Source: an uncultured Pseudomonadota bacterium (GTDB lineage: Bacteria; Pseudomonadota; Alphaproteobacteria; Rs-D84). Taken from it: a DNA stretch of 64,000 nucleotides. Positions 1 to 64,000 of the stretch are shown here, one piece after another; position 1 is the first letter of the stretch; the number at the start of each line of letters is the position of its first letter. The notes beneath the pieces were generated by a model, which did not search any database, was not told where the DNA came from, and worked only from the letters and a program-made list of their open reading frames with translations. A program made the position numbers and the translations under genes. Location of the stretch: the NCBI GenBank assembly GCA_900321105.1, contig OOHL01000001.1, positions 121,617 to 185,616 on the forward strand, given 5' to 3'.

Positions 1-1413
1 ATAAAATTAGGCCATTATGATAATGAAATAGAAAAATTCAAATTAGATCCAACACTTGATAATGATGCGTGGCACCAACAAGTGGAAGCAGTGCATCCGT
101 ATGTAATTGCGCATATCTTTTCCAGCGAAGGTGTTATTTTGGATGTTTATGATGATAATGGGGGAAGGGGTACGCCAACTGTCGGTGCAGGATTTATATT
201 AAGTGATGATATTCATATAAAATTTGCAGAACGCATTCTTCAAAGACCAGTATCTGCATCAAATTTTCATTTAACAAAAAGTGAGGCACGTCTTGTATCT
301 GATGCATGGCTGCGCGAAAAAATTTATCCAGGAATAAAAAAACAATTTAAAACATCTATTGATTCCAAGTTGTTTGTAAGTTTAGCTGTTGCTGCATATA
401 ACAAAGGTCACAATATATACAACGATGGCAACAGTGGTCAAATTGTTCGTGATGCAGTTAATAAAAAACTAACAAATGAAGAAATTTTGCATGCATATAT
501 AAAGGCCTTTGGTGCAACAAAAAAAACACAATGGAGTGGTCTGGCAAATAAATATGCAGTATGTGCAATGTATTATAGTGGCAATGTTCAAGATTCTGTA
601 ATATTAAAAGCAATTGCAGAGGCGCCGTATGCTTTAGATGCTTATGTGAAAGAATATCAAAAAGATACAATTATACCGGGATCTGTACCGGGAAGACTTT
701 TGACATATGGTAACGATGGTCGTGCAAACGGACTTATCGTACCAGAAAATATAGATGAAATGTTATTAAAAACAAAATACAGAAAAACACAAGGGACAAT
801 ACAAGAACCTGTGATGAATTATTTATCTGAAGACGAAGTATACAGAATTATGCACGGACATCTTTTTGATGTGCAATCTGATTTAATAATTCATCTTAAA
901 TCTGATGATGCTGTAAAAGATATCAAAGTTGATAAAAACAAAGTTTTTGAATTAATGTATAATAAAGCACTGGATTTATATAAACAAAATAAATATGAAC
1001 AAGCGGCTGTTGCATATGAACAATTAATAGCTTTATATCCAGATAATGCTTTGCTGCACAACGATTTGTCTGCAACATATAATAAATTAGGAAGGTATGA
1101 CGATGCGATATTACAAGCACAAGAAGTTGTTAGACGAATTGGTGATAAATCTCAATATGGTGCAGCACAATATAATGCTGGTTATGCATATGAACAAAAA
1201 GGCGATTTGAAAAAGGCATTACAGAATTATAAATTAGCATTATCAAATGGTAACAATGCAGCAAAGACAGCATATAAACGTGTAAAAGGAAATATTGCTA
1301 AACAAAAATCAAAAACAACAGCTTTTAATGATGGTATCTTGAAAATCAAAGAAAAACAAAATTATCAAATAGATACAATAGATTTTATAAAAGATAACGA
1401 ATATACAGCATAA
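1..1413 (+). CDS. GH24 (phage-type) lysozyme-like domain fused to C-terminal TPR repeats; 5' end lies outside the window because frame 1 is open from nt 1
   Basis: EG..LDVYDD..G..T.G.G lysozyme catalytic-region pattern; C-terminal YPDNALLHNDLSATYNKLGRYDDA TPR-like repeats; no in-frame stop upstream of the annotated Met. Confidence 0.5.
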   Translation: MKLGHYDNEIEKFKLDPTLDNDAWHQQVEAVHPYVIAHIFSSEGVILDVYDDNGGRGTPTVGAGFILSDDIHIKFAERILQRPVSASNFHLTKSEARLVSDAWLREKIYPGIKKQFKTSIDSKLFVSLAVAAYNKGHNIYNDGNSGQIVRDAVNKKLTNEEILHAYIKAFGATKKTQWSGLANKYAVCAMYYSGNVQDSVILKAIAEAPYALDAYVKEYQKDTIIPGSVPGRLLTYGNDGRANGLIVPENIDEMLLKTKYRKTQGTIQEPVMNYLSEDEVYRIMHGHLFDVQSDLIIHLKSDDAVKDIKVDKNKVFELMYNKALDLYKQNKYEQAAVAYEQLIALYPDNALLHNDLSATYNKLGRYDDAILQAQEVVRRIGDKSQYGAAQYNAGYAYEQKGDLKKALQNYKLALSNGNNAAKTAYKRVKGNIAKQKSKTTAFNDGILKIKEKQNYQIDTIDFIKDNEYTA

Positions 1414-1423
1414 GGAAAATAAA

Positions 1424-3412
1424 ATGCAAGTTTATGTGAATATCGAAAATAAAAGTTGGAAAAAATATAAAATTGATTTCGAAAAAATCGCAAATGCGGC
1501 GGTTTTGCCCGTGCACAAGAATTCAGAAGTTTCGATAACTTTGATCGATGATAAACAAATACATAAACTTAATAAACAATATCGTGGTATAGATAAGCCG
1601 ACAAATGTTTTATCTTTTGAACTGGGTGATGATGTTTTGTTGGGGGATATTTTTATATCGTTGGATACAGTTAAACGCGAAGCAAAGGCCGCGCATATTT
1701 CGGTCGAAGAACATACTGCGCATATGATTGTTCACGGCATGTTGCATTTGCAAGGATATGATCATATAAAAGACAAAGATGCAAAAATAATGGAATCTAA
1801 AGAAATAAAAATATTAGAGAAACTAGGATATAAAAACCCATATAAAGATGAAGAATGTGACATATCTTGTTGTCGTCATAATATCTTTTATAAATTACAG
1901 AATATAAAAATTCGCGAAAACAGTTTTGGGTGGTATTTTACCGCTGGCTTGTTGGGTATTATAACTTCATTTGGTTTTGCACCATTTAATTTATGGATGC
2001 TTTCGGTGTTTGGCATTGGATTTATGTATTATTTAGTAACACGGCAAAACAATCATATAAGTTTTTTGAAATCTTATTTGTTGGCATTTCCGTTTGGCGC
2101 TTTTTACGGAATCGCAATGTTTTGGTGGGTACTGAATTCGATATATGTGATGCCTGAACTAGCGGCTCAATTTGCAATATGGACAATTCCTGCATTGATA
2201 GGCATTGGTTTGTTGTGTGGTTTTATCTTGCCATTGCCGTTTGCGATTATTCGATATGTTCACAGAAATTCTGCACAAAGGGTAATTTTGTTTGCTGTGC
2301 TCTGGGTGCTTGTTTTATGGGGACGTGAATGGTTTTTAACAGGTTTTCCATGGAACCCAATTTCCAATATCACAATGAATATTCCAATGGTGGTTAATTC
2401 TATGTCATTGTGGGGTGCAATCGGATTAAGTTTTGTTATAATCGGTGTCATCGCATCATTTGTTGAATTATGCAGAAAAAACAGAATATCAAATTGGTTT
2501 GTTTTTGTTATGTACATTGTTTTGTTTTTAATTGGTTGTGCATTTGGTTATCACAATATGAGATTATCTGATAATATAATAAATAAATCCCCACTAATAA
2601 GAATTGTGCAGCCGGCACAATCTGCCGTATACAAGATTCCGTCTAGTAGGGAAGAAGCGCAAAATATTGCAAAGCAAAAGATACGCGATTTATTTGTTTG
2701 GGCTACAAATGATAAAGATGAAAATCCATCCATAATAGTGTTCCCAGAAACAGCATATCCATATACTGTTGTTGATAATGTATTTCCGTTGTCACGTATT
2801 TTAAACACAGATGTTATAATGGGTGCCAATTCATATAGTGATGGTAATACATATAATTCAATGGTTGTTGCAGATAAAAATGGAATAATTCAAAAATTAT
2901 ACAGTAAATCACATTTAGTGCCATTTGGTGAATATCGTCCGTTTGGTGATATTATCCCAACACCAGGCGAATTAACTGCTGGAAATGGCAAGGAATTGAT
3001 AAGTATCGGCGAATTTTCTTTTGCACCTGCAATTTGTTATGAAATTATATTTTCAGATTCTTTGGTGCCATATGGTACACATCCTGATGCGATTATCAAT
3101 ATAACAAACGACACATGGTTTGGGATGACGCCTGGTGTGTTCCAGCATCTTGATATGGTTCGCAGATATGCAATAGAATCTGGTTTGCCAATTATTCGTG
3201 CAAATTATTCGGGTATAAGCGCGTTTGTTGGGGCTGATGGGAATGTTATATCTATGATGCCAGTTGGCGAAACAGGAAGTTTAGACGGTTTTGTCTGGGG
3301 GGCACATAATACACCATACAGAATAATAGGACGAGATATGTGGATGGCGTTTATTTTGATGTTTTCAATATTTGCTTCAATATCCATATCCTTGTTTCAG
3401 AAGAAAGATTAG
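1424..3412 (+). CDS. ybeY/lnt: YbeY endoribonuclease domain (N-terminal ~150 aa) fused in one ORF to apolipoprotein N-acyltransferase Lnt
   Basis: HGMLHLQGYDH metal-binding motif of YbeY; then multi-TM region and carbon-nitrogen hydrolase domain (VFPETAYPY, ICYEIIF) typical of Lnt; a single uninterrupted 662-aa ORF. Confidence 0.7.
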   Translation: MQVYVNIENKSWKKYKIDFEKIANAAVLPVHKNSEVSITLIDDKQIHKLNKQYRGIDKPTNVLSFELGDDVLLGDIFISLDTVKREAKAAHISVEEHTAHMIVHGMLHLQGYDHIKDKDAKIMESKEIKILEKLGYKNPYKDEECDISCCRHNIFYKLQNIKIRENSFGWYFTAGLLGIITSFGFAPFNLWMLSVFGIGFMYYLVTRQNNHISFLKSYLLAFPFGAFYGIAMFWWVLNSIYVMPELAAQFAIWTIPALIGIGLLCGFILPLPFAIIRYVHRNSAQRVILFAVLWVLVLWGREWFLTGFPWNPISNITMNIPMVVNSMSLWGAIGLSFVIIGVIASFVELCRKNRISNWFVFVMYIVLFLIGCAFGYHNMRLSDNIINKSPLIRIVQPAQSAVYKIPSSREEAQNIAKQKIRDLFVWATNDKDENPSIIVFPETAYPYTVVDNVFPLSRILNTDVIMGANSYSDGNTYNSMVVADKNGIIQKLYSKSHLVPFGEYRPFGDIIPTPGELTAGNGKELISIGEFSFAPAICYEIIFSDSLVPYGTHPDAIINITNDTWFGMTPGVFQHLDMVRRYAIESGLPIIRANYSGISAFVGADGNVISMMPVGETGSLDGFVWGAHNTPYRIIGRDMWMAFILMFSIFASISISLFQKKD

Positions 3413-3563
3413 ATTCTGGATTGCGTGATTCATCAATACTTTTAATAATTGATGCAATTGATACATCGCGTGATAGGGCTATTTGTTGTAATACTTCAAA
3501 AAATTCTTGTTCAATAGATATACTGGTTTGATGTCCAGACAAAGATACAGATATTTTATGCAT
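3351..3563 (-). CDS. ribbon-helix-helix DNA-binding protein (COG4321-like)
   Basis: KISVSLSGHQTSISIEQEFFEVLQQIA resembles the conserved alphaproteobacterial RHH family; last gene of a tightly packed minus-strand cluster. Confidence 0.45.
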   Translation of the reverse strand: MHKISVSLSGHQTSISIEQEFFEVLQQIALSRDVSIASIIKSIDESRNPESNLSSETRIWILKQILKTSK

Positions 3564-3564
3564 T

Positions 3565-3999
3565 TTATATTTTCCCAACAATTAAACAATCCAACATTGC
3601 CCGATATGGATCATCGTATTTACGTAAAACGGATAATGTTAAATTATCCAACATAAAACAAGTTCCAGACGCATCAAAAGCGAACCAAAACAAATCGTTT
3701 CGTCCAAAAACAGTTTTTCCGAAAAGATTTTTATTGCCGACCATATCTTTGTTAATTTTTATTATAGATGGTAATGGATATTTTATGCCACGTTCAATTT
3801 CCAACGGCCCAAACACACATGCAGAGCCAATTGTTACACCAAAACATGTTGTATAAAAATCTTGTAAAAATGACGGAAACATTGCAGCGCGCATATCTTG
3901 CAAGTTGGTGTTTGCAATCTTTATCGCGGTTAATTCGCGGGCAGGGTAAATTTTTGCACCACGTGATTTTATCAAAGATAAAAATTCTGTTTTATTCAT
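3565..3999 (-). CDS. hypothetical protein; its start codon overlaps the stop of the upstream gene (ATGAATAA)
   Basis: ORF in track; start taken at MNKTEF; translational coupling with 3992..4498. Confidence 0.4.
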   Translation of the reverse strand: MNKTEFLSLIKSRGAKIYPARELTAIKIANTNLQDMRAAMFPSFLQDFYTTCFGVTIGSACVFGPLEIERGIKYPLPSIIKINKDMVGNKNLFGKTVFGRNDLFWFAFDASGTCFMLDNLTLSVLRKYDDPYRAMLDCLIVGKI

Positions 4000-4498
4000 T
4001 TCCGCGCCCCGCCATAAAATTAGATGCAATTTGACTTAATCTGTCGGATGTTGCGTTTCCGCCATCGCCGCCGCCGCCAGTATGGGATGTCACATATATC
4101 TTTTTTTCTGGGTTAGGCAAGAAAACAGTTGTGGCATCGCTTTGTTCAATTATAAATCTGTCCAGATTGTGCGCGTGTGGAAATGTCAAACACAGAAATA
4201 TATTTGATATATCTAAATCACCGCCCCAAATCAAAGGTATTCTGAATCTGATTGATAAATTATCAGGCAATGATTTCCCCATTACCAGATTTATAAAATC
4301 TTCCTGGGGTAAATTCATAAATGCAATTTCTTCAAAAGAATCAGTTAACGATTCTAAAAATTTGCGACGCAAAATAGAATACTTTTTAAACCAGTCAGGA
4401 TCCAATGAACATTTTTTTGGTTCGTATGCCATCACCGGCATATCGTCCATGCCTAACATTGAAAGCCTTTCCATTGCTGAATGTTCATTTAATTGCAT
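3992..4498 (-). CDS. hypothetical protein with a Gly-rich segment (HTGGGGDGGNATSD)
   Basis: 168-aa ORF, codon usage consistent with neighbours. Confidence 0.4.
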   Translation of the reverse strand: MQLNEHSAMERLSMLGMDDMPVMAYEPKKCSLDPDWFKKYSILRRKFLESLTDSFEEIAFMNLPQEDFINLVMGKSLPDNLSIRFRIPLIWGGDLDISNIFLCLTFPHAHNLDRFIIEQSDATTVFLPNPEKKIYVTSHTGGGGDGGNATSDRLSQIASNFMAGRGNE

Positions 4499-4513
4499 TT
4501 TATTTTTTGTCCT

Positions 4514-5398
4514 TTATAGGTTCTTTATATATTGAATAATTGTGTCGATATATTCAGAATATGAAGAGAAACTTTCTTTATCTGATTCATCAATTGCATC
4601 GGCAGGATGTTTGTTTATAAATTCTTTTAATTCATCAATTGATTTAAATATCAATAAAGATTCGTTCGTGCCGTATTTGTTCATTGTGTCCAGTATAAAT
4701 CCATTGATATGTATTGGTATATCATCCAATGTTTCTTTGAATACAGAATCCAGTTTTTGCAGTGCAGATATCATTTTATCTGGTTCGCAATCTACACCCC
4801 CAACCCAAACGATTTCATTATTACCAATTGCAAAAAGATTTGGGGTAAATCCAGATATTTTTGGATTTGGTTTTACAACATATCCTGCTGCGCTAAATGA
4901 ATCTGCAATTATCGAATTATAAGGATTTGTTTCGGGCGATTCTTTTTTTGTTATCTCAGTATGTGATGTATGTTGTTTTTCTGCGATTTGTGCCATGTTT
5001 TTTGGCAGATTTAAACGTGGTGGTCGCGCAACAGAAATAGCAGGTTCTGTTATTTTTATTTCCTCGTTTTCTTCAAGTGTTTTCGATGGAATTGATGTTG
5101 TCTGTTGCACAGTAACAGATTCTTTTTCTGGTTTCATTTTTTGGATTTTTATACGCCGGATTTCTTGTCGATATATCAGGTAAAGCCCAATCATAAAAAC
5201 AAATATCGCAATCGCAAAAGAAATATAAAAACCAGTGCTTATTGGGGTATGTGATGCCTGTAATTTAGATAATTCATTCCAATGTTCGTTGCAAAAAATA
5301 TTGAAATTAAAAATAGTATTTAACCAAAAGGATAACCCCAACAGCACAGTTAATCCCAAAAGGACGGATAATAAAATATCTTCAAGTTTATTTCTCAT
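4514..5398 (-). CDS. hypothetical membrane protein (2 N-terminal TM helices and a C-terminal soluble domain)
   Basis: hydrophobic N-terminus, 294 aa. Confidence 0.45.
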   Translation of the reverse strand: MRNKLEDILLSVLLGLTVLLGLSFWLNTIFNFNIFCNEHWNELSKLQASHTPISTGFYISFAIAIFVFMIGLYLIYRQEIRRIKIQKMKPEKESVTVQQTTSIPSKTLEENEEIKITEPAISVARPPRLNLPKNMAQIAEKQHTSHTEITKKESPETNPYNSIIADSFSAAGYVVKPNPKISGFTPNLFAIGNNEIVWVGGVDCEPDKMISALQKLDSVFKETLDDIPIHINGFILDTMNKYGTNESLLIFKSIDELKEFINKHPADAIDESDKESFSSYSEYIDTIIQYIKNL

Positions 5399-5422
5399 TT
5401 CGTTTTTATTATATCATATTTT

Positions 5423-6112
5423 GTGGTAAACTGGAATCAAATGATTGATATAAACGAAATTTTTTCTGATTCGGATAAAAGGATTGCCATTTGGTGCGAA
5501 CCTGTTGCGGACACCAATGATTTGGCGATAATGTGTGAAAATATAGTTAATAATAATGTGCATTTGATATCAGTTGCACCAGAAATGGTTTCAAATGTTT
5601 GGATGTATCTTGAAAAGAAAAAGATTAAAATATTAACACGATATAATTTTAACCCAGCACCAAAGAATCTGGATAAAGATATGTATGAATTGGCAGAAAA
5701 TATAACAAGTGTGTGTAAATCTGGGGCAGATGGTGTTCAAATATTCTTGCATATGCACGATTTTGAAAATTTTATAGATATGCTGAAAATCGTTAGGGAC
5801 GATTTATTCTTTGGTCATGATTTAGCCATAGCTTTGGATATCCAAGATATAGATATTTGTAATCTTGATTTCCTTTTTCAAAGATTAAGGGATATTCGTG
5901 CTAATATTTTAACTTTGACTTTAAATGAAGATATGGGGAATCGGTCTGACTTTGTTGGACGTGTTTATGGTTTGTTTCAAAATTGGGATTTTGATGGTGA
6001 ATTACATTTTGTGTTGGGAAATAATTTTGACAGAATAGACCAGGTTATTCGCTTGGCTGAAATTTTACGTCCAGAAATATCGGATAAAATAAAATTCTTT
6101 TTGGATTATTGA
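5423..6112 (+). CDS. hypothetical protein
   Basis: 229-aa ORF, no recognisable motifs. Confidence 0.4.
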   Translation: MVNWNQMIDINEIFSDSDKRIAIWCEPVADTNDLAIMCENIVNNNVHLISVAPEMVSNVWMYLEKKKIKILTRYNFNPAPKNLDKDMYELAENITSVCKSGADGVQIFLHMHDFENFIDMLKIVRDDLFFGHDLAIALDIQDIDICNLDFLFQRLRDIRANILTLTLNEDMGNRSDFVGRVYGLFQNWDFDGELHFVLGNNFDRIDQVIRLAEILRPEISDKIKFFLDY

Positions 6113-6777
6113 TTAAGTGACAACACCAGATATTTTGGATTTGTTGTGTTTGCTTTGTTTTTCAATTGATATCTTGTTTGTATGATTTTTAAGTCAGTCG
6201 ATATAACTTTCAGATTTGTTTGTTTTAATTGTTCTACAATCCAATCATAATATTCCCAATGGTCTGTACCGATTATAATTTTGCCACCATTTTGAATATG
6301 TGTTGATAAAATATTCAAAAAATCATGGCTTAAAAGTCTGCGCTTTTCATGTCTGGCTTTTGGCCAAGGATCTGGATGTAGAACCCAAATTTCATCGAAA
6401 TAAGTATTTTTTAAATCTTTCAGCAATAAACGAACATCGTCAGGCCAAACGCGAATATTTTTATATTCGTCCATTAAAATATTATCCGATTCGGTAGTAA
6501 TTGCTGAAAGCAGGGCGGCCACACCGTTTGCAAAAGGTTCTGCACCGATAATCATTTTATTTGGGTTGTTTATCGCCAAATCACGTAAATGTTCCCCGTT
6601 TCCGAATCCTATTTCTAAAATAAGCGGTTTTTCGCCAAAATCAGCGGTATTTGGTGCGATTTTGGGCAATAAGTTATCCATAAGCCACTGTTTTCGGTTT
6701 GATAATTTTTTACCGTGTCTGCGACCAAATGTTCGCAGATTTTGGTTTTCAAAATGTTTTAATTCTTGTTTTTCCAT
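6106..6777 (-). CDS. trmB: tRNA (guanine-N7)-methyltransferase
   Basis: LEIGFGNGEHL SAM-binding motif and HPDPWPKARH motif. Confidence 0.8.
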   Translation of the reverse strand: MEKQELKHFENQNLRTFGRRHGKKLSNRKQWLMDNLLPKIAPNTADFGEKPLILEIGFGNGEHLRDLAINNPNKMIIGAEPFANGVAALLSAITTESDNILMDEYKNIRVWPDDVRLLLKDLKNTYFDEIWVLHPDPWPKARHEKRRLLSHDFLNILSTHIQNGGKIIIGTDHWEYYDWIVEQLKQTNLKVISTDLKIIQTRYQLKNKANTTNPKYLVLSLNQ

Positions 6778-6823
6778 ATAATTAGTATAAAATCAGTTTG
6801 TTATAAAGACAAGGATAAATAAA

Positions 6824-8398
6824 ATGCGTAACGGATTATCAAAAGATTTAATAGCACGCGTATTGGGTGGTGCACCAAAATATACACTTGATGAACTGGA
6901 AACTAAATTCCCAGCAAGAAACTTGCCAGAAGGCGCAATGGTGACACGTTTTGCACCAAGTCCTACGGGTTATATGCATTTGGGTAATTTGTACAGTTTT
7001 TTAATTGATTACAAATTGGCACAACAATCTAATGGTATTTTCTTGTTGCGTATAGAAGATACAGATACAAAACGTGAAATTAAAGAAGCTGTTAATGTTG
7101 TTATAAAAGCATTATCGGATTTTGGCATTAAATATAATAATGATGAACAATATGGTCCATATTATCAATCACAACGTAAGGATATTTATCATTCTGTTGC
7201 TGCTTATTTACTTGAAAAAGGTTTGGCGTATCCTTGCTTTTTAACCCAAGAAGAAATGGATGATATTCGTGAAAAACAGGGTCTTGCGGGTATAGCAACT
7301 GGTATTTATGGTGAATTTGCACGTGATCGTGATATGAGTGAAGAAGACATAATCAAACATCTTGATAATGGCGAAACACCAACGATTCGTTTGTATTCAA
7401 TGGGTGATCCAAATAAAAGAATTTATTTTAAAGATTTTGTGCGCGGTTCTATATCTTTGCCAGAAAATAATGAAGATATTGTTTTAATAAAATCTACGGA
7501 CAGATTGCCAACATATCATTTTGCGCATTTGTGCGATGATCATTTTATGCGTATAACACATGTTGTGCGTGGTGAAGAATATTTTGGAACAGTTGCTTTG
7601 CATATTCAAATGTTTCGTATGATGGGTTGGCAATTACCAAATTATATCCATACGGCAACATTGGATAAAATCGATGAAGAAACTGGTAAACAAAGAAAAA
7701 TGTCTAAACGTAAAGATCCAGAAAATAATATTGCGTTTTTCTTACAAGAAGGTTGGCCAACAGAATCAGTTGTAGAATATTTGGGTAATATTTTGGCGCC
7801 TGGTTATGAAGAAGCAAAATTAAAAGGTCAGGTAAGATGTTTCTGGGATTATGAATTAAAACCAAAGAAAATACCTGGGTCTGGTTCTTTGTTTGATATG
7901 AAGAAACTGGAATGGTGGGCCAAGGAATATATTGCAACATTGCCTGTTTCTGAATTGGTAAAAAATGTTGTTGATTGGGCAAATGAATATGGAAACGAAG
8001 ACAATAAAAAACAAGTTGCAGATGTGCCATATTTAACATCTGTGTTGTCTATTGAACGTGACAATCCAAAACGTATTCGCAAAGATTTTATTACATGGCA
8101 ACAAACATTAAGCGAGGTTTCTTATTTCTGGGATTTCTTGTTCAATGCTAACAAAGAATATGAATATAACAAAGATGTTTTGCGCGAATTTTTGGCGACA
8201 TATAACGCAAATGACGATAAAGATTCTTGGTGGAATAAGATTGTCGCAGTCGCTGAAAAATGCGGTGTTAAACCAGGCGAAGTTGCAATGAATTTGCGTG
8301 TTGCGATGACAGGTCGTACAAACACACCTGATTTGTATTCGGTGATGCAAGTACTTGGCGGTGAACGTGTCAAAGAGAGAGTAAATATGATTTTATAA
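6824..8398 (+). CDS. gltX: glutamate--tRNA ligase (probably non-discriminating, since gatCAB is present)
   Basis: FAPSPTGYMHLGN HIGH motif; KMSKR KMSKS motif. Confidence 0.9.
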   Translation: MRNGLSKDLIARVLGGAPKYTLDELETKFPARNLPEGAMVTRFAPSPTGYMHLGNLYSFLIDYKLAQQSNGIFLLRIEDTDTKREIKEAVNVVIKALSDFGIKYNNDEQYGPYYQSQRKDIYHSVAAYLLEKGLAYPCFLTQEEMDDIREKQGLAGIATGIYGEFARDRDMSEEDIIKHLDNGETPTIRLYSMGDPNKRIYFKDFVRGSISLPENNEDIVLIKSTDRLPTYHFAHLCDDHFMRITHVVRGEEYFGTVALHIQMFRMMGWQLPNYIHTATLDKIDEETGKQRKMSKRKDPENNIAFFLQEGWPTESVVEYLGNILAPGYEEAKLKGQVRCFWDYELKPKKIPGSGSLFDMKKLEWWAKEYIATLPVSELVKNVVDWANEYGNEDNKKQVADVPYLTSVLSIERDNPKRIRKDFITWQQTLSEVSYFWDFLFNANKEYEYNKDVLREFLATYNANDDKDSWWNKIVAVAEKCGVKPGEVAMNLRVAMTGRTNTPDLYSVMQVLGGERVKERVNMIL

Positions 8399-8422
8399 TC
8401 TGTGTATGAAAGGAAGGGAAAA

Positions 8423-9199
8423 ATGACAAAAACTAAAAAAGTTATAAAGCAAAAATTGCGTGCGGTTAAAAAAGACAAGCATGCATATGGTCTTTTAAGG
8501 GTTTTGCAAGCAACAGGACTTTTCCGTTGGGAACGCCCGTCCACGCGTGCAGAAGAAGCAATTAATATTTTAACACATGGTATTGGAATTGGTTTGGCAA
8601 TGGCTGCACTTTGTTTGTTGGTTGCTTTTGCAGTCGTTCATCATAATGTGTGGGCAACAGTTGCATGTTCTATATTTGGTGTCACAATGTTCACTTTGTA
8701 TTTTGGTTCAACAATGTGTCATGCAACAATAGGCGATAAAAGCGAATGCTTTTTCGAAGTATGGGACACTATCGCAATATATGCTTTGATAGCTGGAACA
8801 TATACACCATTTTTGTTGGTTAATTTGAATCGTTGTGGACATACTGCGTTGGGGTGGACTATATTTGGAATTTTGTGGGCGATTGTTATATTTGGTGCAG
8901 TTATGAAAATAGTTAACCCGCATAAGCAACCCAAATGGATGGTTGCTTTGTATCTTGTTATGGGTTGGGCGTTGATATGGATTTTGCCGGCGATGATACA
9001 CACAATTTCAGCACGCGGTATGTGGTTCATATTAGCGGGCGGATTGTCTTATTCTGTTGGTGTTATTTTCTATTTGTGGCGCAAATTAAAATTTGCACAT
9101 GCGTTTTGGCATCTGTTTGTTATCGGTGGCAGTGTGTGTTTCTTTTTCGCGGTGCTTTATGGTTCAATAATAGATTTTGCGGCAAAATGTATTGCATAA
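8423..9199 (+). CDS. hemolysin III / PAQR family membrane protein
   Basis: 7-TM profile with conserved His-rich motifs (HLFVIGG, HATIGD) typical of HlyIII family; start taken at MTKTKK. Confidence 0.65.
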   Translation: MTKTKKVIKQKLRAVKKDKHAYGLLRVLQATGLFRWERPSTRAEEAINILTHGIGIGLAMAALCLLVAFAVVHHNVWATVACSIFGVTMFTLYFGSTMCHATIGDKSECFFEVWDTIAIYALIAGTYTPFLLVNLNRCGHTALGWTIFGILWAIVIFGAVMKIVNPHKQPKWMVALYLVMGWALIWILPAMIHTISARGMWFILAGGLSYSVGVIFYLWRKLKFAHAFWHLFVIGGSVCFFFAVLYGSIIDFAAKCIA

Positions 9200-9200
9200 A

Positions 9201-9228
9201 AAAACACCGGCAAATGCCGGTGTTTTTA
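9201..9228. terminator. bidirectional rho-independent terminator
   Basis: caccggc-aaat-gccggtg hairpin flanked by A-run and T-run between convergent genes. Confidence 0.55.
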
Positions 9229-10557
9229 ATCATTATCAAAAGGATTTTCTGATTTTTGATATTCTATAATTATTGGCAAATGTTCCATCTTTAATGCCGT
9301 TGCGATACCGCGACGCAGATATCGTGTATAAGATTCAGGAATATCAGATGCGCCACCAACATTGATAGTAATTTTAATTGGATGGTGTCCGGTTTGACGT
9401 GCAAACTTAATTTTCATTGGACGTTTCAAACGCGACATAGGTGGTTGACGATCCGCTACTAATTTTTCAACGATACGATTTATTAAACTGGTCGGGGCAT
9501 CGGTATTTGATACGTCCCATTGTTCATAGATACGTTTAAAAAGATTTTGAACACCGGTTCCTTTTTCAGCGGATATTGCAAGTATAAGTGGTTTAATAAT
9601 TTGATGAAAAGAATTAGTAAATTGATGTTTTAATTTTAATAATTTTTCATCCCTTTCAACTTCTTCGACCAAATCCCATTTGTTAAGTGCGACACATAAA
9701 ATCTTGCCGGCATTATAAACACGTGCCGCGATGGACAGTGCCTGATTTTCAATGTTCTTGGTTGCATCGACTATCAAAATTACAATGTCAGATTTTTCAA
9801 TCGCATCCAAAGATTTTAATGCAGATAATGTTTCAACATCATCTGTGACCCCAGCCTTGCGACGAAGACCTGCGGTATCCATAATTACAATATCACGACC
9901 ATAAAAACGTGTTGGGATTTTTACAGTATCGCGTGTGATTCCCGGTGCATCCATAACGATTTGGCGATTTTCACCCAGGACGCGATTTACAAATGTGGAT
10001 TTCCCAACATTAGGTTGACCCAGAACTGCAACCTTTATTGTTTTGTCTTCGGTTTCGTTTTCTGTATTTTCGATTCCACCAATTTTATCAATGAATTCGT
10101 ATATTTCATCAAATCCGCGTTTGTGTTCTGCAGATATTAAAACAGGTTCGCCAAATCCCAGTTTATAGAAATCATGAATATCAGATAATCTTTTTGCAGA
10201 TTCAGATTTGTTTACCAAAAGCAGGGCAGGCGCTTTGCTTTTTTTATGAACCAGTTTTGCCCATTCTAAATCCATAGGGTTTAATCCAATGCGACCATCG
10301 ACAACAAATAAAATAGCATCAGCGTTTTCAATAGTTTTAATTGCCATATCTGTTGAATTTTGTGCAATACCAGATTTGGCATTTTCCAGACCCGCAGTAT
10401 CAAATACAGTCCATGGACGATTTGGAATTTTTCCAGAAATTGTATCGCGTGTGACACCTGGGCGATCGTGGACCAGTGCATCGCGTGAATTTGTTAATCC
10501 ATTAAAAAGCGTTGATTTGCCAGTGTTTGGTCGACCAACGATAACTATGTTTTTCAT
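9226..10557 (-). CDS. der: GTPase Der (EngA), two tandem GTP-binding domains
   Basis: GRPNTGKSTLFN and GQPNVGKSTFVN P-loops; start taken at MKNIVIVG (an alternative upstream Met is at 10569). Confidence 0.85.
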   Translation of the reverse strand: MKNIVIVGRPNTGKSTLFNGLTNSRDALVHDRPGVTRDTISGKIPNRPWTVFDTAGLENAKSGIAQNSTDMAIKTIENADAILFVVDGRIGLNPMDLEWAKLVHKKSKAPALLLVNKSESAKRLSDIHDFYKLGFGEPVLISAEHKRGFDEIYEFIDKIGGIENTENETEDKTIKVAVLGQPNVGKSTFVNRVLGENRQIVMDAPGITRDTVKIPTRFYGRDIVIMDTAGLRRKAGVTDDVETLSALKSLDAIEKSDIVILIVDATKNIENQALSIAARVYNAGKILCVALNKWDLVEEVERDEKLLKLKHQFTNSFHQIIKPLILAISAEKGTGVQNLFKRIYEQWDVSNTDAPTSLINRIVEKLVADRQPPMSRLKRPMKIKFARQTGHHPIKITINVGGASDIPESYTRYLRRGIATALKMEHLPIIIEYQKSENPFDND

Positions 10558-10625
10558 ATCTTTTTCCATTGATTTTTTATAATTATAAAGCAAAAATATA
10601 AATAATCAAACATTGGGGGTAAAAA

Positions 10626-11228
10626 ATGAAAGCAAAGAAAAAGAATTGGTTTTCGAAATTGTCTGATATATTCTTTCGTCCTAAATACTTTTTTTCACGC
10701 ATTGTCGCCGATGGTAAAATGGAAGACGCGATGTTAAAGGCTTTCCTTTGGGGGTTTGTTGGTGGAATATTGATTTTGATTATCAATTTATTTCGTGACG
10801 GACTGGCTGCATTTACAGTGTTTTCATTTTTCAAATCAATAATTATCTATCCGGTGTTGGCGGTTATGTTGCTGTTTATTACGGCGGGTTTGATGATGTT
10901 AGTGTCTGAAATCACAGGTGGTGAACGCGATTGGGAAATTGCAGTCAAAGGTATCGCATCAATTTTCTTTGTATATCCATTGGCGTTGTTGTTGAATGTG
11001 TTGGCATTTGATTGTCAATCGATTTGGGCGGTCAGTTTGCTGACAGATATATATATGGCATTTTTACTTTATAACATTGCGGTATATTGCATGCATGGCA
11101 AACGCATAAGTGTTTTATTTGTTGTAATGGTATGCTTCGTTTTGTTGGCGTGTTTGTATGTGTCAGATTACAAAACAGTTTGGTTTATGGTTAAAAACAT
11201 AGATGCAAATTCAATTTGTGTATTCTAG
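10626..11228 (+). CDS. Yip1-like multi-TM membrane protein
   Basis: 200 aa, 5 predicted TM segments. Confidence 0.4.
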   Translation: MKAKKKNWFSKLSDIFFRPKYFFSRIVADGKMEDAMLKAFLWGFVGGILILIINLFRDGLAAFTVFSFFKSIIIYPVLAVMLLFITAGLMMLVSEITGGERDWEIAVKGIASIFFVYPLALLLNVLAFDCQSIWAVSLLTDIYMAFLLYNIAVYCMHGKRISVLFVVMVCFVLLACLYVSDYKTVWFMVKNIDANSICVF

Positions 11229-11339
11229 GGAATATGAATACATACATATAGTTTTTATTATCTGTATTATATAAAATTAAGCACAGAATTTTTTTGTTTA
11301 CAATACAGCACAAGATGTTTTACACTGATTTTGAACCTG

Positions 11340-11530
11340 ATAATTGGGTTCGGGGCTGTCGAAAGCCTTGGTACATTCGGTGCGAAAGCATCGTTAAATG
11401 ATGTTGTGCGGTGTTTTTGCACCGATTCATATCCCCTGCGATTATGGTTGGGGGGCCGCGTACGTATATATAAATGTCGCGGAATCACCAATGTACTGAT
11501 TTTCGAACCCCCCGACCGCCCAATTGGTAG
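11340..11530. ncRNA. GC-rich structured noncoding element, candidate small RNA of unknown class
   Basis: about 50% GC in a roughly 33% GC genome; nested long-range pairings GGGTTCG/CGAACCC and GGTACATT(C)GGTG/CACCAATGTAC enclose three local hairpins; no plausible ORF. Confidence 0.25.
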
Positions 11531-11552
11531 CGTTTTTTATATTGGGGATAAA

Positions 11553-12500
11553 TTGTTTAAAATATTAAAGTATTTTTATTTAATTTATTTTGTATTTGTT
11601 ATCGCAAATACAGCGTATGCTGCGTCTTGCGCAACAGATTACGGTGTTGCGGTTCATCCTGTTGATCTGGATTTTAATATTAACAATCCTGAATATCCTG
11701 ATGAAATTACATTGACGGACAAAGGATTAAATACAGGTACATTTGTATTATCGGATGATGGAAATTGTTATTCGGGATATGAACCATACACGCGCGGTGG
11801 CGGTGATGTTTATCCATTAATAGAAGATTCAGATTTATGTGCGGATGGTTATTATCGTTCTGCTGGGAATTGTGTTGCGTTTACGGATGGTGGTTGTCCA
11901 ACAGGTCGTTATAATTCGGCGGTAAATATTGCGACATTTGTTGCATCAGAAGATGGTAATTGTTATTCCGGATTTGATGTTTATACGCGCAGCGGTGACG
12001 ATATATATCCATTGGTAGATTCGTCAAATTCGATATTGTGCCCGGCAGGTCAATATATGGCGAACGGAACATGTACGGCATATCCAATTGGCACATGTCC
12101 AGAAAATATGAAAAACACAACAACGAATTCTGCGACATGGTCGGCGATGACAAACGGTGTATGCCCATCTAATTATACAGAATATACAATATCAACCATT
12201 GAATACGCGTGTGACACGTATGTCAGTCACATAACATCCGAAACGCCGGCATGTTTGCTGATGTGTACAAATGGGCAAACTTTCTCGGAAGTAAATTCAT
12301 GTTCCGCGTTATGTGCCGATCATCATCAATTGATGACAGATACAGGTTTGGAATTCCCGATGTACACAACAAAACAAATCACGCCATCGTTGAATATACA
12401 GGTTGGGAATAATGTATGTTATGTGAATTTGGTCAGCGGTGCATCAGATGATGCGATAAATATAAAGTATAACAACACAACCTATCATACGGTGAAATAA
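11553..12500 (+). CDS. secreted Cys-rich protein with internal tandem repeats (TTG start)
   Basis: in-frame TTG preceded by GGGGA; signal peptide LFKILKYFYLIYFVFVIANTAYA; repeated DGNCYSGxxxYTRxGxDxYPL units; the annotated upstream extension covers the structured RNA-like region and is rejected. Confidence 0.5.
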   Translation: MFKILKYFYLIYFVFVIANTAYAASCATDYGVAVHPVDLDFNINNPEYPDEITLTDKGLNTGTFVLSDDGNCYSGYEPYTRGGGDVYPLIEDSDLCADGYYRSAGNCVAFTDGGCPTGRYNSAVNIATFVASEDGNCYSGFDVYTRSGDDIYPLVDSSNSILCPAGQYMANGTCTAYPIGTCPENMKNTTTNSATWSAMTNGVCPSNYTEYTISTIEYACDTYVSHITSETPACLLMCTNGQTFSEVNSCSALCADHHQLMTDTGLEFPMYTTKQITPSLNIQVGNNVCYVNLVSGASDDAINIKYNNTTYHTVK

Positions 12501-12557
12501 AGGATGAAAAAGGAAGAAGTAATTTTATAAAAAATTGCCCTGGTGGAAGAACCTTAT

Positions 12558-12735
12558 AAGTTCCGCCCCCGTGGGGGGGAGAATTAAAAGTTCTCCTCCT
12601 TTGGAGGAGTCCCCGCAGGGGGAGGTGGTAAGAGAGTGCAAATACTTGGAAAGACCACCCCGTCACTTCGTGCCACCCCTCCATAGAGGGGAACTAAGAA
12701 ATTCCGCCCCCGTGGGGGGGGAGAATATAAAAACT
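12558..12735. repeat. composite intergenic hairpin repeat, copy 1 (units A, B, C)
   Basis: ctcctcc-ttt-ggaggag, ccccc-gtg-ggggg and cccctc-cata-gagggg hairpins; unit C is repeated nearly verbatim at 13869..13947. Confidence 0.7.
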
Positions 12736-12742
12736 TTTATGC

Positions 12743-12783
12743 GGTGATGTTTTTTCCTCTTCCGTAAAAAAAATAACATCACC
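12743..12783 (+). terminator. long-loop hairpin (ggtgatgtt ... aacatcacc), possible terminator or processing site
   Basis: 9-bp perfect inverted repeat with a 23-nt loop. Confidence 0.35.
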
Positions 12784-12817
12784 GCGCCCGAGATAAAAAA
12801 CAAAGGAAGGAACAACA

Positions 12818-13226
12818 ATGAAACGCATAATGATATTTTTGATAATGATAATGGGAATATATTCAAACAAATACCGCGGTTGCGGTGTTAAATAAATTGG
12901 TTGGGGGCAGTGTTGATAATTCAACAACTGGACATCGATGGCAGGTTAACATGACGGATACCACCGCCGTCAAAGGCAAATCGTTATGTACAGGTATGCC
13001 TGGGGATTTTGCGGTTGTGAATACCGGTGTCGCCGATACAACCGATACCGGTTATCATTGCTATTGCAAAATGATGGCACCGGCAACATCGTATTGGGTA
13101 AATGCCAGTGGTTCATCGCCGTATGCGACTGAATCTGAATGTGAAAGCGGGTGTAACAGTGCATGTGCGAATTATATGGCAACAAATACAACATTTCGCA
13201 GCGCCGTATACGAAGCAGTGTGGTAA
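12818..13226 (+). pseudogene. frameshifted paralog of the DGR target gene
   Basis: a signal-peptide ORF MKRIMIFLIMIMG stops after 26 codons; the +1 frame (open from 12852) continues into a 113-aa ORF whose C-terminus (HCYCKMMAP..SYW...C.S.C..C.NY) parallels the active target (RYCWCKMTHP..SLW...C.S.C..C.NY). Confidence 0.5.
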
Positions 13227-13228
13227 GG

Positions 13229-13270
13229 GTTCTCCTCCTTCGGAGGAGTCCCCACAGGGTGAGAATAAAA
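13229..13270. repeat. composite hairpin repeat, short copy (unit B plus the tail of unit C)
   Basis: ctcctcc-ttc-ggaggag hairpin followed by gagaataaaa, as in the other copies. Confidence 0.6.
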
Positions 13271-13285
13271 CAAAAGGAAGAAAAA

Positions 13286-13756
13286 ATGAAAAAGATATGG
13301 ATATGTGTGTTAATGATAATGGTGTTTGTAATACCAGCGTTGGCTGTGTCGGTCTGTGCCAAAGACAGTGTTGTTACGGTTGTATTGGATCCATCAATCG
13401 GTGGTAATTCATATACATATAATAACAGCACAGGCGTGTGGAAAACGGTGTTTTCGTACGGCAATGTGTCGGGGGTCAGCACATGTTCAACCGTCGCCCC
13501 AACGGGTGGCAGGGGTTCAACCAATACCAGTGCAGGCACCCCATTGGATGCCGTTGCAGGCGATACATCGGGACGATATTGTTGGTGTAAAATGACACAC
13601 CCAATGTCTTCGCTTTGGGCGTTCCTCTACGACTACGGGTTTGCTTCGAATTGCGCTTCGAACTGTGCGACCATCTGCGGTAACTACGTCCGGAACGGCG
13701 GCGATTTGCGCGGCGGGCTGTTCGGTTCGGTCGCCGCTGCGAATGCAGCGTATTGA
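13286..13756 (+). CDS. DGR target (variable) protein: small secreted Cys-rich protein with the VR at its C-terminus
   Basis: AAGGAAG RBS; signal peptide MKKIWICVLMIMVFVIPALA; the last ~45 codons align with the TR except at TR adenines. Confidence 0.8.
   Translation: MKKIWICVLMIMVFVIPALAVSVCAKDSVVTVVLDPSIGGNSYTYNNSTGVWKTVFSYGNVSGVSTCSTVAPTGGRGSTNTSAGTPLDAVAGDTSGRYCWCKMTHPMSSLWAFLYDYGFASNCASNCATICGNYVRNGGDLRGGLFGSVAAANAAY
13605..13734 (+). repeat. DGR variable repeat (VR)
   Basis: 130 bp; 116/130 identical to the TR at 14065..14194; 13 of 14 mismatches lie at TR adenines, 1 is C to G. Confidence 0.85.
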
Positions 13757-13802
13757 TGTAACGCAAGGGCCGTGGCACGAACACGCGTGACACGATAATG
13801 CG

Positions 13803-13829
13803 CCCGACACCACGGCAAGTGGTGTCGGG
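13803..13829 (+). promoter_or_regulatory. GC-rich 10-bp stem-loop about 45 nt downstream of the VR (candidate DGR homing-enhancing hairpin or terminator)
   Basis: cccgacacca-cggcaag-tggtgtcggg perfect inverted repeat. Confidence 0.5.
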
Positions 13830-13837
13830 AATTAAAA

Positions 13838-13947
13838 TTTCTCCTCCTTTGGAGGAGTCCTTGGAAATACACCCCGTCACTTCGTGCCACCCCTTCATAG
13901 AGGGGAACTAAGAAGTTCCGCACCCGCGGGGGGGAGAACATAAAAAA
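13838..13947. repeat. composite intergenic hairpin repeat, copy 2 (units B and C)
   Basis: near-identical to 12591..12735. Confidence 0.7.
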
Positions 13948-14064
13948 CAGGAATAAAAACGAATCTTTGACAACAGGGTGTGATAAGTTGTATTGTTATG
14001 TTCAAGGGTATATCGCCGTATCGGTTGTGCGGTAGCTGATTCGTGGGGCGTGGCTGGGTTGTCG

Positions 14065-14194
14065 TGTCTTCGCTTTGGGCGTTCAACAACGACAACGGGA
14101 ATGCTTCGAATTGCGCTTCGAACTGTACGAACAACTGCGGTAACAACGTCCAGAACAACGCCGATTTGCGCGGCGGGCTGTTCGGTTCGGTCGC
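14065..14194 (+). repeat. DGR template repeat (TR), noncoding
   Basis: adenine-rich (about 28 A, many AAC/AAT triplets in the VR reading frame); matches the VR except at adenines. Confidence 0.85.
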
Positions 14195-14596
14195 TCCTTT
14201 GCAAGGTTATAACTTTGAATGCAAAGACAAAGTTTGGCTAACCTGTGGGACAAAGTGGTAAAACACTTTTCAGATGCGGATGTATCTGTTTATATATGCC
14301 TTGTCACATCAAAGGCGGGGCGGTATATCCTGTCCGAATACAAAGGACCAAACACAATACACAGGGGACATCTGGACTGGTAGGGTTTTTAACCTGAACG
14401 CCCTGGATGTCCAATACAAGTAGATTCGGGAACGAAGTGTATCGGAATCGTCACGGTATGCGCGCAGACACATAGTGTCGAGCGAATACGAGAATACATA
14501 ATTAGAAAAATCATAAAAACGGAGCTGTTTGATATGAGTTTTTATAGATTTTTATTATTGTGTATCGAGGAAAAAAATAAAACGAAGAGATAATAA

Positions 14597-14923
14597 ATGA
14601 CTTTAGATGAAATTAAAAAATTAGATGCAACATCTTGTCCAAGATTTTCGGCGTTCGCTAAAAATCAATTACCAATGCCGGGAAATAAAAAACGCCTTGA
14701 TGATATTTTAAACCGCGAAATTACTGTTATTGATTATCGAATTCGTAAATCTACGAAACGTGATGGCACCGAATGTTTACAAATGCAATTTTTACTGGGT
14801 GATGAAGTCTGTGTTGTTTTTACCGGCAGCAGCGTTTTAATCAACCAAATCAAAGAATCCAAAGATAATATTCCTTTTACTGCAACTTTGGTCAAAATGG
14901 ACAGATATTATTCTTTTTCTTGA
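14597..14923 (+). CDS. DGR accessory protein (not obviously Avd-like), 108 aa, ends 4 nt before the RT start
   Basis: position between TR and RT; beta-rich composition rather than a basic helical bundle. Confidence 0.45.
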   Translation: MTLDEIKKLDATSCPRFSAFAKNQLPMPGNKKRLDDILNREITVIDYRIRKSTKRDGTECLQMQFLLGDEVCVVFTGSSVLINQIKESKDNIPFTATLVKMDRYYSFS

Positions 14924-14927
14924 AACG

Positions 14928-15956
14928 ATGAAACGTTATAAAAATCTTTGGGATAAATTTATTTCTATGGAAAATCTGGAATTAGCAGCAAAAAAAGCAG
15001 TTAAATCCAAAAAAAATAAACCAGAAACAAAACTGTTTTTAGAACATAAAACAGAATTCTTGCTGAAATTACAACAAATGTTAATTGATGGGAATTTTAA
15101 TACATCCCAATATAAAGTTCGCAGAATTTTTGAACCAAAAGAAAGACTGATTTATATTTTACCCCTTTATCCAGATCATATTGTGCATCATGCGTTGATA
15201 AATATTCTGGGACCAATTTGGCAAAGTGGTTTTATTCGTGATTCTTATGCCTGTATCCCAGGCAGGGGATTGCATGCCGCATCAACCGCGATAATGAAAT
15301 TTATTCGTCGAAATAAATATGTTCTGCAATGCGATATTCGCAAATTTTATCCGTCCATAAATCATGATGTAATGTTTAATATAATAAAAAAGAAAATTGG
15401 CGATAAACGATTGTTGAATTTGTTACATAATATTATATGGTCATGTGGTGACGAAACAAATCTGCCAATTGGTAATTTAACATCACAATGGATGGGAAAT
15501 GTTTATATGAACGAATTGGATCATTTTGTAAAAGAACAATTACGATGCACGGACTATATTCGTTATTGTGATGATTTTTGTTTGTTCGCAAATGATAAAA
15601 AAACTTTGCATGAATATGAAAATAAATTGCATCAATTTGTGCGTGATAAATTAAAATTGGTATTTTCTAAATCTGTAATTCGAGTTGTTGCAAATGGGGT
15701 TGCGTTTATTGGTTATCGGCATTTCAAAAAATTTATATTGTTGCGAAGATATGGTGCTAAAAAAATGCGAAAACGTATTCTGCATATTGCAAAATACAGG
15801 GATAAATCTGATTTGGCAATTGGACAATTAGCGGCATATCATGGTTGGGCTAAATGGTGTTGCAGTCATAATTTTCTGACAGACGTTTGCAATCGTGCAA
15901 AAGAAATATCTGAAAAAACAGGTCAATTTATTTTTTGCAATTTGTTCAAGAATTAA
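14928..15956 (+). CDS. DGR-type reverse transcriptase
   Basis: RT motifs QCDIRKFYPSI, LPIGNLTSQ (the DGR-specific SQ motif) and YIRYCDDF (YxDD); 342 aa, typical DGR RT size. Confidence 0.85.
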   Translation: MKRYKNLWDKFISMENLELAAKKAVKSKKNKPETKLFLEHKTEFLLKLQQMLIDGNFNTSQYKVRRIFEPKERLIYILPLYPDHIVHHALINILGPIWQSGFIRDSYACIPGRGLHAASTAIMKFIRRNKYVLQCDIRKFYPSINHDVMFNIIKKKIGDKRLLNLLHNIIWSCGDETNLPIGNLTSQWMGNVYMNELDHFVKEQLRCTDYIRYCDDFCLFANDKKTLHEYENKLHQFVRDKLKLVFSKSVIRVVANGVAFIGYRHFKKFILLRRYGAKKMRKRILHIAKYRDKSDLAIGQLAAYHGWAKWCCSHNFLTDVCNRAKEISEKTGQFIFCNLFKN

Positions 15957-15962
15957 CTGATT

Positions 15963-16997
15963 TTAAAATCCAGTTTTTATACCAACTGCAAAAAATGGTG
16001 TTGTGTCGGTTATGCCGCCTGACATAAATATCGCCGTATGTTCGGTGTATTTATAACGAAACGATGCGATAAGTGTATGCAAATAATCGCCTTCCATTTC
16101 TGCGCCTGTTATTTCGTCATGATGTGTGAATAAATTTGTGTCTGAATATATATAGTTTAATGAAACACTGCTTTGCAGGAAATCATAACTGACCCCCGTG
16201 CCAAGAACCAATCCATCTGCTGTTTTCATAATTGGTTTTTCATCATAAATCAAACGCGATGATAATCCAAAAACCCAACTGTTATATTGCAGGTTTGCAC
16301 CCAATGCAACCTGACCGCGCCAATCGGCAGTGACCGGTGGTGTAAATGAATTTTCTTCATATCCATCTGGTTTGTCCATATATGAAAGTGCGATGGAATA
16401 GGCGGCCTTTAATTTTCCAAATGGCTGTTTGAATTTTGCCGCTGTATCAATCGCAAAATCAAAATCACCACCAGGACCCGCAACAGAAATTCCATATTGA
16501 CCGTATTCTGTTGATATCGTCGCCAGGTTTAATCGCAATGCATCGTGGCCTGTTGTTGCGGTTGTATCAGATATCAAAACCTTGTCCAAATCTAACTTGT
16601 CCTGCAATATTGATTTATTGTTTATACGCAAATAACCAACGTCTGGTAAACCCAATCCCATTTTACGTGCGATGGAATATGTTAAACCAAATTCAGCACG
16701 TCCAACGGTTCTGTCTTCGAATAATACAAATGCATCGTGGACATATTCGTCATCGTCAACGCATGCGGCATCAATTGAATAAACCGCACCAATTCTTTGT
16801 GATTGATTTAAACGATAAAGTGCCGTTGCCTTGATGTCCCAATCGTCAATAAACATTGGTTTGTCATCACGCGTTTCCAAGAACCCGACCATACCATCGG
16901 CATCTAATTTGAATTTCCAATTATCAACCGTATAATCCAACGCGTATGCGTTCGTTGCGAATAAAGATGCCAATGCAATCAAAGATATTTTTTTCAT
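15963..16997 (-). CDS. outer-membrane beta-barrel (porin-like) protein
   Basis: signal peptide MKKISLIALASLFATNAYA; alternating amphipathic strands; C-terminal ...GIKTGF. Confidence 0.55.
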   Translation of the reverse strand: MKKISLIALASLFATNAYALDYTVDNWKFKLDADGMVGFLETRDDKPMFIDDWDIKATALYRLNQSQRIGAVYSIDAACVDDDEYVHDAFVLFEDRTVGRAEFGLTYSIARKMGLGLPDVGYLRINNKSILQDKLDLDKVLISDTTATTGHDALRLNLATISTEYGQYGISVAGPGGDFDFAIDTAAKFKQPFGKLKAAYSIALSYMDKPDGYEENSFTPPVTADWRGQVALGANLQYNSWVFGLSSRLIYDEKPIMKTADGLVLGTGVSYDFLQSSVSLNYIYSDTNLFTHHDEITGAEMEGDYLHTLIASFRYKYTEHTAIFMSGGITDTTPFFAVGIKTGF

Positions 16998-17002
16998 ATA
17001 TA

Positions 17003-17929
17003 CTAATCCTTGGTTATTTTTCGTGGTTCGCTTTCGCTTAATATCGCATCGCGTAATTTTTTAAATGCGCGTTCTTCGATTTGACGAACGCGTTCGCGTG
17101 AGATTCCGTATTTCTGTGATAATGTTTCCAATGTCATTGCAGGCTCTGAAAGTCTTCTTGCCTTTAATATTTCGCGGTCGCGTTCTGGTAATTCATTAAG
17201 ATGCTTTTTTAATAATTCATATCCTTTGCGCTTGAATTCCAGTTGTTCCAGGCCATCTGCGATATTGATTCGTGTGTCCGCCATGTTTGATAAAATATCC
17301 TTGGCATCAGAATCTGTATTAAGCGGTGAATTCAACGAAACATCGCGTGCCGACATGCGATTTGCAATGCGTTCAACATCGTTTTCTGGAACCGATAAAT
17401 ATTCTGCGATTTGTTTGGTCTGTTCATCAGACAGCGAATTATCCATAATTCCCAATGCGCGTTTTGCACGTGTTAAATTAAAGAATACGCGTTTCTGATT
17501 TGCGCTGTTTCCCAATTTCACAATTGACCAATTGTTAAGAATTGTTTCATAAATTTCCGCCTTGATCCAAAACATCGCGTATGTTGAAAAACGAAAGCCT
17601 TTTTCAGGATCAAATTTTTGTAATGCCTGCATCAATCCCATATTGCCGCTGGCAATCAAATCAGACACGGGCAGGCCATAATTCTTGAAATCGTATGCCA
17701 CCGACACAACCAGGCGCAAATGTGACGCAACTAATTTTTCAGCCGCGATATTATCATGTTCGTTTGCCCATTTTGTGGCATATTCATATTCTTGTTCGGC
17801 AGAAAGTATCGGGAATTTTTGAATTTCATTTATGTATTTAGCAAGGCTGGCATCATCGCCCGCGCCGATATAGGCACCAACGGCAGAAGATTTTGTTGCT
17901 GGTAAAGTTGTCTTGATTTCCTTGCTCAT
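17003..17929 (-). CDS. rpoH: RNA polymerase sigma-32 factor
   Basis: sigma-70 regions 2-4 and an RpoH-box-like QKRVFFNLTRAKR. Confidence 0.85.
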   Translation of the reverse strand: MSKEIKTTLPATKSSAVGAYIGAGDDASLAKYINEIQKFPILSAEQEYEYATKWANEHDNIAAEKLVASHLRLVVSVAYDFKNYGLPVSDLIASGNMGLMQALQKFDPEKGFRFSTYAMFWIKAEIYETILNNWSIVKLGNSANQKRVFFNLTRAKRALGIMDNSLSDEQTKQIAEYLSVPENDVERIANRMSARDVSLNSPLNTDSDAKDILSNMADTRINIADGLEQLEFKRKGYELLKKHLNELPERDREILKARRLSEPAMTLETLSQKYGISRERVRQIEERAFKKLRDAILSESEPRKITKD

Positions 17930-17980
17930 AACTTTTATAGTATAGCAAGAAAATAGAATTTATCAAGACAGGAGTATATT

Positions 17981-18634
17981 ATGACAACTATCCTTGCAAG
18001 AAAGAAAAATCTTAAACCAGTCGAAAAGAAAACACGTGAAGAATACGCCGAAGATGCGCTTTATCGTGAAGTCTGGGAAGACGTGAACAATGAAAAAACC
18101 CAGGAATTTTTGAAAAAATATTGGCGTTATATTGTTGGGGCTGTTCTGGCAGTGATGATTGTTGTTTGCGGAATTCAAATTGGTGTTCGTATGTATAATT
18201 CATCACGTATGGCGCGTGCAGTTGTTTATGAAACAGCGCTTGCAAATGTGGATGCAAATGCGCTGGCTAATTTTGCAAAAGATACAAGTGGCGCAACATC
18301 AGATTTGGCTTTGTTCCAATCTTATTTAATCAGTAATGATATTACAAAATTGGAAGATTTGGCAAAGTCCGGACATACACGCGATTTCAAAGATTTAGCA
18401 AAATTGCATTTGGCTGCAATCAAGGGCGATGGTATGGAAACAGATGAATTTGTTAAATATATGTCATCTATGGATACAAAAAGTTCTCCTTTCTTTTATA
18501 CGTCACGTTTAATGGTTGCACAAAAATATTTGGCATCTGGTGATAAAGATTCGGCTGATAAAATATTGGATAAAATTATAAACGATAAAAATGCGCCTGC
18601 ATCAATTTCTGCAACCGCACAAACATTGAAATAA
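17981..18634 (+). CDS. YfgM-like membrane-anchored helical protein
   Basis: single TM after a charged N-terminus, then a helical repeat domain; lies directly upstream of the BamB-like gene, mirroring yfgM-bamB synteny. Confidence 0.4.
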   Translation: MTTILARKKNLKPVEKKTREEYAEDALYREVWEDVNNEKTQEFLKKYWRYIVGAVLAVMIVVCGIQIGVRMYNSSRMARAVVYETALANVDANALANFAKDTSGATSDLALFQSYLISNDITKLEDLAKSGHTRDFKDLAKLHLAAIKGDGMETDEFVKYMSSMDTKSSPFFYTSRLMVAQKYLASGDKDSADKILDKIINDKNAPASISATAQTLK

Positions 18635-18637
18635 AAA

Positions 18638-19369
18638 ATGAAAAAAACGATTGCTTTTTTGTTGTGTATGTTTGCAATATCTGCATGTTCAAAACGTGAC
18701 CCGATATTGCCTGGTGTACGCAGCGATATTTTTGACAGCAATGAGGTTATTGTTCAAAATAAAGATGTGCCGGATTTATCAGAATCAGTGACTAATATAT
18801 CTGGGGATACAAATTGCGAATACAGACAAGATGCCATGAATGTTATTTGGTTGGCTGATAAAAAAGTATGGTCTGGTTTTGCAACAAATACCGCGGTAAA
18901 AAGCAACCAATCGCCAATTTGTAATGGAAACTTTATTTATACCGGACTTTCAACTGGCGAAGTAATCAAAATAAACACAAATACAAAAAAGCCAATCTGG
19001 GTAAGCGATGTTTATCGTGCAAACAATTTAACAGGTGGGGCATCTGTTGTTGATATTGTTGCGCATGTCGGATTAGATGGCAGGTATGTTTATGCAGGCG
19101 GACTGGGGGATGCATTTTGTAAATTAAATGCTAATAACGGCAACATTGTTTGGTGTTTGAATATATCGGTGCCTGTTGATTTTATCATGGTTGATGATTT
19201 TATTTTTGTTGTGGGAACTGATAATAACCTGTATGCAATAAATAAAAATGATGGGGATGTTTATTGGAAAACAGAAATTAAAAAACAAGTTAAACCAATT
19301 TATGAAAAAAACATTATAACAGTCGGTAAACAGCAAATAAATTATAAAAACGGTGAAATAATAAAATAA
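18638..19369 (+). CDS. bamB: PQQ beta-propeller lipoprotein, BamB-like (short, 243 aa)
   Basis: lipobox FAISAC; repeated xYAxNxxDGxxxW propeller blades. Confidence 0.5.
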   Translation: MKKTIAFLLCMFAISACSKRDPILPGVRSDIFDSNEVIVQNKDVPDLSESVTNISGDTNCEYRQDAMNVIWLADKKVWSGFATNTAVKSNQSPICNGNFIYTGLSTGEVIKINTNTKKPIWVSDVYRANNLTGGASVVDIVAHVGLDGRYVYAGGLGDAFCKLNANNGNIVWCLNISVPVDFIMVDDFIFVVGTDNNLYAINKNDGDVYWKTEIKKQVKPIYEKNIITVGKQQINYKNGEIIK

Positions 19370-19370
19370 T

Positions 19371-19402
19371 AAAAAACACCGGTATGAACCGGTGTTTTTT
19401 TG
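19371..19402. terminator. bidirectional rho-independent terminator
   Basis: caccggt-atgaa-ccggtg hairpin followed by a T-run. Confidence 0.55.
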
Positions 19403-19413
19403 TTTGTATTTTT

Positions 19414-20019
19414 TTACCAAGTTGGTGCATCTTTGCCTTCCTTGATAATTGGTTGTTCATCTTCCCAAAGGGATAATCCTGTTTTCAAATCAGTCAATGT
19501 TAATTGCAAATAATATTCAACGCGTGTATCAACAGACGAAAACCATCCGGATTCCAATTTCAAATTTCTTTGCAACATTTTTCCAGACAGTGACATATTC
19601 GGTGCAACCAATGTTCCAGATTTTACGATTGTGTTTTGATCGTATTCATTATTGCTGCGCAGATTGCGAACAGTGTTTGATGTTGCATCTTCGCCTGAAA
19701 AGTTGGTTGCAATTTGAGCTGTTCCTGATTTCAACAATGTTGTCCGAATCTTTTTTGTTAATACATCGGTATCAAATCTTTGTGTTGTGTCGTTGACAAT
19801 ATTGCCAATTGCAATGACCGGTTTCTTTTCAGATTTTAATGCGCCACTGGCCAGCATGGATTCTGTCATTTTTTCGGCAGTGTTTGTCCAATCGCGATAT
19901 TCCAATTCCATAACATGTTGCATGGCGGCAACTTCGGCTTTGTCGGTTGTGTCAACAACACGCGTTCCACCACATGCGCATAATGCCAAACAAAGTGCCA
20001 CAGGTATCATTCTTTTCAT
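19414..20019 (-). CDS. lpoB: penicillin-binding protein activator LpoB-like lipoprotein
   Basis: lipobox LALCAC; size and conserved IAIGNIVNDT region. Confidence 0.5.
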   Translation of the reverse strand: MKRMIPVALCLALCACGGTRVVDTTDKAEVAAMQHVMELEYRDWTNTAEKMTESMLASGALKSEKKPVIAIGNIVNDTTQRFDTDVLTKKIRTTLLKSGTAQIATNFSGEDATSNTVRNLRSNNEYDQNTIVKSGTLVAPNMSLSGKMLQRNLKLESGWFSSVDTRVEYYLQLTLTDLKTGLSLWEDEQPIIKEGKDAPTW

Positions 20020-21212
20020 TTGTGTTCTCCTTTTTGTAATTTTATATTCTTGTTATCTATTATTTTTCCATTTATTTCACGATTGTAAATCAAATTATTT
20101 ACATTGTCGTTATTTTTATATCTTTCCACATAAATATATTTAGGCAATGTTGCCCATGTCCGAACGTCTGCATTTGAAGATGCAGCGGTATAAACAGATG
20201 ACATGATACCAAGCAGCGGGGCATAATCAGAACGAGAATTATAAAGCGTTGCCTGGGCAACCGTCTTTGAAACCGCAGATGCATATGAACGCAAAATTTC
20301 ATTTATTCTGTATTCGTTATATTCAGTCATAAACAGTGCATCAACATTTGCCAGCATTTCTGAATTTTGTGGGATTGTATAATTTGGCATTTGATATGCG
20401 TCTGCAAAAGTAAATTGAACAAGTCCGATATTAAATAAATAAATAGATGCATTTTCTTCGCGCAGACGTGGTGCAAAACCAGTTTCTATAAATTTCCAGG
20501 TCATGTTTGTTGGGCGAATTCTTTTTTGTGCCAATTCCAAATCTTGTTTAATGTATTTATTATCCGGCATCATACCATTGGCGCGCTTAAGGTATAAAAT
20601 TGCATTATCAAAATCGCCATCGTTTAAAAAGTATATTCCGGACAAGTACATCAAAGCAGGGTTCATAATATCGCGAAATGCCAACCAATCATTTGAATTT
20701 TTATCAATAAATTCTGCGATTTGTGAATCTTTGATAATTTCTTTTTTATTATTTTCAATTAACTTTTTATATTCAGACGACATATTTTTTTGTCGTTCAT
20801 ACGATTGATTTATAACAACACGCGCATTTGCAAAATCTTGCATTGCCAATAAATCCAATATCTGATAATAAGATACAAAAAGCGAATCCATCATATATGG
20901 TTTATATGAATTAACGCTTTGTCCAAATAATAACCCGGTTGCTTCGCGGGAAACAGATGACGATGTTTCAGATAAATTTCTTTTATTAAATTCTTCAAAT
21001 ATTTTATCGCTTTGTTCAAAATCGTTCGCATGGAAAAGGGCGGTTCCATTTATCAATAAATCCAGATTATTTTGTTCATCGATATTTTTATCTGTTGTTG
21101 TTTCAAAATTAGAATTTGCAAAATTGTTTTGAACATCATTCAAATGTGATTGCATTGTTGTTGCGCAACCACACAAGAAAAGATATGTCATAAAATAAAG
21201 AATCTTTCGCAT
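20016..21212 (-). CDS. hypothetical lipoprotein (398 aa)
   Basis: lipobox FLCGCA; its stop overlaps the lpoB start (ATGA). Confidence 0.45.
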   Translation of the reverse strand: MRKILYFMTYLFLCGCATTMQSHLNDVQNNFANSNFETTTDKNIDEQNNLDLLINGTALFHANDFEQSDKIFEEFNKRNLSETSSSVSREATGLLFGQSVNSYKPYMMDSLFVSYYQILDLLAMQDFANARVVINQSYERQKNMSSEYKKLIENNKKEIIKDSQIAEFIDKNSNDWLAFRDIMNPALMYLSGIYFLNDGDFDNAILYLKRANGMMPDNKYIKQDLELAQKRIRPTNMTWKFIETGFAPRLREENASIYLFNIGLVQFTFADAYQMPNYTIPQNSEMLANVDALFMTEYNEYRINEILRSYASAVSKTVAQATLYNSRSDYAPLLGIMSSVYTAASSNADVRTWATLPKYIYVERYKNNDNVNNLIYNREINGKIIDNKNIKLQKGEHK

Positions 21213-21227
21213 AAGTGTTATTATAAA

Positions 21228-23501
21228 TTAATTATGCAATGGTTCCAATACTTTTATTTCATTGGTGTTTGGATTCAAAACGCGTGGCACACCATCGTAT
21301 CCCATAATTGCATGATGCGATGGGATTAAAAATTCAGGTAATGGGGATGCTTCGCCCATCAAGACTTTTTCATGCAATTTCTTTTGAACAGGGGTTTTAT
21401 TAAGGAAATGGAATTCTTGGTCTGCTTCGATTGGACGATGATACCATCCTTGATAAATAACCAATTGTTTGCCTGGTTTTAATCTCATAATATCGTATTC
21501 GCTGTAAAGAGGTTCTTCTTTTGGTGTTTCGACTTCTTTGCCGTCTTTATCGGTTTCGACTTTCTTAGTCTTTTTCTGACCAATCATATCTGAAAATCTG
21601 CGTGCAGTATCCGGGTCGTTTTGACGCATAACAACTTTTGCCGCAGTTGTTGAAATAATTGTTGATGCGGCATCATTTCCATATTTTTCACTTATCTGGT
21701 GAATATCTTGACCGATGATTAAATAAGATACTTTTTGTCCGCGTCCCAAATCTGGTCCCTGAATAACAGCATCCAATTTTTGCATTTTTGGCATTTCATC
21801 CAAAACAAACAACACTGGACAAGGTCCCATTTTTACACCGTCAACAACCTGGTCCACATTGTGTGCCAATAAATAATTAGACATCAATTCAATGAATATC
21901 GCGGTTATTGGATTCAAAGCCTGGGCATCAACCATATTAATAGAAAGATATACCGTCACAGGTTTAATTTTTCCATCCCTTGGATCCATCATGCCACGCA
22001 TATCCTTGAAATGAAAATCAGAATGTGATGTTCTGTTTCTAACTGCAGCATTACGGAATATTGCCAGGCCTTCCATCATGGTGGAAAGAATTGATCCGCG
22101 TTCTTTATCAGGTGTATTTGCCAATTGCGTTAATTCAGAAACAGCACGATTTGCATACGCGTAACGGCGTGCTTCTTCAACCGCATCCAAAAGCAAATTT
22201 TTCATAGGATCTGCCATCATAACCATTTGATCGCCTTGCTTGCGACGTTCTTCCATTTCTTCGGCGATGGCAACCTGGGAAGATGTTAACCAATCAAGAA
22301 TCATGGAAAATGAAGCCTCGCGGCCACGCCATGAATCTGGGATGTGTGCCCATGTTCCAACATGGACATAATTGTTAATATTTAATTCGCCCTTATTCAA
22401 AATAGAATAGGCGGCATACGCGTTCGGATCGTTCATCATTGATAAATAATAGTCGCCCAACACAGCTGCATCGTCGCTGTTAAATGTCCCGTTGTTTATA
22501 CGTGCATAGAAATAGTCATCGGCGCGTGCGCGTTCAACCTTGGATACAATAAAGTTAATAAGTCCAGATAATCCGGCGCGACCAGTATTTGCCCAGTGCG
22601 GATCCGCAGTTGAAGATTTGCTGTCTGGGACCAAAACCTTGGCCATGGAATCGATATACAAATCACGTTGTTCTGGATTGTATGGAATATGGTCTGGCGA
22701 TAATGGATTCCAAGATGGATAATATATACCACGTGCTGGATCGTCCTGACCTGCCCAATTCATAATGAACACTGGTCCAATCGTTGAACGATAACCAGAT
22801 GTGTCTTGTTTTAATTCTGGTTTCGGGTCGTTAATAATCATTGAAACATTATCACAATCTAAAATTGTCGGTAAAACAACACCTTGGGTTTTACCGGTTC
22901 CTGGGGGTGCAACGCACAATGTTGATAACGCTTCATCCATCATAAGTGGTGTTTGTTTTCCTTTGTATTTGAAATAACCCAATACCATCATAAAACCATG
23001 GAAAAGACCTTCCTTGTTTTTGGGGTCTTGACCCATTTTTACGATATCTTCGGCGGTTGCCTTGCGCGCAGATTTTTCATCGTATTTATCTTTGCTGTGT
23101 GGATTGAATTCAGATTTAAATGTGGAATCGGCCAAGAAGTAATATCCCAAAATCGGTAATAATGGTGTAATTGATGCAAAATCTGGATGGTTTAATGTGC
23201 GAATTATCCAATAAGGAACTTCTGCAATTGCGGAAAGCCCAAACGTCATAAACAAATTTTTTATATAAATCAGTGTCCAATGTTCACTGGCCGGACCCCA
23301 TCCATATCGCCATATATGTTCAACCGCAAAAGACATACCAAACATTAATGCGCATATCAACCAAATACCAACATCCCAACGCAATTCCCAGAATTTGCGC
23401 GCCATTGGTGTTTGTTCGTGTTCCTTGTATGCGCTGGATTCAAAAATTTTTAATCCTTTGCCGGAACCACTGGATGATAAAATGTTGAACTTTATTGCCA
23501 T
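21228..23501 (-). CDS. virD4: type IV secretion coupling protein (VirD4/TraG family) with an N-terminal membrane extension
   Basis: Walker A VAPPGTGKTQGVVLPTIL; Walker B VLFVLDEMPKMQKL; N-terminal TM helices. Confidence 0.75.
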   Translation of the reverse strand: MAIKFNILSSSGSGKGLKIFESSAYKEHEQTPMARKFWELRWDVGIWLICALMFGMSFAVEHIWRYGWGPASEHWTLIYIKNLFMTFGLSAIAEVPYWIIRTLNHPDFASITPLLPILGYYFLADSTFKSEFNPHSKDKYDEKSARKATAEDIVKMGQDPKNKEGLFHGFMMVLGYFKYKGKQTPLMMDEALSTLCVAPPGTGKTQGVVLPTILDCDNVSMIINDPKPELKQDTSGYRSTIGPVFIMNWAGQDDPARGIYYPSWNPLSPDHIPYNPEQRDLYIDSMAKVLVPDSKSSTADPHWANTGRAGLSGLINFIVSKVERARADDYFYARINNGTFNSDDAAVLGDYYLSMMNDPNAYAAYSILNKGELNINNYVHVGTWAHIPDSWRGREASFSMILDWLTSSQVAIAEEMEERRKQGDQMVMMADPMKNLLLDAVEEARRYAYANRAVSELTQLANTPDKERGSILSTMMEGLAIFRNAAVRNRTSHSDFHFKDMRGMMDPRDGKIKPVTVYLSINMVDAQALNPITAIFIELMSNYLLAHNVDQVVDGVKMGPCPVLFVLDEMPKMQKLDAVIQGPDLGRGQKVSYLIIGQDIHQISEKYGNDAASTIISTTAAKVVMRQNDPDTARRFSDMIGQKKTKKVETDKDGKEVETPKEEPLYSEYDIMRLKPGKQLVIYQGWYHRPIEADQEFHFLNKTPVQKKLHEKVLMGEASPLPEFLIPSHHAIMGYDGVPRVLNPNTNEIKVLEPLHN

Positions 23502-23536
23502 GATTGTTATTATATCACAAAAAGAAGATTAAAAAA

Positions 23537-24196
23537 ATGCAAAATATACCAAGATTATATATAGATGAAATTTTAAATACCGGTAAAACAATCACGGCTG
23601 ATAAAGATATTGTTCATTATTTGCGCCGCGTTATGCGTACTGCCGCTTGTTTGGTCTTTAATGGTGGCGATGAATATGCCGCTGAATTATCCACGGACAA
23701 TAAAAATATTATTGTTGGTGAAAAAACATCACATATTGACCCAAGTAATAATTTAACACTTTACTTTGCGCCAATTAAAAAGATTGATGAACTGGTGAAT
23801 ATGGCAACACAAATGGGGGTTGGGACTTTTGTTCCGGTGATAACAAAACGCACGGTTGCAAATCATATAAATTGGACGCGTGTAAAAAAGATAATGATAG
23901 AGGCATCCGAACAATCAAATCGCAACAGTATTCCAAAATTGATGGAACCAATTAAATTTGATGAATTGGATTTGAATAATATGATTGTTGCAGATGAAAG
24001 ATTCGCACATAACAAACCAGATACGAAATCAAAAATTTCTGGGACACGTTTGTTGATTGGTCCAGAAGGTGGCTTTGCACCAGAAGAATTTGAAAAAATG
24101 GATAAATCAAATGTTTGCAGTGTTGCACTGGGTAAAACAATTTTGCGTGCAGAAACCGCGGCGATTGTTGCAATAGCAAAGGTATTAAATCAATGA
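23537..24196 (+). CDS. rsmE: 16S rRNA (uracil1498-N3)-methyltransferase
   Basis: LLIGPEGGFAPEEF motif. Confidence 0.75.
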   Translation: MQNIPRLYIDEILNTGKTITADKDIVHYLRRVMRTAACLVFNGGDEYAAELSTDNKNIIVGEKTSHIDPSNNLTLYFAPIKKIDELVNMATQMGVGTFVPVITKRTVANHINWTRVKKIMIEASEQSNRNSIPKLMEPIKFDELDLNNMIVADERFAHNKPDTKSKISGTRLLIGPEGGFAPEEFEKMDKSNVCSVALGKTILRAETAAIVAIAKVLNQ

Positions 24197-24891
24197 CGGT
24201 AAGGCTGGCTAAATTTATTGCTGACTGTGGGGTTGCATCACGTCGCGGTGCCGAAGATTTAATTGCGAAAGGCGCGGTATCTGTAAACGGTAATGTAATT
24301 GAAAGTCCTGTATTTTTCGTTGGTGATAATGACATCGTTTGTGTAAATGGTAAAAAGATAGATTTAAATAATGATATAAAATTATATGCGTTCCATAAAC
24401 CGATTAACACAATGACAACAAGTCGCGATCCAATGGGACGAAAGACTATATATGATGTATTGGATAAAAAATATAAAAATTTAAAATACATTGGTCGTCT
24501 TGATTATAAAACAACAGGATTGTTGTTATTAACAAACAATGGTGATTTTGCACGCAAAATGTCTTTGCCACAAAATCATATTGAACGAACATATATCGCA
24601 ACTGTTAATAAATATTCTGATAATGCATTAAATATAGCGCGCAAAGGTGTTTGTATTGATGGAATAAATTATCGCCCGATGAAGATAGAAAAAATTGATG
24701 AACATAATCTAAAGGTGACAGTTGTCGAAGGTAAAAAAAATGAAATCAGGATTGTTTTAAAACATATTGGTTCGCCGGTATGTTCTTTACATCGTATTTC
24801 GTATGGACCAATAAAGTTGGAAAAATTAGGTGTCGGAAAAATTTTAGAAATAGACAAGAAAACAGTTGACCTGATTTTGAAAAATTTCTAG
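24193..24891 (+). CDS. RsuA-family pseudouridine synthase (S4 domain plus catalytic domain)
   Basis: S4 motif ASRRGAEDLI; catalytic YIGRLDYKTTGLLLLTNNG. Confidence 0.75.
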   Translation: MTVRLAKFIADCGVASRRGAEDLIAKGAVSVNGNVIESPVFFVGDNDIVCVNGKKIDLNNDIKLYAFHKPINTMTTSRDPMGRKTIYDVLDKKYKNLKYIGRLDYKTTGLLLLTNNGDFARKMSLPQNHIERTYIATVNKYSDNALNIARKGVCIDGINYRPMKIEKIDEHNLKVTVVEGKKNEIRIVLKHIGSPVCSLHRISYGPIKLEKLGVGKILEIDKKTVDLILKNF

Positions 24892-24920
24892 AATCAAACT
24901 ATCAGGGAAGGGAGATTTTT

Positions 24921-25880
24921 ATGAAAAAAGTAAAAACCACAAAAAAAGTTAAAACAACAGCATCCGCAAAAAAGGCTGAAAGTGTTGCTACTTGCGCCAA
25001 TGTTTGGTCTTGGTCAATCTATGCATATTGGTTCATAATTTTGTTCTTTATTGCATCTACATTTTATATCTTGGGACGCAGTCACGAATTTATGCACCCA
25101 CAATCTAATGTAGTTGTCACCGAAGAAGCATTGGTTCAATCAGAAGATTATATTGCCGATGCAAAAGAACAATTGCTTGCCGGCGATATGGAAAGCGCAA
25201 TTGCAAGTTTAAATGCTGCAATTGATGCAAATGCGGCATCTAATACTTATACTTTGCGTGGCGAAGCATATATGCAAATGGGTGATTATCAAAATGCATT
25301 AAATGATTTTGATTCTGCATTACAAGTTGACGGAATGAATGCGGTTGCATTTTATGACAGATCTTTGTTGAATACGCGCCTTGAAAATTATGATGCGGCA
25401 TTGGCGGATATCAACAATGCGTTGGCTGCACAATCTATGAAACCAACAGATGTTTTGAATTTGCGTAATTTATACGCGAAACGCGGTCAATTGAATTTGT
25501 GGTTAAAGAATTGGCAGGGCGCAGTTGCCGATTATACAAATTCTTTGGCACGTGCCGAAGGCAGCGTTTCTGCAAATGTATATGCCGAACGTGCAGAAGC
25601 ATACACTGCATTGGGTGAATATGAAAATGCAATTAACGATTATACATCCGCAGTTCGCGTAATCAGTGAACAAATTCAGGCGGCGCCAAGTCAAGACGAA
25701 CGCGAAGCTCAATCCAGCAATGCGATGTCTTACTTTGAAAAATCTGCGGCTTTGAATTTGAATATCGGAAATACAGATGCGGCAAAAAGCGATTTGGAAT
25801 CTGCATTTGCCATCGCAGTCGCACTTAATGACGAAGAAAGTATGTCACGAATTCAAAACCTGTTAAGTGGTTTGAATTAA
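24921..25880 (+). CDS. TPR-repeat protein with an N-terminal TM anchor
   Basis: repeated AxxxYxxRGxAYxxxGxYxxAxxD TPR units. Confidence 0.5.
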   Translation: MKKVKTTKKVKTTASAKKAESVATCANVWSWSIYAYWFIILFFIASTFYILGRSHEFMHPQSNVVVTEEALVQSEDYIADAKEQLLAGDMESAIASLNAAIDANAASNTYTLRGEAYMQMGDYQNALNDFDSALQVDGMNAVAFYDRSLLNTRLENYDAALADINNALAAQSMKPTDVLNLRNLYAKRGQLNLWLKNWQGAVADYTNSLARAEGSVSANVYAERAEAYTALGEYENAINDYTSAVRVISEQIQAAPSQDEREAQSSNAMSYFEKSAALNLNIGNTDAAKSDLESAFAIAVALNDEESMSRIQNLLSGLN

Positions 25881-25892
25881 AGATAAAAATTA

Positions 25893-25923
25893 AAAAATCC
25901 GCCGAAACGGCGGATTTTTTTTG
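25893..25923 (+). terminator. rho-independent terminator
   Basis: atccgccg-aaa-cggcggat hairpin followed by a T-run. Confidence 0.55.
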
Positions 25924-25949
25924 ACTTTTATATTTAAAGGTATTACAAT
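25921..25949 (+). promoter_or_regulatory. candidate sigma-70 promoter for thrS (TTGACT, 17 nt, TACAAT)
   Basis: near-consensus -35 and -10 hexamers with 17-nt spacing, about 145 nt upstream of the thrS start. Confidence 0.35.
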
Positions 25950-26095
25950 AACAAGCATGATTTATAAATTATTCATTTTGACATTGACTACTACAACCCC
26001 TTTGGGGGTCTAGATTTCTATTTGCGCAAAAATATCGCGCGTATTATAATAAGCAAGCAATTAAAAATAAGAATATATAAAAAAGAAGGTAAATT

Positions 26096-27829
26096 ATGTC
26101 TTATCCAATAGAAACGGTTCGTCATTCACTGGCACACGTAATGGCGGCAGCAGTTCAAAAATTATACCCAGATGTTAAATTCGCAGGCGGTCCTGCAATT
26201 GAAAATGGTTTTTACTATGATTTCGATACAGAACATCGTTTCAGCGAAGAAGATTTCGCGGCAATTGAAAAAGAAATGAAGTCTTTGATTAAAAGTGATG
26301 GGCGTTTTGAAAGACGTGAAATATCACTGGATGAAGCCAAAGAAATATTTAAAGACCAACCATATAAAATGGAATGGTTAAATGAATACGATGCAAATGG
26401 CGAAGTGTTATCCATTTATACTTTCCGTGATTTTACAGACCTTTGCAAGGGACCTCATGTTGCATCCAGCAAAGATTTGCCACGTGATGGTTTTAAAATC
26501 CGTAATGTTGCCGGCGCTTATTGGAAGGGTGATTCAAAAAATAAAATGTTGCAACGTATTTATGTTGACGCATTTGAAAGTGCGGAAGCTCTTGAATCTT
26601 TCTTGAAAATGCAAGAAGAAGCCGCTGCACGTGATAATCGTAAATTGGGTAAAGATATGGATTTGTTCCATTTTGAACCTGAATTTGCACCTGGGGCGGT
26701 GTTCTGGCATGACAAGGGTTATCGTATTTATCGTAAATTAATTGAATACATTCGTGCGCGCCAAGAAAGGGCAGGTTATCAAGAAATTTCCACGCCTTCC
26801 GTTATGGATAGATGTTTGTGGGAAAAATCTGGACACTGGGCAAAATATGGTGCACACAACTATTCCGGTACAACCCAAGATGGTAAAGTTTTCTGTGTGA
26901 AACCTATGTCTTGTCCGGGTGGTATGTTGGTGTTCGGTAACGGTATGAAATCTTATAAAGATTTGCCGTTATATTTGGCTGAATTTGGTAAAGTTAATCG
27001 TTATGAAGCCGCTGGTGCTTTGGCGGGGCTGATGCGTGTTCGTGAATTTACCCAAGATGATGCGCATATTTTCTGCACAGAAGAACAATTGGAAAGCGAA
27101 GTGGTTAAAATCTTGCGCTTTATCAAAGATATTTATGGAAAATTCGGTTTTGAAAAAATCACAATGAAATTGGCAACGCGTCCATTATCTGAATTTCGTA
27201 TTGGTTCTGACGAAGTTTGGGATAAAGCCGAAGGTGCTTTGCAACATGCTTTGGATGTGAACGATATTGAATATGAAATTGCAGAACATGATGCTGCGTT
27301 CTATGGTCCAAAGATAGATATTTATCTGAAGGATTCTATGGGGCGTGTATGGCAGTGTGGTACAGTGCAACTCGATATGAATTTGCCAGAAAGATTTGAT
27401 TTGTCTTATGTCGGCGAAGATGGCGAAAAACATCGTCCAATTATGTTGCATCGTGCATTATTAGGTTCTATTGAAAGATTTATGGGGGTATTATTGGAAT
27501 CAACTGGTGGTAATTTGCCATTATGGTTGTCCCCAGAACCAGTTGTTGTTGTTCCTGTGTCCGAAAAATACAAAGACTATGCAAACGAAGTTGTCGAATC
27601 TTTGCACAACAACGGTGTAATTGCGCGTGCAGACTTGCGTGATGAAAAGGTTAATTACAAAGTTCGCGAATTGTCGTTATCTAAAACACCAATCATCGCG
27701 GTTGTTGGTGAAAAAGAAATGGCGGATAAATCTGTGACATTGCGTTATTTGGGTAAAGAAGGACAAGAAGTAAAACCATTGTCTGAATTTGTCGAATATA
27801 TGGAAAGCGCAGTTAAAATGCCATTATAA
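26096..27829 (+). CDS. thrS: threonine--tRNA ligase (577 aa; appears to lack the N-terminal TGS domain)
   Basis: HxxxH editing-domain motif RHSLAHVMAAAV; class II catalytic core; C-terminal anticodon-binding domain. Confidence 0.85.
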   Translation: MSYPIETVRHSLAHVMAAAVQKLYPDVKFAGGPAIENGFYYDFDTEHRFSEEDFAAIEKEMKSLIKSDGRFERREISLDEAKEIFKDQPYKMEWLNEYDANGEVLSIYTFRDFTDLCKGPHVASSKDLPRDGFKIRNVAGAYWKGDSKNKMLQRIYVDAFESAEALESFLKMQEEAAARDNRKLGKDMDLFHFEPEFAPGAVFWHDKGYRIYRKLIEYIRARQERAGYQEISTPSVMDRCLWEKSGHWAKYGAHNYSGTTQDGKVFCVKPMSCPGGMLVFGNGMKSYKDLPLYLAEFGKVNRYEAAGALAGLMRVREFTQDDAHIFCTEEQLESEVVKILRFIKDIYGKFGFEKITMKLATRPLSEFRIGSDEVWDKAEGALQHALDVNDIEYEIAEHDAAFYGPKIDIYLKDSMGRVWQCGTVQLDMNLPERFDLSYVGEDGEKHRPIMLHRALLGSIERFMGVLLESTGGNLPLWLSPEPVVVVPVSEKYKDYANEVVESLHNNGVIARADLRDEKVNYKVRELSLSKTPIIAVVGEKEMADKSVTLRYLGKEGQEVKPLSEFVEYMESAVKMPL

Positions 27830-27831
27830 AA

Positions 27832-27862
27832 ATATCGGGGCGAATTTTTTTGCCCCTTATAT
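27832..27862 (+). terminator. weak terminator-like hairpin (ggggc ... gcccc)
   Basis: 5-bp GC stem with a 10-nt loop followed by T/A-rich sequence. Confidence 0.3.
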
Positions 27863-27878
27863 ATAAAGGAAAGGAATA

Positions 27879-28019
27879 ATGAAGAAAATAGCAATTTTAT
27901 TGGCACTTTGTTCACTGGTTGTTTGTGTTGCAGGCTGTTGCAAATGCGAAAATGAACCAATTATTGAATCTAATCATAAACTGATTGTTCCGCCTAATTT
28001 TGGAGATATGCCAAAATAA
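27879..28019 (+). CDS. small lipoprotein (46 aa)
   Basis: AAGGAAAGGAA RBS; signal peptide plus lipobox VAGCCKC. Confidence 0.3.
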   Translation: MKKIAILLALCSLVVCVAGCCKCENEPIIESNHKLIVPPNFGDMPK

Positions 28020-28081
28020 TTTGGTTATGTGCTTTTTTTGTGATATAATATTCATATCATGAAAAAAAATAGGGGGATATT

Positions 28082-28825
28082 ATGGACCAAGATCAAGAAT
28101 TGGATTTATTAGACCTGGAAGATGATGCGGCATCGGTTGATGCATTGCCAGAGGCAACGCCTTTTTCCAGCCCACGTCCAAAAAAGCCATGGCTTTTGAT
28201 GGGATTGGGTGTCGCGATTATTATATTGGCGACATGGATAATAATTGCACGTGTAAGCAGTGATTCGGGGACATCTGTTAATATTGATTTAGATGCACCG
28301 GTTCAAAAAGCCGATGTCGAACCACAGCCGATGGCGGATTTAAATGTTCCAGCCAAACCGGTCGATGTTGCACCAAAGGTGGAACCAAAACCGGCACCGG
28401 AAGTAAAACCAGCGCCAGAGGTAAAACCTGTTGAAACAAATGGTGCACCTGTTCGTGTTGTTAGTGACAGAAAAAATGTGACATTTAATCCTGATAAAGA
28501 ATCCAAACCTGTGGCAAAGCCAGTTGCGAAACCGGCGGCTAAACCTGCACCAAAGGCGGCACCAAAACCAGTTGCCACATCAAATGGCAGTATTTATGTC
28601 CAATTTGGTTCATATGGCACACGTGCAGCAGCCCAGGCAGCAGAACAAAAATTGCGTGCATCACATTCTGGATTATTCAGTGGTAAACAATTTGTTATAT
28701 TGGCTGCAAATGTCAAAGGTCAAACAACATATCGTTTACGTGTCGCGTTCCAGAATGCAAATGATGCGAACGGATTTTGCAGAAATGCTAAATCTGACGG
28801 ATTGGATTGTTATGTGACAAAATAA
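28082..28825 (+). CDS. SPOR-domain cell-division protein (TM anchor, Pro/Lys/Ala/Val-rich linker, C-terminal SPOR)
   Basis: KPAPEVKPAPEVKP linker; C-terminal YVQFGSY...YRLRV...GFC...GLDCYV SPOR pattern. Confidence 0.7.
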   Translation: MDQDQELDLLDLEDDAASVDALPEATPFSSPRPKKPWLLMGLGVAIIILATWIIIARVSSDSGTSVNIDLDAPVQKADVEPQPMADLNVPAKPVDVAPKVEPKPAPEVKPAPEVKPVETNGAPVRVVSDRKNVTFNPDKESKPVAKPVAKPAAKPAPKAAPKPVATSNGSIYVQFGSYGTRAAAQAAEQKLRASHSGLFSGKQFVILAANVKGQTTYRLRVAFQNANDANGFCRNAKSDGLDCYVTK

Positions 28826-28841
28826 ATCAAAGGGGTAAATC

Positions 28842-29030
28842 ATGCGTGGTGGTATTTGGGAAATAATTTTAATTGTTCTTTTGATTTTGATATTGTTTGG
28901 TTCGGCAAAGATTCCAGCAATGGCAAAAAATATTGCAAATGGAATAAAGACCTTTAAAAGCGAGGTCAAAGAAGAACCAAAGAAAGCGCCGGTAAAGAAA
29001 AAAGCAGCGCCTAGAAAGAAATCGAAATAA
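28842..29030 (+). CDS. tatA: Sec-independent translocase subunit TatA/E
   Basis: MRGGIWEIILIVLLILILFGSAKIP, followed by a Lys-rich tail. Confidence 0.8.
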   Translation: MRGGIWEIILIVLLILILFGSAKIPAMAKNIANGIKTFKSEVKEEPKKAPVKKKAAPRKKSK

Positions 29031-29042
29031 GATTAGTTGAAA

Positions 29043-29076
29043 TAAAAAAAACCGCCGTTTCGGCGGTGTTTTTTTG
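29043..29076. terminator. bidirectional rho-independent terminator
   Basis: accgccg-ttt-cggcggt hairpin flanked by A-run and T-run between tatA and dksA. Confidence 0.6.
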
Positions 29077-29084
29077 TATACAGT

Positions 29085-29516
29085 TTAATGTTTGCGTTGT
29101 TCGTATTCTTCTTGTTCTTCGACTGTCATTGTTGCCAATGGACGTGCCAACATACGTTGCAATCCGATTTCATCACCGGATATTACACTGTATCCAAACG
29201 TCCCGTTTTCAATGCGTTGCAAAGCGGCATTTACTTTTTCCAATAAATTCGCATTACGTTCAGACATACGCAAATTCATAGTGATTTCTTGTTCGGCAGA
29301 TGCCTGGTCTTGTTCGTCACCAACCCCAGCAGTTTCATTTTTTTCAGCCATACGAACATCATTCAAAACGTCTTCGCGGTCGTGCATGATTTCTTCGCGT
29401 TGTGCGTTTAACAACTGATAAAAATATGCCAATTGTTCATCGCACATATATGGTTCTGATTTTTTTGGGGTGTATTTTGCATCCAAAACAATATTTTTAT
29501 AATTCTTTTTTGCCAT
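29085..29516 (-). CDS. dksA: DksA-family RNAP-binding transcription factor (no Cys4 zinc finger)
   Basis: coiled-coil with acidic tip; C-terminal domain lacks the CxxC pairs. Confidence 0.65.
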   Translation of the reverse strand: MAKKNYKNIVLDAKYTPKKSEPYMCDEQLAYFYQLLNAQREEIMHDREDVLNDVRMAEKNETAGVGDEQDQASAEQEITMNLRMSERNANLLEKVNAALQRIENGTFGYSVISGDEIGLQRMLARPLATMTVEEQEEYEQRKH

Positions 29517-29520
29517 TGAA

Positions 29521-29838
29521 CTAGCCTTTTAATTCTTCTATCCATTGGATAAGTGTTTCTTCATCCATTAATCCAGTACGTGCTTCTTTTAATTCGCCGT
29601 TTACGAACGCCAGGACACTTGGAATACTGCGTATACCGAATTTTGCAGGTGTTCGTCGGTTAACATCATCAATTTCGAATTTTACAAAATTAACATCGCT
29701 GCGCTGGTCAGATACGCTTTCAAAAATTGGACCAAACATTTGGCAAGGACCACACCAAGAAGCCCAAAAATCTACCAAAGTTAAACCGTTTGAAATCATT
29801 GAATCAAATGTTTCATCATTAGCGTGTTTAAGTGCCAT
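29521..29838 (-). CDS. trxA: thioredoxin
   Basis: WCGPC active site; AAGGAG RBS upstream of MALKHAN. Confidence 0.85.
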   Translation of the reverse strand: MALKHANDETFDSMISNGLTLVDFWASWCGPCQMFGPIFESVSDQRSDVNFVKFEIDDVNRRTPAKFGIRSIPSVLAFVNGELKEARTGLMDEETLIQWIEELKG

Positions 29839-29913
29839 CTTTTTTCTCCTTATGTTATTGATATTTCGATTTAGTTTATTATAATCATAGCAAAAAGCAA
29901 GAGAAAAACACAC

Positions 29914-31098
29914 ATGAAAAAATTCGTCTATATGGATGCGGCGGCCAGTTGGTTGAAACCTGATTCCGTGATTGAAACAGAGGCTGATTTTTTAACAAAT
30001 TCGTATGCGAATTCTGGTCGCGGTATATGCGCCCGTGCGGGTCATGTCGACGAATTAATTGATGATGCGCGTGTAACGGTTGCTGATTTTATAAATGCGG
30101 ACAAAGATTGTGTTGTTTTTACATCGGGGGCAACGGACGGGTTGAATCGTATTGTTAATATTTTAACAAGACAACCTTGGTACAGTGGAATTGCAACATT
30201 TGCGGTGTCTGATCTGGATCATCACAGTGCGCGTTTGCCATGGGAATTTTTATTGCATGATGGTAAAATCAGAAAAGAATTTGTTATTGATTTAGATGAA
30301 AATTTGAATATAAAAATTGATTCAATTCCAAAGACTGATTTTTTAATCATAACGGCAATGTCTAATGTTATCGGAATGCCACAAGATGTTGAATCGATTA
30401 TTCGCGCGGCGCGTTCAAAAAATCCAGATGTAATAACCATTGTTGATGCATCACAATATGTCGTTCATAAAAAAATAGATGTAAAAAAATGGGATTGTGA
30501 TTTTTGTGTTTTTTCTGGTCATAAGATTGGTTCTGATACAGGTGTTGGCGTAATGTATATCAAAAATCCGGATAAATATTTTCCTGATAAATTCGGTGGT
30601 GGTATGATAAATAAAATTATTGATGGTGATGTTAAATACAAACCTGATAATTTTGGCGGTAAAATGGCATATACAGACCAAACTGGAAAAACATCAACAT
30701 GGTTGTTAAATAAATCACCTGAAAAATTCGAAGCCGGCACATTACCAATTACACAAATCATTGGATTAAAAAGCGCAATTGATGAATTAAAAAAATGGAA
30801 TGGTTCGCGCGATATTCATGAATTCATTTACGATGAATTATCACAAATTAAAAATATAAAAATATTTACGCCACGTGATTCGTCGTTGATATCTTTTACA
30901 ATTCAAAATATGCATGCGCTGGATTTTGGTGCATTGCTTGGTGCGCATGATATCTGTGTTCGTGTTGGTAATATGTGCGCGACATGGATACATAAATATT
31001 TAAACATTGATGCATCAATTCGTATATCAATTGGACCGTGGAACACAATGGCGGATGCACAATATGTTGTTGATGTAATAAAGGGCTTGGTTAAATAA
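29914..31098 (+). CDS. sufS: cysteine desulfurase, class V aminotransferase (SufS-like)
   Basis: PLP-lysine motif SGHKIG; suf neighbours downstream. Confidence 0.75.
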   Translation: MKKFVYMDAAASWLKPDSVIETEADFLTNSYANSGRGICARAGHVDELIDDARVTVADFINADKDCVVFTSGATDGLNRIVNILTRQPWYSGIATFAVSDLDHHSARLPWEFLLHDGKIRKEFVIDLDENLNIKIDSIPKTDFLIITAMSNVIGMPQDVESIIRAARSKNPDVITIVDASQYVVHKKIDVKKWDCDFCVFSGHKIGSDTGVGVMYIKNPDKYFPDKFGGGMINKIIDGDVKYKPDNFGGKMAYTDQTGKTSTWLLNKSPEKFEAGTLPITQIIGLKSAIDELKKWNGSRDIHEFIYDELSQIKNIKIFTPRDSSLISFTIQNMHALDFGALLGAHDICVRVGNMCATWIHKYLNIDASIRISIGPWNTMADAQYVVDVIKGLVK

Positions 31099-31413
31099 AT
31101 GTCAGATATTCGTGAAAACATTATTAACGAAATCAAAAAGGTTTTTGACCCAGAAATCCCTGTGAATATATGGGATTTGGGATTGATTTATAATATTGAA
31201 ATAAAGGATACAGAAATAGAAATAGAAATGACATTTACATCGCCAACATGTCCAATGATGGAAGATATTTTAAGTCAGGTTAAATCAAATGTTGAATCCG
31301 TTGCAGATGGAAAAAATGTTAATGTAAAATTGGTTTGGGATCCAGCATGGGATTTGTCCAGAATGAGTGACGCGGCGCGCGTCGAATTGGATTTAACAGA
31401 GCAGGGATGGTAA
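31099..31413 (+). CDS. sufT: DUF59/SufT-like Fe-S assembly protein
   Basis: DPEIPVNIWDLGLIY and TSPTCPM motifs of the MIP18/DUF59 family. Confidence 0.6.
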   Translation: MSDIRENIINEIKKVFDPEIPVNIWDLGLIYNIEIKDTEIEIEMTFTSPTCPMMEDILSQVKSNVESVADGKNVNVKLVWDPAWDLSRMSDAARVELDLTEQGW

Positions 31414-31419
31414 ATCAAA

Positions 31420-31782
31420 ATGAAATATGATGATATAAAAAAATCTTTGTTATTGATTGAAAATCCAGTTGATAAACTGGAATTTGTTATGGATTTGGGA
31501 AAATCTTTGCAACAGATTCCAGATGGTGCAAAATGCACAGAAATATTTGGATGTACTTCGTTTGTAGAAATATGTGAAAAGGATGGACATTTTTATGGAC
31601 GTGCAGATTCAATGATGGTGCGTGGGATTGTCGCAATAATTCTGTCTTTGGTTGATGGAAAAAACGTTGATGAAATTAAGGAAATGGATTTAGTTGGCGA
31701 ATTTAATTCACTGAATTTGAATTTTGGTGCAGGGCGTTTAAACGGTATTCAATCTATGATTAGTTTTTTTAAGAATTTATGA
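31420..31782 (+). CDS. sufE: SufE-like sulfur acceptor
   Basis: size and conserved Cys in FGCTSFV. Confidence 0.6.
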   Translation: MKYDDIKKSLLLIENPVDKLEFVMDLGKSLQQIPDGAKCTEIFGCTSFVEICEKDGHFYGRADSMMVRGIVAIILSLVDGKNVDEIKEMDLVGEFNSLNLNFGAGRLNGIQSMISFFKNL

Positions 31783-31814
31783 TACAATGTATCATAACAA
31801 GGAAAGGAATATTT

Positions 31815-32105
31815 ATGCGCGACGATGAAAAAATGTTTAATATTGGCTTTGTTATGCTGATGGGTGTGGTGTTGCTTATAGTGTTTTTACAAGTTTGTTA
31901 TCGTGTGCAAAATTCTAATCTGGAATCTGTGCGTCGTAATATGGATGAAACAAGACATGAATACAGTATTGCTGATACAAGATTTTCGGCACTAAAATCC
32001 GCGGATTCATTGCGTGGATCTGTGGTTGGTGTAAATCCAAAAGCAGAAACGGTATCATTCAGCAAGACTGTGCATATTGATGATATACCAATGGTGGCTG
32101 AATAA
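31815..32105 (+). CDS. ftsL: FtsL-like small bitopic division protein
   Basis: single TM followed by a short periplasmic tail; lies immediately upstream of ftsI; RBS AAGGAAAGGAA. Confidence 0.4.
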   Translation: MRDDEKMFNIGFVMLMGVVLLIVFLQVCYRVQNSNLESVRRNMDETRHEYSIADTRFSALKSADSLRGSVVGVNPKAETVSFSKTVHIDDIPMVAE

Positions 32106-33769
32106 TGCGGTTTACAATCGGCAAAGATATTTTACCACACGAATACAAAGGTGCTGTCTTTAATACAGAAAGCGCCGATCGTTTGCATTGGGTTCGTGTC
32201 GCATTTTCAGTATTGTTTGCTGTATTTATTGTGCGTACTTTGCAACTGGGACTACAAAGCAACGATTACAGAAAATATAATATGAACGACAGACAAATAG
32301 AAAGTCGTGCAGATGTCGTTGACAGAAATGGTGTGGTTTTGGCAAAAAGTGTAAAGTCTGGAAATATTAAATTGTTCCCGCCACGTGTTAAAGAAAAAGA
32401 TGTTAATAACGTCGCAAATGTTATTCATGAAATTGCGCCAATGGATTACAGTGTTGCGGATGCATTAAATATAATTCGTTCAAATCGTCGTGGGCTTTAT
32501 ATTAAGAAGAATGCCACAGAAGAACAGATGAAGTTGATTAAATTAGCACATAAAAAATACGATTGTTTTGAAATAGAACAATTTACACAAAGACGTTACC
32601 CACAAAGAAATGTATTTGCACATGTTGTCGGCTTTGCTGGCAAAGACGAAGGGTTAGAGGGTGTCGAATTTACGTATGATAAATATTTACGCGAAAACAA
32701 AGACCCACTTAAACTATCAATTGATTCACGCGTACAAAATATTTTCCATGAACAATTAACCGTGGCTATGAATAAATATAATGCCAAGGGTGCAATGGGT
32801 ATGTTGATGAATTCATCAACCGGTGAAATGATTGCGATGGTGCAATTGCCTGATTATGATCCAAATAATATAAATGCGATTCCTGTTAATACACGCCGTT
32901 TCAAATTGATGCGCGATAACTTTGAAATGGGGTCTATTTTTAAAATATTTAATACGGCATTGGCGTATGAAAATGGTTTGCAAAATAAAGATTACAAAAT
33001 TGATGAACCGTTGATGATATATGATAAATTTGGTCGTCCTGCGATGCGTAAACCAATTGATGATGTTTCTTCTTTTAAACGTGATGTTGTTAAAAAAGGC
33101 GGACATAAAACATTGAAAGCTCCGGAAATAATGTTGTATTCTTGCAATGTTGGCAGTGCGCGTATCGCGCTGGATTTGCCAGATGGTGCACAAAAAGAAT
33201 TTTTCGAACGTATTAATTTTAACAAACCTTTGCAATTAGAATTTGGAAAAACAGAACGGGCAATAACATATAAAACATGGGGACCAACAGAACGTGCCAC
33301 AGCTGCATTTGGACATGGTATTTCTGTCACGCCGATGCATCTATTGTTGGCTGTCAATGCAATGACAAATGGCGGCATATATATTTATCCTACATTATTA
33401 AAGAGAAACATAGGCGCAGTTCGTGGCGAAAGGGTTTTAAGTTCCGAAATATCTGCAAAATTGCGTGATATAATGTTTCATATTGCCGAAGAAACAACCG
33501 CCAAAAAAGCGCGTGTTAAAGGAATTGAGGTTGGTGGTAAAACAGGAACAGCCGAAAAGAGAAACAGGGATGGAACAACTGATAAAAACAGAAATTCAAC
33601 CGTGTTTACTGGGATATTCCCGGTTTCTGCACCACAATATATAATAATTGTTATGCTGGATGAACCCCAGGGTACAAAAGAATCGGGTGGGTGGAAAACA
33701 GCGGCCTGGAATGCCGTGCCGACAGCTGGTGCAATACTGGACGGAATCATGCCATTGCTATTTGAATAA
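32105..33769 (+). CDS. ftsI: peptidoglycan D,D-transpeptidase FtsI (PBP3)
   Basis: SIFK (SxxK), SCN (SxN) and KTGT motifs. Confidence 0.8.
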   Translation: MRFTIGKDILPHEYKGAVFNTESADRLHWVRVAFSVLFAVFIVRTLQLGLQSNDYRKYNMNDRQIESRADVVDRNGVVLAKSVKSGNIKLFPPRVKEKDVNNVANVIHEIAPMDYSVADALNIIRSNRRGLYIKKNATEEQMKLIKLAHKKYDCFEIEQFTQRRYPQRNVFAHVVGFAGKDEGLEGVEFTYDKYLRENKDPLKLSIDSRVQNIFHEQLTVAMNKYNAKGAMGMLMNSSTGEMIAMVQLPDYDPNNINAIPVNTRRFKLMRDNFEMGSIFKIFNTALAYENGLQNKDYKIDEPLMIYDKFGRPAMRKPIDDVSSFKRDVVKKGGHKTLKAPEIMLYSCNVGSARIALDLPDGAQKEFFERINFNKPLQLEFGKTERAITYKTWGPTERATAAFGHGISVTPMHLLLAVNAMTNGGIYIYPTLLKRNIGAVRGERVLSSEISAKLRDIMFHIAEETTAKKARVKGIEVGGKTGTAEKRNRDGTTDKNRNSTVFTGIFPVSAPQYIIIVMLDEPQGTKESGGWKTAAWNAVPTAGAILDGIMPLLFE

Positions 33770-33811
33770 ATTTATATTATAATAGCACTGATAATAAAAA
33801 AAGAGTGAACA

Positions 33812-35566
33812 GTGCGTAAGATAGTGGAAAAGTCCATGCTGGGTAAAGTGTGGGCTGTGTCGGATGATTATAATCTGAATTCAGATTTAAACGATACAAA
33901 AAATTTGGTTAAAAATATTTTGGCATCTCGCGGGATTGTTGGCGATGATGCGGTGGAAAGATTTTTAAATCCATCAATAAAAGAATATATGCCAGACCCA
34001 TCTGTGCTGAAAGACATGGATCGGGCTACATCTGTTATTGCGGATTCAATATGCAATGGTGAAAAAATTGCCATATATGGTGATTACGATGTTGATGGCA
34101 TAACGTCAACGGCAATTTTTGTGAAATATTTACAGAGCATTGGCGTAGATGTGTCCTGGCATTTGCCGACCAGGGAAGGCGAAGGTTATGGCTTGAATAT
34201 AGCAGCCGTCGAACAAATTGCACAAAATGGCATTTCTCTGATGATAACTGTTGATTGCGGAATAAGTGGTAACGCAGAAGTTGACCGGGCAAAAGAATTA
34301 GGTCTTAAAGTTGTTGTGACAGATCACCATTCGCCAGATAATGTTTTACCAAATGCAGATGCAGTTGTTAATCCAAAACGCAATGACGATGATTCAGGAT
34401 TATCTTATTTAGCGGGTGTTGGTGTCGCGTTTTTAACATTGGTTTCTTTGAATCGTGAATTAAAAAATAGAAAATTTTTTGATGAATCAAAACAATCAGT
34501 TAATTTATTAAATTATATGGATTTTGTCGCCTTGGGAACAATATGTGACACGATGCCATTGATTGGTTTAAATCGTGCATTTGTTTCAACCGGGCTGAAA
34601 GTTTTGGGACTTCGTCAAAATCTGGGACTTAGAACTTTGATGGATTTAGCCGGTATAAAAACACCGTCGGTATATGCCGCAGGTTTTGCAATTGGACCGC
34701 GCCTTAATGCCGCGGGTCGTCTTGATTCTGCGGCGCCAGCATTAGAATTATTGTTAACTGATAATCCGTTAATTGCCAATGACTTGGCTAATAAATTACA
34801 TCATATGAATCAGGAAAGAATTGATATTCAAAATGCAATTATGTTGGATGCAACCGATATTGCGGACAAATGTTGCAAGGATGGTAAATGCAGTTTATTT
34901 GTTTGTGGTGATAATTGGCATGGTGGCGTTATGGGGATTATTGCCGGACGATTAAAAGATAAATATAATTTGCCAACATGTGTTGCAACACGTGGTGATG
35001 GAATTATAAACGGTTCCGGACGTTCAATACCTGAAATAGATTTGGGAAAAATTATTCATGATGCTTTGTCCATTGGTATTTTGTCTGAAGGAGGTGGACA
35101 TGCTGCTGCTGCTGGATTCACATTAAGTGCAGATCGCGAAAAAGACTTTTGTGAATTCTTGGAAAAATCTGTTAACGAACAATTGGGTGGTCAAAAGCCA
35201 AATCCAGAAATATTTGTTGATGCACAAATTGATGCAGGCAGTGCCGATATGAAATTGGTTGAAAAATTATCTAATCTTGCACCTTTTGGTCAATGCAATC
35301 CAGAACCGACATTGGTGTTAAGGGATGCAACATTAAAATTTGCAACTGTTATGGGTAACGGTGCGCATTTGCGTGGTGTGGTTCGTTGCAGTAATGGTTC
35401 ACAATTATCGTTTGTTGGGTTTAATTTGGTTGGTACACCAGTAGGTGATTTTTTACTAGACGACGTGAATACAAATACTACAATAATGATGTTAGGTAAG
35501 TTGAAAGAAAACGAATACAATGGTCGTGTAAGCGCACAGTTTACAGTGGAGGATATTGCATTATGA
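33812..35566 (+). CDS. recJ: single-stranded-DNA-specific exonuclease RecJ
   Basis: DHH motifs (YGDYDVDG, VVVTDHH) and GGGH DHHA1 motif. Confidence 0.85.
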   Translation: MRKIVEKSMLGKVWAVSDDYNLNSDLNDTKNLVKNILASRGIVGDDAVERFLNPSIKEYMPDPSVLKDMDRATSVIADSICNGEKIAIYGDYDVDGITSTAIFVKYLQSIGVDVSWHLPTREGEGYGLNIAAVEQIAQNGISLMITVDCGISGNAEVDRAKELGLKVVVTDHHSPDNVLPNADAVVNPKRNDDDSGLSYLAGVGVAFLTLVSLNRELKNRKFFDESKQSVNLLNYMDFVALGTICDTMPLIGLNRAFVSTGLKVLGLRQNLGLRTLMDLAGIKTPSVYAAGFAIGPRLNAAGRLDSAAPALELLLTDNPLIANDLANKLHHMNQERIDIQNAIMLDATDIADKCCKDGKCSLFVCGDNWHGGVMGIIAGRLKDKYNLPTCVATRGDGIINGSGRSIPEIDLGKIIHDALSIGILSEGGGHAAAAGFTLSADREKDFCEFLEKSVNEQLGGQKPNPEIFVDAQIDAGSADMKLVEKLSNLAPFGQCNPEPTLVLRDATLKFATVMGNGAHLRGVVRCSNGSQLSFVGFNLVGTPVGDFLLDDVNTNTTIMMLGKLKENEYNGRVSAQFTVEDIAL

Positions 35567-36513
35567 TGGAAAAAATACAAGTTTTTATAGAAAAAGTTAG
35601 AAACGCAAAATCAATTGCTATATCCGGTCATAAGAATCTGGATGGTGATGCGCTTTGTTCTGCGCTGGCTTTGATGAAATTGATTGAATTAAATTTTGGT
35701 AAAAAAGCAACGGTTATATTTGATGGTAATGTTCCGCGCGATTTGGACAATGTGCCATTGCGTAAAGAGGCTGTATTTCATAAGAGTTTACCAGAAAATT
35801 CAAAATATGATTTATATATTTTGGTTGATTATGGGACCAGAAAGAATTTGGGCGAAATTGAAAAATATGTTGATGCTGCAGATTTTGTAATTGAATTTGA
35901 TCATCACTTTAATGATGATTTGGTCGGGAATTTATGTTTTGATGACGATGAAAAAGTTGCAACAGCGCAAATAATTTTAGATATGATAAAGGTTGTTAAC
36001 TTTAATATTGATAAAGATATTGTTGATTTGTTGACACTTGCGATCATCACAGACAGTGGAAATTTCAAATTTGTTCGTTACAGTGATGTTTTCAAAGATG
36101 CTGCACTTTTGGTTGAAAAAGGTGCAGATATACCACATCTTGTTAATTCGCTGAATAACAAAGATAAAAAAACAGTTTTGGTTGAATCCAAAGTTGTATC
36201 AGAAGCTGAATTCTTTATGAAAGGACGTTTAGTAATCGCCACAATAAATCATGCAGATTATAAAAAACTGGATGGTCGTGGTGATATTGTTTTATCATTG
36301 TTGGCTCAAATACGTGGGGTGCAATTTGTCGTGTTATTAAAGGAACACAAAGAAGACCAAATTGGAATATCTATTCGTTCGCGTGAAATACCAATAAATG
36401 AAATCGCAGAATCTTTGGGCGGGGGTGGCCATTTGTGTGCCGCTGGCGCTGTTGTTGGGGACACTTTAAAAAATGTTCGCAGTTTAATAATAAACCTTTT
36501 CAAGGGAATGTAG
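35563..36513 (+). CDS. nrnA: DHH/DHHA1 phosphoesterase, NrnA-like (oligoribonuclease/pAp phosphatase)
   Basis: ISGHKNLDGDALCS, FDHHFND and GGGGH motifs. Confidence 0.65.
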   Translation: MMEKIQVFIEKVRNAKSIAISGHKNLDGDALCSALALMKLIELNFGKKATVIFDGNVPRDLDNVPLRKEAVFHKSLPENSKYDLYILVDYGTRKNLGEIEKYVDAADFVIEFDHHFNDDLVGNLCFDDDEKVATAQIILDMIKVVNFNIDKDIVDLLTLAIITDSGNFKFVRYSDVFKDAALLVEKGADIPHLVNSLNNKDKKTVLVESKVVSEAEFFMKGRLVIATINHADYKKLDGRGDIVLSLLAQIRGVQFVVLLKEHKEDQIGISIRSREIPINEIAESLGGGGHLCAAGAVVGDTLKNVRSLIINLFKGM

Positions 36514-36515
36514 AT

Positions 36516-37130
36516 ATGAAAAAAATATTATTTGTATTTTTATTGTGTTTATCAGTTTTTAATGCAAATGCAAAGGTTGATAATAGTTTAGTGGTCAGCG
36601 CAGAAAAGTATCTTAATTCTGTAACCGGATTACATGGTGCATTTACACAGATTTCAAATGGGAAAACAGAAAAAGGTATTTTTTCTATGTTGCGTCCTGG
36701 TCGTGTCAGATTGGATTATAAAAATGCGCCAATTCAATTAATTTCAGATGGTAAAGATTTGTATTTTTATGATAAATCATTGGATCAAATTACAACTGTT
36801 CCGTTAACCAGTACACCGGCCGGCATTTTGGTTCGCAATAAAATAGATTTACAGAACGCAGATATAAATGTTTATGAAACATCTTCTGATAAAAACACTT
36901 TTACGTTAAAAATGAATTTGAAAGGCCAGGAAGGGTTGGGACATATGGATGTGGTCTTTGATAAGTCCCCTGTAAAATTAAAATCATGGTCTGTGGTTGA
37001 TGCGACATCAACCAAGACGGATGTTGTGTTTAACGATTTAAAAACGAAAACAGATTTTGGTAAAAATTATTTTCAATTATCGCGTCATAAAACAACATCT
37101 ACAAATGACGGTGATGATTTTTACGATTAA
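36516..37130 (+). CDS. lolA: outer-membrane lipoprotein carrier protein LolA
   Basis: signal peptide; F.Q...G...SG.L...RPG..R..Y..P....L.SDG..L..YD pattern. Confidence 0.65.
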   Translation: MKKILFVFLLCLSVFNANAKVDNSLVVSAEKYLNSVTGLHGAFTQISNGKTEKGIFSMLRPGRVRLDYKNAPIQLISDGKDLYFYDKSLDQITTVPLTSTPAGILVRNKIDLQNADINVYETSSDKNTFTLKMNLKGQEGLGHMDVVFDKSPVKLKSWSVVDATSTKTDVVFNDLKTKTDFGKNYFQLSRHKTTSTNDGDDFYD

Positions 37131-37138
37131 GGTTTGAT

Positions 37139-37408
37139 ATGTTCGGAATAAGTTGGACCGAATTTTTAGTAATCTTGTTAATCGCAATTTGTGTTGTGCC
37201 TGCAAAATATTGGCCTGATGTTGCAAAATTTTTTGCACGTGTTTTTAAATATGTCCGTAATATAGTGTGGAAAATAACTGATTTTTCGGAAAGTTTGCAA
37301 CAAAGAATAGACCTGGAAAAACCAATTGATGATTTGTTGGAAAATGCGACAAATGATATTTTTGCAACGCCAATAAAAAAGCAAATAAAAAGAAAGCACA
37401 AGAAATGA
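37139..37408 (+). CDS. tatB: Sec-independent translocase subunit TatB
   Basis: MFGISWTEFLVILLIAICVVPAKYWP N-terminal TM plus amphipathic helix. Confidence 0.75.
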   Translation: MFGISWTEFLVILLIAICVVPAKYWPDVAKFFARVFKYVRNIVWKITDFSESLQQRIDLEKPIDDLLENATNDIFATPIKKQIKRKHKK

Positions 37409-38106
37409 AAATGACATTGATGCAACATTTTACCGAATTGCGTAAACGTATATTGTGGTGTGCGTTTGTGTTCTTGTTATCTTTTGCATTTGGTTGGGTT
37501 GTTTCTGATTATGTTGAATTGTTTTTAAGTGCGCCACTGATGAATGTTTGGGATGATGCGGCATTGCTTTATACAGAAATAAGCGATGGTTTGATGATAC
37601 AGTTTTCATTGGCGACATTGGTAGCATTGATTGTGACGGTACCTGTTTTTATGTGGAATGTTTGGGCATATATTGCGCCAGGATTACATAAAAACGAAAA
37701 ACAATTTTTAATACCTATATTTTTATTTTCACCATTGTTGTTTGTAATGGGGGCGGCATTTGCGTTTTATATTTTGTTTCCGTTTGTTTTTAAGTTCTTT
37801 ATTGAATTGAATGAATCTGCGTCGATACCGACAGTATTATTACCATCGGTCAAGGGATATCTGGCTTTTGCAATTGGAATGTTAAAAGTATTTGGAATTG
37901 CGTTTCAATTGCCTTTGGTTTTGGTTGGATTAAACAGGGTGGGGTTGCTTTCTAAACGATCGGCAATCAAAAGCCGCAGATATGTAATTATTGGTGTTTT
38001 TGTTTTGGCGGCAATGTTAACGCCCCCCGACATTTTATCGCAAATTTTATTGGCGGTTCCGATGTTGCTGCTTTTTGAAATAAGTTTGCTTTTTATGCGC
38101 GATTAG
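37405..38106 (+). CDS. tatC: Sec-independent translocase subunit TatC
   Basis: 6-TM profile; conserved HFTELRKRIL N-terminus. Confidence 0.85.
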   Translation: MKMTLMQHFTELRKRILWCAFVFLLSFAFGWVVSDYVELFLSAPLMNVWDDAALLYTEISDGLMIQFSLATLVALIVTVPVFMWNVWAYIAPGLHKNEKQFLIPIFLFSPLLFVMGAAFAFYILFPFVFKFFIELNESASIPTVLLPSVKGYLAFAIGMLKVFGIAFQLPLVLVGLNRVGLLSKRSAIKSRRYVIIGVFVLAAMLTPPDILSQILLAVPMLLLFEISLLFMRD

Positions 38107-38125
38107 TCTGCATAAGTGTTTTATT

Positions 38126-39562
38126 TTGCACCTGTTTTATGATATAATTCAAAGGATGGGAATATATAAATCTTTCTTGAAAAGTGCAATATTGTGTGCG
38201 CTGGGGCTTGGCGCATGTGATTTGCAACCAAAAATATCATCAATTCCAGACAGTATCGGTATGTTTATCGAAGACAGATATCCTGCATTATTAGCGGACC
38301 CATACGCACAGCCTGAAATTTATAATTCTGCGGTGACGGATTATGGTGTGTACGCATCACCTGAATTATACGGGTCTGCAAACATTAATGATTATGTTTT
38401 GTATGCCAGTGTTGATGATTATGTTTTGGTGCCTGAAAATAATGAAAATGAAATCGCAAAATCAGAACAACAAATTGAACAAGAAATCGCAGATGATTAT
38501 TTGATTGTCCCACTTTATGGAACACCAGAAATTGCAGAAAACACAAAGTCAAATGATGCGCCAACCACAAAATCATCAAATGAAATAATTGTTGTGCGCG
38601 GTGATACCGTCTATTCATTGGCACGCAAAAATAATATGAGTGTTTCTGAATTTGCAGCAATAAATAATTTGCATGAACCGTATACTTTGTCTGTGGGACA
38701 AAAATTAACAACGGCGCGCGTTGTATCAAAAAAAGATGTTCCAAATTTAATATCAAAAGAAAAAGTGGCAGAAATAAAATCTGAAAAAATTATTGTCAAA
38801 GAAGAGGTTAAACCAAACACAACAACGCGTGTCGATTTGCAAGAAATAACAGTTGCCCCGGGTGATACTTTGTATTCACTTTCGCGTAAATATGAAATTC
38901 CGGTTAATGATTTGGCGGTTATGAATAAAATATCAAGTCCGTTTAATTTATCAGTTGGTCAAAAATTAAAAGTTCCAAAATTAGATAAAGTTCAAACACG
39001 GTCTTCGTCTGAAATAAAGACAGCCGCAAAGACACCGGCTAAGATTACGCCGGCAAAAACAAGTGTCAGTGCCAAAACAACAAGTACGCAAAATGCGCCA
39101 GTACAAAATGCAAAGCAAACGCAACCAAAACAAAAGATTTCTTCGAATCCAAAACAACAATTGCCAAAGATTACTGCGCGTTCTGCATCCAAGTTTTCGT
39201 GGCCATTGCGTGGAAAGATTTTGTCTGCATATGGCGCAAAAAACAATGGTTTATTTAATGATGGTATTAACATCGCGGCGGCGTTGGGCACAACGGTTAA
39301 GGCGGCTGAAAACGGTGTTGTTGCGTATGCTGGGAACGAAGTCAAGGGTATGGGAAATTTAGTTATTATTCAACACAGTGATGGTTGGATGACAATTTAT
39401 GCACACCTGGATTCGATGTCTGTTAAACGCGGGAATAAAGTTATTGTCGGACAACAAATTGGCCGTGCCGGTAAAACAGGCAAGGTTGATAAACCGCAAC
39501 TTCACTTTGAAATTCGCAAGGGAACCAAGGCGTATAATCCGACACAATATTTGAAAAAATAA
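38126..39562 (+). CDS. nlpD: LysM-domain M23 peptidase lipoprotein (NlpD-like)
   Basis: lipobox LGLGAC; two LysM repeats (VRGDTVYSLAR, APGDTLYSLSR); C-terminal M23 motif HLHFEIR. Confidence 0.75.
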   Translation: MHLFYDIIQRMGIYKSFLKSAILCALGLGACDLQPKISSIPDSIGMFIEDRYPALLADPYAQPEIYNSAVTDYGVYASPELYGSANINDYVLYASVDDYVLVPENNENEIAKSEQQIEQEIADDYLIVPLYGTPEIAENTKSNDAPTTKSSNEIIVVRGDTVYSLARKNNMSVSEFAAINNLHEPYTLSVGQKLTTARVVSKKDVPNLISKEKVAEIKSEKIIVKEEVKPNTTTRVDLQEITVAPGDTLYSLSRKYEIPVNDLAVMNKISSPFNLSVGQKLKVPKLDKVQTRSSSEIKTAAKTPAKITPAKTSVSAKTTSTQNAPVQNAKQTQPKQKISSNPKQQLPKITARSASKFSWPLRGKILSAYGAKNNGLFNDGINIAAALGTTVKAAENGVVAYAGNEVKGMGNLVIIQHSDGWMTIYAHLDSMSVKRGNKVIVGQQIGRAGKTGKVDKPQLHFEIRKGTKAYNPTQYLKK

Positions 39563-39564
39563 AA

Positions 39565-39592
39565 ATAGGGCGCACATGCGCCCAGTTTTTTA
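39565..39592. terminator. bidirectional rho-independent terminator
   Basis: gggcgca-cat-gcgccc hairpin flanked by A-run and T-run. Confidence 0.55.
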
Positions 39593-39605
39593 TATGTGTT
39601 TTTTA

Positions 39606-40181
39606 TTACTGATTTAATGTTCCCCATGCGGCTTTATGTCCGCCGTCACGTGTCAGAATTATTTTAGCATTGTTTAATTGTGCCGCTGTTAAACCACGAA
39701 CAATATAAGATTGTTGCAGGCGACCAACGCGATCTATTTTTAATTTAGGTAATTCAATTGCCATTGCTTCTGTATCACAGCAAATACTGTTTTCGTTGCA
39801 TGTTTGGCATTGATAAACCTGGGCTGTATAAACTTTTCCTGGTCGAAGATGTTCCAAATCTACCTTCATTTTTAATCCGTTATCTGTTTCTTTGAATTTG
39901 ATTGTGCCCATCGCAGATTCACCGCCTTTGGCATTGTTTGTGTACATGTTTGCACTTACATTATTTATGTCAGATGCATCGTATGTTTGATAAAAGACTA
40001 CAGTTTCACTTGCTTGTACAAATTCGTCTTGTGATTGTGGTTTATGCGGACCATCTTTGTGTTGTCTTTTATATTGGTGTTCGTGATGGTCGTATTTATG
40101 TGTTGGGCACATTGTGCAGCCTGCGGTTAATATAGATATTGCACAAAGCGATGTTAATAAAATAGCGGTTTTTGATTTCAT
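39606..40181 (-). CDS. Cu/Zn-superoxide-dismutase-like lipoprotein, apparently lacking the metal-ligand histidines
   Basis: lipobox LTAGC; MGTIKFKETDNGLKMKVDLEHLRPGK resembles the SodC Greek-key N-terminus; no HxH or HFNP motifs. Confidence 0.4.
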   Translation of the reverse strand: MKSKTAILLTSLCAISILTAGCTMCPTHKYDHHEHQYKRQHKDGPHKPQSQDEFVQASETVVFYQTYDASDINNVSANMYTNNAKGGESAMGTIKFKETDNGLKMKVDLEHLRPGKVYTAQVYQCQTCNENSICCDTEAMAIELPKLKIDRVGRLQQSYIVRGLTAAQLNNAKIILTRDGGHKAAWGTLNQ

Positions 40182-40343
40182 AGATATCTCCTTTTAGGTT
40201 TGGGTTACGAAATAAATTTTATATTAAAAATCACACGATATCCCCAAGTTTGAATCCCTAGGAACCAAAGGAAAAATGGGACAATAACAATCTTTGATAA
40301 AAACTTGCATTTATATAAAAAAGCATATACAATGCAAGTCACT

Positions 40344-40419
40344 GGATGCATAGCTCAGTTGGTAGAGCAACTGACTCTTAATCAGTGGGTCCAGGGTTCG
40401 AGTCCCTGTGCGTCCACCA
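40344..40419 (+). tRNA. tRNA-Lys (anticodon CUU), with encoded CCA
   Basis: cloverleaf with 7-bp acceptor stem (one G-U pair); anticodon loop CUCUUAA; T-loop GGTTCGAGTCC. Confidence 0.9.
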
Positions 40420-40428
40420 AAATAAACA

Positions 40429-40452
40429 AACCACCAACGGTGGTTTTTTTAT
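40429..40452 (+). terminator. rho-independent terminator after tRNA-Lys
   Basis: aaccacc-aac-ggtggtt hairpin followed by a T-run. Confidence 0.5.
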
Positions 40453-40562
40453 TTTGTCGCACAAGCGGACGAGAATCCCTTTGTTCGACTATGAGTAAGC
40501 GAAAACGAGCGCAGAGAAGTTTGAGCGCTAACGAATGCGGCGCAGGCATTTTATGCCGAGCC

Positions 40563-40578
40563 AGTCCCTGTGTGTCCA
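40563..40578 (+). repeat. direct repeat of the tRNA-Lys 3' end (15/16 nt), att-like
   Basis: agtccctgtgtgtcca versus tRNA agtccctgtgcgtcca at 40401..40416. Confidence 0.55.
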
Positions 40579-40697
40579 GATTTTTTATTGTTGTAGAAAA
40601 TTTTTGTAACTTATTGATATTAACATTTTTTTTTGCGCTTGTATGGTCCCATCGTATATGACATAATATAAAAGAAAGTAATACCAAGGAGAATGAT

Positions 40698-41849
40698 ATG
40701 AAAAAACTTACAATATTAACATCAGTTTTAGCATTAGCTGCGTGCGGTGGTGGTTCTGGTGGTGGCGCTGGCGTTGCACCAATGGCAAATGTAACACCTA
40801 TGAATTTAGGATCACAGTATTCAAGGATTGCATGTAATTCAGATAGAAGCGAATGCAGAGGTGTGACAGTAGATTCAAATGGTAACACAACATTGTCTGA
40901 AGCAAGATTCGCCTCTAAAAGACTATCCAGAGCAGCATCAACACATGGTAATATTGCGGTTGGAAACGAACAATGGGATTTATTCTATGCAGATGATATT
41001 GATATGAATGTTATTTATTCTCCAGGGGAAGATAAAGTCGCGACACAAACATTTATTCTTGATTCCAAAGGAAATATAACAGGATTAAAATGGTCTGGGG
41101 ATGAAGAAGTTGCAGAGTTTGTACCAGGAGTTGTGTTATCTGGTATGAAATATATCGGTGATAATAAATTTAGTTTAAAATCTTCTGAATCAGACGGTAC
41201 ACTTGATTTTGAAAACTATGGTGATTTAAATTTTGCTAATTTTGGTGTTGTAAAAATACAAAATATGAAATGGACTGGTCACGATGTTGGCGAGGGTAAT
41301 ATGGATATACCTTTTGCTGGTGGATATAATGTTTTAAAACAAAACCCAACTGAAAATTTGGCGGATCAAACCATTACATATACAGGAACAGCGCGAGGTA
41401 TGGTTGAATATGCTGGTACAAAGACAAGTGATGCAGCACAAGATTATTTGAACATAACCGCAAATAATGCAACATTAACTTTGGATACAACTGGTGCAAA
41501 TGTAGTAGAAACTTTTGCTGGTAATTTTGTAAAAACAGAAAATCCATCTAAACACTGGTACACGATAACAGCAATAAACGATAATGGTGCTATAAATTAC
41601 GTATTTACTGGTAATAATGAAACAGAAAGCGATAGATTTGATATTGCGGGTACAAATCATACTGTTCAAATGTTTAAGACAGGGTATTACAGTGATAAAA
41701 AAGATACTGCGTCAGAAGCATCCGGTTTGTTCCAATATCAGGAAATTATAGACCCTGCATTAAAAGAACATCCAGGGGATGAATCACCTATGATACAAGA
41801 AAACAATAAAACCATATATTTTGGATTTGGTGGAAAGGTGACAGAATAA
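40698..41849 (+). CDS. surface-lipoprotein (SLP)-like lipoprotein 1
   Basis: signal peptide MKKLTILTSVLALAACGGGSGGG, a Neisseria/Pasteurellaceae-style SLP lipobox with a Gly/Ser linker; paralog of 41956..43125. Confidence 0.45.
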   Translation: MKKLTILTSVLALAACGGGSGGGAGVAPMANVTPMNLGSQYSRIACNSDRSECRGVTVDSNGNTTLSEARFASKRLSRAASTHGNIAVGNEQWDLFYADDIDMNVIYSPGEDKVATQTFILDSKGNITGLKWSGDEEVAEFVPGVVLSGMKYIGDNKFSLKSSESDGTLDFENYGDLNFANFGVVKIQNMKWTGHDVGEGNMDIPFAGGYNVLKQNPTENLADQTITYTGTARGMVEYAGTKTSDAAQDYLNITANNATLTLDTTGANVVETFAGNFVKTENPSKHWYTITAINDNGAINYVFTGNNETESDRFDIAGTNHTVQMFKTGYYSDKKDTASEASGLFQYQEIIDPALKEHPGDESPMIQENNKTIYFGFGGKVTE

Positions 41850-41867
41850 TCGTAAAACTTACAACAC

Positions 41868-41899
41868 GGATCCCCTGTCACAACAGGGGATTTTTTTTA
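41868..41899 (+). terminator. rho-independent terminator between the two SLP-like genes
   Basis: gatcccctg-tcacaa-caggggat hairpin followed by a T-run. Confidence 0.5.
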
Positions 41900-41955
41900 T
41901 GGTAATGTTCCTAGTATTGTACTAGGATATATTTATCGAAAGAAAAGGGGGCGTT

Positions 41956-43125
41956 ATGAAAAAACTTATAATATTAACATCTGTATTGGCATTGGCTGCA
42001 TGTGGCGGCGGTTCCGGTGGTCCAGACGAAAGATTTGTAGTAAGATCATCTTCCCCATACGCATATGTAACACAAAGCGCAGCAGAATCGAACAAAGATA
42101 TCACGTCAATTGCATCTGAAGTTCGCAAATGTGTTGATGATAATTGCGCAAAGAATACACACAATGGCAATGGTACGAATTTGCCAACGGTGACACCACG
42201 TATAAGCTCATACAGTGATAATACAGGTAATTGGAATGTGTACAATTTGTCAGATGTTAAATTTAACATGGCAGACGAGGGGTTGGAACCAGGCGACGAA
42301 AGTTTTAATTTTGTTGTCGATGACAAAGAAGGCAGTGCAACACGTGGCAAAATCATTGGTATTGATATGGGATTGCGAGATTCAGAAACACATCCACAAC
42401 ATGGTAATACAAATGTCAAGGCGGATTTTGTGCGTAACGATGATAACAGTTTTTCTGGGTATGTAAAACACAATGGTGAACATGCTGATGCAAATGGATG
42501 GACATATGTGGAAAAGGCGAATTTTGAATCATTGGGCAAAGGTTTGACTAATAAACTTACATATTCTGATTTTGGGCAATTGGATTTAAGTGAAGCGAAA
42601 GAATACTGGAAACCTGTATTTATTGGCGGTTATGATGTGAAGAAAATATCCCCAGCGGATGTTAATGTTAAAAAAACATCAAAAGATGACGTGTTTTCTG
42701 GAAAGGTAGTTGGTTATGTTGCGTCAAATGATGGACATGGTAATGTTGAAACTTTCGCATTAGAATCTAACAACGCAACATTGACTTTTGATAAAGACAA
42801 TAACAAAACAACAACATTGAATGCAAGTTTTACAGACTGGTACAATATGGTGTACACAGAAAATGACACAACAAAATCTGTTGTATTGTCTGGGTATAAT
42901 GGTGACCATCAGATGTTAACAACACCAGAAGATGGTAAAGTGACGATTGAAAATACCGGGATATTATCAGATATACGATATTTTGGTGATAATAATGTTC
43001 CAATTGAATCTGTCGGTTTAATTCAAATTCGTGATTGTGGAGGAACCGAATGTCCAGAACACTTTGACAGCGAGGAAGTTCGTGTTGATGTTGGTTTTGG
43101 TGTCAGCAGAAAGATTACTGATTGA
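41956..43125 (+). CDS. surface-lipoprotein (SLP)-like lipoprotein 2
   Basis: signal peptide MKKLIILTSVLALAACGGGSGG; its stop overlaps the downstream Slam-like gene start. Confidence 0.45.
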   Translation: MKKLIILTSVLALAACGGGSGGPDERFVVRSSSPYAYVTQSAAESNKDITSIASEVRKCVDDNCAKNTHNGNGTNLPTVTPRISSYSDNTGNWNVYNLSDVKFNMADEGLEPGDESFNFVVDDKEGSATRGKIIGIDMGLRDSETHPQHGNTNVKADFVRNDDNSFSGYVKHNGEHADANGWTYVEKANFESLGKGLTNKLTYSDFGQLDLSEAKEYWKPVFIGGYDVKKISPADVNVKKTSKDDVFSGKVVGYVASNDGHGNVETFALESNNATLTFDKDNNKTTTLNASFTDWYNMVYTENDTTKSVVLSGYNGDHQMLTTPEDGKVTIENTGILSDIRYFGDNNVPIESVGLIQIRDCGGTECPEHFDSEEVRVDVGFGVSRKITD

Positions 43126-44477
43126 AAAAAATATTACTGATTTTATGCGTTGTGATTTCGCCTATGTTTTCATTGGCTGAACCTGATGTGAAACAAAATG
43201 GCAAAACAACAGAAATCACAATGTCTGCGCTGGATGCTGTAAAGCTGGCTGGCAATTTAATAGACAAGGGTGATTACGAGCATGCAAGTCAAATTCTTAC
43301 CATGATGCCAAAGACAGACAGTTTGCCTGTGGAAATAGAAAGATGGTTTCTTTTGGCACAAATGGAACAAAGAAAAGGTAATTACGAAGAAGCCATTAAA
43401 ATTTATCGTAAAATTCTTGATGATCAACCAGATTTGGCACGTATTCGTTTTGAATTGGCATTATGTTATATGAAAATGGGTCGTTGGTATCGTGCCGATT
43501 ATCATTTGCGTCTTGCCATGGCTGGAAAAGATTTACCAGATAATGTCAAACAAATGATGGCGTATTATCGTTATATTGTTCGTCAAAATAAACGTTGGAA
43601 TGTTTGGTTTAATTTTGGTGCGGCACCTGATTCTAATATAAACAATGGTAATGGTGGTGAAGAGTGTGTCGTAAATGGTTGGGGACGTTTTTGTCGTAAT
43701 CTTAAAGAACCAGAATCTGTGGTTGGTGCAAATTTAACATTGGGTGGAAATTACGAATTTGTATTATCTGATCATTGGCGTTGGAAAAGTGATGCAAACA
43801 TTTATTCCAATACTTATAACAACCACGATTATGATGATTTGTATTTGTCTTCATCAACCGGACCTCGATATATTTGGTCACGGGGGGACGTTTGGTTGGC
43901 GGCGATAGGCGCACGTCGTTGGTATGGTTGGGAAAAGTATAATTATTCATATGGTGCAAAACTGGACACGAATTATGACTTTACACGTAAATTGTCAGGT
44001 GGACTGACTTTGCGTTATATGGAAAATAAATATGATGAATATGGACCATTTTTAAATGGGCAAACATATTCAACAAGTTTCAGTTTGTATTATTCATTTA
44101 ACGCACGTTTGTATACGGTATTAAGAACTGGTTTGATACGTGAAGATACTGTTGTTCCAACTTATTCATATTGGCAGCCAAATTTTGCCATAGGATTGGG
44201 GATAGAATTGCCTGCTGGATTTCATGTATATGCAGAACCTTCGTTCTATATGTCTAAATATGATGATGCACAATGGGTTGTAAAAGATTTTGATTACACC
44301 CAAATCACAGAACGCGATTTTGTTCAAAGATATGCATTGTCTGTTTCTAATAATAAATTTGATGTGTGGGGTTTTGTGCCAACGTTTACAATCTCTTATA
44401 TGCGCCGCGATTCAAATATCTGGCAAAGGGAATTTGATAAAACAACACTTGAATTTACAATGCGGCAAAGATTTTAA
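43122..44477 (+). CDS. Slam-like (DUF560) outer-membrane protein: N-terminal TPR domain plus C-terminal beta-barrel
   Basis: signal peptide; TPR-like GNYEEAIKIYRKILDDQPDLARIRFELALCYMKMGRW; Trp/Tyr-rich barrel ending EFTMRQRF; lies immediately downstream of the two SLP-like genes. Confidence 0.45.
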   Translation: MKKILLILCVVISPMFSLAEPDVKQNGKTTEITMSALDAVKLAGNLIDKGDYEHASQILTMMPKTDSLPVEIERWFLLAQMEQRKGNYEEAIKIYRKILDDQPDLARIRFELALCYMKMGRWYRADYHLRLAMAGKDLPDNVKQMMAYYRYIVRQNKRWNVWFNFGAAPDSNINNGNGGEECVVNGWGRFCRNLKEPESVVGANLTLGGNYEFVLSDHWRWKSDANIYSNTYNNHDYDDLYLSSSTGPRYIWSRGDVWLAAIGARRWYGWEKYNYSYGAKLDTNYDFTRKLSGGLTLRYMENKYDEYGPFLNGQTYSTSFSLYYSFNARLYTVLRTGLIREDTVVPTYSYWQPNFAIGLGIELPAGFHVYAEPSFYMSKYDDAQWVVKDFDYTQITERDFVQRYALSVSNNKFDVWGFVPTFTISYMRRDSNIWQREFDKTTLEFTMRQRF

Positions 44478-44518
44478 TGCATGTTGCAAAACGCTTTTTT
44501 TATGCTTAAATATAATTT

Positions 44519-45184
44519 ATGAAAATTATAGATGCACATTCTCATATTGATTATATAACACACAATTATCAATCTGATGTTGTGAGGACGATTTGTTGCG
44601 CAACGAATGAATCTGAATGGGATAAATTGACCGACATGATTACGCGTGATAAAAATATTTATGGCGCATTTGGCGTTCATCCTTGGTTTGTTGATGAAGC
44701 ACAATTCGGATTTGAAAAACGATTATATGATTTATTACAATCAAATGATGATTTTATGGTTGGTGAAATTGGCCTCGATAAATTCAAACCAAATATGGAT
44801 AATCAAATAGATGTTTTTTGCAGGCAAATGAATATCGCTGTTGAATTGAACAGAACTGTCTTTTTACATTGTGTTGGCGCATGGGATAAGATTTTGCATA
44901 TATTAAAATCTTACAAAAAATTACCAGCAATTGTTGCACATGATTTTAACGGCAGTATTGATATCTTGAATACATTGATTAAAAACTATGATATTATGTT
45001 TTCATTGCACAGAATAAATGCAGACCTAATCGGTGCAACACCAATCGATAAAATTATGGTTGAAACGGATGGAAAAAATAATATTATCTTGCAAGATATA
45101 ATTGATAAAATATCAATAATAAAAAATGAACCAGATGCAAATGATATAATATATAAAAACACGCAAAGGATTTTAAATAAATGA
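44519..45184 (+). CDS. tatD: TatD-family metal-dependent hydrolase
   Basis: MKIIDAHSHIDY N-terminal His pair; HCVGAW motif. Confidence 0.7.
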   Translation: MKIIDAHSHIDYITHNYQSDVVRTICCATNESEWDKLTDMITRDKNIYGAFGVHPWFVDEAQFGFEKRLYDLLQSNDDFMVGEIGLDKFKPNMDNQIDVFCRQMNIAVELNRTVFLHCVGAWDKILHILKSYKKLPAIVAHDFNGSIDILNTLIKNYDIMFSLHRINADLIGATPIDKIMVETDGKNNIILQDIIDKISIIKNEPDANDIIYKNTQRILNK

Positions 45185-45858
45185 ATAAACGATTAAACAG
45201 AATTACTTTGTTATTGGGTGATGATGCGGTTTCAAAATTAAAAAAATCAACAGTTATGGTTGTCGGTTGTGGTGCGGTTGGTTCGTTCGCAATTGAATCT
45301 TTGGCGCGTTGCGGGCTGGGGCATTTAATTCTGATTGATTTTGATAATGCGGAAGAATCAAATATAAATCGTCAATTATTTGCATTGGATTCAACATTGG
45401 GTAAACCAAAGGTGGAAATTGCAAAATCGCGAATTCATGATATCAATCCAGAAATAACTGTGGATGTGTTTAATATGTTTTTTGATGATAAAACACAACT
45501 GGATGTAAAACCAGATTATGTGATTGATGCGATAGATTCTGTTCAATCTAAGATAGCGCTTTATAAATGGTGCTTTGAAAATAATATTCCTTTTATTTCC
45601 AGTATGGGCGCGGCGCGTAAAACAGACCCATCAAAAATTAAAGTAAGTAAAATTTCTAAAACAACAGTATGTCCATTGGCTGCAAAAATTCGTCATATTG
45701 TGCGTGACGAAAAATTAAAAGATTTCCCAGTTGTTTATTCTGTTGAAGAATCTGTCCCACAACCAAATGGTGGACGCGAATTTGGTTCGATTATAACCGT
45801 GACCGGGACATTTGGTTTGTTGCTGGCTGATTTTGTTATCAGAAAATTGGTTTCATAA
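45181..45858 (+). CDS. tcdA: tRNA threonylcarbamoyladenosine dehydratase (ThiF/MoeB fold)
   Basis: VMVVGCGAVGS Rossmann motif; about 225 aa. Confidence 0.6.
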   Translation: MNKRLNRITLLLGDDAVSKLKKSTVMVVGCGAVGSFAIESLARCGLGHLILIDFDNAEESNINRQLFALDSTLGKPKVEIAKSRIHDINPEITVDVFNMFFDDKTQLDVKPDYVIDAIDSVQSKIALYKWCFENNIPFISSMGAARKTDPSKIKVSKISKTTVCPLAAKIRHIVRDEKLKDFPVVYSVEESVPQPNGGREFGSIITVTGTFGLLLADFVIRKLVS

Positions 45859-45986
45859 ATATTCTGTATATGGCGGATTTGTTGGTTTGTGACGTGTGTC
45901 CTATGGATACATGCCTATATAAATATGGTATGTTGTCTGATAGAATACAAAGTGTTGAGATTAATCAGCAACAAAAGGAGAAACTT

Positions 45987-46589
45987 ATGAAAAAACTTAT
46001 TGCCACATCAATGGCAGTATTAATAGCAGCCCCAGCATTTGCAGGTGGTCGTGCCTATGAACAACAAACATCCAGCTTTTTAGGTTGGGATATTTTGCCA
46101 TATGTTGCATTACGTGGTGGTGCCACATACGGTAATTTAAATTATAAATACAATGATGTCAAAGAAAGCATAACGCAAAATTTATATCAAGCGCGTGCTG
46201 CACTTGGTTTGTCTTTGTATGAAAAAACACGTGTTGAAATCGAAGGTTCTTTCTTCACAAAAGGCAATAAAACTAAATCATTTGGCGACATTGAAAATGT
46301 TGGTGTTTCATCAAAGAATATTGAATTGATGGCAAACGCATATTTGGATTTGTGGCATTTCCATTATATTCAACCATTCGCCGGTATCGGTGCAGGTATG
46401 GCATTTATTGACACCAAAGCAGCAGATGCCAGCAGTGACGGAACAAAGTTTTCTATGATGGGAACTTTGGGATTGGCGATGCCATTTGGTTGTTTTGATG
46501 TTGAAGTTGCCGCACGTTATAACTATATCGATGTTCAATCTGGAATGCATAATTTCAGTGGTGATGTTGGTATCCGTTATAAGTTCTAA
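45987..46589 (+). CDS. small outer-membrane beta-barrel (Omp25/OmpA-like porin family)
   Basis: AAGGAG RBS; signal peptide MKKLIATSMAVLIAAPAFA; C-terminal GIRYKF. Confidence 0.6.
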   Translation: MKKLIATSMAVLIAAPAFAGGRAYEQQTSSFLGWDILPYVALRGGATYGNLNYKYNDVKESITQNLYQARAALGLSLYEKTRVEIEGSFFTKGNKTKSFGDIENVGVSSKNIELMANAYLDLWHFHYIQPFAGIGAGMAFIDTKAADASSDGTKFSMMGTLGLAMPFGCFDVEVAARYNYIDVQSGMHNFSGDVGIRYKF

Positions 46590-46610
46590 ACTTTCCTCGT
46601 TTCGCTTTGT

Positions 46611-46639
46611 AATCCCGTTTTTTAACGGGATTTTTTTAT
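46611..46639 (+). terminator. rho-independent terminator
   Basis: aatcccgtt-tttt-aacgggatt hairpin followed by a T-run. Confidence 0.55.
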
Positions 46640-46691
46640 AAATATTTATTGATTGTTTTATGAAATATCATTGTGCTAGCATAACAATGTT

Positions 46692-47969
46692 ATGAATAAA
46701 TACCTATTATTTTTGTTGTCTTTATTTGTATGGTTTCCAGTGTATGCCGGTATACTTGTTGATGAATTTGGAATTGCAACAATAAAAGATTGCGATAATA
46801 TAAGTATCAATGACATAACGTCACTGACAGCCAATACGTTTCAAATATCCAATTCAACAATTGTCATAGATAATTTTTCTGATTGGCAAAATTGGACTGC
46901 CACAGATGTTGAATTATCTAATGTGACTTTGCAGCTTGGCGATATAGAAAATGTCCCACAGAATATAAAGTTGGAACATGTCTCTGATGCAAGTTCTGTT
47001 GTTGTCACCGCAAAAAATCAAAGCAGTTTATATAAAACAGATTTAAAGGCATTATATGACGATGTGTTTCTGTCTTGGGTGCGCGAAACAAATTATGTGC
47101 AGGTTTTTGATGATACGGATACACGTGGCGATTTTGTTGAGAATATTCGTGCAAATCATCCAGATGATAAAATGATTGTTGCCCTAGATGGTGCAAACAC
47201 TGAATCTGAGATAAATTCGCTTATGAATTCTTCGTATCATTTTAATCCGATGATTTTGATGAATCCGATAAAAACAATAAATCGTGCAACATTGATGGAT
47301 ACCGAATTCAATACAGATAATGTTGGCGCAAATGTAGATTATATTATATCAAATAAAATGACGGATTTTTCAGGACATGTTTATTTGGGTGGAAAATACA
47401 ATAATTCTTATTTGAATATAGGTATTAATGTAAATAAATTTTCTTATAAAGATTCTTTAAATGAATTTGATGGTTTTGCATATGGTCTTGATTTACGGGC
47501 CAGACAATATTTATATGATTTTTGGATTGATGGTTTGATTGGTTTTAATCGTGCACTGTTTGATGCAGATGACGTATATCAAAACGAAACAACATCCCAT
47601 AATCCAAAAGGAATATCAGAATATGCGCGCATTAATATTGGATATGATTTTACAAAATTTGCAGATTTTGTAATTTCTCCATTTGTCGGTGTTATATTTC
47701 AAAGATCTGAAATTATGAATATGTCTGATACAGATACAAATTTATTGATAGGTACAAATGCTAAATATAATTTTGTGTTGGACGGAATAAAATACGAATA
47801 TGTTGTATCAATTGCCAGTGATGAAAATATAAATTGGTATATTAGTGGAAAAGTTGGTTTCACAAGTATCGTTGACAGTGTCGGTGCATCAATAGCTGTT
47901 AACGCTTTAAAGGACGAATTTGATAATATCAATTACAAATTATCTTTAAACGCAAAATTGCAATTTTAA
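46692..47969 (+). CDS. secreted / outer-membrane protein with a C-terminal beta-barrel-like domain (autotransporter-like)
   Basis: signal peptide; C-terminal ...LSLNAKLQF. Confidence 0.4.
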   Translation: MNKYLLFLLSLFVWFPVYAGILVDEFGIATIKDCDNISINDITSLTANTFQISNSTIVIDNFSDWQNWTATDVELSNVTLQLGDIENVPQNIKLEHVSDASSVVVTAKNQSSLYKTDLKALYDDVFLSWVRETNYVQVFDDTDTRGDFVENIRANHPDDKMIVALDGANTESEINSLMNSSYHFNPMILMNPIKTINRATLMDTEFNTDNVGANVDYIISNKMTDFSGHVYLGGKYNNSYLNIGINVNKFSYKDSLNEFDGFAYGLDLRARQYLYDFWIDGLIGFNRALFDADDVYQNETTSHNPKGISEYARINIGYDFTKFADFVISPFVGVIFQRSEIMNMSDTDTNLLIGTNAKYNFVLDGIKYEYVVSIASDENINWYISGKVGFTSIVDSVGASIAVNALKDEFDNINYKLSLNAKLQF

Positions 47970-47971
47970 TA

Positions 47972-49282
47972 TTATTTTATTATTTCACCACGCAGGCATG
48001 ATTTATTTGCATCGGTGATTTTTATTTTCTGTAATGGTGTAATTTCAACAGATGGCTTTTCAACGATACATTGTTGCATGTACGGCGTTCGAAATACTAT
48101 ATTATGTCCAGTTTTATCTGTGCCTTCCATTAAACAAACCATTTCTTTCCCAATGCAAGCCATATTAAATTCGCGTTGGTTTTCGTTTAACTGTAAATCA
48201 AGTCTTTGCAAACGAACAGATTTTATTTGTTCACTGATTTGATTGGGCATCAATGCCGCAGCTGTATGCGGGCGGGGTGAATATTTAAAAGAATATGAAT
48301 TGATATATTTTATTTCGCGTGCGATATTCAAAGTTTGTTCAAAATCTTCATCGCTTTCACCAGGGAACCCAACAATAAAATCAGAAGATATTTGAATGTC
48401 TGGACGAACTTGCTTTAACTTTTGAACTATTGTTTTATATGCATCCAAATCATCAGGGCGATTCATTTTCTTTAATATATTTGGTGAACCGCTTTGTATG
48501 GGCATATTTAAAAATGGTAATAATTTTGGTTCAACACCAAACATTTCAATCAAATCATCACTCATTTCTGTTGGATAACTGGATGTGAAACGTATGCGTT
48601 GAATTTCGGATAATTTAGCGGCTTCTTTTATTAAATCAGATAATTTATATAATTTGCCGTTTTCATCTGTATATTTATAACCATTTACATTTTGTCCCAA
48701 AAAACAGATTTCAATTGCACCAGTTTTTGCAGCGTTTATTGTGTCCTTTATAACATCGTCAAATGGACGCGATAATTCGCGACCGCGGGTGTATGGAACG
48801 ATGCAGTAAGTGCAACAATGATTACAACCTTCTTGAATTGGAATATATGCAACCAGTGGGGACTTTTCCATTTTTGGTAATTCATCAAATTTTTCAAGAC
48901 CGCCTAAATCAATATTTAATAATTTTGTATCTGGGGTTTTGATAATTTCTGGTAATTTATGATAACTTTGTGGACCCAAAACAAAATTTAATTCTGGGAT
49001 TCTGCGAAAAGCGTCCGCCCCAGATTCACGTGCAACACACCCAACAATCCCAAGCAGGGCAGATTCTTTCTTTGCGCGTCGTATTCTGCCCAATGCAGAA
49101 TAAACTTTATCAGTTGCCTTGGCACGAACAGAGCAGGTGTTTAAAATAATTAAATCTGCATCTGCTATATCATCAGTTTGTGAAAATCCGTGTTTTTCAA
49201 GCATGGCGGCAATCCTTTGTCCGTCATACACATTCATTTGGCAACCAAAAGTTTGTATAAAAAATTTCTGCATTTTTGACAT
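47972..49282 (-). CDS. miaB: tRNA-2-methylthio-N6-dimethylallyladenosine synthase
   Basis: radical-SAM CxxxCxxC (CNHCCTYC); TRAM domain; N-terminal MTTase Cys triad. Confidence 0.85.
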   Translation of the reverse strand: MSKMQKFFIQTFGCQMNVYDGQRIAAMLEKHGFSQTDDIADADLIILNTCSVRAKATDKVYSALGRIRRAKKESALLGIVGCVARESGADAFRRIPELNFVLGPQSYHKLPEIIKTPDTKLLNIDLGGLEKFDELPKMEKSPLVAYIPIQEGCNHCCTYCIVPYTRGRELSRPFDDVIKDTINAAKTGAIEICFLGQNVNGYKYTDENGKLYKLSDLIKEAAKLSEIQRIRFTSSYPTEMSDDLIEMFGVEPKLLPFLNMPIQSGSPNILKKMNRPDDLDAYKTIVQKLKQVRPDIQISSDFIVGFPGESDEDFEQTLNIAREIKYINSYSFKYSPRPHTAAALMPNQISEQIKSVRLQRLDLQLNENQREFNMACIGKEMVCLMEGTDKTGHNIVFRTPYMQQCIVEKPSVEITPLQKIKITDANKSCLRGEIIK

Positions 49283-49286
49283 TTTT

Positions 49287-49592
49287 TTATCTTCGTCTTG
49301 TTGTACTAAACATCATTTTATGATTTTGTTTTATTTTATTAACATAGTGTTTAATTTTTTGTTTCGGTATAATTGGCATTTCTATTGGATATGCGACGAG
49401 TTCATAGGGTTTTGAATTTAATTTTTCAAAAATTTTCTGAATGCTTTCTTCAATATCTTCTTGTTGTATTATAAGATTTGCACAATTTATATCGGGTGTT
49501 ATTTCAATATGATTCAGGGATAAAACATGTGCTATTTTATCCCGCATCATATAATCTATGTCTGGTGAAATAAAGACAATGACATCTCGCAT
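49287..49592 (-). CDS. small hypothetical ORF between gatB and miaB
   Basis: 101-aa ORF; overlaps the gatB stop region by 37 nt; weak support. Confidence 0.2.
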   Translation of the reverse strand: MRDVIVFISPDIDYMMRDKIAHVLSLNHIEITPDINCANLIIQQEDIEESIQKIFEKLNSKPYELVAYPIEMPIIPKQKIKHYVNKIKQNHKMMFSTTRRR

Positions 49593-51088
49593 ATTTTTTT
49601 TGGGTTTGCCTGGCCATGTGTTGCCTTCATAACATTACCAACAAAGAAGCCGAGTAATCCAACCTTGCCAGATTTATATTGTTCAACCTGGGACGGATTG
49701 TTTTTGATAACTTCGTCAACAGCACTTTCAATTGCACCGGTATCGGTGATTTGTTTCATACCATATTTATCGGCAATTTCATGGATTGTTCCGCGTTCAC
49801 CATCAAGCATCTTGATAAATATTTCTTTGGCCTGTTTACCATTGATTTCGTTCGCGGCAATCATATCAACCAATTCCGCAATGTTTTCAGGTGTGATAAT
49901 ACGTGGTGCATCTGGGTCAGAATTTTCTTTGATTTGATTTTCAATATCAAAGTTTTCTGGGTGAGCAAACAATTCAGAAATCATCCAGTTAGCAACTGGT
50001 TTTGCACGTTCTTTTTTACCGTCTACTGCTGCATCATACCAATGTGAAATATCAACTGTCTCTGTTAAACGATTCGCATCATATTCTGATAAACCATATT
50101 CATTAATATATCTTGCACGTGTTGCAGATGGTAATTCAGGCATTGTTTTACGAATGCGTTCAATATCGTCATCGGTGATTTCCAATTCCAACAAATCTGG
50201 ATCTGGGAAGTAACGATAATCAAGTGCATCTTCTTTACTGCGCAATACAGATGTTGTTCCATCATCTTGGTGATAACGCATAGTATCTTGTGAGACAGTG
50301 CCACCGTTTTCCAGGATTTCTACCTGACGTTTTGCTTCATATTCAATGGCAGCTTTGATAAATTTGAAAGACACCATGTTTTTGGTTTCTGTACGTGTAC
50401 CAAATGTTTTTGAACCCACAGGACGAACAGATACATTAACGTCTGCACGCATTGAACCTTCTTCCATATTTGCTTTTGAAACGCCAAGTGCACGTGCAAT
50501 TTCGCGAATTTCACGCAGGTATCTTTCGGCTTCGTCAGGCGATGTTATATACGAATTATTTTCAGGATTTTTAGTGTCCAAAAATGTTACGATTTCCAAT
50601 AACATAACTCCACAACGATTATAATCAACGAAAGATTTCATTGGGTGCATATCGTGTTTGTTTTTAGCGGCATCTTGTTCCATATGTGCGCGTTCGATTA
50701 AAATCTTTTTTGGATTTCCGTCATCACCCATAATTTCAACCCAACCACGTCCAACCACTGGTGGTTCTTCTGCCGGTTGTGAAATCTGATAACCTTGGGG
50801 CAGGTCAGGGTAAAAATATTGTTTACGTGCAAATTTAGAATGATGTGAAATTTCAGCGTTGATACCTAAACCAAATTTAATAGCCTGTTCGACACAGTAT
50901 TTGTTCAATACTGGCAACATCCCTGGCATTGCGACATCAATCATGCAAGCCTGGGTATTAGGGGCAACCGTTGGATTATAATCAGCGGATGCACCACTGA
51001 ATAATTTACTGTTGGATAAAACTTCGATGTGAGTTTCCAATCCAATAACTACTTCCCAATCTGTTGTTTTGCCTTTTATAGTAAACAT
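49556..51088 (-). CDS. gatB: aspartyl/glutamyl-tRNA amidotransferase subunit B
   Basis: conserved GatB N-terminus MFTIKGKTTDWEVVIGLETHIE; C-terminal YqeY-like domain. Confidence 0.85.
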   Translation of the reverse strand: MFTIKGKTTDWEVVIGLETHIEVLSNSKLFSGASADYNPTVAPNTQACMIDVAMPGMLPVLNKYCVEQAIKFGLGINAEISHHSKFARKQYFYPDLPQGYQISQPAEEPPVVGRGWVEIMGDDGNPKKILIERAHMEQDAAKNKHDMHPMKSFVDYNRCGVMLLEIVTFLDTKNPENNSYITSPDEAERYLREIREIARALGVSKANMEEGSMRADVNVSVRPVGSKTFGTRTETKNMVSFKFIKAAIEYEAKRQVEILENGGTVSQDTMRYHQDDGTTSVLRSKEDALDYRYFPDPDLLELEITDDDIERIRKTMPELPSATRARYINEYGLSEYDANRLTETVDISHWYDAAVDGKKERAKPVANWMISELFAHPENFDIENQIKENSDPDAPRIITPENIAELVDMIAANEINGKQAKEIFIKMLDGERGTIHEIADKYGMKQITDTGAIESAVDEVIKNNPSQVEQYKSGKVGLLGFFVGNVMKATHGQANPKKICEMSLSLFHQT

Positions 51089-51139
51089 TTTTCTTTTTCC
51101 TTGCTTTTTTGTTTTTTGTATCTTATTATATCGTCCGTT

Positions 51140-51215
51140 GGCTAGATAGCTCAGTTGGTAGAGCAAGGGACTGAAAATCCCTGTGTCAGTAGTTCGATTC
51201 TACTTCTAGCCACCA
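51140..51215 (+). tRNA. tRNA-Phe (anticodon GAA), with encoded CCA
   Basis: cloverleaf; acceptor GGCTAGA/TCTAGCC; anticodon loop CUGAAAA; T-loop AGTTCGATTCT. Confidence 0.9.
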
Positions 51216-51219
51216 TTTT

Positions 51220-52698
51220 TTATTTCCCCATTATTTTTGTTGGACGATTATCAATTGCAGCGCAATCTTCAATATGCTTTGCGAGTTGTAATACACGCAT
51301 ATCGTCGAAGCGATGACCAACAACTTGCATGCCCAAAGGTAAACCGTTTTGTGCCAAACCACATGGAACACTGCATGCAGGGATTCCAGCCAAGTTCATG
51401 GCCACAGTGAACAAATCCAAAGCATAATATTCCAGTGGTGTTAAATCTGAATCAAGCGGTAATGCGGTTCCGGCGGAAGATGGGCAAACAATCAAATCGC
51501 ATTGTTCAAATGCCTTGGTAAAACTGTCCGCTATCATACGACGAACACGTGCGGCCTGCATGAAATATACTTCATAAGATTCAGATGATAACACGGCGGT
51601 TCCTATAATCATACGACGTTGAACTTCTTCGCCAAATCCGGCGGCACGTGTTTTTTTGTATGTATCATAAGGACCATCACCTTCAACACGCATACCATAT
51701 CTCATACCATCATAACGTGCTAAGTTTGAAGAAGCCTCGGCAGGTGCGATGATATAGTATGCCGCCAAAGCGTCCAAGATATTTGGAATTGATACTTCGA
51801 CTATTTCAGCACCCAAAGATTTCAAATCTGCGATACGTTTTTCAAACAATGTTTTCATATCATCAGAAATTTTTACATTGTTGAATTCTTTGATTACACC
51901 GATGCGTAATTTTTTACCGTCGCCCAATACAGGTTGCAAATTGCCATCGCTTTCAAAGTTTGCCTTTGGTGAAGATGTTGAATCTTTTGTATCGTGTCCC
52001 GCCATAGCCGATAACATCAATGCGACATCTTCAACTGTTCTTGCAATTGGTCCAGGTGTGTCTAAACTTGAAGCAAATGCAACACAACCCCAACGTGAGC
52101 ATAAACCGTATGTTGGTTTCATACCAACCAAACCAGTCATTGCGGACGGGAAACGAATTGAACCACCGGTATCTGTTCCGGTTGCCGCAATTGCAAGTCC
52201 AGCGGCAACGGCACTGGTTGAACCACCCGATGAACCACCGGCTGTTAATCTTTTTTCTATTTGCCATGGATTTACAGGCGCACCAAAGAAAGATGTCTTG
52301 GAAAATGTTCCCATTGCAAATTCATCCAAATTAGCCTTGCCAAGCAATACTGTTCCGGCATCAATGAATTTTTGTGAAACGGTTGATTCATATTCTGGAA
52401 CAAAATTTTCAAGCATACGTGATGCAGCGGTTGTACGAATACCACGCGTAGCAAACAAATCTTTCATTGCGATTGGCATACCGTCCAAAGGAAGCACATT
52501 GCCATTTGCATAACGTTCATCAGATGCCGCGGCGTCCGATAGTGCGCGTTCAGGTGTGATGGTGATATAGCAATTCAAATCGGTTCCAAACTGTTCAATA
52601 CGATTTAAATAGGCGCGTGTTAATTCAGTCGCACTTATTTCACGTGCTTTTAATTTTTCAAGTGCTTGTTTTATTGTTAAATTTATCATCTTCATCAC
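51220..52698 (-). CDS. gatA: glutamyl-tRNA(Gln) amidotransferase subunit A
   Basis: amidase signature GGSSGGS... Confidence 0.85.
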   Translation of the reverse strand: MMKMINLTIKQALEKLKAREISATELTRAYLNRIEQFGTDLNCYITITPERALSDAAASDERYANGNVLPLDGMPIAMKDLFATRGIRTTAASRMLENFVPEYESTVSQKFIDAGTVLLGKANLDEFAMGTFSKTSFFGAPVNPWQIEKRLTAGGSSGGSTSAVAAGLAIAATGTDTGGSIRFPSAMTGLVGMKPTYGLCSRWGCVAFASSLDTPGPIARTVEDVALMLSAMAGHDTKDSTSSPKANFESDGNLQPVLGDGKKLRIGVIKEFNNVKISDDMKTLFEKRIADLKSLGAEIVEVSIPNILDALAAYYIIAPAEASSNLARYDGMRYGMRVEGDGPYDTYKKTRAAGFGEEVQRRMIIGTAVLSSESYEVYFMQAARVRRMIADSFTKAFEQCDLIVCPSSAGTALPLDSDLTPLEYYALDLFTVAMNLAGIPACSVPCGLAQNGLPLGMQVVGHRFDDMRVLQLAKHIEDCAAIDNRPTKIMGK

Positions 52699-52701
52699 CC
52701 T

Positions 52702-52998
52702 TTAATCTTCATCCATGATTTTTGGAACCGCAAAATAGCCACGTGATACGCCGGCGGTATCTGGTGTGTTTGTCATGATTTTATCGCGCATGTTTGGTTC
52801 GGTTACAACATCTTCACGCAGTGGTAATTTATGTTCGGATGGATTTAACATAGGTTTGACACCGGTGGTATCAATTTGCTGTAATTTATCCAACCATTCA
52901 ATAACACCATCAATATTCATTTTTTCCAATTTCTCATCAGATATTTCAATTTTTATTAAATCTGCGAATTTTTGTAATTGTTTCTTGCTAAATGCCAT
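52702..52998 (-). CDS. gatC: glutamyl-tRNA(Gln) amidotransferase subunit C
   Basis: size and position upstream of gatA; conserved LAKLEISDEE-like N-terminus. Confidence 0.75.
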   Translation of the reverse strand: MAFSKKQLQKFADLIKIEISDEKLEKMNIDGVIEWLDKLQQIDTTGVKPMLNPSEHKLPLREDVVTEPNMRDKIMTNTPDTAGVSRGYFAVPKIMDED

Positions 52999-53035
52999 TT
53001 TGAATCCTATTATTTAAAACATAAAGGATTATACT

Positions 53036-53482
53036 ATGATTTTATCTGATTACAAGGATTTTCCGCGCAATGGACGCATATTATCTCTGGATTGGGGACT
53101 TCGTAGATGTGGGGTTGCCGTATCGGATGAAAATCGTAATTTTGTCTTTGTTCGACCACAGTTATATATCAAAACCCAAGATGAGTTAATTCAAAATGTA
53201 TTGGGTATTATAGCGGAAGATAAAATATCTGGAATAGTAATTGGTTTGCCGCTTTATTCAGATGGAACAGATTCTGATACAACCAAAATGGTTCGTGAAT
53301 TTGCTAAAATCTTGTCGAACAACACAGATTTACCGATAATTTTCATTGAAGAAAACCTTACCAGTGCGACGGCCCAGGAAGAAATAGGGCGCAAAAGCAT
53401 CACAAAAATCAAGCAAGAGCTTGATTCTGTGTCTGCAAAAATAATCCTTGAAAATGCAATCAGTATGCTACGACGAATTTAG
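53036..53482 (+). CDS. ruvX: Holliday-junction-resolvase-like nuclease YqgF/RuvX
   Basis: LSLDWGLRRCGVAVSD N-terminal motif. Confidence 0.75.
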   Translation: MILSDYKDFPRNGRILSLDWGLRRCGVAVSDENRNFVFVRPQLYIKTQDELIQNVLGIIAEDKISGIVIGLPLYSDGTDSDTTKMVREFAKILSNNTDLPIIFIEENLTSATAQEEIGRKSITKIKQELDSVSAKIILENAISMLRRI

Positions 53483-54522
53483 TCGTTTTGTGTTTCGTCT
53501 GGGATTTTGCCATCTGTTGACAACAATGTCGCAATCCAACGTGTTGATGAAAATTGTGCCGTTGTGATATATATTGCCACCAAAATTGGAACGCTGAAAA
53601 ACATTCCGGCGGGTCCCCAAATCATTCCCCAAAAAACTAAATTTATCAATATAGCCAGTGTTGAAATATTTAATGTTTTTCCAGTCAATTTTGGATCCAA
53701 AATATTTCCAAAAATAATTTCTAGACCGATTAATGAAATTGCGGTAAATACTGGTAAATGCCAGGTGTCGCCACTTATCAATGCATAAACAATAGGTAAT
53801 CCACAGGCCAGTATAGAACCAATTGTTGGAATATAATTTAAGATGAAGATTATAAATGCCCAAACCGATGCATATTCCAATCCTATGAAATGTAAAACTA
53901 TGTATGCACAAAGTCCAGTTGCAGCAGAAATAAATGTTTTTGTGAACAGATATTTTTTCATGTTTTCATCAATGCTGTTTAAAATAAAACGCAATTTTTT
54001 TGATTTAATACGACTTAATGGCATGGCATCGATTTTTTTATTGAACGAACTTTGTTCAACAAACATAAATATCAGATAGATTAAAACCATACCTGTTGAT
54101 GTGGCAATTCCAGCCAAAGATGAACCAATGTATCCGGCGATTTGTGGCAGATTTGGTATTAAATTTATATCAATATCAAAACCTATTTTTCTTGAAATAT
54201 ATTCAGAAAATATCAACAGTTTCTGTTGTAATACAGGTGTTGCATTATAAAGTTCAACCAACATAGGTTTAATTTGTGTAGCGAACAAAAATATAATAAA
54301 ACCGACACTAGCAAAAGATAACAGCACCGATAATACGGTATAAGATTTTGATAAATAAACATTGCATTTTTCTGATTTATAACATGGCATAATACGTCTG
54401 TAATATACGGCAATTGCATTTAATAAATACCATAAAAATGTTGCAAAAAGCAGTGGGATAAATATTGAACGTCCAATCCATAATATAAATATCAGCCCAA
54501 TGAAAAATACAATGTTATGCAT
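53479..54522 (-). CDS. AI-2E family transporter (PerM-like)
   Basis: 8-TM profile; conserved GLEYASVWAFIIFILNYIPTIG region. Confidence 0.6.
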   Translation of the reverse strand: MHNIVFFIGLIFILWIGRSIFIPLLFATFLWYLLNAIAVYYRRIMPCYKSEKCNVYLSKSYTVLSVLLSFASVGFIIFLFATQIKPMLVELYNATPVLQQKLLIFSEYISRKIGFDIDINLIPNLPQIAGYIGSSLAGIATSTGMVLIYLIFMFVEQSSFNKKIDAMPLSRIKSKKLRFILNSIDENMKKYLFTKTFISAATGLCAYIVLHFIGLEYASVWAFIIFILNYIPTIGSILACGLPIVYALISGDTWHLPVFTAISLIGLEIIFGNILDPKLTGKTLNISTLAILINLVFWGMIWGPAGMFFSVPILVAIYITTAQFSSTRWIATLLSTDGKIPDETQND

Positions 54523-54526
54523 ATCT

Positions 54527-55360
54527 TTATCCTATTGTTAAAAGCATTGCTAATAATATTGCAATGTTGATTCCGACTGCTGTTAATGCGTACCCATGAT
54601 TGATATCTTTTATAAAATCTTTTTTGTGTTTAACATACCAGATTGTATAAATAACCATTAATGCACATGTTAAAACTGTTGTTGAAAGTCCTGATATTAT
54701 GCATTTATACAATATCAAAAACATAAATACAAAAAGTATATTCGAAAAACTGGACATAACCCAATTATTAAAGCGATTATACCAATCTGATTTAATCAAT
54801 AAATTTGATTTCTTGCTTTTTTCTTCAATCAAATATCCAGGCATCCACATTAATAAAAACCCAAACGGCATTGATAATATTGTTTTCCATGGCGAAATAC
54901 CCATTGTTGTTGCGCGTTTGTATTTTGCATAAACCCCGGAAATCGCAAGTCCCAATAAATAAATACTAATCAGTGATATTATTGCAAATACAATCATGAA
55001 TATTGTTGTTTGTGATGAATACAGCATCAAAATTTTTTGTTGCGGATTGTCTCCTAGTAATTCAATACCAAATATTCCAATCAAAGAAGACATTATTGAA
55101 ATAATGTAGTTGCCGTTTGTAATCGCAATGAAATCATTTCGTGGCATTTTATCGTGCGGCAATTTCTTTATCATATAATATGCAGAAAATCCAAATGCAA
55201 AACCAATTATAAAATATGCAGGAAAATTTGATTCAAAATGAACAAACGTTTGAATTAATGAATAAAACAATCCCAGAATAATTATCATCCCAAAAAATAT
55301 TGCTGTAAATATAACTGGTTTATTAAAAAGCCATTGTTTTAATTGTGTAATATTTTTCAT
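54527..55360 (-). CDS. hypothetical multi-TM membrane protein
   Basis: 277 aa, highly hydrophobic; sits where sufD would be expected, downstream of sufC. Confidence 0.4.
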   Translation of the reverse strand: MKNITQLKQWLFNKPVIFTAIFFGMIIILGLFYSLIQTFVHFESNFPAYFIIGFAFGFSAYYMIKKLPHDKMPRNDFIAITNGNYIISIMSSLIGIFGIELLGDNPQQKILMLYSSQTTIFMIVFAIISLISIYLLGLAISGVYAKYKRATTMGISPWKTILSMPFGFLLMWMPGYLIEEKSKKSNLLIKSDWYNRFNNWVMSSFSNILFVFMFLILYKCIISGLSTTVLTCALMVIYTIWYVKHKKDFIKDINHGYALTAVGINIAILLAMLLTIG

Positions 55361-55386
55361 GTTATTTTCCTTTCCTTTGTCTTTAT

Positions 55387-56064
55387 TTATTCTATCACAA
55401 TTTCACCATTATCCAAAGTGGTTGTTTGTGTTATGTTGATTGATGATGAAAAAGTATCCTGGTGCGATATAAATAAAAATGTAGTGTCTTTCATTTCGTT
55501 TATTATTGATGCAATTTGTTTTTGTACGTCCGCATCAGCACCAGAATCTGGTTCATCAAGAATAGCAAATTTTGGATTTGTTAAAACAAGACGCAACAGC
55601 ATAACGCGTTTGCGTTCACCACCAGAAAAACCAACGTTTACGTAACGATTTAACCATTCTTTTGGAATGTCCAATTGTTCGCGCGCTGATTCTAATTTTT
55701 CTAAAAATTCGCCCATGGACAAATCTTTTCCTGTGTTAAAATGGGTGTGGGCAATCATTGAATGTTTAAGAAAAGATAACAATGTTAATCCTGGAATTTC
55801 CGGGACATTTTGTGCGCCAATAAATATTCCCATCAATGCGCGGGTTGTTGCGTTTTCATTTGTTATATCAACACCATTGAAAATTATCTTACCGCTATCA
55901 ATATGGTAAATTGCATCGCCAGCGATTGTATTTACTAATGTAGATTTTCCAGAACCATTATGTCCAGCAAGTCTGTGTCGTGCACCATCTTGCACAACCA
56001 TATTAATGTTTTTTAATAACGGTTTTTTATCCATTGATACACAAAGATTTTTTATTTCTAACAT
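55387..56064 (-). CDS. sufC: Fe-S cluster assembly ATPase SufC
   Basis: Walker A GHNGSGKST; ABC signature FSGGERKR. Confidence 0.85.
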   Translation of the reverse strand: MLEIKNLCVSMDKKPLLKNINMVVQDGARHRLAGHNGSGKSTLVNTIAGDAIYHIDSGKIIFNGVDITNENATTRALMGIFIGAQNVPEIPGLTLLSFLKHSMIAHTHFNTGKDLSMGEFLEKLESAREQLDIPKEWLNRYVNVGFSGGERKRVMLLRLVLTNPKFAILDEPDSGADADVQKQIASIINEMKDTTFLFISHQDTFSSSINITQTTTLDNGEIVIE

Positions 56065-56067
56065 TTT

Positions 56068-57408
56068 TTATTCTTTCTTTAAAGCCATTTGTATTAATTG
56101 TTTTGATTCTACCAAGAATTCCATCGGCAATCTAGAAATAATTGGTGATGCACTTGCACCTATAATCAATGCGATTGCTTCGTCTTCGCCCATGCCACTT
56201 TGCATCAGGAAAAGCAGCGCATCTTTATCGATAGCACCCGTGGTTGCTTCGTGTGATTGCTGATTTTTAGCATTTGTATGAACAACTGTTGGTATCGTAT
56301 TTGCTGTTGCGTTGTTCCCAATTATACGGCTGTCGCATTTGCAGGCATTTTTACCGTTTTGTCCAGAAAATGAAACCAGACTGCGAAATGTTTGTCGCGA
56401 ATAATCTGTTGCAACACCATAGGATACAATGTTTGATTTTGTATTATTTCCAATATGAATCATTTTTGTTCCGGTATCAGCCTGTTGTGCGCCGCGTGTG
56501 ATGGAAAGTGAATAAAAATCACTTGTTGAATTATCACCATGTAAAATAGTTGATGGATATTTCCATGTCATTGCAGAGCCAATTTCAACCTGGGTCCAAT
56601 CAAGTGATGCATTTTCAAAACATTTTCCGCGTTTTGTGACAAAATTTAAAATACCGTTTTTATTATTGTTTAATCCGTTATGTTTCGCGAAATCCCCCGC
56701 ATACCAATTTTGGACGGTTGAATATTTAACCGATGCATTATCGTGGACAATTATTTCTACGACCCCGCTGTGTAATTGATGATTTGGGCGACGTGGGGCG
56801 CTGCATCCTTCCATGTACGAAAGAGAAGAACCAGATTCAGCAATGATTAATGTGCGTTCAAATTGACCAATTTTTGCCGTTTCAATTCGAAAATAACTGG
56901 CCAAATCAATTGGGCATTTTACGTTCTTTGGAATATATACGAATGTTCCATCTGAAAACACAGACGCGTTTAATGCGGCAAAGAAATTATCATCATTTGG
57001 AACAACACTGCCCAGGTATTGTTTTACTAATTCTGGATGTTCAACAACCGCTTCGGATAACGGTAAAAATATTATGCCCAATTTCTTTAATTCATCACTG
57101 TATGATGTGTGAACGGATTTGCTGTCTATAACAGTATCTGTTGCCATACCGAGCAGGGCGCGCTGTTCGCTTTCTGGCAGGCCCATTTTATCATATGTTT
57201 TTTTTAGTTCGGAATTATCTATCTTTTCTGCGTTGTTATAATAATTAAGCGCATCATAATCAATTGGGGCATAATCAATTTCAGCCCAATGTGGTTCTTT
57301 CATTTTTTGCCATTTTTGGAAAGCATCAATCCGCCAATTAAGAAGCCAATCTGGCTCGTTACGCAACGATGATATTTCTTTGATAAGTTTTTCGTTTAAT
57401 GTCTTCAT
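56068..57408 (-). CDS. sufB: Fe-S cluster assembly scaffold SufB (less likely SufD)
   Basis: EGCSAPRR, DTGTKMIHIGNNTKSNIVS and RLPMEFLVE SufB-type motifs. Confidence 0.7.
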   Translation of the reverse strand: MKTLNEKLIKEISSLRNEPDWLLNWRIDAFQKWQKMKEPHWAEIDYAPIDYDALNYYNNAEKIDNSELKKTYDKMGLPESEQRALLGMATDTVIDSKSVHTSYSDELKKLGIIFLPLSEAVVEHPELVKQYLGSVVPNDDNFFAALNASVFSDGTFVYIPKNVKCPIDLASYFRIETAKIGQFERTLIIAESGSSLSYMEGCSAPRRPNHQLHSGVVEIIVHDNASVKYSTVQNWYAGDFAKHNGLNNNKNGILNFVTKRGKCFENASLDWTQVEIGSAMTWKYPSTILHGDNSTSDFYSLSITRGAQQADTGTKMIHIGNNTKSNIVSYGVATDYSRQTFRSLVSFSGQNGKNACKCDSRIIGNNATANTIPTVVHTNAKNQQSHEATTGAIDKDALLFLMQSGMGEDEAIALIIGASASPIISRLPMEFLVESKQLIQMALKKE

Positions 57409-57956
57409 TTATCTGTTGTTGCTAATGTTTGAGCCTGGGCAAAAAATGTTAACGATTGTCCCAAAAGACCGTCAGTAAATGTTGTTGATAAAATTCCATC
57501 TGTATCTGTTGACGCCATATGTTGTAAGAACATATTTGCACGATTAAGGTAATGCGACACGTTGTGCGCAATATTTGAATCAAGTTTTATTGCGCGACGC
57601 AATTTTTCCAATACAAATGGATTTTTTGCGTATTCGTCCATTATCCCGCCCAGTGCGCGCCAAAGCGGATGTTCAGAAGTATTGCGCGGCATTACATCCA
57701 TTGTCGCCATAATAGGAATCAAATCTTGCAGCAAGTCTTGATATATAATTTCAGCCTTGTCAGTTGTTTCATTAACGGAAAATTTGTTTTTCAAAACGTT
57801 TTTAATTTTTGCCAATAAATCGTATTGGTGTGTCAAAGTTTTCATGATATCGCGTATGTTTTTATTTGCATTAAAAGTAAAGAAAACCGATACTAAAGTT
57901 CCCAAGATACAAATACTAAGTAAAATCAATATAATTGTATTTTCCATGTTTTTCAC
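57405..57956 (-). CDS. hypothetical membrane-anchored protein; its stop overlaps the sufB start
   Basis: N-terminal TM; 183 aa. Confidence 0.35.
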   Translation of the reverse strand: MKNMENTIILILLSICILGTLVSVFFTFNANKNIRDIMKTLTHQYDLLAKIKNVLKNKFSVNETTDKAEIIYQDLLQDLIPIMATMDVMPRNTSEHPLWRALGGIMDEYAKNPFVLEKLRRAIKLDSNIAHNVSHYLNRANMFLQHMASTDTDGILSTTFTDGLLGQSLTFFAQAQTLATTDK

Positions 57957-58118
57957 CCTGATTTAGAAATTTCATGATTACCAGTATAACATGTTTTAGC
58001 GATTCGTGCGATTTTTTATGTGTTTTATTTTTTTGTGATTTTTATGTTTTTAAGTCTTGCACAGATTCGGTCAAATTGTTATAATCATATATAATAATTA
58101 AAAGGAAAGGAAAAAAAT

Positions 58119-59066
58119 ATGTTCCACAAATTTTGCGTATTTATGATGGCTGCTGGTCTGGTCGGCGTTGCTGGGGCTGCAACTGGTATTCCACAGGTTA
58201 TTACATCAGAGGTTTTTTATGATTCTGGTGAAAAAACAGAACAGTATGTTGCCGAAGAACAGGCCTTTGAACAAGAACAACCTGTTTATGAAGTCAGTGA
58301 ATATGACACTGTTGAAACTTTTGATGAAGTGCCTGTAACGCAAGATCAAGGTGTGCCAGTGTGGCCATTGGCTGGGTCAGAAGCAGATGTTGAAATAGCC
58401 TGTGGTGAATTGGGATGTGCAAATAATGAAGCCAAGGTTGTGTCCAAGGTTGGATCTGGTTTGGTTATCGAAAACAATATTGTCACAGACGGTGCGGGGT
58501 GGACTGGTGGCCCAAATATTATGAACGGAAATCAGATTCCTGCGGGTTTTGATTATGAATGTGCAAATGGTGCCGAAATGCCATTGATGCGTCGTGAAAT
58601 GATGGAAGATGATGGCGGCAGTGTTTTGGCAATGTCACGCAGTGGTCATAAGAATTGTAAAAAATCATCAGATTCTTATGCTGTGTTTGCACAACGTGCC
58701 GGATTTGCTGCAGAACCAACTTGCAACAAGACTGCCAATGCACAATCTTCTAACAAAGAAGTCAGTGTAAATGAATATGTTGATGAAGAAGCACCGAGTG
58801 CCGTTCAAGATCAAGTTCGTTCGTGGGTTGTCACAAATGGTCAAACTTTGCGCCAGGTTTTGCAATCTTGGTGTGATAAAGAAGGTTGGGATTTGGTTTG
58901 GACAACTTCGCGTGAATATCCAATTGAAGCAAGTGCTGTATTCAAGGGACGCTTTGTAGATGTGGCATCTGCATTGATACGTAATTTTGGACGTGCAACG
59001 CCAATTCCTTATGCTAAATTTTACAAAGGAAATCGTGTTGTAGTTGTTTCAACAACAGAAGAATAA
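58119..59066 (+). CDS. secreted protein with an acidic linker and a C-terminal TcpQ-like domain
   Basis: signal peptide; C-terminal W..GW.LVW......I......F.G.F.....L....P.....Y.GN.V pattern. Confidence 0.35.
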   Translation: MFHKFCVFMMAAGLVGVAGAATGIPQVITSEVFYDSGEKTEQYVAEEQAFEQEQPVYEVSEYDTVETFDEVPVTQDQGVPVWPLAGSEADVEIACGELGCANNEAKVVSKVGSGLVIENNIVTDGAGWTGGPNIMNGNQIPAGFDYECANGAEMPLMRREMMEDDGGSVLAMSRSGHKNCKKSSDSYAVFAQRAGFAAEPTCNKTANAQSSNKEVSVNEYVDEEAPSAVQDQVRSWVVTNGQTLRQVLQSWCDKEGWDLVWTTSREYPIEASAVFKGRFVDVASALIRNFGRATPIPYAKFYKGNRVVVVSTTEE

Positions 59067-59102
59067 TAAAAACCTTGGGACAAAATGGGACGGGGGACAA
59101 AT

Positions 59103-60701
59103 ATGAAAATTCGTTTTAATATCTGTTTAATAGGTTTGATGGTGGCATTGACAGGTTGCACACTGAAAGAATCTGCCAAGGTTTCTGAAAGTGTTGATAA
59201 TAATTTTGTTAATGCATACGAAGCCTTTGAAATGGCAAAAAATCCACGCGCCAAGGTTGCCAGTGGTGATACTGTTTCCATGTCCGAAGGTGTGTGGCTT
59301 GGAAATAAATCAACATTGTTAGAACACAAAAATAATTTGCCTTCTAAATTTGAAACAGATACAGGAATCACGATTTTATTAAATGAACCTGTCACATTAC
59401 AAGTATTGGCAAATGACATCAATTCAATCACGGGTATCCCTGTGAAAATTGACAGCCAGGTTGATGCCGAAAAATTAAGAAAGACAGTTGATGTTGCATA
59501 TACCGGAAAATTATCTGGATTGTTATCTCAAATCGCAACAGATTTAGATTTGCTTTGGTATTATGACAAAGATTCAATAGTTTTCTATGAAACGGAAACA
59601 CGCACATATACATTGTATGCATTGGGAACAGATGTGTCGTATCAATCATCTGTTCAAACAGATTCTGGAAACCAAGTATCTTTGGAATCTACATTGAAAG
59701 AATGGGATGAAGTAGAAGCAACCATAAATTCCATTATAAATAATTCCAAGAATGCACAATTTACCGTATCTCGCAGTTTGGGAACAATTACTGTGACGGC
59801 GACACCATCGATTTTGAATCGTGTTGGTGAATATATCGCAAAACAAAACAAACGTCTTTCACAATTGGTGACAATTGATGTAAAGGTTTTGCAAGTATCT
59901 TTATCTAATGAATCGGCGTTTGGTTTGAATTTGGCGGCGGCGATAAATTCTGCATCTGGATTGAACATCGTTGCGAATCCAAAGAATAATTTGGCATCAA
60001 CCGAAGCATCATCTATGAATGTTGCTGTGTTGTCAAATACTGTTGCGGATTCGGTGACTGGTTTAACAGGAACATATACCGAAGATCAAATTCGTAATGG
60101 TTCGTTATCGCGTATGGCGGGATCCAGTGCCTTGATAGAAGCCTTGGCAAAGCAGGGCAAGGTATCATTGGTCACAAACGTTGGTGTGACAACACGTAAT
60201 AACCGCGTTGCGCCTGTGACAAATACAAAATCAACCGGATATATTAAACGTTTTGAATCAAGAACATTTACAACCGTTGAATCCAGTACCGTTGACCAAG
60301 ACGATTTGGAAACAGGATTTTCAATGCAATTATTACCAAATGTTTTGGAAAATGGAAAAATATTGCTGTTGTTCAAAATGTCAGTTCGCGAATTGTTAAA
60401 GATGTCAACCCAAACAATTGGTGCGGTCACACTGCAATTACCAGAAGTTGAAGAACGTTCGTTTATGCAAGAAGTTATCATGGAATCTGGTCAAATGTTG
60501 GTTGTATCTGGATTTGAAAAACAAAAGAACGATGATACACGTTATGGTTTGGGTGATGCGGACTTTATGGCGTTGTCTGGTTCGCGTGAAACGGCGGCAT
60601 CGCGTGAAGTTTTGGTTGTTATCTTGACACCTCAGGTTTTGGTCAGCCCGATGGATGCAGAACGCAGCATTCAACAACATTGGGGTGCACCAATGAATTA
60701 A
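59103..60701 (+). CDS. lipoprotein secretin (TcpC/BfpB/PilN-like)
   Basis: lipobox ALTGC; C-terminal secretin signature VTNVGVTT...GLGDADFMALSGSRETAASREVLVVILTPQV. Confidence 0.6.
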   Translation: MKIRFNICLIGLMVALTGCTLKESAKVSESVDNNFVNAYEAFEMAKNPRAKVASGDTVSMSEGVWLGNKSTLLEHKNNLPSKFETDTGITILLNEPVTLQVLANDINSITGIPVKIDSQVDAEKLRKTVDVAYTGKLSGLLSQIATDLDLLWYYDKDSIVFYETETRTYTLYALGTDVSYQSSVQTDSGNQVSLESTLKEWDEVEATINSIINNSKNAQFTVSRSLGTITVTATPSILNRVGEYIAKQNKRLSQLVTIDVKVLQVSLSNESAFGLNLAAAINSASGLNIVANPKNNLASTEASSMNVAVLSNTVADSVTGLTGTYTEDQIRNGSLSRMAGSSALIEALAKQGKVSLVTNVGVTTRNNRVAPVTNTKSTGYIKRFESRTFTTVESSTVDQDDLETGFSMQLLPNVLENGKILLLFKMSVRELLKMSTQTIGAVTLQLPEVEERSFMQEVIMESGQMLVVSGFEKQKNDDTRYGLGDADFMALSGSRETAASREVLVVILTPQVLVSPMDAERSIQQHWGAPMN

Positions 60702-60717
60702 TATATATATAAGAATA

Positions 60718-60750
60718 AAAAAAACATCCGCATATGCGGATGTTTTTTTG
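60718..60750 (+). terminator. rho-independent terminator
   Basis: catccgcatatgcggatg palindromic hairpin followed by a T-run. Confidence 0.55.
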
Positions 60751-60804
60751 ATTATATACACAAAATATGATATAATATACGCATATTAAAGAGGGTGTAG
60801 TAAT

Positions 60805-61857
60805 ATGAAAAAACTGCCTTTGATGGTGTTTTGTTTGTTGCCTGGTATGGTTTGGGCAGATGCAGGCGCAGAAGTTGCATTAAATGATGCAATTGAAATT
60901 GTGCGAACACAATGCCGTGGCATATCCGCAAAAATGGAAGGTATCAAAAAAATGGCAGGCATAGGAACTGCTGTGAATGCTGTTGGTACTGTGGCTGGCG
61001 CTGGTGGTGTTGCGGCAGGGGTTGTTAAATATAACACTGATGTATCAATGGCAAAAACCATGGGCGAAAAAGCAGCAACTGATGAATTGTTACGCAAATT
61101 AAAAGAAAAAGAATTATCACCTGAAAATCAACTTGCATTGAAAAAAGACATTGTTTTATCACCCGATTTTGAAAAGAATCTGCAGGCGCTTGTTGATGAA
61201 CTAAATGCCGAAGAATCTGTGCAAGATAAACAAAAAACATTAACAGAACACAGTGCTGAATTACAAAACAAAATAAACGAACAACAGAAAAAATCTATAA
61301 CTGCAGGTAATGTAAGAACTGGTTTGTTTGCGGTTGATACGGTAAGTAATGTTACCGGGGCTGTTGTTTCTTCGAAAACAGTTGCTGATAAAGATTTCAT
61401 TGAACAAATTAAACTTTGTACCGAATCAATGGATGTGTTGCGTAATGCGCGCACACGTTTAAAGGTTGAAAATGGTGCAGATTCTGCACCGGCATCAATG
61501 GAACGCAGTCAAAAGATTTTGGATAAATGTAGCGAATATGAATATGTCAATGTTCAACAATTAAACAATTTGGGCAAGGGCGCAATGATTTCGAACTCAG
61601 TTGGTGCTGCAACCGGAACTGTTGCAACGATAACGAGCGCATTGGGTAACGACAAAAAATTATCCGAAATGGATTTCAAAACAGAAGATGGTATTAAACA
61701 AATAAATAAATATGAAAAAGTGAACGTGGCAAGTAATATTATTGGCGGTGTGACTGCGGCGGCATCTTTGTCTGGAACAGTATTAAATGCATCACAAATC
61801 AAAACCGCAAAACAAATATTAAATATCGCCCAAGAATGCGAGGAGGCCTTGCAATGA
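60805..61857 (+). CDS. secreted hypothetical protein (Gly/Ala/Val-rich N-terminal region)
   Basis: signal peptide MKKLPLMVFCLLPGMVWA. Confidence 0.4.
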   Translation: MKKLPLMVFCLLPGMVWADAGAEVALNDAIEIVRTQCRGISAKMEGIKKMAGIGTAVNAVGTVAGAGGVAAGVVKYNTDVSMAKTMGEKAATDELLRKLKEKELSPENQLALKKDIVLSPDFEKNLQALVDELNAEESVQDKQKTLTEHSAELQNKINEQQKKSITAGNVRTGLFAVDTVSNVTGAVVSSKTVADKDFIEQIKLCTESMDVLRNARTRLKVENGADSAPASMERSQKILDKCSEYEYVNVQQLNNLGKGAMISNSVGAATGTVATITSALGNDKKLSEMDFKTEDGIKQINKYEKVNVASNIIGGVTAAASLSGTVLNASQIKTAKQILNIAQECEEALQ

Positions 61858-62543
61858 TAAAACGTATATTAATTATATCTTTGTCATTGTTTATGCCAAT
61901 ATTCGTAAACGGTGAAACATTGGTTATCGGATCTGAAAATTCTTTAACGGAAAAAAATTTACCTTTTGTTTATGAAATAATGGAAGAAGTATATACAGAG
62001 AATCTTTATAATCGTGAGTGTTATACAAAAGGTAACCACAGTTTATATGAACCTTTTCTTGAAGGTGATGTAAGTATACCCTTTTCAGGGAAAGATTTAT
62101 TAAAGATTTGTCGTAAGTCAATCATAAGTTATTATAAAGACAGAAGCATAGATTATGTTACTGGTTTTGTTGATCTTACTGGTACGCAGATTTGTAAAGA
62201 AAAACTATGTGTGCATTTTGTTTTGAACTATGTTAAAGAAATATCACAAGTTGATTATATGGTTGATGCAAGCAAAAGGGATATTGCTTATAACTTCGAT
62301 AGCTTGAAATTAGCTGAACACAAATTTGTAGATGATTTTGATAATTGCGCAAAGAAGAATGGTGGGGTTGCAGCGTATATTAGTGAGCGTGTAATAGAAC
62401 AAGGTATAGAAAGTGTATCTTCAAAAGAATTATTAAAATATTGTAAAGATTTTTATTCGCAGTGGTCTTGGACTTGGTCTTGTAAAGATCATTGTTCGGA
62501 ATTTGTTGAAATGTATAAATCTGCTTTAAAACAAAAACAATAA
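61854..62543 (+). CDS. secreted hypothetical protein
   Basis: signal peptide MIKRILIISLSLFMPIFVNG; start overlaps the upstream gene stop. Confidence 0.4.
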   Translation: MIKRILIISLSLFMPIFVNGETLVIGSENSLTEKNLPFVYEIMEEVYTENLYNRECYTKGNHSLYEPFLEGDVSIPFSGKDLLKICRKSIISYYKDRSIDYVTGFVDLTGTQICKEKLCVHFVLNYVKEISQVDYMVDASKRDIAYNFDSLKLAEHKFVDDFDNCAKKNGGVAAYISERVIEQGIESVSSKELLKYCKDFYSQWSWTWSCKDHCSEFVEMYKSALKQKQ

Positions 62544-62545
62544 AA

Positions 62546-62575
62546 ACACCGCCCGATTGGGCGGTTGTTTTTTTG
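62546..62575. terminator. bidirectional rho-independent terminator
   Basis: accgccc-gatt-gggcggt hairpin followed by a T-run. Confidence 0.55.
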
Positions 62576-62585
62576 AGAAATTTTA

Positions 62586-62846
62586 TCAAGCAATCTTAGC
62601 AACTTTCTTTGTTAAACGAGAAACCTTGCGCGATGCTGCTTTCTTTGGCATTGTTTTACCAGCTGCTTTCATGATTTTGCTTTCTGCATTGCGAACTGCG
62701 GCAACTGCAGCGGCTTTATCGCCAGATTCAATTGCTTTCAATGCTTTCTTGGTTTCTGTTTTAACAGCGCTGCGACGTGCAGTGTTAATTGCATTCTTTT
62801 TTGCTGTCACTAAAATTCTTTTTTTACATGATTTATGATTAGCCAC
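62586..62846 (-). CDS. rpsT: 30S ribosomal protein S20
   Basis: MANHKSCKKRILVTAKKNAIN.. basic helical protein. Confidence 0.85.
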   Translation of the reverse strand: MANHKSCKKRILVTAKKNAINTARRSAVKTETKKALKAIESGDKAAAVAAVRNAESKIMKAAGKTMPKKAASRKVSRLTKKVAKIA

Positions 62847-62920
62847 TTTATTTTCCTTTTATTTTATATGGTTTTCTGTTATTTTATAGAAAAGAAACAC
62901 AAAATCAAGGGAAAATAACA

Positions 62921-63508
62921 ATGTCATACATTTTTTCTTTAATAATTTCTTATTTCTTGGGATCAATCCCATTCGGTTTAATTGTTGCGCGCATCTTTAA
63001 CAAGGGTGATTTACGCAAGGTGGGTTCTGGCAATATCGGCGCAACCAATGTTATGCGTGTCGGTGGATTAAGGTTGGCGGGACTAACATGGATTCTTGAC
63101 ATGGCCAAGGCGATAATTGCCGTTCTGATAGGTCGTTATGTCGGCGGTGAAAGTTTTGCGGCATGGTGTGGGTTTGTTGCGATAGTTGGACATTGTTTCC
63201 CTGTTTGGTTGAAATTCCATGGCGGCAAGGGTATATCTTCACTTTTTGGAATATTGTTGGCTGTAAATCCATTGTTGTTTGTAATCGAAGGTATTGAATG
63301 GTTAATCGTTGCATTGGGATTTGGTTATTCATCAGCCGGTGCATTGGTTGTGTTCACTTTGATGCCAATTTTTGGTTTCGTTATTGAGCCCGGTGTTGGA
63401 CTTGCGTTTTTAGCCATCGCGATACTTTGTTTTGTTCGTCATCGTGAAAATATATTACGTCTTTTTGCTGGCAAAGAATCTAAAATAGAATGGAAGTGGA
63501 AAAAATAA
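62921..63508 (+). CDS. plsY: glycerol-3-phosphate acyltransferase PlsY
   Basis: GSIPFGLI and SGNIGATNVMR motifs. Confidence 0.85.
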   Translation: MSYIFSLIISYFLGSIPFGLIVARIFNKGDLRKVGSGNIGATNVMRVGGLRLAGLTWILDMAKAIIAVLIGRYVGGESFAAWCGFVAIVGHCFPVWLKFHGGKGISSLFGILLAVNPLLFVIEGIEWLIVALGFGYSSAGALVVFTLMPIFGFVIEPGVGLAFLAIAILCFVRHRENILRLFAGKESKIEWKWKK

Positions 63509-63583
63509 CCGCTAGGTATTCTATTTGTATTTGTTTTTTTGTCGTTTTTATGATATAATAGTTGGCATAGAAAGGAAGATTTT

Positions 63584-64000
63584 ATGAAACGTTTCGTATC
63601 GATTTTTGTTTTGTCGTTGGTTTCTTTTGGTGCTTTTGCTGCAAATAATAGTCGCCCGGCTATGTCAAATAAAATTATGTCTGCACCACGTTATACAGCA
63701 TCTATAAACCAGTTAAATGGTACAGGGGCCGTAGTAAAAACAACCACTACAACAACTGTTGAAGAAGAACCAAAGGTTGATATGCGTGAAGAAGAACGTA
63801 ATGCGTGTATAAATAATAATATAGGTATAGGAAATACTTTTGTTTGGGCATCTCGTTACAGTGATACTTCTAATTATGCAACTATGATTGAAGATACGGA
63901 AAAACCTGAAAACAACGTTTGTTTCGTTCGTGTTGAATTAAAATCTGATGATACATCAAGAGTTTCTGTTTCTGATATTCCTGCAAAATACTTTATGTGG
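63584..64000 (+). CDS. secreted hypothetical protein, 3'-truncated by the window end
   Basis: AAGGAAG RBS; signal peptide MKRFVSIFVLSLVSFGAFA; Thr-rich linker. Confidence 0.35.
   Translation, partial: MKRFVSIFVLSLVSFGAFAANNSRPAMSNKIMSAPRYTASINQLNGTGAVVKTTTTTTVEEEPKVDMREEERNACINNNIGIGNTFVWASRYSDTSNYATMIEDTEKPENNVCFVRVELKSDDTSRVSVSDIPAKYFMW

Follow-up and report, generated by a model that had tools for sequence, protein, structure and literature searches.

The mechanism of diversity-generating retroelements (DGRs) is understood almost wholly from one phage element that requires Avd. In BPP-1 (Mtd/Avd/TR/bRT), a phage tail-fibre locus with the order mtd-avd-TR-brt, the template repeat (TR) is rich in AAY codons and differs from the variable repeat (VR), at the 3′ end of the target ORF, by A-to-N changes. 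A hairpin follows the VR, a structured RNA spacer of 140 nt lies 3′ of the TR, sequences upstream and downstream of the TR pair in the cPRT-stop duplex, and the reverse transcriptase (RT) carries the motifs IGxxxSQ and YxDD. Cellular DGRs diversify secreted or surface proteins, as in Legionella LdtA, Treponema TvpA and the CPR/DPANN organisms, where the targets have C-type lectin folds and the accessory proteins are Avd (or HRDC/MSL). DGRs are enriched in the CPR/DPANN organisms, which have reduced genomes and depend on partners. About a quarter of DGRs carry no Avd, and an ‘Avd-independent’ mechanism has been inferred (Wu et al. 2018). VR regions with an annotation systematically have C-type lectin folds (Roux et al. 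2021).

Here, we analyse a locus in a 64-kb window (the whole stretch of DNA studied) from a gut alphaproteobacterium of the Ca. Enterousia / order Rs-D84 lineage, whose AT-rich, reduced genome agrees with what had been surmised from the sequence. The locus is a genuine DGR, very probably a chromosomal one of this Ca. Enterousia-like (Rs-D84) bacterium that operates by the mechanism proposed below; the adenine bias, the DGR-type RT and the target/TR anatomy uphold the original prediction of a DGR. The order is target-TR-RNA-OB-RT rather than that of BPP-1, and the element is chromosomal in a cell rather than in a phage. The core coordinates first given for the locus were right and its limits were not, as the cassette reaches upstream to two linked secreted-protein genes and includes RNA elements flanking the TR. 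The target gene and its repeats are as follows.

13286..13756, + strand: DGR target gene, 156 aa, signal peptide present, 7 invariant Cys (alignment A1; AF2 model pLDDT 83)
13605..13734, + strand: variable repeat (VR), 130-nt direct repeat, mismatches recounted
14065..14194, + strand: template repeat (TR), 130-nt direct repeat, mismatches recounted

The two repeats lie exactly where the original prediction placed them. When tabulated by TR base, 13 of the 14 mismatches fall on TR adenines (7 A>T, 4 A>G and 2 A>C), as claimed, and the sole exception is a C>G change (TR 14161 / VR 13701). The TR has 28 adenines among its 130 bases, and the hypergeometric probability that at least 13 of 14 mismatches fall on them is 1.8e-9. 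All 28 TR adenines occupy codon positions 1 or 2, as do all 13 changed sites in ORF 13286-13756. The TR translates as SSLWAFNNDNGNASNCASNCTNNCGNNVQNNADLRGGLFGSV, with 12 AAY codons, matching the abundance of AAC/AAT triplets noticed earlier, and 4 codons with a single A. Mutation of a TR adenine cannot create a stop at any of these 16 codons, and the TR can encode 4^28 = 7e16 DNA variants and 3.3e16 protein variants. The first 20 nt are identical in VR and TR; the final 33 nt, which are GC-rich, are common to both, and homology then stops abruptly. The VR had been said to end 22 nt before the stop, which is the distance to the end of the ORF, while the TGA itself begins after 19 nt. The start first given for the locus (13163) is an upstream in-frame ATG; judging from homologues and the signal peptide, the gene really begins at 13286. 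The 64-kb window contains no remote VR; the 24 nt that match at 29392-29415 (E 0.006) are attributed to chance.

By consensus, DGR target sites have a GC-rich VR 3′ end (IMH) that differs from that of the TR (IMH*), and a GC-rich hairpin with a GRNA loop and a stem of 7-10 bp, 4-34 bp downstream. As in BPP-1, a hairpin follows the VR here.

13735..13750, + strand: GC-rich hairpin CGCTGC-GAAT-GCAGCG, inside the CDS and directly 3′ of the VR homology, encoding AAANAA

The hairpin is present after the VR and absent after the TR, and its region has a folding energy of −10.5 kcal/mol for 40 nt. It departs from the consensus in its loop (GAAT, not GRNA) and its stem (6 bp, not 7-10 bp). The two closest species have the same hairpin, and elsewhere different hairpins lie 10-35 nt 3′ of the VR. 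The post-VR hairpins of other species could also be terminators.

The TR is flanked by RNA elements, followed by an insertion.

13967..13996, + strand: promoter-like site TTGACA-18-TATTGT, which could start a TR RNA near 14003
14006..14017, + strand: 5′ strand of a long-range duplex, GGGTATATCGCC, bracketing the TR with its partner at 14319-14330
14195..14418, + strand: conserved structured non-coding RNA, analogue of the spacer (Sp) (alignment A4), containing the 3′ duplex strand GGCGGTATATCC at 14319-14330
14419..14596, + strand: strain-specific insertion of ~180 nt separating the RNA element from the accessory gene; promoter-like site at 14529-14558

The structured RNA is conserved and covaries. 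Across the 26 species in its alignment, its 33 pairs are paired in 95% of cells and 20 of them show compensatory changes; none of 500 shuffles reached the observed values, and slid controls were 27-45% paired. The long-range duplex was compared across 24 loci, where cognate strands pair with a mean energy of −20.8 kcal/mol, a value that none of 10000 permutations attained, versus −13.2 kcal/mol for non-cognate strands. Both features have counterparts in BPP-1, the duplex being like the cPRT-stop duplex, and they may act in cis-priming. The spacer of ~225 nt, however, is longer than that of BPP-1 and has no Rfam or sequence relation to it. A search of positions 13950-14620 against Rfam at E<=1 returned no match, and at gathering thresholds the whole window yielded two tRNAs and nothing else. 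The promoter-like site upstream of the TR is a match to the consensus alone and is not conserved in other species. No other species has the insertion, and spacers there measure 238-291 nt versus 402 nt here. The insertion could affect co-transcription.

In the proposed mechanism, an RNA starting near 14003 would contain a 5′ leader, the TR and the structured 3′ spacer of ~225 nt, with the TR bracketed by the 12-bp leader-spacer duplex. The RT and a small OB-fold protein, encoded just 5′ of the RT gene, would copy the TR into cDNA, misincorporating bases opposite TR adenines during synthesis. Three features would guide this cDNA as it replaces the VR: the GC-rich final 33 nt common to both repeats, the 20 nt of identity at their 5′ end, and the VR-only hairpin. 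As a result, a small, secreted, disulfide-rich protein would have up to 16 codons randomised towards its C terminus, mostly along one face of an α-helix. The RT, a 108-aa protein and an RNA of ~420 nt would form a compact three-part system and a possible tool for targeted mutagenesis.

The element had been called active or recently active, and sister populations bear this out. In nine sister clusters of target homologues (90% identity), the N-terminal two thirds are near-identical and the templated positions vary. Variable columns number 199 of 568 after the THP motif versus 73 of 1188 before it, and the entropy is 2.7 bits at templated positions versus 1.0 bits elsewhere. Because the variation in sister populations is largely confined to the VR, the lineage is active. 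The claim does not carry over to the strain itself, where the window and two further independent assemblies, L001 and L141, share an identical VR, with at least two other samples represented, and ongoing diversification is therefore not demonstrated. Two scans of JGI metagenome contigs with degenerate patterns recovered no further VR copies of the species, and we found no record of an antisense ORF over the VR.

A genuine DGR that has since lost its activity in this strain, its VR frozen and its TR/VR differences left by past homing only, is a minority possibility. The identical VR of the three assemblies and the strain-specific insertion upstream of the OB gene agree with it, as does the neighbouring paralogue, which is being lost by two different deletions. 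However, the element is intact in its RT and OB genes, its TR, its RNA helices and its long-range duplex, all of which fit the family consensus; the single non-adenine mismatch indicates little drift since the last homing event, and minority VR variants would be hidden by consensus assemblies. We continue with a DGR operating as proposed above, whose two protein components are encoded downstream of the RNA element.

14597..14923, + strand: accessory gene, 108-aa predicted OB-fold protein, pI 8.8, ending in a stop codon 4 nt upstream of the RT gene
14928..15956, + strand: DGR-type reverse transcriptase, 342 aa (profile and structure-sequence matches)

The RT motifs noticed earlier in the 342-aa ORF, LPIGNLTSQ and YCDD, align with IPIGSLTSQ and YMDD of Bordetella phage bRT. 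This enzyme is the best solved relative (8ub7, alignable over the full length, E 2e-48), and group II and retron RTs match at E 3e-18 or weaker. The RT also matches phrog_1423 (E 3e-99). The original prediction had proposed a profile search against group II and retron RTs; the NCBIfam scores are 106 bits for group II (cut-off 300) and 68 bits for retron RTs (cut-off 235), with all Drt models below cut-off, which rules out a retron, group II or Drt identity. Judged by sequence, the RT is a member of the DGR clade, with bRT a nearer relative than group II, retron or Drt enzymes.

A canonical Avd-dependent DGR (Architecture B) carries an avd gene (four-helix bundle, Pfam 23S rRNA-IVP), which the cassette does not have. 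None of the ORFs between 10626 and 17929 matched Avd in Pfam or NCBIfam, although, because Avd is poorly conserved, a Pfam miss is not proof of its absence elsewhere in the genome. In Avd's place stands the accessory protein, described at the outset as not Avd-like and encoded by the one small gene that is conserved in the cassette; its predicted model is an OB fold resembling single-strand-binding proteins. The hallmark of SSB/PriB-like OB folds is a five-stranded β-barrel with a helix between strands 3 and 4, and they bind ssDNA or RNA. The family is large and unannotated, comprising 738 clusters (50% identity) from bacteria and archaeal viruses.

Its members adjoin a DGR-type RT in 48 of the 50 related genomes and on 79 of the 80 viral contigs, and the same holds for the archaeal virus ANMV-1. 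The viral loci were collected with a narrow OB alignment (A6), as the broad alignment (A5) had no stretch conserved enough. The OB gene precedes the RT gene in Enterousia, whereas it follows it in viruses (77 of the 80 contigs and two archaeal viruses, with the gene directly after the RT in ANMV-1 and vir525), and fusions exist in which the RT half is bRT-like. A-biased TR/VR pairs occur at 63 of 82 viral loci (the 80 contigs, ANMV-1 and vir525). DGRs of ‘Architecture A’ (TR-RT, no accessory; Wu et al. 2018) resemble the VR-TR-RT-OB DGRs of IMG/VR, whose downstream gene would have been overlooked. In ANMV-1, the RT is 35% identical to the one here, the OB homologue AJP62065.1 is annotated as hypothetical, and the cassette has no Pfam Avd; its target AdtA is a tail-fibre-locus protein, unlike the small secreted cellular protein here. 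The ‘Avd’ label in ANMV-1 was placed on a different small ORF; for Nanoarchaeota ORFs, a legend in that paper relies on isoelectric point and size (Paul et al. 2015).

It is improbable that the OB gene is only a conserved neighbour, such as a phage-type single-strand-binding or unrelated small protein, and that the RT alone or an undetected Avd suffices. The role of the OB protein is proposed here from linkage and predicted fold, Avd sequences are very divergent, and 29% of DGRs have no accessory gene (Wu et al.). Against this, adjacency persists in three arrangements (OB before RT, RT before OB and fused) and is seen both in bacteria and in archaeal viruses, even though their RTs share only ~35% identity. 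In the sampled viral loci, moreover, the VR-TR gaps (~70 nt) and TR-RT gaps (~130 nt) leave no room for avd, and ten small upstream ORFs have no Avd match. The OB protein is a putative nucleic-acid-binding cofactor acting in place of Avd, and it provides a concrete, testable candidate for the Avd-independent mechanism. The fuller proposal, which we regard as evenly balanced, is that the OB family is the missing cofactor of ‘Avd-less’ DGRs, replacing Avd in the RT-RNA complex, and that in Enterousia, together with its own 225-nt RNA, it diversifies an unrecognised non-lectin scaffold whose disulfide-stapled helix presents the variable residues on one side. In open-access text we found nothing relevant on an OB-fold or SSB-like DGR accessory, and an earlier description elsewhere is possible.

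Of 50 species-level genomes, 33 repeat the order VR-TR-RNA-OB-RT with A-biased pairs, and contig ends interrupt the locus in most of the others. An ordinary partial gene duplication with point mutations, beside an unrelated retron, group II or defence RT, would account for a repeat and an RT and nothing more, and it is rejected as practically negligible on the adenine bias, the RT scores and this recurrence. In the window, the cassette is flanked by genes for EngA, a sigma factor and an outer-membrane protein; because these flanks are not conserved around it in other species, the cassette moves as its own unit. A prophage context was rejected on the same flanks.

The target is, as first described, a small, Cys-rich protein with a Sec signal. 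Its homologues form 113 clusters, all unannotated, and it has no C-type lectin or Ig match, so that its VR is apparently not embedded in a C-type lectin or Ig-like domain; in this it differs from the target of BPP-1 and, lacking a detected Avd (or HRDC/MSL) accessory as well, from the LdtA, TvpA and CPR/DPANN systems. Searches of the target and accessory proteins against Pfam, NCBIfam, PADLOC, PHROGs and PDB sequences gave no match except a weak one to phrog_19665 (function unknown; E 0.017). The AF2 model suggests an unrecognised fold and a non-lectin scaffold, with the templated codons mostly on one face of a Cys-bearing helix. A 136-residue Cys-rich domain with its VR on a helix would break the C-type lectin rule of Roux et al. 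2021. The protein is probably a ligand- or cell-binding factor. Ca. Enterousia, a widespread, uncultured gut lineage with a very small gene set, thereby gains a DGR-diversified secreted protein, and the pairing of a reduced genome with a DGR parallels the enrichment in CPR/DPANN.

Upstream of the target lie the two linked genes.

11331..12500, + strand: Cys-rich secreted protein gene, ORF of 389 aa, true start probably later, travelling with the cassette
12818..13226, + strand: non-diversified target paralogue, frameshifted here by a 26-nt deletion after 12864

A homologue of the 389-aa ORF is kept upstream of the DGR at 18 of 50 related loci where the housekeeping flanks are not conserved, which indicates that the gene travels with the cassette. 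Its protein matches no Pfam family, and profile comparison with the target found no significant similarity beyond a short N-terminal motif. The paralogue has no match to the TR. It is intact (144 aa) in assembly L001, where its full-length identity to the target is 30% and the CxC and C-x3-C-x3-C scaffold is shared, and assembly L141 has a larger deletion at the same place.

We find that the element is a genuine DGR, as the original prediction read it, but non-canonical for the Avd / C-type lectin type. It plainly remains a machine of the same kind as known DGRs, and its OB-fold accessory family, target scaffold and lineage-specific DGR RNA are apparently undescribed. The cassette and its upstream neighbours comprise:

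11331-12500, gene for a 389-aa Cys-rich protein
12818-13226, non-diversified paralogue of the target gene
13286-13756, target gene (156 aa)
13605-13734, variable repeat (VR) within the target gene
13735-13750, hairpin directly 3' of the end of VR homology
14065-14194, template repeat (TR)
14195-14418, conserved 224-nt RNA 3' of the TR (the spacer)
14419-14596, strain-specific insertion
14597-14923, accessory gene for a predicted OB-fold protein (108 aa, pI 8.8), its stop codon 4 nt before the reverse transcriptase (RT) start
14928-15956, RT gene (342 aa)

The 130-nt direct repeat lies where it had first been placed, and a recount upheld its claimed adenine bias. VR and TR differ at 14 of 130 positions; 13 of these fall on TR adenines (seven A>T, four A>G and two A>C) and one is a C>G change, giving a hypergeometric probability of 1.8e-9 for at least 13 of 14 mismatches at A when 28 of the 130 TR bases are A. 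All 28 TR adenines occupy codon positions 1 or 2, within 12 AAY codons and GAC, ACG, CAG and GAT, and a stop codon is unreachable from any templated codon. In theory, the repertoire reaches 7e16 variants as DNA and 3.3e16 as protein. The homology starts and ends abruptly, its 5' 20 nt and 3' 33 nt being identical. Elsewhere in the window, 24 nt within a minus-strand ORF (29392-29415) match the 5' end of the TR/VR at 21 of 24 positions (E 0.006), probably by chance.

The hairpin that follows the VR, CGCTGC-GAAT-GCAGCG, is missing after the TR, where the conserved spacer start TCCTTKG is found instead. The BPP-1-type consensus is a GC-rich stem of 7-10 bp with a GRNA loop, located 4-34 bp downstream of the VR; in comparison, the window's hairpin has a shorter stem and a loop with T as its last base. 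In other species, different hairpins stand 10-35 nt downstream of the VR.

The RT aligns over its full length with bRT, the BPP-1 enzyme (PDB 8ub7; E 2e-48), with LPIGNLTSQ over IPIGSLTSQ and YCDD over YMDD. In comparison, group II and retron-type enzymes reach E 3e-18 or weaker. The RT's match to phage family phrog_1423 has E 3e-99. Against NCBIfam cut-offs, it falls far below the group II model (106 bits versus 300) and the retron St85 model (68 bits versus 235), and far under those of every Drt family. The retron or group II affinity that would speak against the DGR type first assigned was therefore not found.

We now consider the accessory protein, for which searches of Pfam, NCBIfam, PADLOC and PDB sequences gave no match. 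Among 1.84 billion representative proteins, a profile search detected 738 relatives at E<=1e-3, of which 269 reached E<=1e-10; almost all are 90-115 aa long. Three relatives are fusions that carry an RT domain on the N-terminal side of the OB domain, and the RT half of P0208, the only one of these fusions tested, is bRT-like (E 1.8e-39). Among cellular hosts, a scan with one genome per species located the gene in 50 genomes, titled Candidatus Enterousia or uncultured Alphaproteobacteria, from rumen and gut samples of sheep, goat, deer, buffalo, horse and human. Enterousia, whose genomes are mostly <1 Mb, without TCA cycle or respiration, belongs to order Rs-D84 (PMC12306168). In 48/50 genomes the accessory gene is found together with a DGR-type RT, which mostly lies directly downstream. 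An adenine-biased TR/VR pair is present in 33/50, as a rule with 240-290 nt between the end of the TR and the accessory gene; contig ends interrupt most of the other loci.

In a phage collection, the accessory protein matched only two archaeal viruses, ANMV-1 (KP703175.1 36106-36402) and Methanosarcinales virus vir525, both of which encode the homologue in an unannotated ORF immediately 3' of the DGR RT. ANMV-1 carries the first archaeal-virus DGR described, and its OB homologue differs from the ORF labelled Avd, a label that Paul et al. (2015) gave to another small ORF; their legend states that the Nanoarchaeota ORFs were judged by isoelectric point and size. A relative is encoded on 120 IMG/VR contigs; among the 80 examined, a DGR-type RT adjoins it in 79 (77 in the order RT then OB), and the single exception is interrupted by a contig end. 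Adenine-biased TR/VR pairs occur in 63 of 82 viral loci (these 80, ANMV-1 and vir525), arranged VR-TR-RT-OB. The gaps in typical viral loci are too short for an avd gene, and no Avd domain was found in small ORFs of the viral OB cassettes. Known DGR accessory classes are Avd (74%), HRDC, MSL and CH1; for 29% of DGRs, no accessory gene is listed (Wu et al. 2018, PMC5758913). Searches of open-access text gave no description of an OB-fold DGR accessory. The OB-fold protein is a candidate cofactor for Avd-less DGRs, and the most valuable lead here.

The RNA 3' of the TR is conserved in 26 species and matches no Rfam family. RNAalifold predicts 35 pairs, 20 with compensatory changes; in a 33-pair version, 95% of cells are paired, compared with 27-45% in slid controls, and 0/500 shuffles equal the measures observed. 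The structure contains a closing helix (CCTGY/RCAGG), two hairpins (AAAGTG/CACTTT and CAGATG/CATCTG) and a long interrupted 3' stem (GGGGACATCTGG...CCTGGATGTCC), which recalls the bRT-binding stem of the BPP-1 complex (Handa et al., bioRxiv 10.1101/2023.10.23.563531). A pseudoknot, picked out by eye, is likely at the spacer's 5' end (TCCTTG...ACTTTAT...CAAGGA...ATAAAGT). A segment some 50 nt ahead of the TR (14006-14017, GGGTATATCGCC) can pair with spacer positions 14319-14330 (GGCGGTATATCC), giving a TR-bracketing duplex alike in kind to the 'cPRT stop' duplex of the BPP-1 ribonucleoprotein (Handa et al.). Across 24 loci, cognate strands average -20.8 kcal/mol versus -13.2 for non-cognate ones, and 0/10000 permutations reach the cognate mean. 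A promoter-like site (13967-13996), a consensus match only and not conserved in other species, would place the RNA's start just ahead of the 5' duplex strand. The insertion of about 180 nt between the RNA and the accessory gene is absent from other species with aligned spacers and carries a promoter-like TTGATA-18-TATTAT (14529-14558).

The target protein has a Sec-type signal peptide, read from its sequence (...PALA/VSVC...). In its model (pLDDT 83, with 94-96 through most of the mature domain), five strands form a sheet and two helices come after it, at 120-137 and 139-154. Residues 107-149 are VR-encoded and take in the last strand (112-116), the following loop and the greater part of both helices; codons 114, 115, 116, 117, 119, 122, 126, 128-130, 133, 134, 136-138 and 140 are templated. 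Because templated residues of helix 120-137 lie about 180 degrees from the non-templated ones, including C123, C127 and C131, the predicted secondary structure suggests that disulfides staple this helix to the sheet and leave its variable face outward.

Homologues form 113 clusters, none annotated, with a conserved scaffold and seven invariant Cys; entropy is 2.7 bits at templated positions versus 1.0 elsewhere. In nine clusters (>=90% identity), the N-terminal two thirds are near-identical across samples and AAY-templated positions differ in almost every member, with 199/568 variable columns after the THP motif versus 73/1188 before it. This pattern is the signature of ongoing mutagenic homing. 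The proposal of an active or recently active DGR therefore stands for sister populations; evidence for the window's own strain is weaker, with an identical VR in its three assemblies (the window, L001 (ERZ27279860) and L141 (ERZ1051849)) and no further copies in two pattern scans of the JGI metagenome collection. In some public assemblies the target gene is joined to TR-flanking sequence and its protein (P0337, P0358 and P0360; homologue clusters 1 and 4) runs on ...GSVAPLQGNDFECKDKVW; these are chimeras of VR/TR collapse, giving falsely longer proteins. The target is also often overlooked by gene callers, which place an antisense ORF there, as in L001.

The Cys-rich gene lies upstream of the cassette in 18 loci, and in many loci the paralogue sits between it and the target; the window's flanking housekeeping genes are not beside the cassette in other species. 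The unit therefore comprises the Cys-rich gene, paralogue, target with VR, TR, RNA, accessory gene and RT. Arrangements vary: L039 has a single TR with two VRs (1791-1921 and 3168-3300), L033 places the target between accessory gene and RT, and in L026, L041 and L053 the VR is on the strand opposite the TR or downstream of the RT. Within the AT-rich window (36% GC), composition changes sharply inside the cassette, from 50-57% across target, TR and intergenic sequence (13350-14250) to about 27-33% in the accessory and RT genes (14600-15950).

The three secreted proteins share a post-signal-peptide motif, A-x-x-C-A-x-D-x-V-x-V (ASCATDYGVAV / VTLCKKTNTAVAV / VSVCAKDSVVTV), a likeness in sequence that hints at a shared module or assembly strand. 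The paralogue is intact in L001 (3832-4266, 144 aa) and carries deletions in the window (26 nt, 12864-12893) and L141 (larger, about 2636), both removing the signal-peptide cleavage region; these may reflect repeated inactivation or an artefact of assembly. Palindromic GC-rich repeats (TCTCCTCCTTTGGAGGAGTCC and companions; 12592-12612, 13231-13251, 13840-13860, with further positions at 12560-12583 and 13915-13938) occur in the 64 kb only after the cassette's three secreted-protein genes. A 65-nt repeat has copies at 12656-12720 and 13870-13934, and the region around 13859-13867 differs between assemblies (+33 nt in L001, -7 nt in L141). About 5 kb from the cassette, on the minus strand (21228-23501), lies a gene for a type IV secretion coupling protein (TraG/VirD4 family, by precomputed Pfam hits for the matching contig).

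Follow-up and report, generated by a model that had tools for sequence, protein, structure and literature searches.

An OB-fold-like protein linked to DGR reverse transcriptases is a candidate replacement for Avd in Avd-less DGRs

The window, the whole 64-kb stretch of DNA analysed here, contains a DGR cassette in the order target(VR)-TR-spacer-ORF108-RT, with every part on the + strand. Its features are listed below, with the evidence for each.

13163..13756, + strand: DGR target gene, longest ORF 197 aa (translation)
13605..13734, + strand: variable repeat (VR) of 130 nt, 89% identical to the TR
13735..13750, + strand: hairpin CGCTGC-GAAT-GCAGCG that adjoins the VR on its 3' side, within the last part of the target ORF (read from the sequence)
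14065..14194, + strand: template repeat (TR) with 28 adenines (repeat comparison with the VR)
14229..14291, + strand: conserved non-coding spacer RNA block after the TR, AAAGTTTGGCTAACCTGTGGGACAAAGTG...ACACTTTTC (34-locus alignment)
14597..14923, + strand: OB-fold-like DGR accessory protein of 108 aa, as predicted (ORF, homologs, model, linkage, dN/dS)
14928..15956, + strand: DGR reverse transcriptase (RT) of 342 aa (RVT_1, phrog_1423, bRT identity, motifs)

The RT matches RVT_1 (Pfam, 1.9e-13) and phrog_1423 (PHROGs, 2.7e-99), and is 33% identical to the Bordetella phage bRT over 319 aa, the full length (E=5e-56). It contains the [I/L]GxxxSQ motif of DGR-clade RTs, as PIGNLTSQ where bRT has PIGSLTSQ, together with a YCDD motif. 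The TR and VR are 89% identical over 130 nt; 13 of the 14 mismatches fall at TR adenines, and all 28 of these adenines occupy the first or second position of a codon in the target frame. The VR, which is the sole TR-like copy within the window, ends 22 nt before the target stop codon and forms the C-terminus of the target protein. Thus, the RT type, the A-biased TR/VR pair, and the position of the VR at the 3' end of the target identify this element as a bona fide DGR.

Translation of the target likely starts at an ATG at about 13286, giving a product that begins MKKIWICVLMIMVFVIPALAVSVCA... and has a signal-peptide-like N-terminus; the target appears to be a secreted protein. A Pfam scan of this product found no family. 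The TR itself is enclosed by a 72-aa ORF (14043-14261) whose product resembles the end of the target protein and in which the variable positions are Asn (AAY) codons. The pattern is usual for a TR that arose by duplication of the target 3' end, and the ORF is probably not a gene.

The hairpin at 13735-13750 is a candidate for the DGR target-recognition stem-loop. It has no counterpart after the TR, and its loop differs from the canonical GRNA. A second kind of hairpin, TTCTCCTCC-TTTG-GGAGGAGTCC, occurs in exactly three copies in the 64 kb (12591-12612, 13230-13251, and 13839-13860). One copy follows closely on each of three + strand genes that stand in a row and end at 12500, 13226, and 13756. 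Of these genes, at least the second and third code for Cys-rich products whose C-termini resemble each other. Only the third contains a VR that matches the TR; the other two may be former or paralogous targets. The target-gene region is also flanked by a 65-nt GC-rich direct repeat with 94% identity (12656-12720 and 13870-13934), which has only these two copies in the window.

The spacer downstream of the TR is strongly conserved among 34 Enterousia-type loci (positions 14195-14300 of the window, together with loci drawn from L001-L004 and L096-L143), with 16 invariant columns. The invariant pattern is AGTTTnGC...C.TG..GG.CAA, or, as RNA, AGUUUnGC...CCUG..GGACAAAG. A terminal hairpin pairs CAGAT (14271-14275) with ATCTG (14284-14288) and is followed by TTT, which resembles a terminator. 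Its two inner pairs covary (UA:20/CG:10 and AU:10/GC:10/GU:5), and a smaller hairpin, AAAGTG (14252-14257) with CACTTT (14264-14269), shows apparent compensatory changes in L103 and L142. The block probably corresponds to the 'Sp' element of the DGR RNA or to its terminator. A search of Rfam with positions 12400-15100 found no known RNA family. In viral DGRs of the OB type, the spacers share a different motif, GGCAAAAYACA...AGTAG.

Two σ70-like matches are present, TTGACA-18-TATTGT (13967-13996) about 70 nt upstream of the TR and TTGATA-18-TATTAT (14529-14558) about 40 nt upstream of ORF108; the number of such matches is not above the shuffled expectation. Together with the hairpin at 14271-14288, they suggest that the TR-spacer RNA and the ORF108-RT mRNA could be separate transcripts.

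ORF108 begins with ATG and ends with TGA at 14921-14923; 4 nt (AACG) then separate it from the ATG of the RT at 14928. The initial annotation had placed a 108-aa ORF between the TR and the RT, ending 4 nt before the RT start, and these coordinates are confirmed. In most relatives, the stop and start of the two genes overlap by 4 to 41 nt where the window has its 4-nt gap, and translational coupling of ORF108 and the RT is plausible from this arrangement. Close homologs form 71 clusters, with 60-94% identity and nearly all exactly 108 aa long, from MAGs of gut and rumen Alphaproteobacteria. The dN/dS of ORF108, calculated against eight orthologs, is 0.07-0.15, or about 0.1. ORF108 is a real gene under purifying selection. 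It is present as a single copy in the window, and the cassette has a chromosomal, non-phage setting, with der and secreted-protein genes on one side and porin and rpoH genes on the other. Chromosomal, non-phage settings are also seen at L001-L003, near plsY, dprA, and dnaA.

Sequence searches with the protein gave little. No match was found in Pfam (E<=1), NCBIfam, or PADLOC, SSB models included, and a sequence/profile search of the PDB returned only unrelated proteins at chance level (MinE, Max, and ribosomal protein S8; E ~0.5-1). PHROGs gave a weak link to phrog_19665, a family with no assigned function (E=0.017 for the window protein and down to 5e-8 for relatives).

The structure prediction was more informative. 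An AlphaFold2 model built with a 39-sequence alignment (mean pLDDT 85.6, pTM 0.70) has short helices at residues 3-7, 17-24, and 34-37, a further helix at residues 79-87, and strands at residues 41-51, 59-67, 70-76, 94-101, and 104-107. The resulting order, b1-b2-b3-alpha-b4-b5, is that of the canonical OB fold, and the predicted model is a barrel of five beta strands in which the helix separates b3 from b4. A protein that is naturally fused to an RT (P0223) was modelled with the same barrel (pLDDT about 93) and a low-confidence linker. The description of the protein as beta-rich in the initial annotation thus holds, in the model, for residues 41-107, with their five strands and one helix, and fails for residues 1-37, which are predicted to form short helices. 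Foldseek searches of BFVD placed two viral RT proteins first (E=2.5e-6 and 5.6e-6; TM 0.71 and 0.64 on the query), followed by phage proteins annotated as ssDNA-binding. Against the PDB, there was no significant match (best E=0.036), and the weak ones were OB domains; the best structural neighbours of the model are SSB, PriB, and RPA. Because the similarity scores are moderate, the predicted fold is best termed 'OB-like', which stops short of membership in the SSB family. For brevity, the protein and its gene are called OB below.

Conserved residues fall into two groups. F65, F75, F94, Y104, and Y105 are invariant in the window-type subfamily, and of these five aromatics only F75 and F94 are near-invariant in the wider family. 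When mapped through the predicted secondary structure, they would fall within barrel strands or at strand ends, the arrangement seen in OB folds that bind ssDNA. Outside the barrel, the most conserved residues belong to an FSxFA motif (F17 and F20) in the N-terminal helix, which is a lower-confidence part of both the window model and the P0223 fusion model. A conserved motif in such a helix is typical of a partner-binding peptide. This feature, the modest fold scores, and a family pI that is variable and sometimes acidic are what one would expect of a protein-protein module that does not bind nucleic acid at all, such as an RT chaperone, a stabilizer, or a DGR regulator built on a small beta-barrel scaffold. 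We regard this as improbable, given that nearly all of the structural neighbours are nucleic-acid-binding OB domains and that the conserved aromatics are predicted to be placed as in OB folds that bind ssDNA.

The accessory protein of the well-studied DGRs is Avd (accessory variability determinant; bAvd in Bordetella phage BPP-1), a four-helix bundle that forms a pentameric barrel. The initial annotation considered the 108-aa protein unlike Avd and proposed a different or divergent accessory factor, a proposal that the present work supports, with the evidence favouring 'different' over 'divergent Avd'. The prediction yields a confident OB-like beta barrel rather than a four-helix bundle. The bAvd family of Pfam, PF22296, does not match ORF108 (E<=1) and recovers bAvd itself, the control, at 7.3e-36; a profile of 62 OB family members aligned to bAvd with an hhalign probability of 0.25%. 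PF22296 also found no match among 144 neighbouring ORFs located within 3.6 kb of OB genes at 31 non-redundant loci. Thus, as far as prediction allows, the OB protein is not homologous to Avd. A highly divergent Avd could account for the similar size (108 versus 128 aa for bAvd), the basic charge of the window protein, and the position next to the TR and RT, and one of the ORFs in the ANMV-1 cassette is drawn as 'Avd' by Paul et al. (PMC4372165). It is nevertheless rejected as extremely improbable on the hhalign result, the PF22296 result with its control (7e-36), and the predicted barrel.

The two proteins do have features in common. Like Avd, the OB protein is small, has its gene in the cassette beside the TR and RT, is expressed along with the RT to judge by gene arrangement, and, in the window, is mildly basic. 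The initial annotation called it moderately basic, which agrees with a pI of 8.82 and 17 K+R versus 14 D+E. Three OB relatives even hold the Avd slot between the target gene and the TR. The OB protein is probably a functional analogue of Avd. In contrast to Avd, the OB gene usually lies immediately after the RT (in the window it lies before) and is sometimes fused to it, and the family is less basic and more variable in charge: pI is 8.3 +/- 0.8 in the close family and 7.8 +/- 1.5 in the wider one, some members of which are acidic, compared with 9.55 for bAvd and 9.5 +/- 0.7 for Avd in the survey of Wu et al. (PMC5758913).

A profile search of 1.84 billion representatives, clustered at 50% identity, recovered 737 OB clusters at E<=1e-3, of which 272 remain at E<=1e-10; lengths are mostly 95-110 aa. 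Relatives are encoded on 270 IMG/VR stretches, 80 of which were analysed together with L001-L006, for a total of 86 metagenomic and viral loci. At 83 of these, an RT homolog is present on the same strand, abutting or overlapping the OB gene in 75 cases; full-length RTs score E 1e-58 to 1e-141. The three exceptions are L005, a 1,050-nt contig in which the RT is cut off, and L038 and L083, whose contigs presumably stop short of the RT. Species genomes, one for each species, were scanned with the close-family alignment, and the result describes only the Enterousia-type subfamily. The gene is present in 50 of these genomes, which are for the most part Candidatus Enterousia or unclassified gut Alphaproteobacteria, and 48 have an RT homolog directly downstream. 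The co-occurrence of the homologs with DGR RTs, raised in the initial annotation as a check, is therefore strongly positive.

These RTs belong to DGRs. An A-biased TR/VR pair is present at 73 of the 88 loci examined, the window and ANMV-1 included, and the remainder are mostly truncated contigs. Among the species genomes, 30 contain such a pair within 4 kb, and in most of them the TR ends roughly 270-420 nt upstream of the OB gene. Three gene orders are found. TR-OB-RT is the order of the window and the Enterousia clade. Most viral contigs have VR-TR-RT-OB, in which the OB gene begins where the RT gene ends, or slightly before that point (70 loci); it is illustrated by L013, where no space is left for an avd gene. 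The third order, VR-OB-TR-RT, is seen at L064, L077, and L083 and puts the OB gene in the position usually held by avd.

In addition, the OB domain is repeatedly fused to the RT. In P0095, P0142, and P0169, it is found at the C-terminus of an RT with RVT_1 and an IGNYxSQ motif, and a search with P0169 found at least 13 clusters of such fusions with full-length coverage. One fusion protein is attributed by NCBI to Labilibaculum euxinus and is encoded on a 5.19-Mb contig. All three of the fusion loci examined (L093, L094, and L095) have TR/VR pairs directly upstream. Two other architectures were seen: P0110 (233 aa) has two tandem OB domains behind an acidic N-terminal region, and in P0178 the N-terminus of an RT is apparently joined straight to an OB domain, for which a deletion or an artefact of assembly is the probable cause.

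Together, these data show a near-obligate linkage of the OB gene to RTs of the DGR type, within bona fide DGRs of bacteria, phages, and archaeal viruses. The members are mostly from viral contigs and their function is judged here from context and a predicted fold, so that the gene could also be a passenger unrelated to the DGR, such as a conserved phage gene near the RT, or a spurious ORF. That explanation is very unlikely: the gene occurs alike in chromosomal non-phage contexts, phages, and archaeal viruses, retains the company of the RT through three gene orders and the fusions, is present once in the window with a dN/dS of about 0.1, and is missing from all five non-OB DGR loci that were tested, BPP-1 among them.

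Those five loci show how far the association extends. The GenBank phage collection contains 108 records with a DGR-type RT, and the OB gene is present in two of them, both archaeal viruses: ANMV-1 and a Methanosarcinales virus, in each of which it is annotated 'hypothetical protein'. In ANMV-1 (L087, KP703175.1 36106-36402), the product AJP62065.1 is encoded directly after the RT and matches the family HMM at E=1.8e-35. The HMM found no match in BPP-1, the crAss-like cr56_1 and C0526BW15, Perkons (a Psychrobacillus phage), or the Methanomassiliicoccales virus vir215. Thus, the OB gene marks a subset of Avd-less DGRs rather than all of them. In a crude neighbour-joining tree, which has no support values, accessory-less RTs fall among the OB-linked ones.

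Several small ORFs near these other RTs were considered as family members. Bbp4 of BPP-1, which overlaps the end of brt, does not match the family and was rejected, as were, on comparison, the small post-RT ORFs of C0526BW15 and vir215. In Perkons and vir215, the ORFs that overlap the RT end are unrelated and differ from one another; they could be candidates for further accessories. The closest RT relatives in GenBank phages are crAss-like, with up to 43% identity, and their cassettes consist of target-TR-RT, with neither avd nor an OB gene. The loci considered for these phages and for Perkons and vir215 are L089 (cr56_1) and L090-L092.

What the OB protein does can be considered in light of work on BPP-1, where the spacer RNA that follows the TR both recruits bRT-Avd and supplies the adenosine used for priming, and where cDNA integration appears to use single-stranded target DNA and retrohoming is inhibited by ExoI non-catalytically (PMC12875486). 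From the linkage to the RT, the three gene orders, the fusions, the signals of co-expression, the absence of Avd, and the OB-like fold, we infer an RT-bound holder of single strands. The favoured reading, to which we give a probability of about 0.6, is that the OB protein is a dedicated subunit which associates with the RT, binds nucleic acid in single-stranded form, and stands in for Avd in a class of Avd-less DGRs; binding to the RT, binding to nucleic acid, the identity of that nucleic acid, and the replacement of Avd are each deduced from the features above. The protein would be made together with the RT, from an adjacent or overlapping gene on the same strand or as a C-terminal extension of the RT, and would most likely associate with it physically, with the FSxFA helix (F17 and F20) as the likely docking element. 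It would then bind a single-stranded nucleic acid of the retrohoming cycle. One candidate is the structured spacer or TR RNA, positioned for priming as Avd does for bRT; the other is the nascent, adenine-mutagenized cDNA, which would be held and protected. The BPP-1 data on spacer RNA and single-stranded target DNA make both the Avd-like and the cDNA-holding role plausible, and the two would not be mutually exclusive.

A less probable explanation is that the protein acts only after synthesis, as an SSB-like factor that coats the mutagenized cDNA, guards it against ssDNA exonucleases of the host or competes with the host's own SSB, and brings it to the single-stranded target. The OB protein would then have no Avd-like part in priming or reverse transcription. 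This idea accords with the best structural neighbours (SSB, PriB, RPA, and phage ssDNA-binding proteins) and with the BPP-1 findings on the target DNA and on ExoI (PMC12875486). Furthermore, some Avd-less DGRs, such as those of crAss-like phages, have no OB gene, which suggests that their RTs can make cDNA alone. It is because of the SSB-like neighbours and the existence of DGRs with neither Avd nor OB that the cDNA-chaperone version stays in play. However, a coat needed in stoichiometric amounts would not be expected as a one-to-one fusion to the RT C-terminus or as a translationally coupled product, and neither an SSB sequence signature nor the acidic C-terminal tail is present. The occupation of the Avd slot at L064, L077, and L083 also speaks against it. 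Given the one-to-one fusion and the Avd-like slot in some cassettes, a constitutive RT cofactor is favoured.

Differences from SSB, PriB, and phage SSBs go further. The OB protein has no detectable sequence homology to them and no Pfam SSB match, it has an extra conserved N-terminal FSxFA helix, and it appears dedicated to an RT where SSBs serve replication. OB-fold subunits are also known from telomerase (Tetrahymena p50, Teb1, and OB1 of p75). The similarity is weak and is offered as an analogy only, with no sign of common descent or of a role in processivity.

Accessory genes of DGRs were classified by Wu et al. in 2018 as Avd, HRDC, MSL (MutS-like), and CH1, with the tentative classes PAG1-4; 29% of DGRs were classed as having no accessory gene, and about a quarter of those catalogued had no avd (PMC5758913). 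The authors inferred that an Avd-independent mechanism must exist for DGRs that lack avd (PMC5758913). The searches of myDGR are restricted to the same accessory classes. Like HRDC, MSL, CH1, and PAG genes, the OB gene is a lineage-restricted accessory beside DGR RTs, and, like CH1, it is found only in DGRs without avd (PMC5758913). However, CH1 proteins have 160-169 aa and a pI of 4.7, whereas the OB family has about 100 aa and a pI of about 8, and ORF108 has no HRDC or MutS_I match in Pfam. The OB family therefore fits none of the Avd, HRDC, MSL, and CH1 classes by domain, size, or charge, in a comparison that covered these four classes, with CH1 taken from its description; it may yet coincide with one of the tentative PAG1-4. 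Searches of the openly accessible full-text literature found no description of an OB-fold or SSB-like DGR accessory.

Thus, the DGR in the window is itself ordinary, and its accessory protein appears to represent a new, widespread class. A tentative proposal, falling just short of an even bet, is that it is the founding example of a fifth, previously unrecognized class of DGR accessory beside the four compared above, an OB-fold subunit that is sometimes fused to the RT and replaces Avd. If so, there would be a mechanistically distinct, Avd-independent route of mutagenic retrohoming in gut Alphaproteobacteria, many environmental phages, and archaeal viruses, and an OB protein would be encoded by many of the DGRs now entered in catalogues as 'TR-RT, no accessory gene'. 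The combination of OB-like fold and near-constant company of the RT, whether fused or adjacent, makes the protein a good candidate for the missing helper of Avd-less elements.

Mechanistic and engineering work so far (in vitro cDNA synthesis, cryo-EM, and reconstitution in E. coli) has all been done with the bRT-Avd pair. An OB partner of ~100 aa, sometimes part of the RT itself, offers a concrete candidate for Avd-independent retrohoming, and an RT with its OB protein could provide a more compact unit, even a single polypeptide, for targeted-mutagenesis tools. The family would also correct annotation, both for members now listed as 'hypothetical protein' and for small ORFs beside archaeal DGR RTs that have been called Avd on size and charge alone; the Avd-like ORFs of nanoarchaeal DGRs, for example, were designated by pI and mass only (PMC4372165).

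One further motif is shared across the family. It is a near-invariant (D/E)x(I/L)PF (residues 90-94, encoded at about 14864-14878 of the window), with which strand b4 begins. In bacterial SSB, the DDDIPF tip recruits ExoI and other partners. The OB motif resembles this tip and is internal here; it is probably structural, and the likeness may be a coincidence. It is of interest only because ExoI inhibits the BPP-1 DGR non-catalytically (PMC12875486).

Follow-up and report, generated by a model that had tools for sequence, protein, structure and literature searches.

A probable surface-lipoprotein export module in a recombining, lineage-shared slot downstream of tRNA-Lys in Candidatus Enterousia

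The window analysed here is a 64,000-nt stretch of DNA whose host genome is Candidatus Enterousia, an uncultured gut alphaproteobacterium of the order Rs-D84 with genomes of ~0.75-1 Mb. An initial annotation had reported a tRNA-Lys, a repeat, a pair of genes for lipoproteins, and a gene of 451 aa overlapping the second of them, all of which were found where it had placed them. The features of the locus are:

40344..40419, + strand: tRNA-Lys(CUU), CCA encoded (ARAGORN; Rfam tRNA, 73.3 bits)
40428..40446, + strand: intrinsic terminator hairpin of the tRNA, then a T-run (terminator scan, 8 pairs plus T-run)
40456..40579, + strand: degenerate tRNA-linked structured element, ~125 nt (nhmmer, 134 bits; alignment with the copies at loci L010, L018, and L061; covariation)
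40563..40578, + strand: imperfect 16-nt copy of the end of tRNA-Lys (3'), the element's 3' arm (pattern search, 1 mismatch)
40620..40647, + strand: promoter-like site TTAACA-16-TATGGT 5' of SLP1 (consensus scan, 9/12)
40686-40691, + strand: Shine-Dalgarno sequence AAGGAG of SLP1 (read from the sequence)
40698..41849, + strand: SLP1, 383-aa lipoprotein with a TbpB-lobe-like handle and 8-strand barrel, predicted Slam cargo
41868..41893, + strand: terminator-like hairpin in the SLP1/SLP2 gap (11-pair stem plus T-run)
41956..43125, + strand: SLP2, 389-aa lipoprotein with handle and 8-strand barrel, predicted Slam cargo
43122..44477, + strand: predicted Slam / type 11 secretion outer-membrane protein, 451 aa (Pfam SlipAM, TPR_Slam)

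The promoter-like site is weak evidence, since such sites were not enriched relative to shuffled sequences. Apart from the SLP-Slam genes, Pfam searches of the major ORFs between 38.1 and 48 kb identified NlpD-like, TatD, ThiF, OMP, and autotransporter-like barrel proteins, while Lnt domains (ORF 1424-3412) and a LolA gene are encoded upstream in the window.

Judged by its sequence, the third gene is a member of the Slam family, as had been proposed. The ORF comprises a putative signal peptide, a TPR domain, and a predicted DUF560 barrel, and ends in ...MRQRF with a C-terminal Phe. Pfam gathering thresholds were passed for SlipAM/DUF560 (PF04575; E=2.7e-32, 112.9 bits, cutoff 22; residues 159-442 aligned to profile positions 1-279 of 288) and, barely, for TPR_Slam (PF24575; 35.5 bits, cutoff 35.2); TPR_19, TPR_2, TPR_11, TPR_8, and TPR_14 also exceeded their cutoffs in residues 73-134. 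A PDB sequence search returned TPR proteins only among the best 60 matches listed. The start codon is a TTG overlapping the stop codon of SLP2 (TTGA), while public gene callers start the gene at an ATG 14 codons downstream, giving 437 aa. The TTG chosen in the initial annotation is better, because the longer N-terminus holds a putative signal peptide (MKKILLILCVVISPMFSLA/EPD) whose position is conserved in 11 homologues.

Both lipoproteins begin with MKKLxILTSVLALAACGGGSGG: an L-A-A-C lipobox, the Cys of which is invariant across the 73-member and 69-member family alignments, followed by a Gly/Ser linker (LALAAC, then GGGSGG, in both). Neisserial SLPs typically carry such a linker behind their lipid-anchored Cys. 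The two had been called paralogous, and reciprocal database matches and a common profile do place them in one family, but their full-length similarity (26% identity, E=2e-13) owes much to the identical signal peptide; the mature proteins share 23% identity across ~220 C-terminal residues (E=9e-5). In structure models (SLP2: pLDDT 87, 8 C-terminal strands), both lipoproteins are predicted to form an N-terminal handle packed on a C-terminal 8-strand beta-barrel, as in one TbpB lobe. The top structural matches were known Slam cargo, the eight best all being Slam/T11SS cargo, and aligned over 170-190 residues, i.e., handle plus barrel, versus ~110 for the barrel alone. The models thus agree with the earlier proposal of two cargo-type surface lipoproteins. 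The expected likeness to TbpB and fHbp was recovered at the level of structure but not by Pfam or profile searches: SLP1 and SLP2 have no Pfam match and lack the TbpB_B_D and Lipoprot_C signatures, to which 0/73 family members matched even at E<=1, and the family profile found signal peptides only, and no solved SLP, among PDB sequences. SLP membership therefore rests on the predicted fold and the gene neighbourhood. On these models, the family is of the same fold class as TbpB and is a separate sequence family without a Pfam model.

Slam homologues 44-85% identical to the window protein were found at 80 loci in ~74 assemblies, almost all of which bear titles of Enterousia or Alphaproteobacteria MAGs. 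Of the 69 evaluable Slam loci, 58 have 1-3 SLP-family genes directly upstream in the same orientation, 2 more have one directly downstream, and 9 have no adjoining member; some SLP-family members lie away from any Slam (L001-L003, L005-L007). Slam-SLP modules, at first considered exceptional in such a genome, are the norm within Candidatus Enterousia, and Slams were earlier reported from all classes of Proteobacteria (PMC5449769). The gene order TatC-NlpD-tRNA-Lys-[0-2 lipoproteins]-Slam-TatD-ThiF is common to ~12 species, all with a Slam at the site, the loci having been retrieved by Slam similarity, which cannot find empty sites. The longer order TatC-NlpD-(Lpp191)-tRNA-Lys-[SLPs]-Slam-TatD-ThiF-OMP-AT was seen in L010, L018, L057, L058, L061, and L071; L037 and L067 keep TatC-NlpD-tRNA-Lys-SLP-Slam with an OMP and Lpp191 downstream and no TatD/ThiF; and L038, L054, L066, and L070 also carry the downstream half of the block. 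The position of the tRNA-Lys(CUU) is identical in L010, L018, L037, L058, L061, L067, and L071. L018 has kept the Slam at the site while its SLP genes are absent.

The contents of this slot do not follow its flanks. TatC and ThiF of the window are equally close to those of L010, L061, and L071 (82/86/87% and 76/78/78% identity, respectively), whereas the window Slam is 80% identical to that of L010 and only 61-62% to those of L061 and L071. In a neighbour-joining tree without support values, the window Slam type clusters with Slams from elsewhere than this slot (L008, L009, L011). Along its length, L018 is a mosaic. L011 holds the closest SLP1-Slam pair, in a 6-kb segment between tRNA-Pro(cgg) and a classic-looking 52-nt, 96% identical repeat of its 3' half. 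The suggested mobility of the module thus holds insofar as cassettes have been exchanged among relatives and one tRNA-Pro-bracketed segment exists, but not as a fresh insertion at tRNA-Lys.

The repeat, AGTCCCTGTGTGTCCA (40563-40578), matches the tRNA-Lys 3' end (40401-40416) with one mismatch and lies 143 nt after the tRNA. Dinucleotide shuffles gave 0.19 matches at <=3 mismatches; 3 were observed, a number reached in 0/100 shuffles. It closes the window element, in which a 5' arm that can pair with the 3' end of the tRNA is followed by a conserved body, TTCGACTATGAGTAAG..CTAACGAATGC..GCAG-hairpin-CGAGCCA, and then by the 3' copy of the tRNA end. The window copy carries a C-to-T change and has lost the CCA and second terminator, while the copies in L010, L018, and L061 match the last 19 nt of the tRNA, CCA included, with a second terminator behind them. 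The orthologous tRNA-Lys loci L037, L058, L067, and L071 lack the element. Elements with this conserved body stand behind tRNA genes of at least 14 kinds, every element copying the 3' end of its own neighbour, and most copies have no SLP-Slam genes in the flanking sequence examined; tandem copies occur in L116 and L050. The fold of the family is supported by covariation; Rfam gave no match for the family, which is apparently undescribed. The element is not part of the SLP-Slam module, and the repeat is unrelated to the module's insertion.

Chances are about even that the repeat forms the 3' arm of a structured, probably RNA-level element whose family, with copies of ~130-180 nt, flanks many kinds of tRNA gene on their 3' side in Enterousia-like gut and rumen Alphaproteobacteria. 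On this reading, a full element ends in the last 18-19 nt of the neighbouring tRNA (T-loop position 58/59 through CCA) and starts with an imperfect complement thereof; its conserved multi-helix body, in which a small hairpin accompanies the P1-P2 and P3-P4 arms, would, with the closing stem and free NCCA tail, form a cloverleaf-like four-way junction; and each copy would be followed by its own terminator, lost from the window copy. The element could be a tRNA-mimicking small RNA and/or a non-autonomous mobile element of a new kind, which would find new targets by taking up a copy of the local tRNA end. It lies between the tRNA and the SLP-Slam cassette at several loci (tRNA-Lys, tRNA-Ser(gct)) and may therefore supply homology for cassette exchange.

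Alternatively, the ~125-nt segment could be the decaying, non-functional scar of an integrase-mediated insertion (attL, remnant, attR). At integrase T-loop sites, the repeat runs from the T-loop through to CCA, as it does in this family, and the presence or absence of the element at orthologous tRNA-Lys loci, its tandem copies, and the degenerate window copy are also in line with a scar. Yet the same conserved body follows all those kinds of tRNA gene, and four helices covary: P3 is paired in 112/114 cells and shows 5 pair combinations, P4 forms a hairpin in every case although its sequence is free, and P1/P2 are 99% paired with 27 double changes versus 7.4 +/- 2.4 in shuffles (0/500 reach the observed value). 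Near-invariant G-U pairs indicate one strand; the 5' arm pairs better with its own 3' arm than with those of others (-12.8 versus -9.3 kcal/mol, p=8e-6); tRNA, 3' copy, and 5' arm change together in L135; and an integrase or longer parent element was not seen for the family. A scar is unlikely on this evidence. In islands targeted to tRNA genes, the integrase acts at a site in the anticodon loop or the T-loop, and the initial annotation had read the three genes as such an islet, horizontally acquired, which would make them a recent site-specific insertion in the tRNA-Lys 3' end with the 16-nt repeat as attachment-site scar. As in such islands, part of the tRNA 3' end is repeated directly beside the tRNA gene, and the repeat is real; SLP-Slam modules lie <=600 bp downstream of a tRNA gene in 13/65 cases versus ~2.4 expected; and both the L011 segment and the incongruent Slam type speak for mobility. 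According to a T11SS preprint, cluster 1 T11SS proteins co-occur with mobile genetic islands (doi 10.1101/2024.09.26.615229). Against this, the 13 cases reduce to only 3-4 independent loci, the repeat belongs to an element found at many kinds of tRNA gene, and it does not bracket the SLP-Slam genes because it lies upstream of them: between the two repeats lie 143 nt of structured sequence that is non-coding, with the genes outside, and a pattern search found no further copy downstream of the Slam. A Slam also occupies the slot in all ~12 syntenic species (retrieved by Slam similarity), and Pfam detected no integrase or recombinase among the major ORFs of the 38.1-48 kb region. Composition, proposed as a check, gave no foreign signal: GC of the three genes is 0.356-0.377 versus a window mean of 0.364, GC3 is within the window's range, and their codon-usage divergence ranks 8th, 18th, and 21st of 29. 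The islet model is very improbable and is largely refuted for a recent event.

It is also improbable that the SLPs are conventional outer-membrane lipoproteins that face the periplasm and have a barrel like that of lipocalins or YceI, and that the DUF560 protein exports another or a non-protein substrate. Known cargo has no sequence-level match to the SLPs, some family members are not beside a Slam, and DUF560 proteins with soluble cargo are known (PMC8406197). However, the structural matches span handle and barrel, with Slam/T11SS cargo filling the eight best places, and the genes adjoin in the same orientation in 58/69 loci, with a stop/start overlap in the window. The Gly/Ser linker after the Cys, as in neisserial SLPs, likewise favours Slam cargo.

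Among known systems, the module resembles Neisseria meningitidis Slam1/Slam2 with their cargo TbpB, LbpB, fHbp, and HpuA (Hooda et al. 2016/2017; PMC5449769; PMC9090332): the window protein has an N-terminal TPR domain and a DUF560 barrel, its gene adjoins lipoproteins with lipobox, Gly-rich linker, handle, and C-terminal 8-strand barrel, and these Neisseria cargo proteins are the best structural matches. Unlike these, the window SLPs are single-lobe proteins of ~385 aa without detectable TbpB/fHbp sequence similarity or Pfam match, and their host is no mucosal pathogen but a gut alphaproteobacterium with a fermentative metabolism and a reduced genome (PMC12306168). No TonB-dependent receptor was found among the eight window ORFs of >=520 aa (shorter ORFs were scanned in the flanks only), and the Neisseria-type bipartite receptor model is therefore not directly transferable. 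Pasteurella multocida PmSlam/PmSLP (fIbp) provides a single-lobe Slam-dependent SLP (PMC5449769; PDB 9b3e, 9b3h), which matched the window SLPs less well than the TbpB C-lobe; unlike that system, the window has two tandem divergent SLP genes, of a family much expanded across the lineage. The wider T11SS includes NilB/NilC and hemophilin HphA/HrpC with its T11SS protein (PMC8406197; PMC9100927; doi 10.1101/2024.09.26.615229), whereas the window cargo is predicted to be lipidated, not soluble.

I infer that SLP1 and SLP2 are surface-exposed, depend on the adjoining Slam, and have ligands. They would be made with a lipoprotein signal peptide, acylated at Cys16, and taken to the outer membrane by the Lol pathway (the window itself encodes Lnt and LolA), whereupon the Slam, with its periplasmic TPR domain and DUF560 barrel, would move them to the cell surface, recognising their C-terminal 8-strand barrel by analogy with TbpB, fHbp, and HpuA in Neisseria. 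Given the TTGA in which the SLP2 stop and the Slam start overlap, these two genes are probably translated together, while SLP1 is probably on its own transcript because a terminator follows it. The region is likely a working surface-lipoprotein export module in a recombining slot shared across Candidatus Enterousia. The slot 3' of tRNA-Lys is lineage-wide and its contents are swapped by recombination among relatives: there are between 0 and 2 SLPs, whose sequences change more quickly than the flanks do, and at least 2 Slam types occur, a pattern such as diversifying selection produces at loci for surface antigens or ligand binding.

Directly 3' of the tRNA-Lys(CUU) gene, a near-copy of the tRNA end is followed by two adjacent lipoprotein genes (SLP1 and SLP2, for surface lipoprotein) and a gene for a 451-aa protein. 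The tRNA, the repeat, the two lipoproteins and the third gene had all been described in the initial annotation and were confirmed in the sequence:

Features 3' of tRNA-Lys in the window
40344-40419, tRNA-Lys(CUU), called by ARAGORN and Rfam
40428-46, terminator hairpin after tRNA-Lys
40563-40578, AGTCCCTGTGTGTCCA, one-mismatch copy of the tRNA-Lys 3' end
40698-41849, SLP1, 383 aa, same strand as SLP2 and Slam
41868-93, terminator after SLP1
41956-43125, SLP2, 389 aa
43122-44477, Slam ORF, 451 aa, TTG start overlapping the SLP2 stop

For the tRNA-end repeat at ≤3 mismatches, shuffles gave a chance expectation of 0.19 matches. A Cys- and His-rich 191-aa lipoprotein is encoded on the minus strand between NlpD and tRNA-Lys (39606-40181); its one match, Cu,Zn-superoxide-dismutase-like, is faint (E=8.6e-4), and it is 56-61% identical across syntenic loci.

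The 451-aa protein, which ends in Phe, matched the Pfam SlipAM/DUF560 model over nearly the full profile (E=2.7e-32, 112.9 bits), and the Slam-specific TPR model barely over threshold, along with generic TPR models. Judged by its sequence it is a Slam, the outer-membrane protein of type 11 secretion, and with the DUF560 match the earlier identification holds. Gene calls in public assemblies place the start 14 codons later (ATG at 43164 rather than TTG at 43122), giving a 437-aa protein without the signal peptide that is conserved in 11 homologues; TTG at 43122 is therefore preferred, and the shorter public calls explain why an exact look-up of the 451-aa protein was fruitless. A Slam fragment of 68% identity was also found on a 3.5-kb contig (L073, JAZSRL010000005.1) of a MAG titled 'Clostridia bacterium', a placement that is probably a binning error.

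SLP1 and SLP2 share the N-terminal pattern MKKLxILTSVLALAAC-GGGSGG and are 26% identical over their full length (E=2e-13); without the signal peptide, 23% identity was found over the C-terminal ~220 residues (E=9e-5). This similarity places them as distant members of one family, with which their overlapping database matches and one shared profile agree. Sequence searches with both proteins gave zero matches in Pfam, NCBIfam and PDB sequences. Relatives were collected (73 and 98 matches) and aligned (alignments A1 and A2); all were without Pfam domains and nearly all were unnamed metagenome proteins. Scanning the 73 members against Pfam at E≤1 returned scattered noise only, with TbpB_B_D and Lipoprotein C in 0/73, and the family profile matched PDB sequences in signal peptides only, and no solved SLP. 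By sequence, the family stands apart.

The predicted structures (pLDDT 87.1 and pTM 0.84 for SLP2; pLDDT 76.9 for SLP1, with its C-terminal half mostly near or above 90) each show a linker that is disordered, then a handle rich in beta structure, with eight long strands at the C-terminal end. A Foldseek search of the predicted lipoprotein fold against the PDB gave Neisseria TbpB as the top match (E=1e-5), and because the aligned length exceeds that of a bare barrel, handle and barrel both fit one TbpB lobe. The models show a cargo-type fold for SLP1 and SLP2, and with the eight-strand barrel present in them, the proposal of two cargo-type surface lipoproteins is supported. Family members were also seen away from any Slam, in loci L001-L003 (SLP1-like protein P0004) and L005-L007 (P0019); one Slam-less member adjoins HU and two unknown proteins (438/451 and 586 aa) that lack Pfam matches, and another adjoins a phage-type lysozyme gene.

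Candidatus Enterousia, fermentative and with genomes of about 0.75-1.0 Mb, belongs to the order Rs-D84, whose members are uncultured gut bacteria with less than 1 Mb of genome and without respiration or standard nutrient transporters (PMC12306168). Scanning the Slam protein against one genome per species yielded 80 Slam loci (44-85% identity). Nearly all are in rumen, gut and faecal MAGs whose titles read Candidatus Enterousia or uncultured Alphaproteobacteria, and several single MAGs contribute two or three loci. When the 69 loci with enough upstream sequence were scored with the lipoprotein family profile, 58 had same-strand family genes as their direct upstream neighbours (one in 43, two in 13 and three in 2), and two further loci had one family gene directly downstream. 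Given this frequency, and since Slams had earlier been reported from all classes of Proteobacteria (PMC5449769), the SLP-Slam module is neither unusual for the lineage nor new in kind, and the suggestion that it would be unusual for this genome is not supported.

The module had further been read as a horizontally acquired islet targeted to tRNA-Lys, with the 16-nt repeat as its sign. The gene order speaks against a recent arrival: TatC-NlpD-(191-aa lipoprotein)-tRNA-Lys(CUU)-[SLP genes]-Slam-TatD-ThiF-OMP-autotransporter-like barrel recurs across species in loci L010, L018, L057, L058, L061 and L071, whereby TatC of the syntenic loci is 59 to 87% identical to that of the window and the slot holds no (L018), one or two SLP genes. 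In L037 and L067, TatC-NlpD-tRNA-Lys-SLP-Slam is kept, but TatD/ThiF are missing and Slam is followed by OMP and the 191-aa lipoprotein; the downstream half of the full order was also found in L038, L054, L066 and L070. The GC profile is flat across the region, and the comparison with the flanks that had been proposed placed GC, GC3 and codon-usage divergence of SLP1, SLP2 and Slam inside the window's distribution. Pfam detected no recombinase among the neighbour genes, and the tRNA-end repeat in the window sits upstream of the SLP and Slam genes, with no copy 3' of Slam in the window or the other tRNA-Lys loci. Shared order, native composition, the lack of a recombinase and a repeat only upstream of the genes together argue that this is not an island at tRNA-Lys.

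Even so, the cassettes move. Compared with the window, L010, L061 and L071 have flanks of about equal similarity (TatC 82/86/87%, ThiF 76/78/78% and OMP 83/81/85%, respectively), but Slam is 80% identical in L010 and only 61-62% in the other two. Neighbour-joining grouped the Slams of the window and L010 with those of L008, L009 and L011, which lie in other genomic contexts, while most Slams of the tRNA-Lys locus formed a separate clade; the Slam tree (genes of L008-L087 and the window) is at odds with the genes that flank Slam at the tRNA-Lys/TatD locus. Sliding identity resolved two clear Slam types, with L018 being a mosaic along its length. SLP turnover exceeds that of Slam, as the single SLP of L010 went undetected by BLAST with SLP1 or SLP2.

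A related Enterousia MAG carries the closest SLP1 (80%) and Slam (82%) inside a 6-kb segment (L011 2212-8342). At one end of it stands tRNA-Pro(cgg), and at the other a 52-nt repeat that matches the 3' half of this tRNA with 96% identity; the segment also contains tRNA-Pro(ggg) and two unknown ORFs, and no integrase was detected in it. Across 65 SLP-Slam modules, 13 had a tRNA gene ≤600 bp upstream vs ~2.4 expected, namely L014, L015, L036 and L040 (tRNA-Thr), L041 and L056 (tRNA-Ser gct), and the tRNA-Lys loci; they represent only 3-4 independent loci. My reading is that the slot is conserved while congeners swap its content by recombination, and that cassettes are occasionally placed at tRNA genes in an island-like manner. 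Such slot exchange is typical of variable surface-protein loci.

The repeat itself belongs to a structured, tRNA-linked element composed of a 5' arm, a body with helices P1-P4 and a 3' copy of the tRNA end. Aligning the regions 3' of tRNA-Lys revealed ~120-140 conserved nt in the window (40456-40579), L010 (8391-8529), L018 (9793-9912) and L061 (8262-8401), and the element is absent at this position in L037, L058, L067 and L071. The copies in L010, L018 and L061 end in a perfect 19-nt copy of the tRNA end, CCA included, and have a second terminator behind it; the window copy is degenerate, with a C-to-T change and without CCA or the second terminator. A metagenome pattern scan produced many chance matches from unrelated environments, and use was restricted to matches that nhmmer confirmed; ~50 copies were found in this way (L120, L135, L103, L191, L201, L187, L125, L140, L143, L181, L116 and others), directly 3' of Lys, Val, Tyr, Gly, Gln, Pro, Ser, Arg, His and Asn tRNA genes with at least 14 anticodons. 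The format of the family, which occurs in Enterousia-like genomes, is ~130-180 nt with its own terminator per copy, a 3' end that copies the last 18-19 nt of the neighbour tRNA plus CCA (in most copies, 19-21 of the last 22 nt are repeated, from T-loop position 58/59), a 5' start that is an imperfect complement of the copied end, and a body that is conserved whichever tRNA adjoins.

The body is structured: P1/P2 were 99% paired (22-37% in slid controls), with 27 double-change cells vs 7.4 ± 2.4 in shuffles, 0/500 of which were as high; P3 was paired in 112/114 cells with five covarying combinations, and P4 formed a hairpin in every case, its sequence being free. The 5' arm prefers its own 3' arm (-12.8 vs -9.3 kcal/mol, p=8e-6), and in L135 tRNA, 3' copy and 5' arm are altered jointly. 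Near-invariant G-U pairs point to an RNA made from the tRNA strand.

Searching Rfam 15 at E≤1 with two copies, that of the window and the intact one of L010, returned tRNA plus sub-threshold noise only. GGTTCGAC and ATGCCGAG of the element may resemble tmRNA motifs; ARAGORN called no tmRNA there. CUAUGAG...CGAA was considered as hammerhead-like and rejected, with the core G missing and no Rfam match. A phage origin was likewise rejected: IMG/VR gave two matches (L211 and L212) in one scan and zero in the other, and L211, the match that was inspected, is a chance one within coding sequence. The regions 3' of the tRNA-His copies contained ordinary genes only, and no autonomous parent element of greater length was found there, and a full-text literature search for such tRNA-flanking elements found nothing relevant. 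As leading options, the element may be a small RNA that mimics tRNA or a non-autonomous mobile element, or may combine the two. Should it be confirmed as an RNA, it would represent a new class of tRNA-mimicking RNA or a new targeting mode of mobile elements, and it cautions that partial tRNA repeats need not mark island boundaries.

Further repeats were seen alongside. A second, more divergent subfamily (L041 6340-6512, L050 18-290, L054 16-159, L039 11608-11704) has the body GGTTCGACA(A/C)(C/G)(A/T)AGTAG/CAGATTT(T/G)GC... and in L041 and L054 lies between the tRNA and the SLP-Slam module. A short repeat family, GAATACGAGAATACACAATTAGAAAAATC...TTTTTATTATTG (L093 6470-6545, L161, L114, L169, L011 8390-8480, L080, L177), is inserted in tRNA-His-linked elements exactly at the expected start of the tRNA-end copy, and also adjoins the 52-nt repeat of L011. 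In L198 and L108, a small palindrome, CCCCGCAAAATTT..AAATTTTGTGGG, nested inside the P2 arm looks like a miniature inverted-repeat insertion.

By analogy with the Neisseria and Pasteurella systems (PMC5449769, PMC9090332), SLP1 and SLP2 would be exported by Sec and then acylated, Lol would deliver them to the outer membrane, and Slam would pass them to the surface, recognising the C-terminal barrel. Lnt and LolA genes lie near the module in the window. The apolipoprotein N-acyltransferase (Lnt) domain shares one uninterrupted ORF with YbeY (1424-3412), and other ORFs encode a VirD4/TraG-type type IV secretion coupling protein (21228-23501) and a secretin-family protein (59085-60701); the window has eight ORFs of ≥520 aa, and no TonB-dependent receptor is among them.

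The module combines an unmodelled SLP sequence family with a cassette-exchange locus in a reduced genome. The Slam/T11SS cargo class is extended to a sequence family missed by current domain models, so that surveys keyed on TbpB_B_D undercount cargo. Slam exporters are retained despite small genomes, even in multiple copies, usually accompanied by 1-3 fast-evolving lipoproteins of predicted TbpB fold, which suggests that contact with the host or partner microbes runs mainly through surface lipoproteins. The SLPs are concrete candidates for proteins that bind ligands or vary antigenically.

Follow-up and report, generated by a model that had tools for sequence, protein, structure and literature searches.

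In tRNA-associated genomic islands, with their attL and attR sites, and in the integrase-less elements known as CIMEs, a direct repeat of the tRNA 3' end brackets DNA lying behind an intact tRNA gene, and such units can accrete in tandem. Another kind of insertion is represented by the REP/REPIN sequences, the Rickettsia palindromic elements, the MITEs and the IS200/IS605-derived PATEs. These are short, GC-rich, hairpin-forming, multicopy and intergenic, and are sometimes nested or arranged in tandem; REP elements carry a GTAG motif, and the ends of IS200/IS605 follow a guide/cleavage-site logic. In the tRNA-like domain of tmRNA, the t-elements of plant mitochondria and the viral tRNA-like structures, the 3' strand of a closing stem is an acceptor/T-stem strand ending in CCA, within a cloverleaf-like shape made of a stem and three arms. 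The spacer RNA of diversity-generating retroelements (DGRs), elements with a template repeat and avd and reverse transcriptase (RT) genes, was the last of the known systems compared.

The element described here, termed X, resembles each of these in part. An intact unit consists of the tRNA, its terminator, an antisense copy of the tRNA 3' end (positions ~76 to 49), a GAGAAC...GTTCGA hairpin, arm A, arm B, a sense copy of the tRNA from A58 to CCA, and the terminator once more. Unlike attL/attR insertions and CIMEs, the insert measures only ~130-180 bp, contains no integrase, has a repeat that extends into the terminator of its own tRNA, includes an antisense copy and has its core at 12 or more tRNA species; the true islands at tRNA-Lys(CTT) use a different, longer att. 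As in the REP-like elements, GTAG precedes a hairpin, namely arm A. X differs from this whole group, the Rickettsia elements included, in that its flanks are copies of the 3' end of the neighbouring tRNA in both orientations, that it has no fixed target site, target duplication or identified transposase, and that its orthologues evolve by compensatory change. Compared with the tRNA-like structures, X is without a T-arm, D-arm and anticodon arm and is not called by ARAGORN or Rfam. Its CCA is often paired to a TGG in the leader, and its 5' strand is an antisense copy and not a true acceptor 5' strand. A second copy, X2, does lie between the template repeat and the avd-like and RT genes of a DGR, but orthologous DGRs lack the X core, so that it is an insertion and not a part of the DGR. 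The literature search found no prior description of X, and we know of no other described element in which the cognate tRNA 3' end, in both its orientations, encloses a conserved core. X is a previously undescribed element, related to known tRNA-associated insertions and structured repeats.

The window, i.e., the whole 64-kb stretch of DNA that was analysed, comes from a 251-kb metagenome contig (ENA ERZ27279860) of an uncultured alphaproteobacterium of the Candidatus Enterousia / Rs-D84 group, gut bacteria whose members have genomes of less than ~1 Mb (PMC12306168). Upstream of its tRNA-Lys(CTT) gene are an NlpD-like LysM/M23 peptidase gene and a 191-aa orphan ORF. X follows the tRNA, and downstream of it are the genes for two lipoproteins, Slam (PF04575), TatD and ThiF. 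The fragment at 40456-40578 has partly decayed; it belongs to a family of structured elements that occurs lineage-wide and is attached to tRNA genes (Table 1).

Table 1. Features of the tRNA-Lys(CTT) locus and of the DGR locus in the 64-kb window, with the basis of each assignment.
Feature	Position	Strand	Basis or remark
tRNA-Lys(CTT), intact	40344..40419	+	ARAGORN; Rfam RF00005, 73.3 bits
Intrinsic terminator of tRNA-Lys: 8-bp stem (40428-40446), 3-nt loop, T-run	40428..40453	+	Terminator scan
IR-L, degenerate antisense copy of tRNA-Lys 3' end	40456..40470	+	Alignments of leader with reverse complement, many tRNA types
Hairpin H1 remnant (GAGAATCCC tttg TTCGAC)	40471..40489	+	Alignment A2; constant GAGAAC / GTTCGA motif
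Arm A, the long hairpin H2 (variant type A, that of the window's clade)	40490..40536	+	Alignment A2
Arm B: P3 (GGC/GCC), internal loop, H3 (GGCAT/ATGCC)	40539..40562	+	Alignment A2
Tail, sense copy of tRNA-Lys positions 58-73, 3' strand of closing stem S1	40563..40578	+	Repeat search, orthologue comparison, MFE fold
Remnant of second terminator copy (T-run 40581-40586)	40579..40589	+	Comparison with relatives
X2, tRNA-less core: hairpin, arm A, arm B, extra arm C	14364..14571	+	Covariance model R1
DGR target gene, Cys-rich, secreted	~13286-13756
DGR variable repeat (VR)	13605-13734
DGR template repeat (TR)	14065-14194		13/14 TR-to-VR differences at template adenines
avd-like ORF, 108 aa	14597-14923		No Pfam match
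Reverse transcriptase	14928-15956		PF00078

A sequence-only reading of the window had pointed to a duplication of the tRNA end, and its positions were confirmed. The template is tRNA-Lys A58-A73 (AGTCCCTGTGCGTCCA, 40401-40416), the last 16 nt before CCA, which recurs 146 nt downstream as AGTCCCTGTGTGTCCA with one mismatch (C to T). At up to three mismatches the 16-mer has three matches in the 64-kb window, against 0.19 expected from shuffles, and only the one at 40563-40578 is close. The same reading was right about the base composition, as the ~110 nt between the terminator and the copy have a GC content of 48-50% against ~37% for the genome, and also about the integrase, none of which was called between ~5 and 52 kb of the window. 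In the MFE fold, 40456-40470 pairs with the 16-mer copy. This antisense copy, IR-L, reads GTCGCACAAGCGGAC against an ideal GACGCACAGGGAC and forms the 5' strand of the closing stem S1. The end of arm B abuts the start of the 16-mer exactly, and the last base of P3 is the one directly in front of it.

Compared with its relatives, the window copy is incomplete. Its H1 is without the GGG strand and the apical hairpin that are both present in them. In intact relatives, moreover, the repeat is longer and comprises the 16-mer, then CCA and then the entire terminator, whereas in the window CCA and the second terminator hairpin are deleted and the T-run remains. Helix P-a appears to be lost as well, besides the apex of H1, CCA and the second terminator, and the fold is weak; this copy is probably inactive. 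ARAGORN reported no tRNA or tmRNA within X, and no family of Rfam 15 matched X at permissive thresholds. RF04321 gave only weak partial matches (10-18 bits), which cover the T-arm of the true tRNA. On these grounds a tmRNA or permuted tmRNA was rejected.

The locus was compared among 80 loci of different species obtained through an NlpD scan (individual metagenome loci are numbered L002, L004 and so on). The tRNA-Lys(CTT) gene adjoins NlpD in ~70 of the 80, in either orientation, and an X homologue comes directly after the tRNA and its terminator in 27 of the 80. Every orthologous tRNA-Lys locus has an equivalent terminator hairpin, of different sequence. Every X closes with a copy of the 16-mer of its own genome's tRNA, and the tail changes together with the host tRNA (...CTGTGCGTCCA, ...CTGCGCGTCCA, ...CCCATGCGCCCA). 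In most genomes CCA comes next after the tail, and then the same terminator once more; the terminator itself varies among genomes. X is inherited at a syntenic locus across species. Two units or partial duplications occur in L027, L045 and L047, and in L045 the two units are different X subtypes in tandem. Many species have the tRNA and terminator only and no X at the locus, and the units are truncated in L070, L073, L074 and L077; taken together, these indicate that X is dispensable. Among species, the tRNA-Lys module, which comprises a promoter, the tRNA and its terminator and may or may not include X, was also seen in either orientation with respect to conserved flanks (L006 7745-7977 and ~20 other NlpD loci). 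No flanking inverted repeats that could account for these inversions were identified. In L006, where the entire tRNA and X module is inverted, X and Slam are both present with no lipoprotein genes between them.

X is not confined to tRNA-Lys. A core-pattern scan of metagenome contigs, mostly from rumen samples, returned at least 120 loci; more than 120 copies of the core are present in rumen metagenome contigs and two in the window. The core lies 70-110 nt behind the tRNA genes Arg(acg), Gln(ctg), Gly(ccc), Lys(ctt), Lys(ttt), Met(cat), Pro(cgg), Ser(gct, gga, tga), Tyr(gta) and Val(tac), and at all of these the tail equals the last 19 nt of the local tRNA (A58 to CCA) with 0-1 mismatch. The tail matched more loosely at Gln(ttg), Pro(ggg), Ser(cga) and Arg(ccg). 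Units are often arranged in tandem (L244, L245, L297). The element is not present at every tRNA gene of the window's genome, since the tRNA-Phe(GAA) of the window (51140-51215) has no R1 match behind it.

The leader fills the stretch from the terminator to H1 and corresponds, in degenerate form, to the reverse complement of the 3' end of its own tRNA, from the complement of CCA (TGG) to about position 49. For many tRNA types, the best alignment of the leader is with the reverse complement of its own tRNA end. The Arg leader, for example, reads TGGCTTGCCC-CAAGGATGAGAACCC against an ideal TGGCGCGCCCAGAAGGATTCGAACCC, and the Val leader reads GGATATTTAGAGACGAGAAC against GGATGTTAAGAGACTCGAAC. One change is constant, TC to GA in the T-loop complement, and it puts two G·A pairs in tandem at the foot of H1. 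The binding of leaders is stronger with their own tail (-14.9 kcal/mol) than with foreign tails (-11.6 kcal/mol), although many leaders are worn. In many copies the closing stem is degenerate, and no clear wobble bias shows among its substitutions (18 vs 12), which suggests weak selection on it. Core identity was 82% by tRNA type and 78% by contig, a weak result from few typed pairs.

Several other readings of these units were tried and rejected. A pairing of GGAC with the terminal GTCC was given up, as the leader pairs in nested fashion with the whole tail. An aminoacylatable tRNA mimic does not fit, as the leader lacks the covariation of an acceptor 5' strand and CCA is in many cases paired. 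Similarly, an integron-like cassette array was rejected for the multi-copy contigs, in which there is no regular gene-plus-X pattern. In a BLAST search of the fragment against phage and plasmid collections, the terminator alone matched, and two specific exact patterns had no match in viral contigs. With a looser pattern, GGACGAGAAN{3,33}GGTTCGA, the viral contigs yielded at least 120 matches, taken as mostly chance; this pattern also brought in L187, which encodes homologues of the RT and avd-like proteins of the window.

The fold of X was evaluated in two alignments. The first, A2, holds 15 orthologous tRNA-Lys-linked copies and supports four helical elements, namely H1, arm A (H2), the 3-bp P3 and H3. 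In it, 94.4% of the cells are paired, against 19-37% with the partners slid; 13 of the 27 pairs are altered on both sides, and there are 56 compensatory cells against 17 in shuffles. Arm A (A2 pairs 54-65 with 79-92) is 97-98% paired and accounts for six pairs altered on both sides, and P3 and H3 are paired in 100% of cases, with the pair types GG/CC, CA/TG, CG/CG and CC/GG. The second alignment contains 117 distinct metagenome sequences aligned by the covariance model R1; it gives 94.7% paired cells against at most 45% when slid, and 465 compensatory cells against 108 when shuffled, but it is fitted to the model, a bias in favour of structure. A further helix, P-a (4 bp), closes arm A in the versions CAAC/GTTG, AAAC/GTTT, AACC/GGTT and ATAC/GTAT, and is 96% paired as against 75% in shuffles. 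The compensatory changes between orthologues of a single syntenic locus speak for a fold under selection.

The pairs also carry information on the strand. Family-wide, G·U occurs 266 times and A·C 30 times, and this excess places the structure on the tRNA strand; it does not strictly prove an RNA, because G·T pairs are also tolerated in single-stranded DNA hairpins. By MFE, intact members form a four-way junction in which three arms meet the closing stem (z = -4.5 in L303, z = -4.0 in L218). The window copy has the same topology with z = -1.1.

The second core of the window, X2, has no tRNA beside it and is matched by R1 at 14389-14501 with 38.8 bits (E 3.5e-8). It belongs to a complete diversity-generating retroelement (13286-15956), in which it sits between the template repeat and the avd-like ORF; the latter follows ~25 nt, and the RT gene some 360 nt, downstream of the core. 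L083 and L318 also have homologous avd-RT pairs, in both cases next to tRNA genes. The DGRs of these two loci have the template repeat and the spacer hairpins in common with the window but not the X core, which indicates that the core was added in the window DGR; the idea that X genuinely belongs to the DGR RNA was rejected on this ground. The closest relatives of X2 lie behind tRNA-Gln, tRNA-Pro and tRNA-Tyr genes, with their tails retained. X2 and the tRNA-Lys copy, X1, are of different subtypes, and copies group by locus and not by genome. The arm C of X2 defines a subtype of its own (L268, L242, L227, L311, L238 and window 14485-14571); it is AT-rich, measures ~90 nt (AATACGAGAATACAC...GTGTATCGAGG) and has arm B on one side and a tRNA tail, here shortened, on the other.

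Other tRNA-less cores occur after unrelated GC hairpins, after another core, or ahead of duplicated GNAT genes. In L226 (4054-5706), L250, L251 and L292, cores with a truncated tRNA-Tyr-like tail (AATCCACC...) were seen ~50-60 nt upstream of tandem-duplicated GNAT acetyltransferase genes, as if the core had been duplicated along with the gene. The region of the window around the DGR target genes (12540-13940), AT-rich and intergenic or variable, contains several families of short GC-rich hairpin repeats, such as AAGTTCCGCCCCCGTGGGGGGGAGAA, GTTCTCCTCCTTTGGAGGAGTCC and CACCCCGTCACTTCGTGCCACCCCTCCATAGAGGGGAAC. Hairpins resembling these directly precede tRNA-less X cores in metagenome contigs.

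On the whole, the reading that we favour, with a probability of about one half, is that X is a structured element, most likely an RNA, predicted from its excess of G·U over A·C pairs to be read in the direction of the tRNA. The antisense and sense copies of the tRNA end pair and close a four-way junction, and the 16-mer, a regular part of the unit, is the 3' strand of the closing stem. The conserved arms may be kept through recognition by a trans-acting partner, either a protein or an RNA-processing enzyme. The direct repeats of tRNA end and terminator, 45 bp or longer, could be kept alike by gene conversion, and recombination between them would permit either the expansion of tandem arrays or the clean deletion of a unit. 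A strong terminator separates the tRNA from X and no convincing promoter for X was found, so its transcription would need read-through or an unrecognised start. The degenerate closing stem of many copies and the dispensability of X also speak against this reading. It is tentatively proposed, as less likely than not, that Rs-D84 / Enterousia genomes may keep a set of tRNA-specific four-way-junction RNAs behind many of their tRNA genes, each having the antisense and sense tRNA 3' ends around a two-arm core.

A rather unlikely but serious alternative is that X is a small non-autonomous mobile DNA, similar to a MITE, REPIN or PATE, whose enzyme is encoded elsewhere. Its hairpins would act as single-stranded DNA, it would land by or in hairpins, including the tRNA T-arm, and the tRNA flanks would be by-products. 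The occurrence of a GC-rich core at many loci of an AT-rich genome fits this, as do the tandem arrays, the differences in presence and absence, the many decayed copies, and the cores that have no tRNA parts and follow unrelated GC hairpins or another core, or lie in a DGR spacer but not in its orthologues. Both ends of the core also pair with internal bases beside the feet of hairpins (P-a, P3), in the manner of the IS200/IS605 ends, and the GTAG in front of arm A recalls the REP elements. Yet no transposase, integrase or Y1/HUH gene was seen near any copy, in the 64-kb window or in the 15-kb loci, and the left edge of the core has neither a constant target sequence nor a target-site duplication. 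The left flanks vary (TTCGA, GTCCA, GGGAG, GAGGG), and an IS200/IS605-type insertion 3' of TTCGA was rejected on account of this variation outside the tRNA context. Moreover, the inverted repeats derive from the local tRNA and differ by locus, and the grouping of copies by locus, with X1 and X2 as different subtypes, also speaks against mobility. Syntenic orthologues keep their helices by compensatory change, which immobile relics would not do. Very different is the proposal that X arose by reverse transcription, the antisense copy being a cDNA-like copy of the mature tRNA 3' end that was spread by an RT such as that of the window. Reverse transcriptases can stop on modified tRNAs at about position 49 and at A58, and these are where the antisense copy ends and the sense copy begins; the window also encodes an RT, with X2 close to its avd-like partner. 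This RT, however, belongs to a typical DGR, as judged by the adenine bias of its template-to-variable changes (Table 1). Related DGRs are without the X core, and no adenine-specific changes are seen in tails or leaders, which leaves this origin improbable.

The sequence-only reading had taken the duplicated tRNA end for the footprint of a site-specific integration. In the form weighed here, the tail would be the attR-type repeat of a tyrosine-integrase insertion, and X either the remainder of an island or a mini-element mobilisable in cis, for which an integrase would act in trans. A part of this holds. The repeat is not due to chance, and it starts in the T-loop, a known crossover sublocation for some integrase families, and bounds a unit added behind the tRNA. 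The tandem of two subtypes in L045 is as in accretion at att sites, and tRNA-Lys(CTT) is a real integration site in the clade. L038 has in this gene a 5.5-kb island (8502-14107) with a P4-type integrase (PF00589, PF13356), flanked by a repeat of 45 nt that extends from the anticodon loop to CCA; the island was also seen to encode a UDG-like and a MORN-repeat protein, together with a weak Rep-like ORF. L019 has a P4-type integrase island of the same kind with an attR of 47 nt (~10533-10760). What is not supported is the view of the unit as an island scar. The att of these true islands covers 45-47 nt from the anticodon loop, against 16-19 nt from A58 in the X repeat, and in L019 the terminator, X and tail lie downstream of attR, hence in the chromosome and outside the island. 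No X locus has an integrase between its repeats; L038 and L019 were the only loci in which integrases were found. In each genome the repeat continues into the terminator of that genome, which a travelling attP could not match, and an antisense copy is present in addition. The same core with the local tRNA 3' end is found behind 12 or more other tRNA genes, a pattern that a decayed island would not produce. Finally, a scar would drift, whereas the covarying helices are kept at a syntenic locus across species over deep divergence. The reading as an integrase scar is therefore largely refuted and the least probable of all; both it and the reverse-transcription origin are weaker than a structured RNA or a mobile DNA.

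The same applies to the island that had been supposed to lie downstream with the SLP-Slam genes. No third copy of the 16-mer that could delimit a larger island is present in the 64-kb window, and X and Slam occur independently among the orthologous tRNA-Lys loci. In L014, X and the 16-mer are present, TatD comes directly after them and Slam gave no match, which goes against the supposed link. In L017, L027, L030 and L033, X is present and no Slam homologue was detected before TatD, with 1.7-3 kb of uncharacterised sequence in between; conversely, Slam is present and X absent in L008, L009 and L018. An outcome of this kind was what the sequence-only reading itself had named as its refutation. 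X is independent both of SLP/Slam and of the integrases that use tRNA-Lys(CTT). Short repeats of tRNA 3' ends in genomes of the Rs-D84 type should not be taken as island boundaries.

These genomes are smaller than 1 Mb, and yet many folded elements of 130-180 bp are kept behind single-copy tRNA genes. If the X elements are RNAs, they point to an unrecognised layer of tRNA-linked biology. The proposed set of tRNA-specific junction RNAs, if true, would be an undescribed RNA class linked to the biology of tRNA 3' ends, e.g., their processing, the detection of tRNA ends after cleavage, or a defence against toxins or elements that target tRNAs, and would imply that the local tRNA end is copied in both orientations in some undescribed manner. 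As mobile DNA, the X elements would represent a new, integrase-free way to colonise tRNA genes.

A few further observations were made around these loci. The lipoprotein/Slam cassette between tRNA-Lys and TatD (window 40698-44477) differs by species, with two lipoproteins and Slam, Slam alone, or none (L006-L086), and no flanking repeats were seen around it. The first 67 nt of the two lipoprotein genes of the window are 85% identical to each other (40697-40763 vs 41955-42021). In L002 and L004, both from sample ERZ1029110, one assembly ends 7 nt past the tRNA CCA, and the other has a different, GC-richer NlpD 3' end joined directly to the same tRNA, X and lipoprotein sequence without the 191-aa ORF. 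This join is either a chimera formed via the shared tRNA or a second strain. The window also encodes, at ~21200-23500 on the minus strand, a type IV secretion coupling protein of the VirD4/TraG type (PF02534, PF10412, PF12696), in what is a very small genome.
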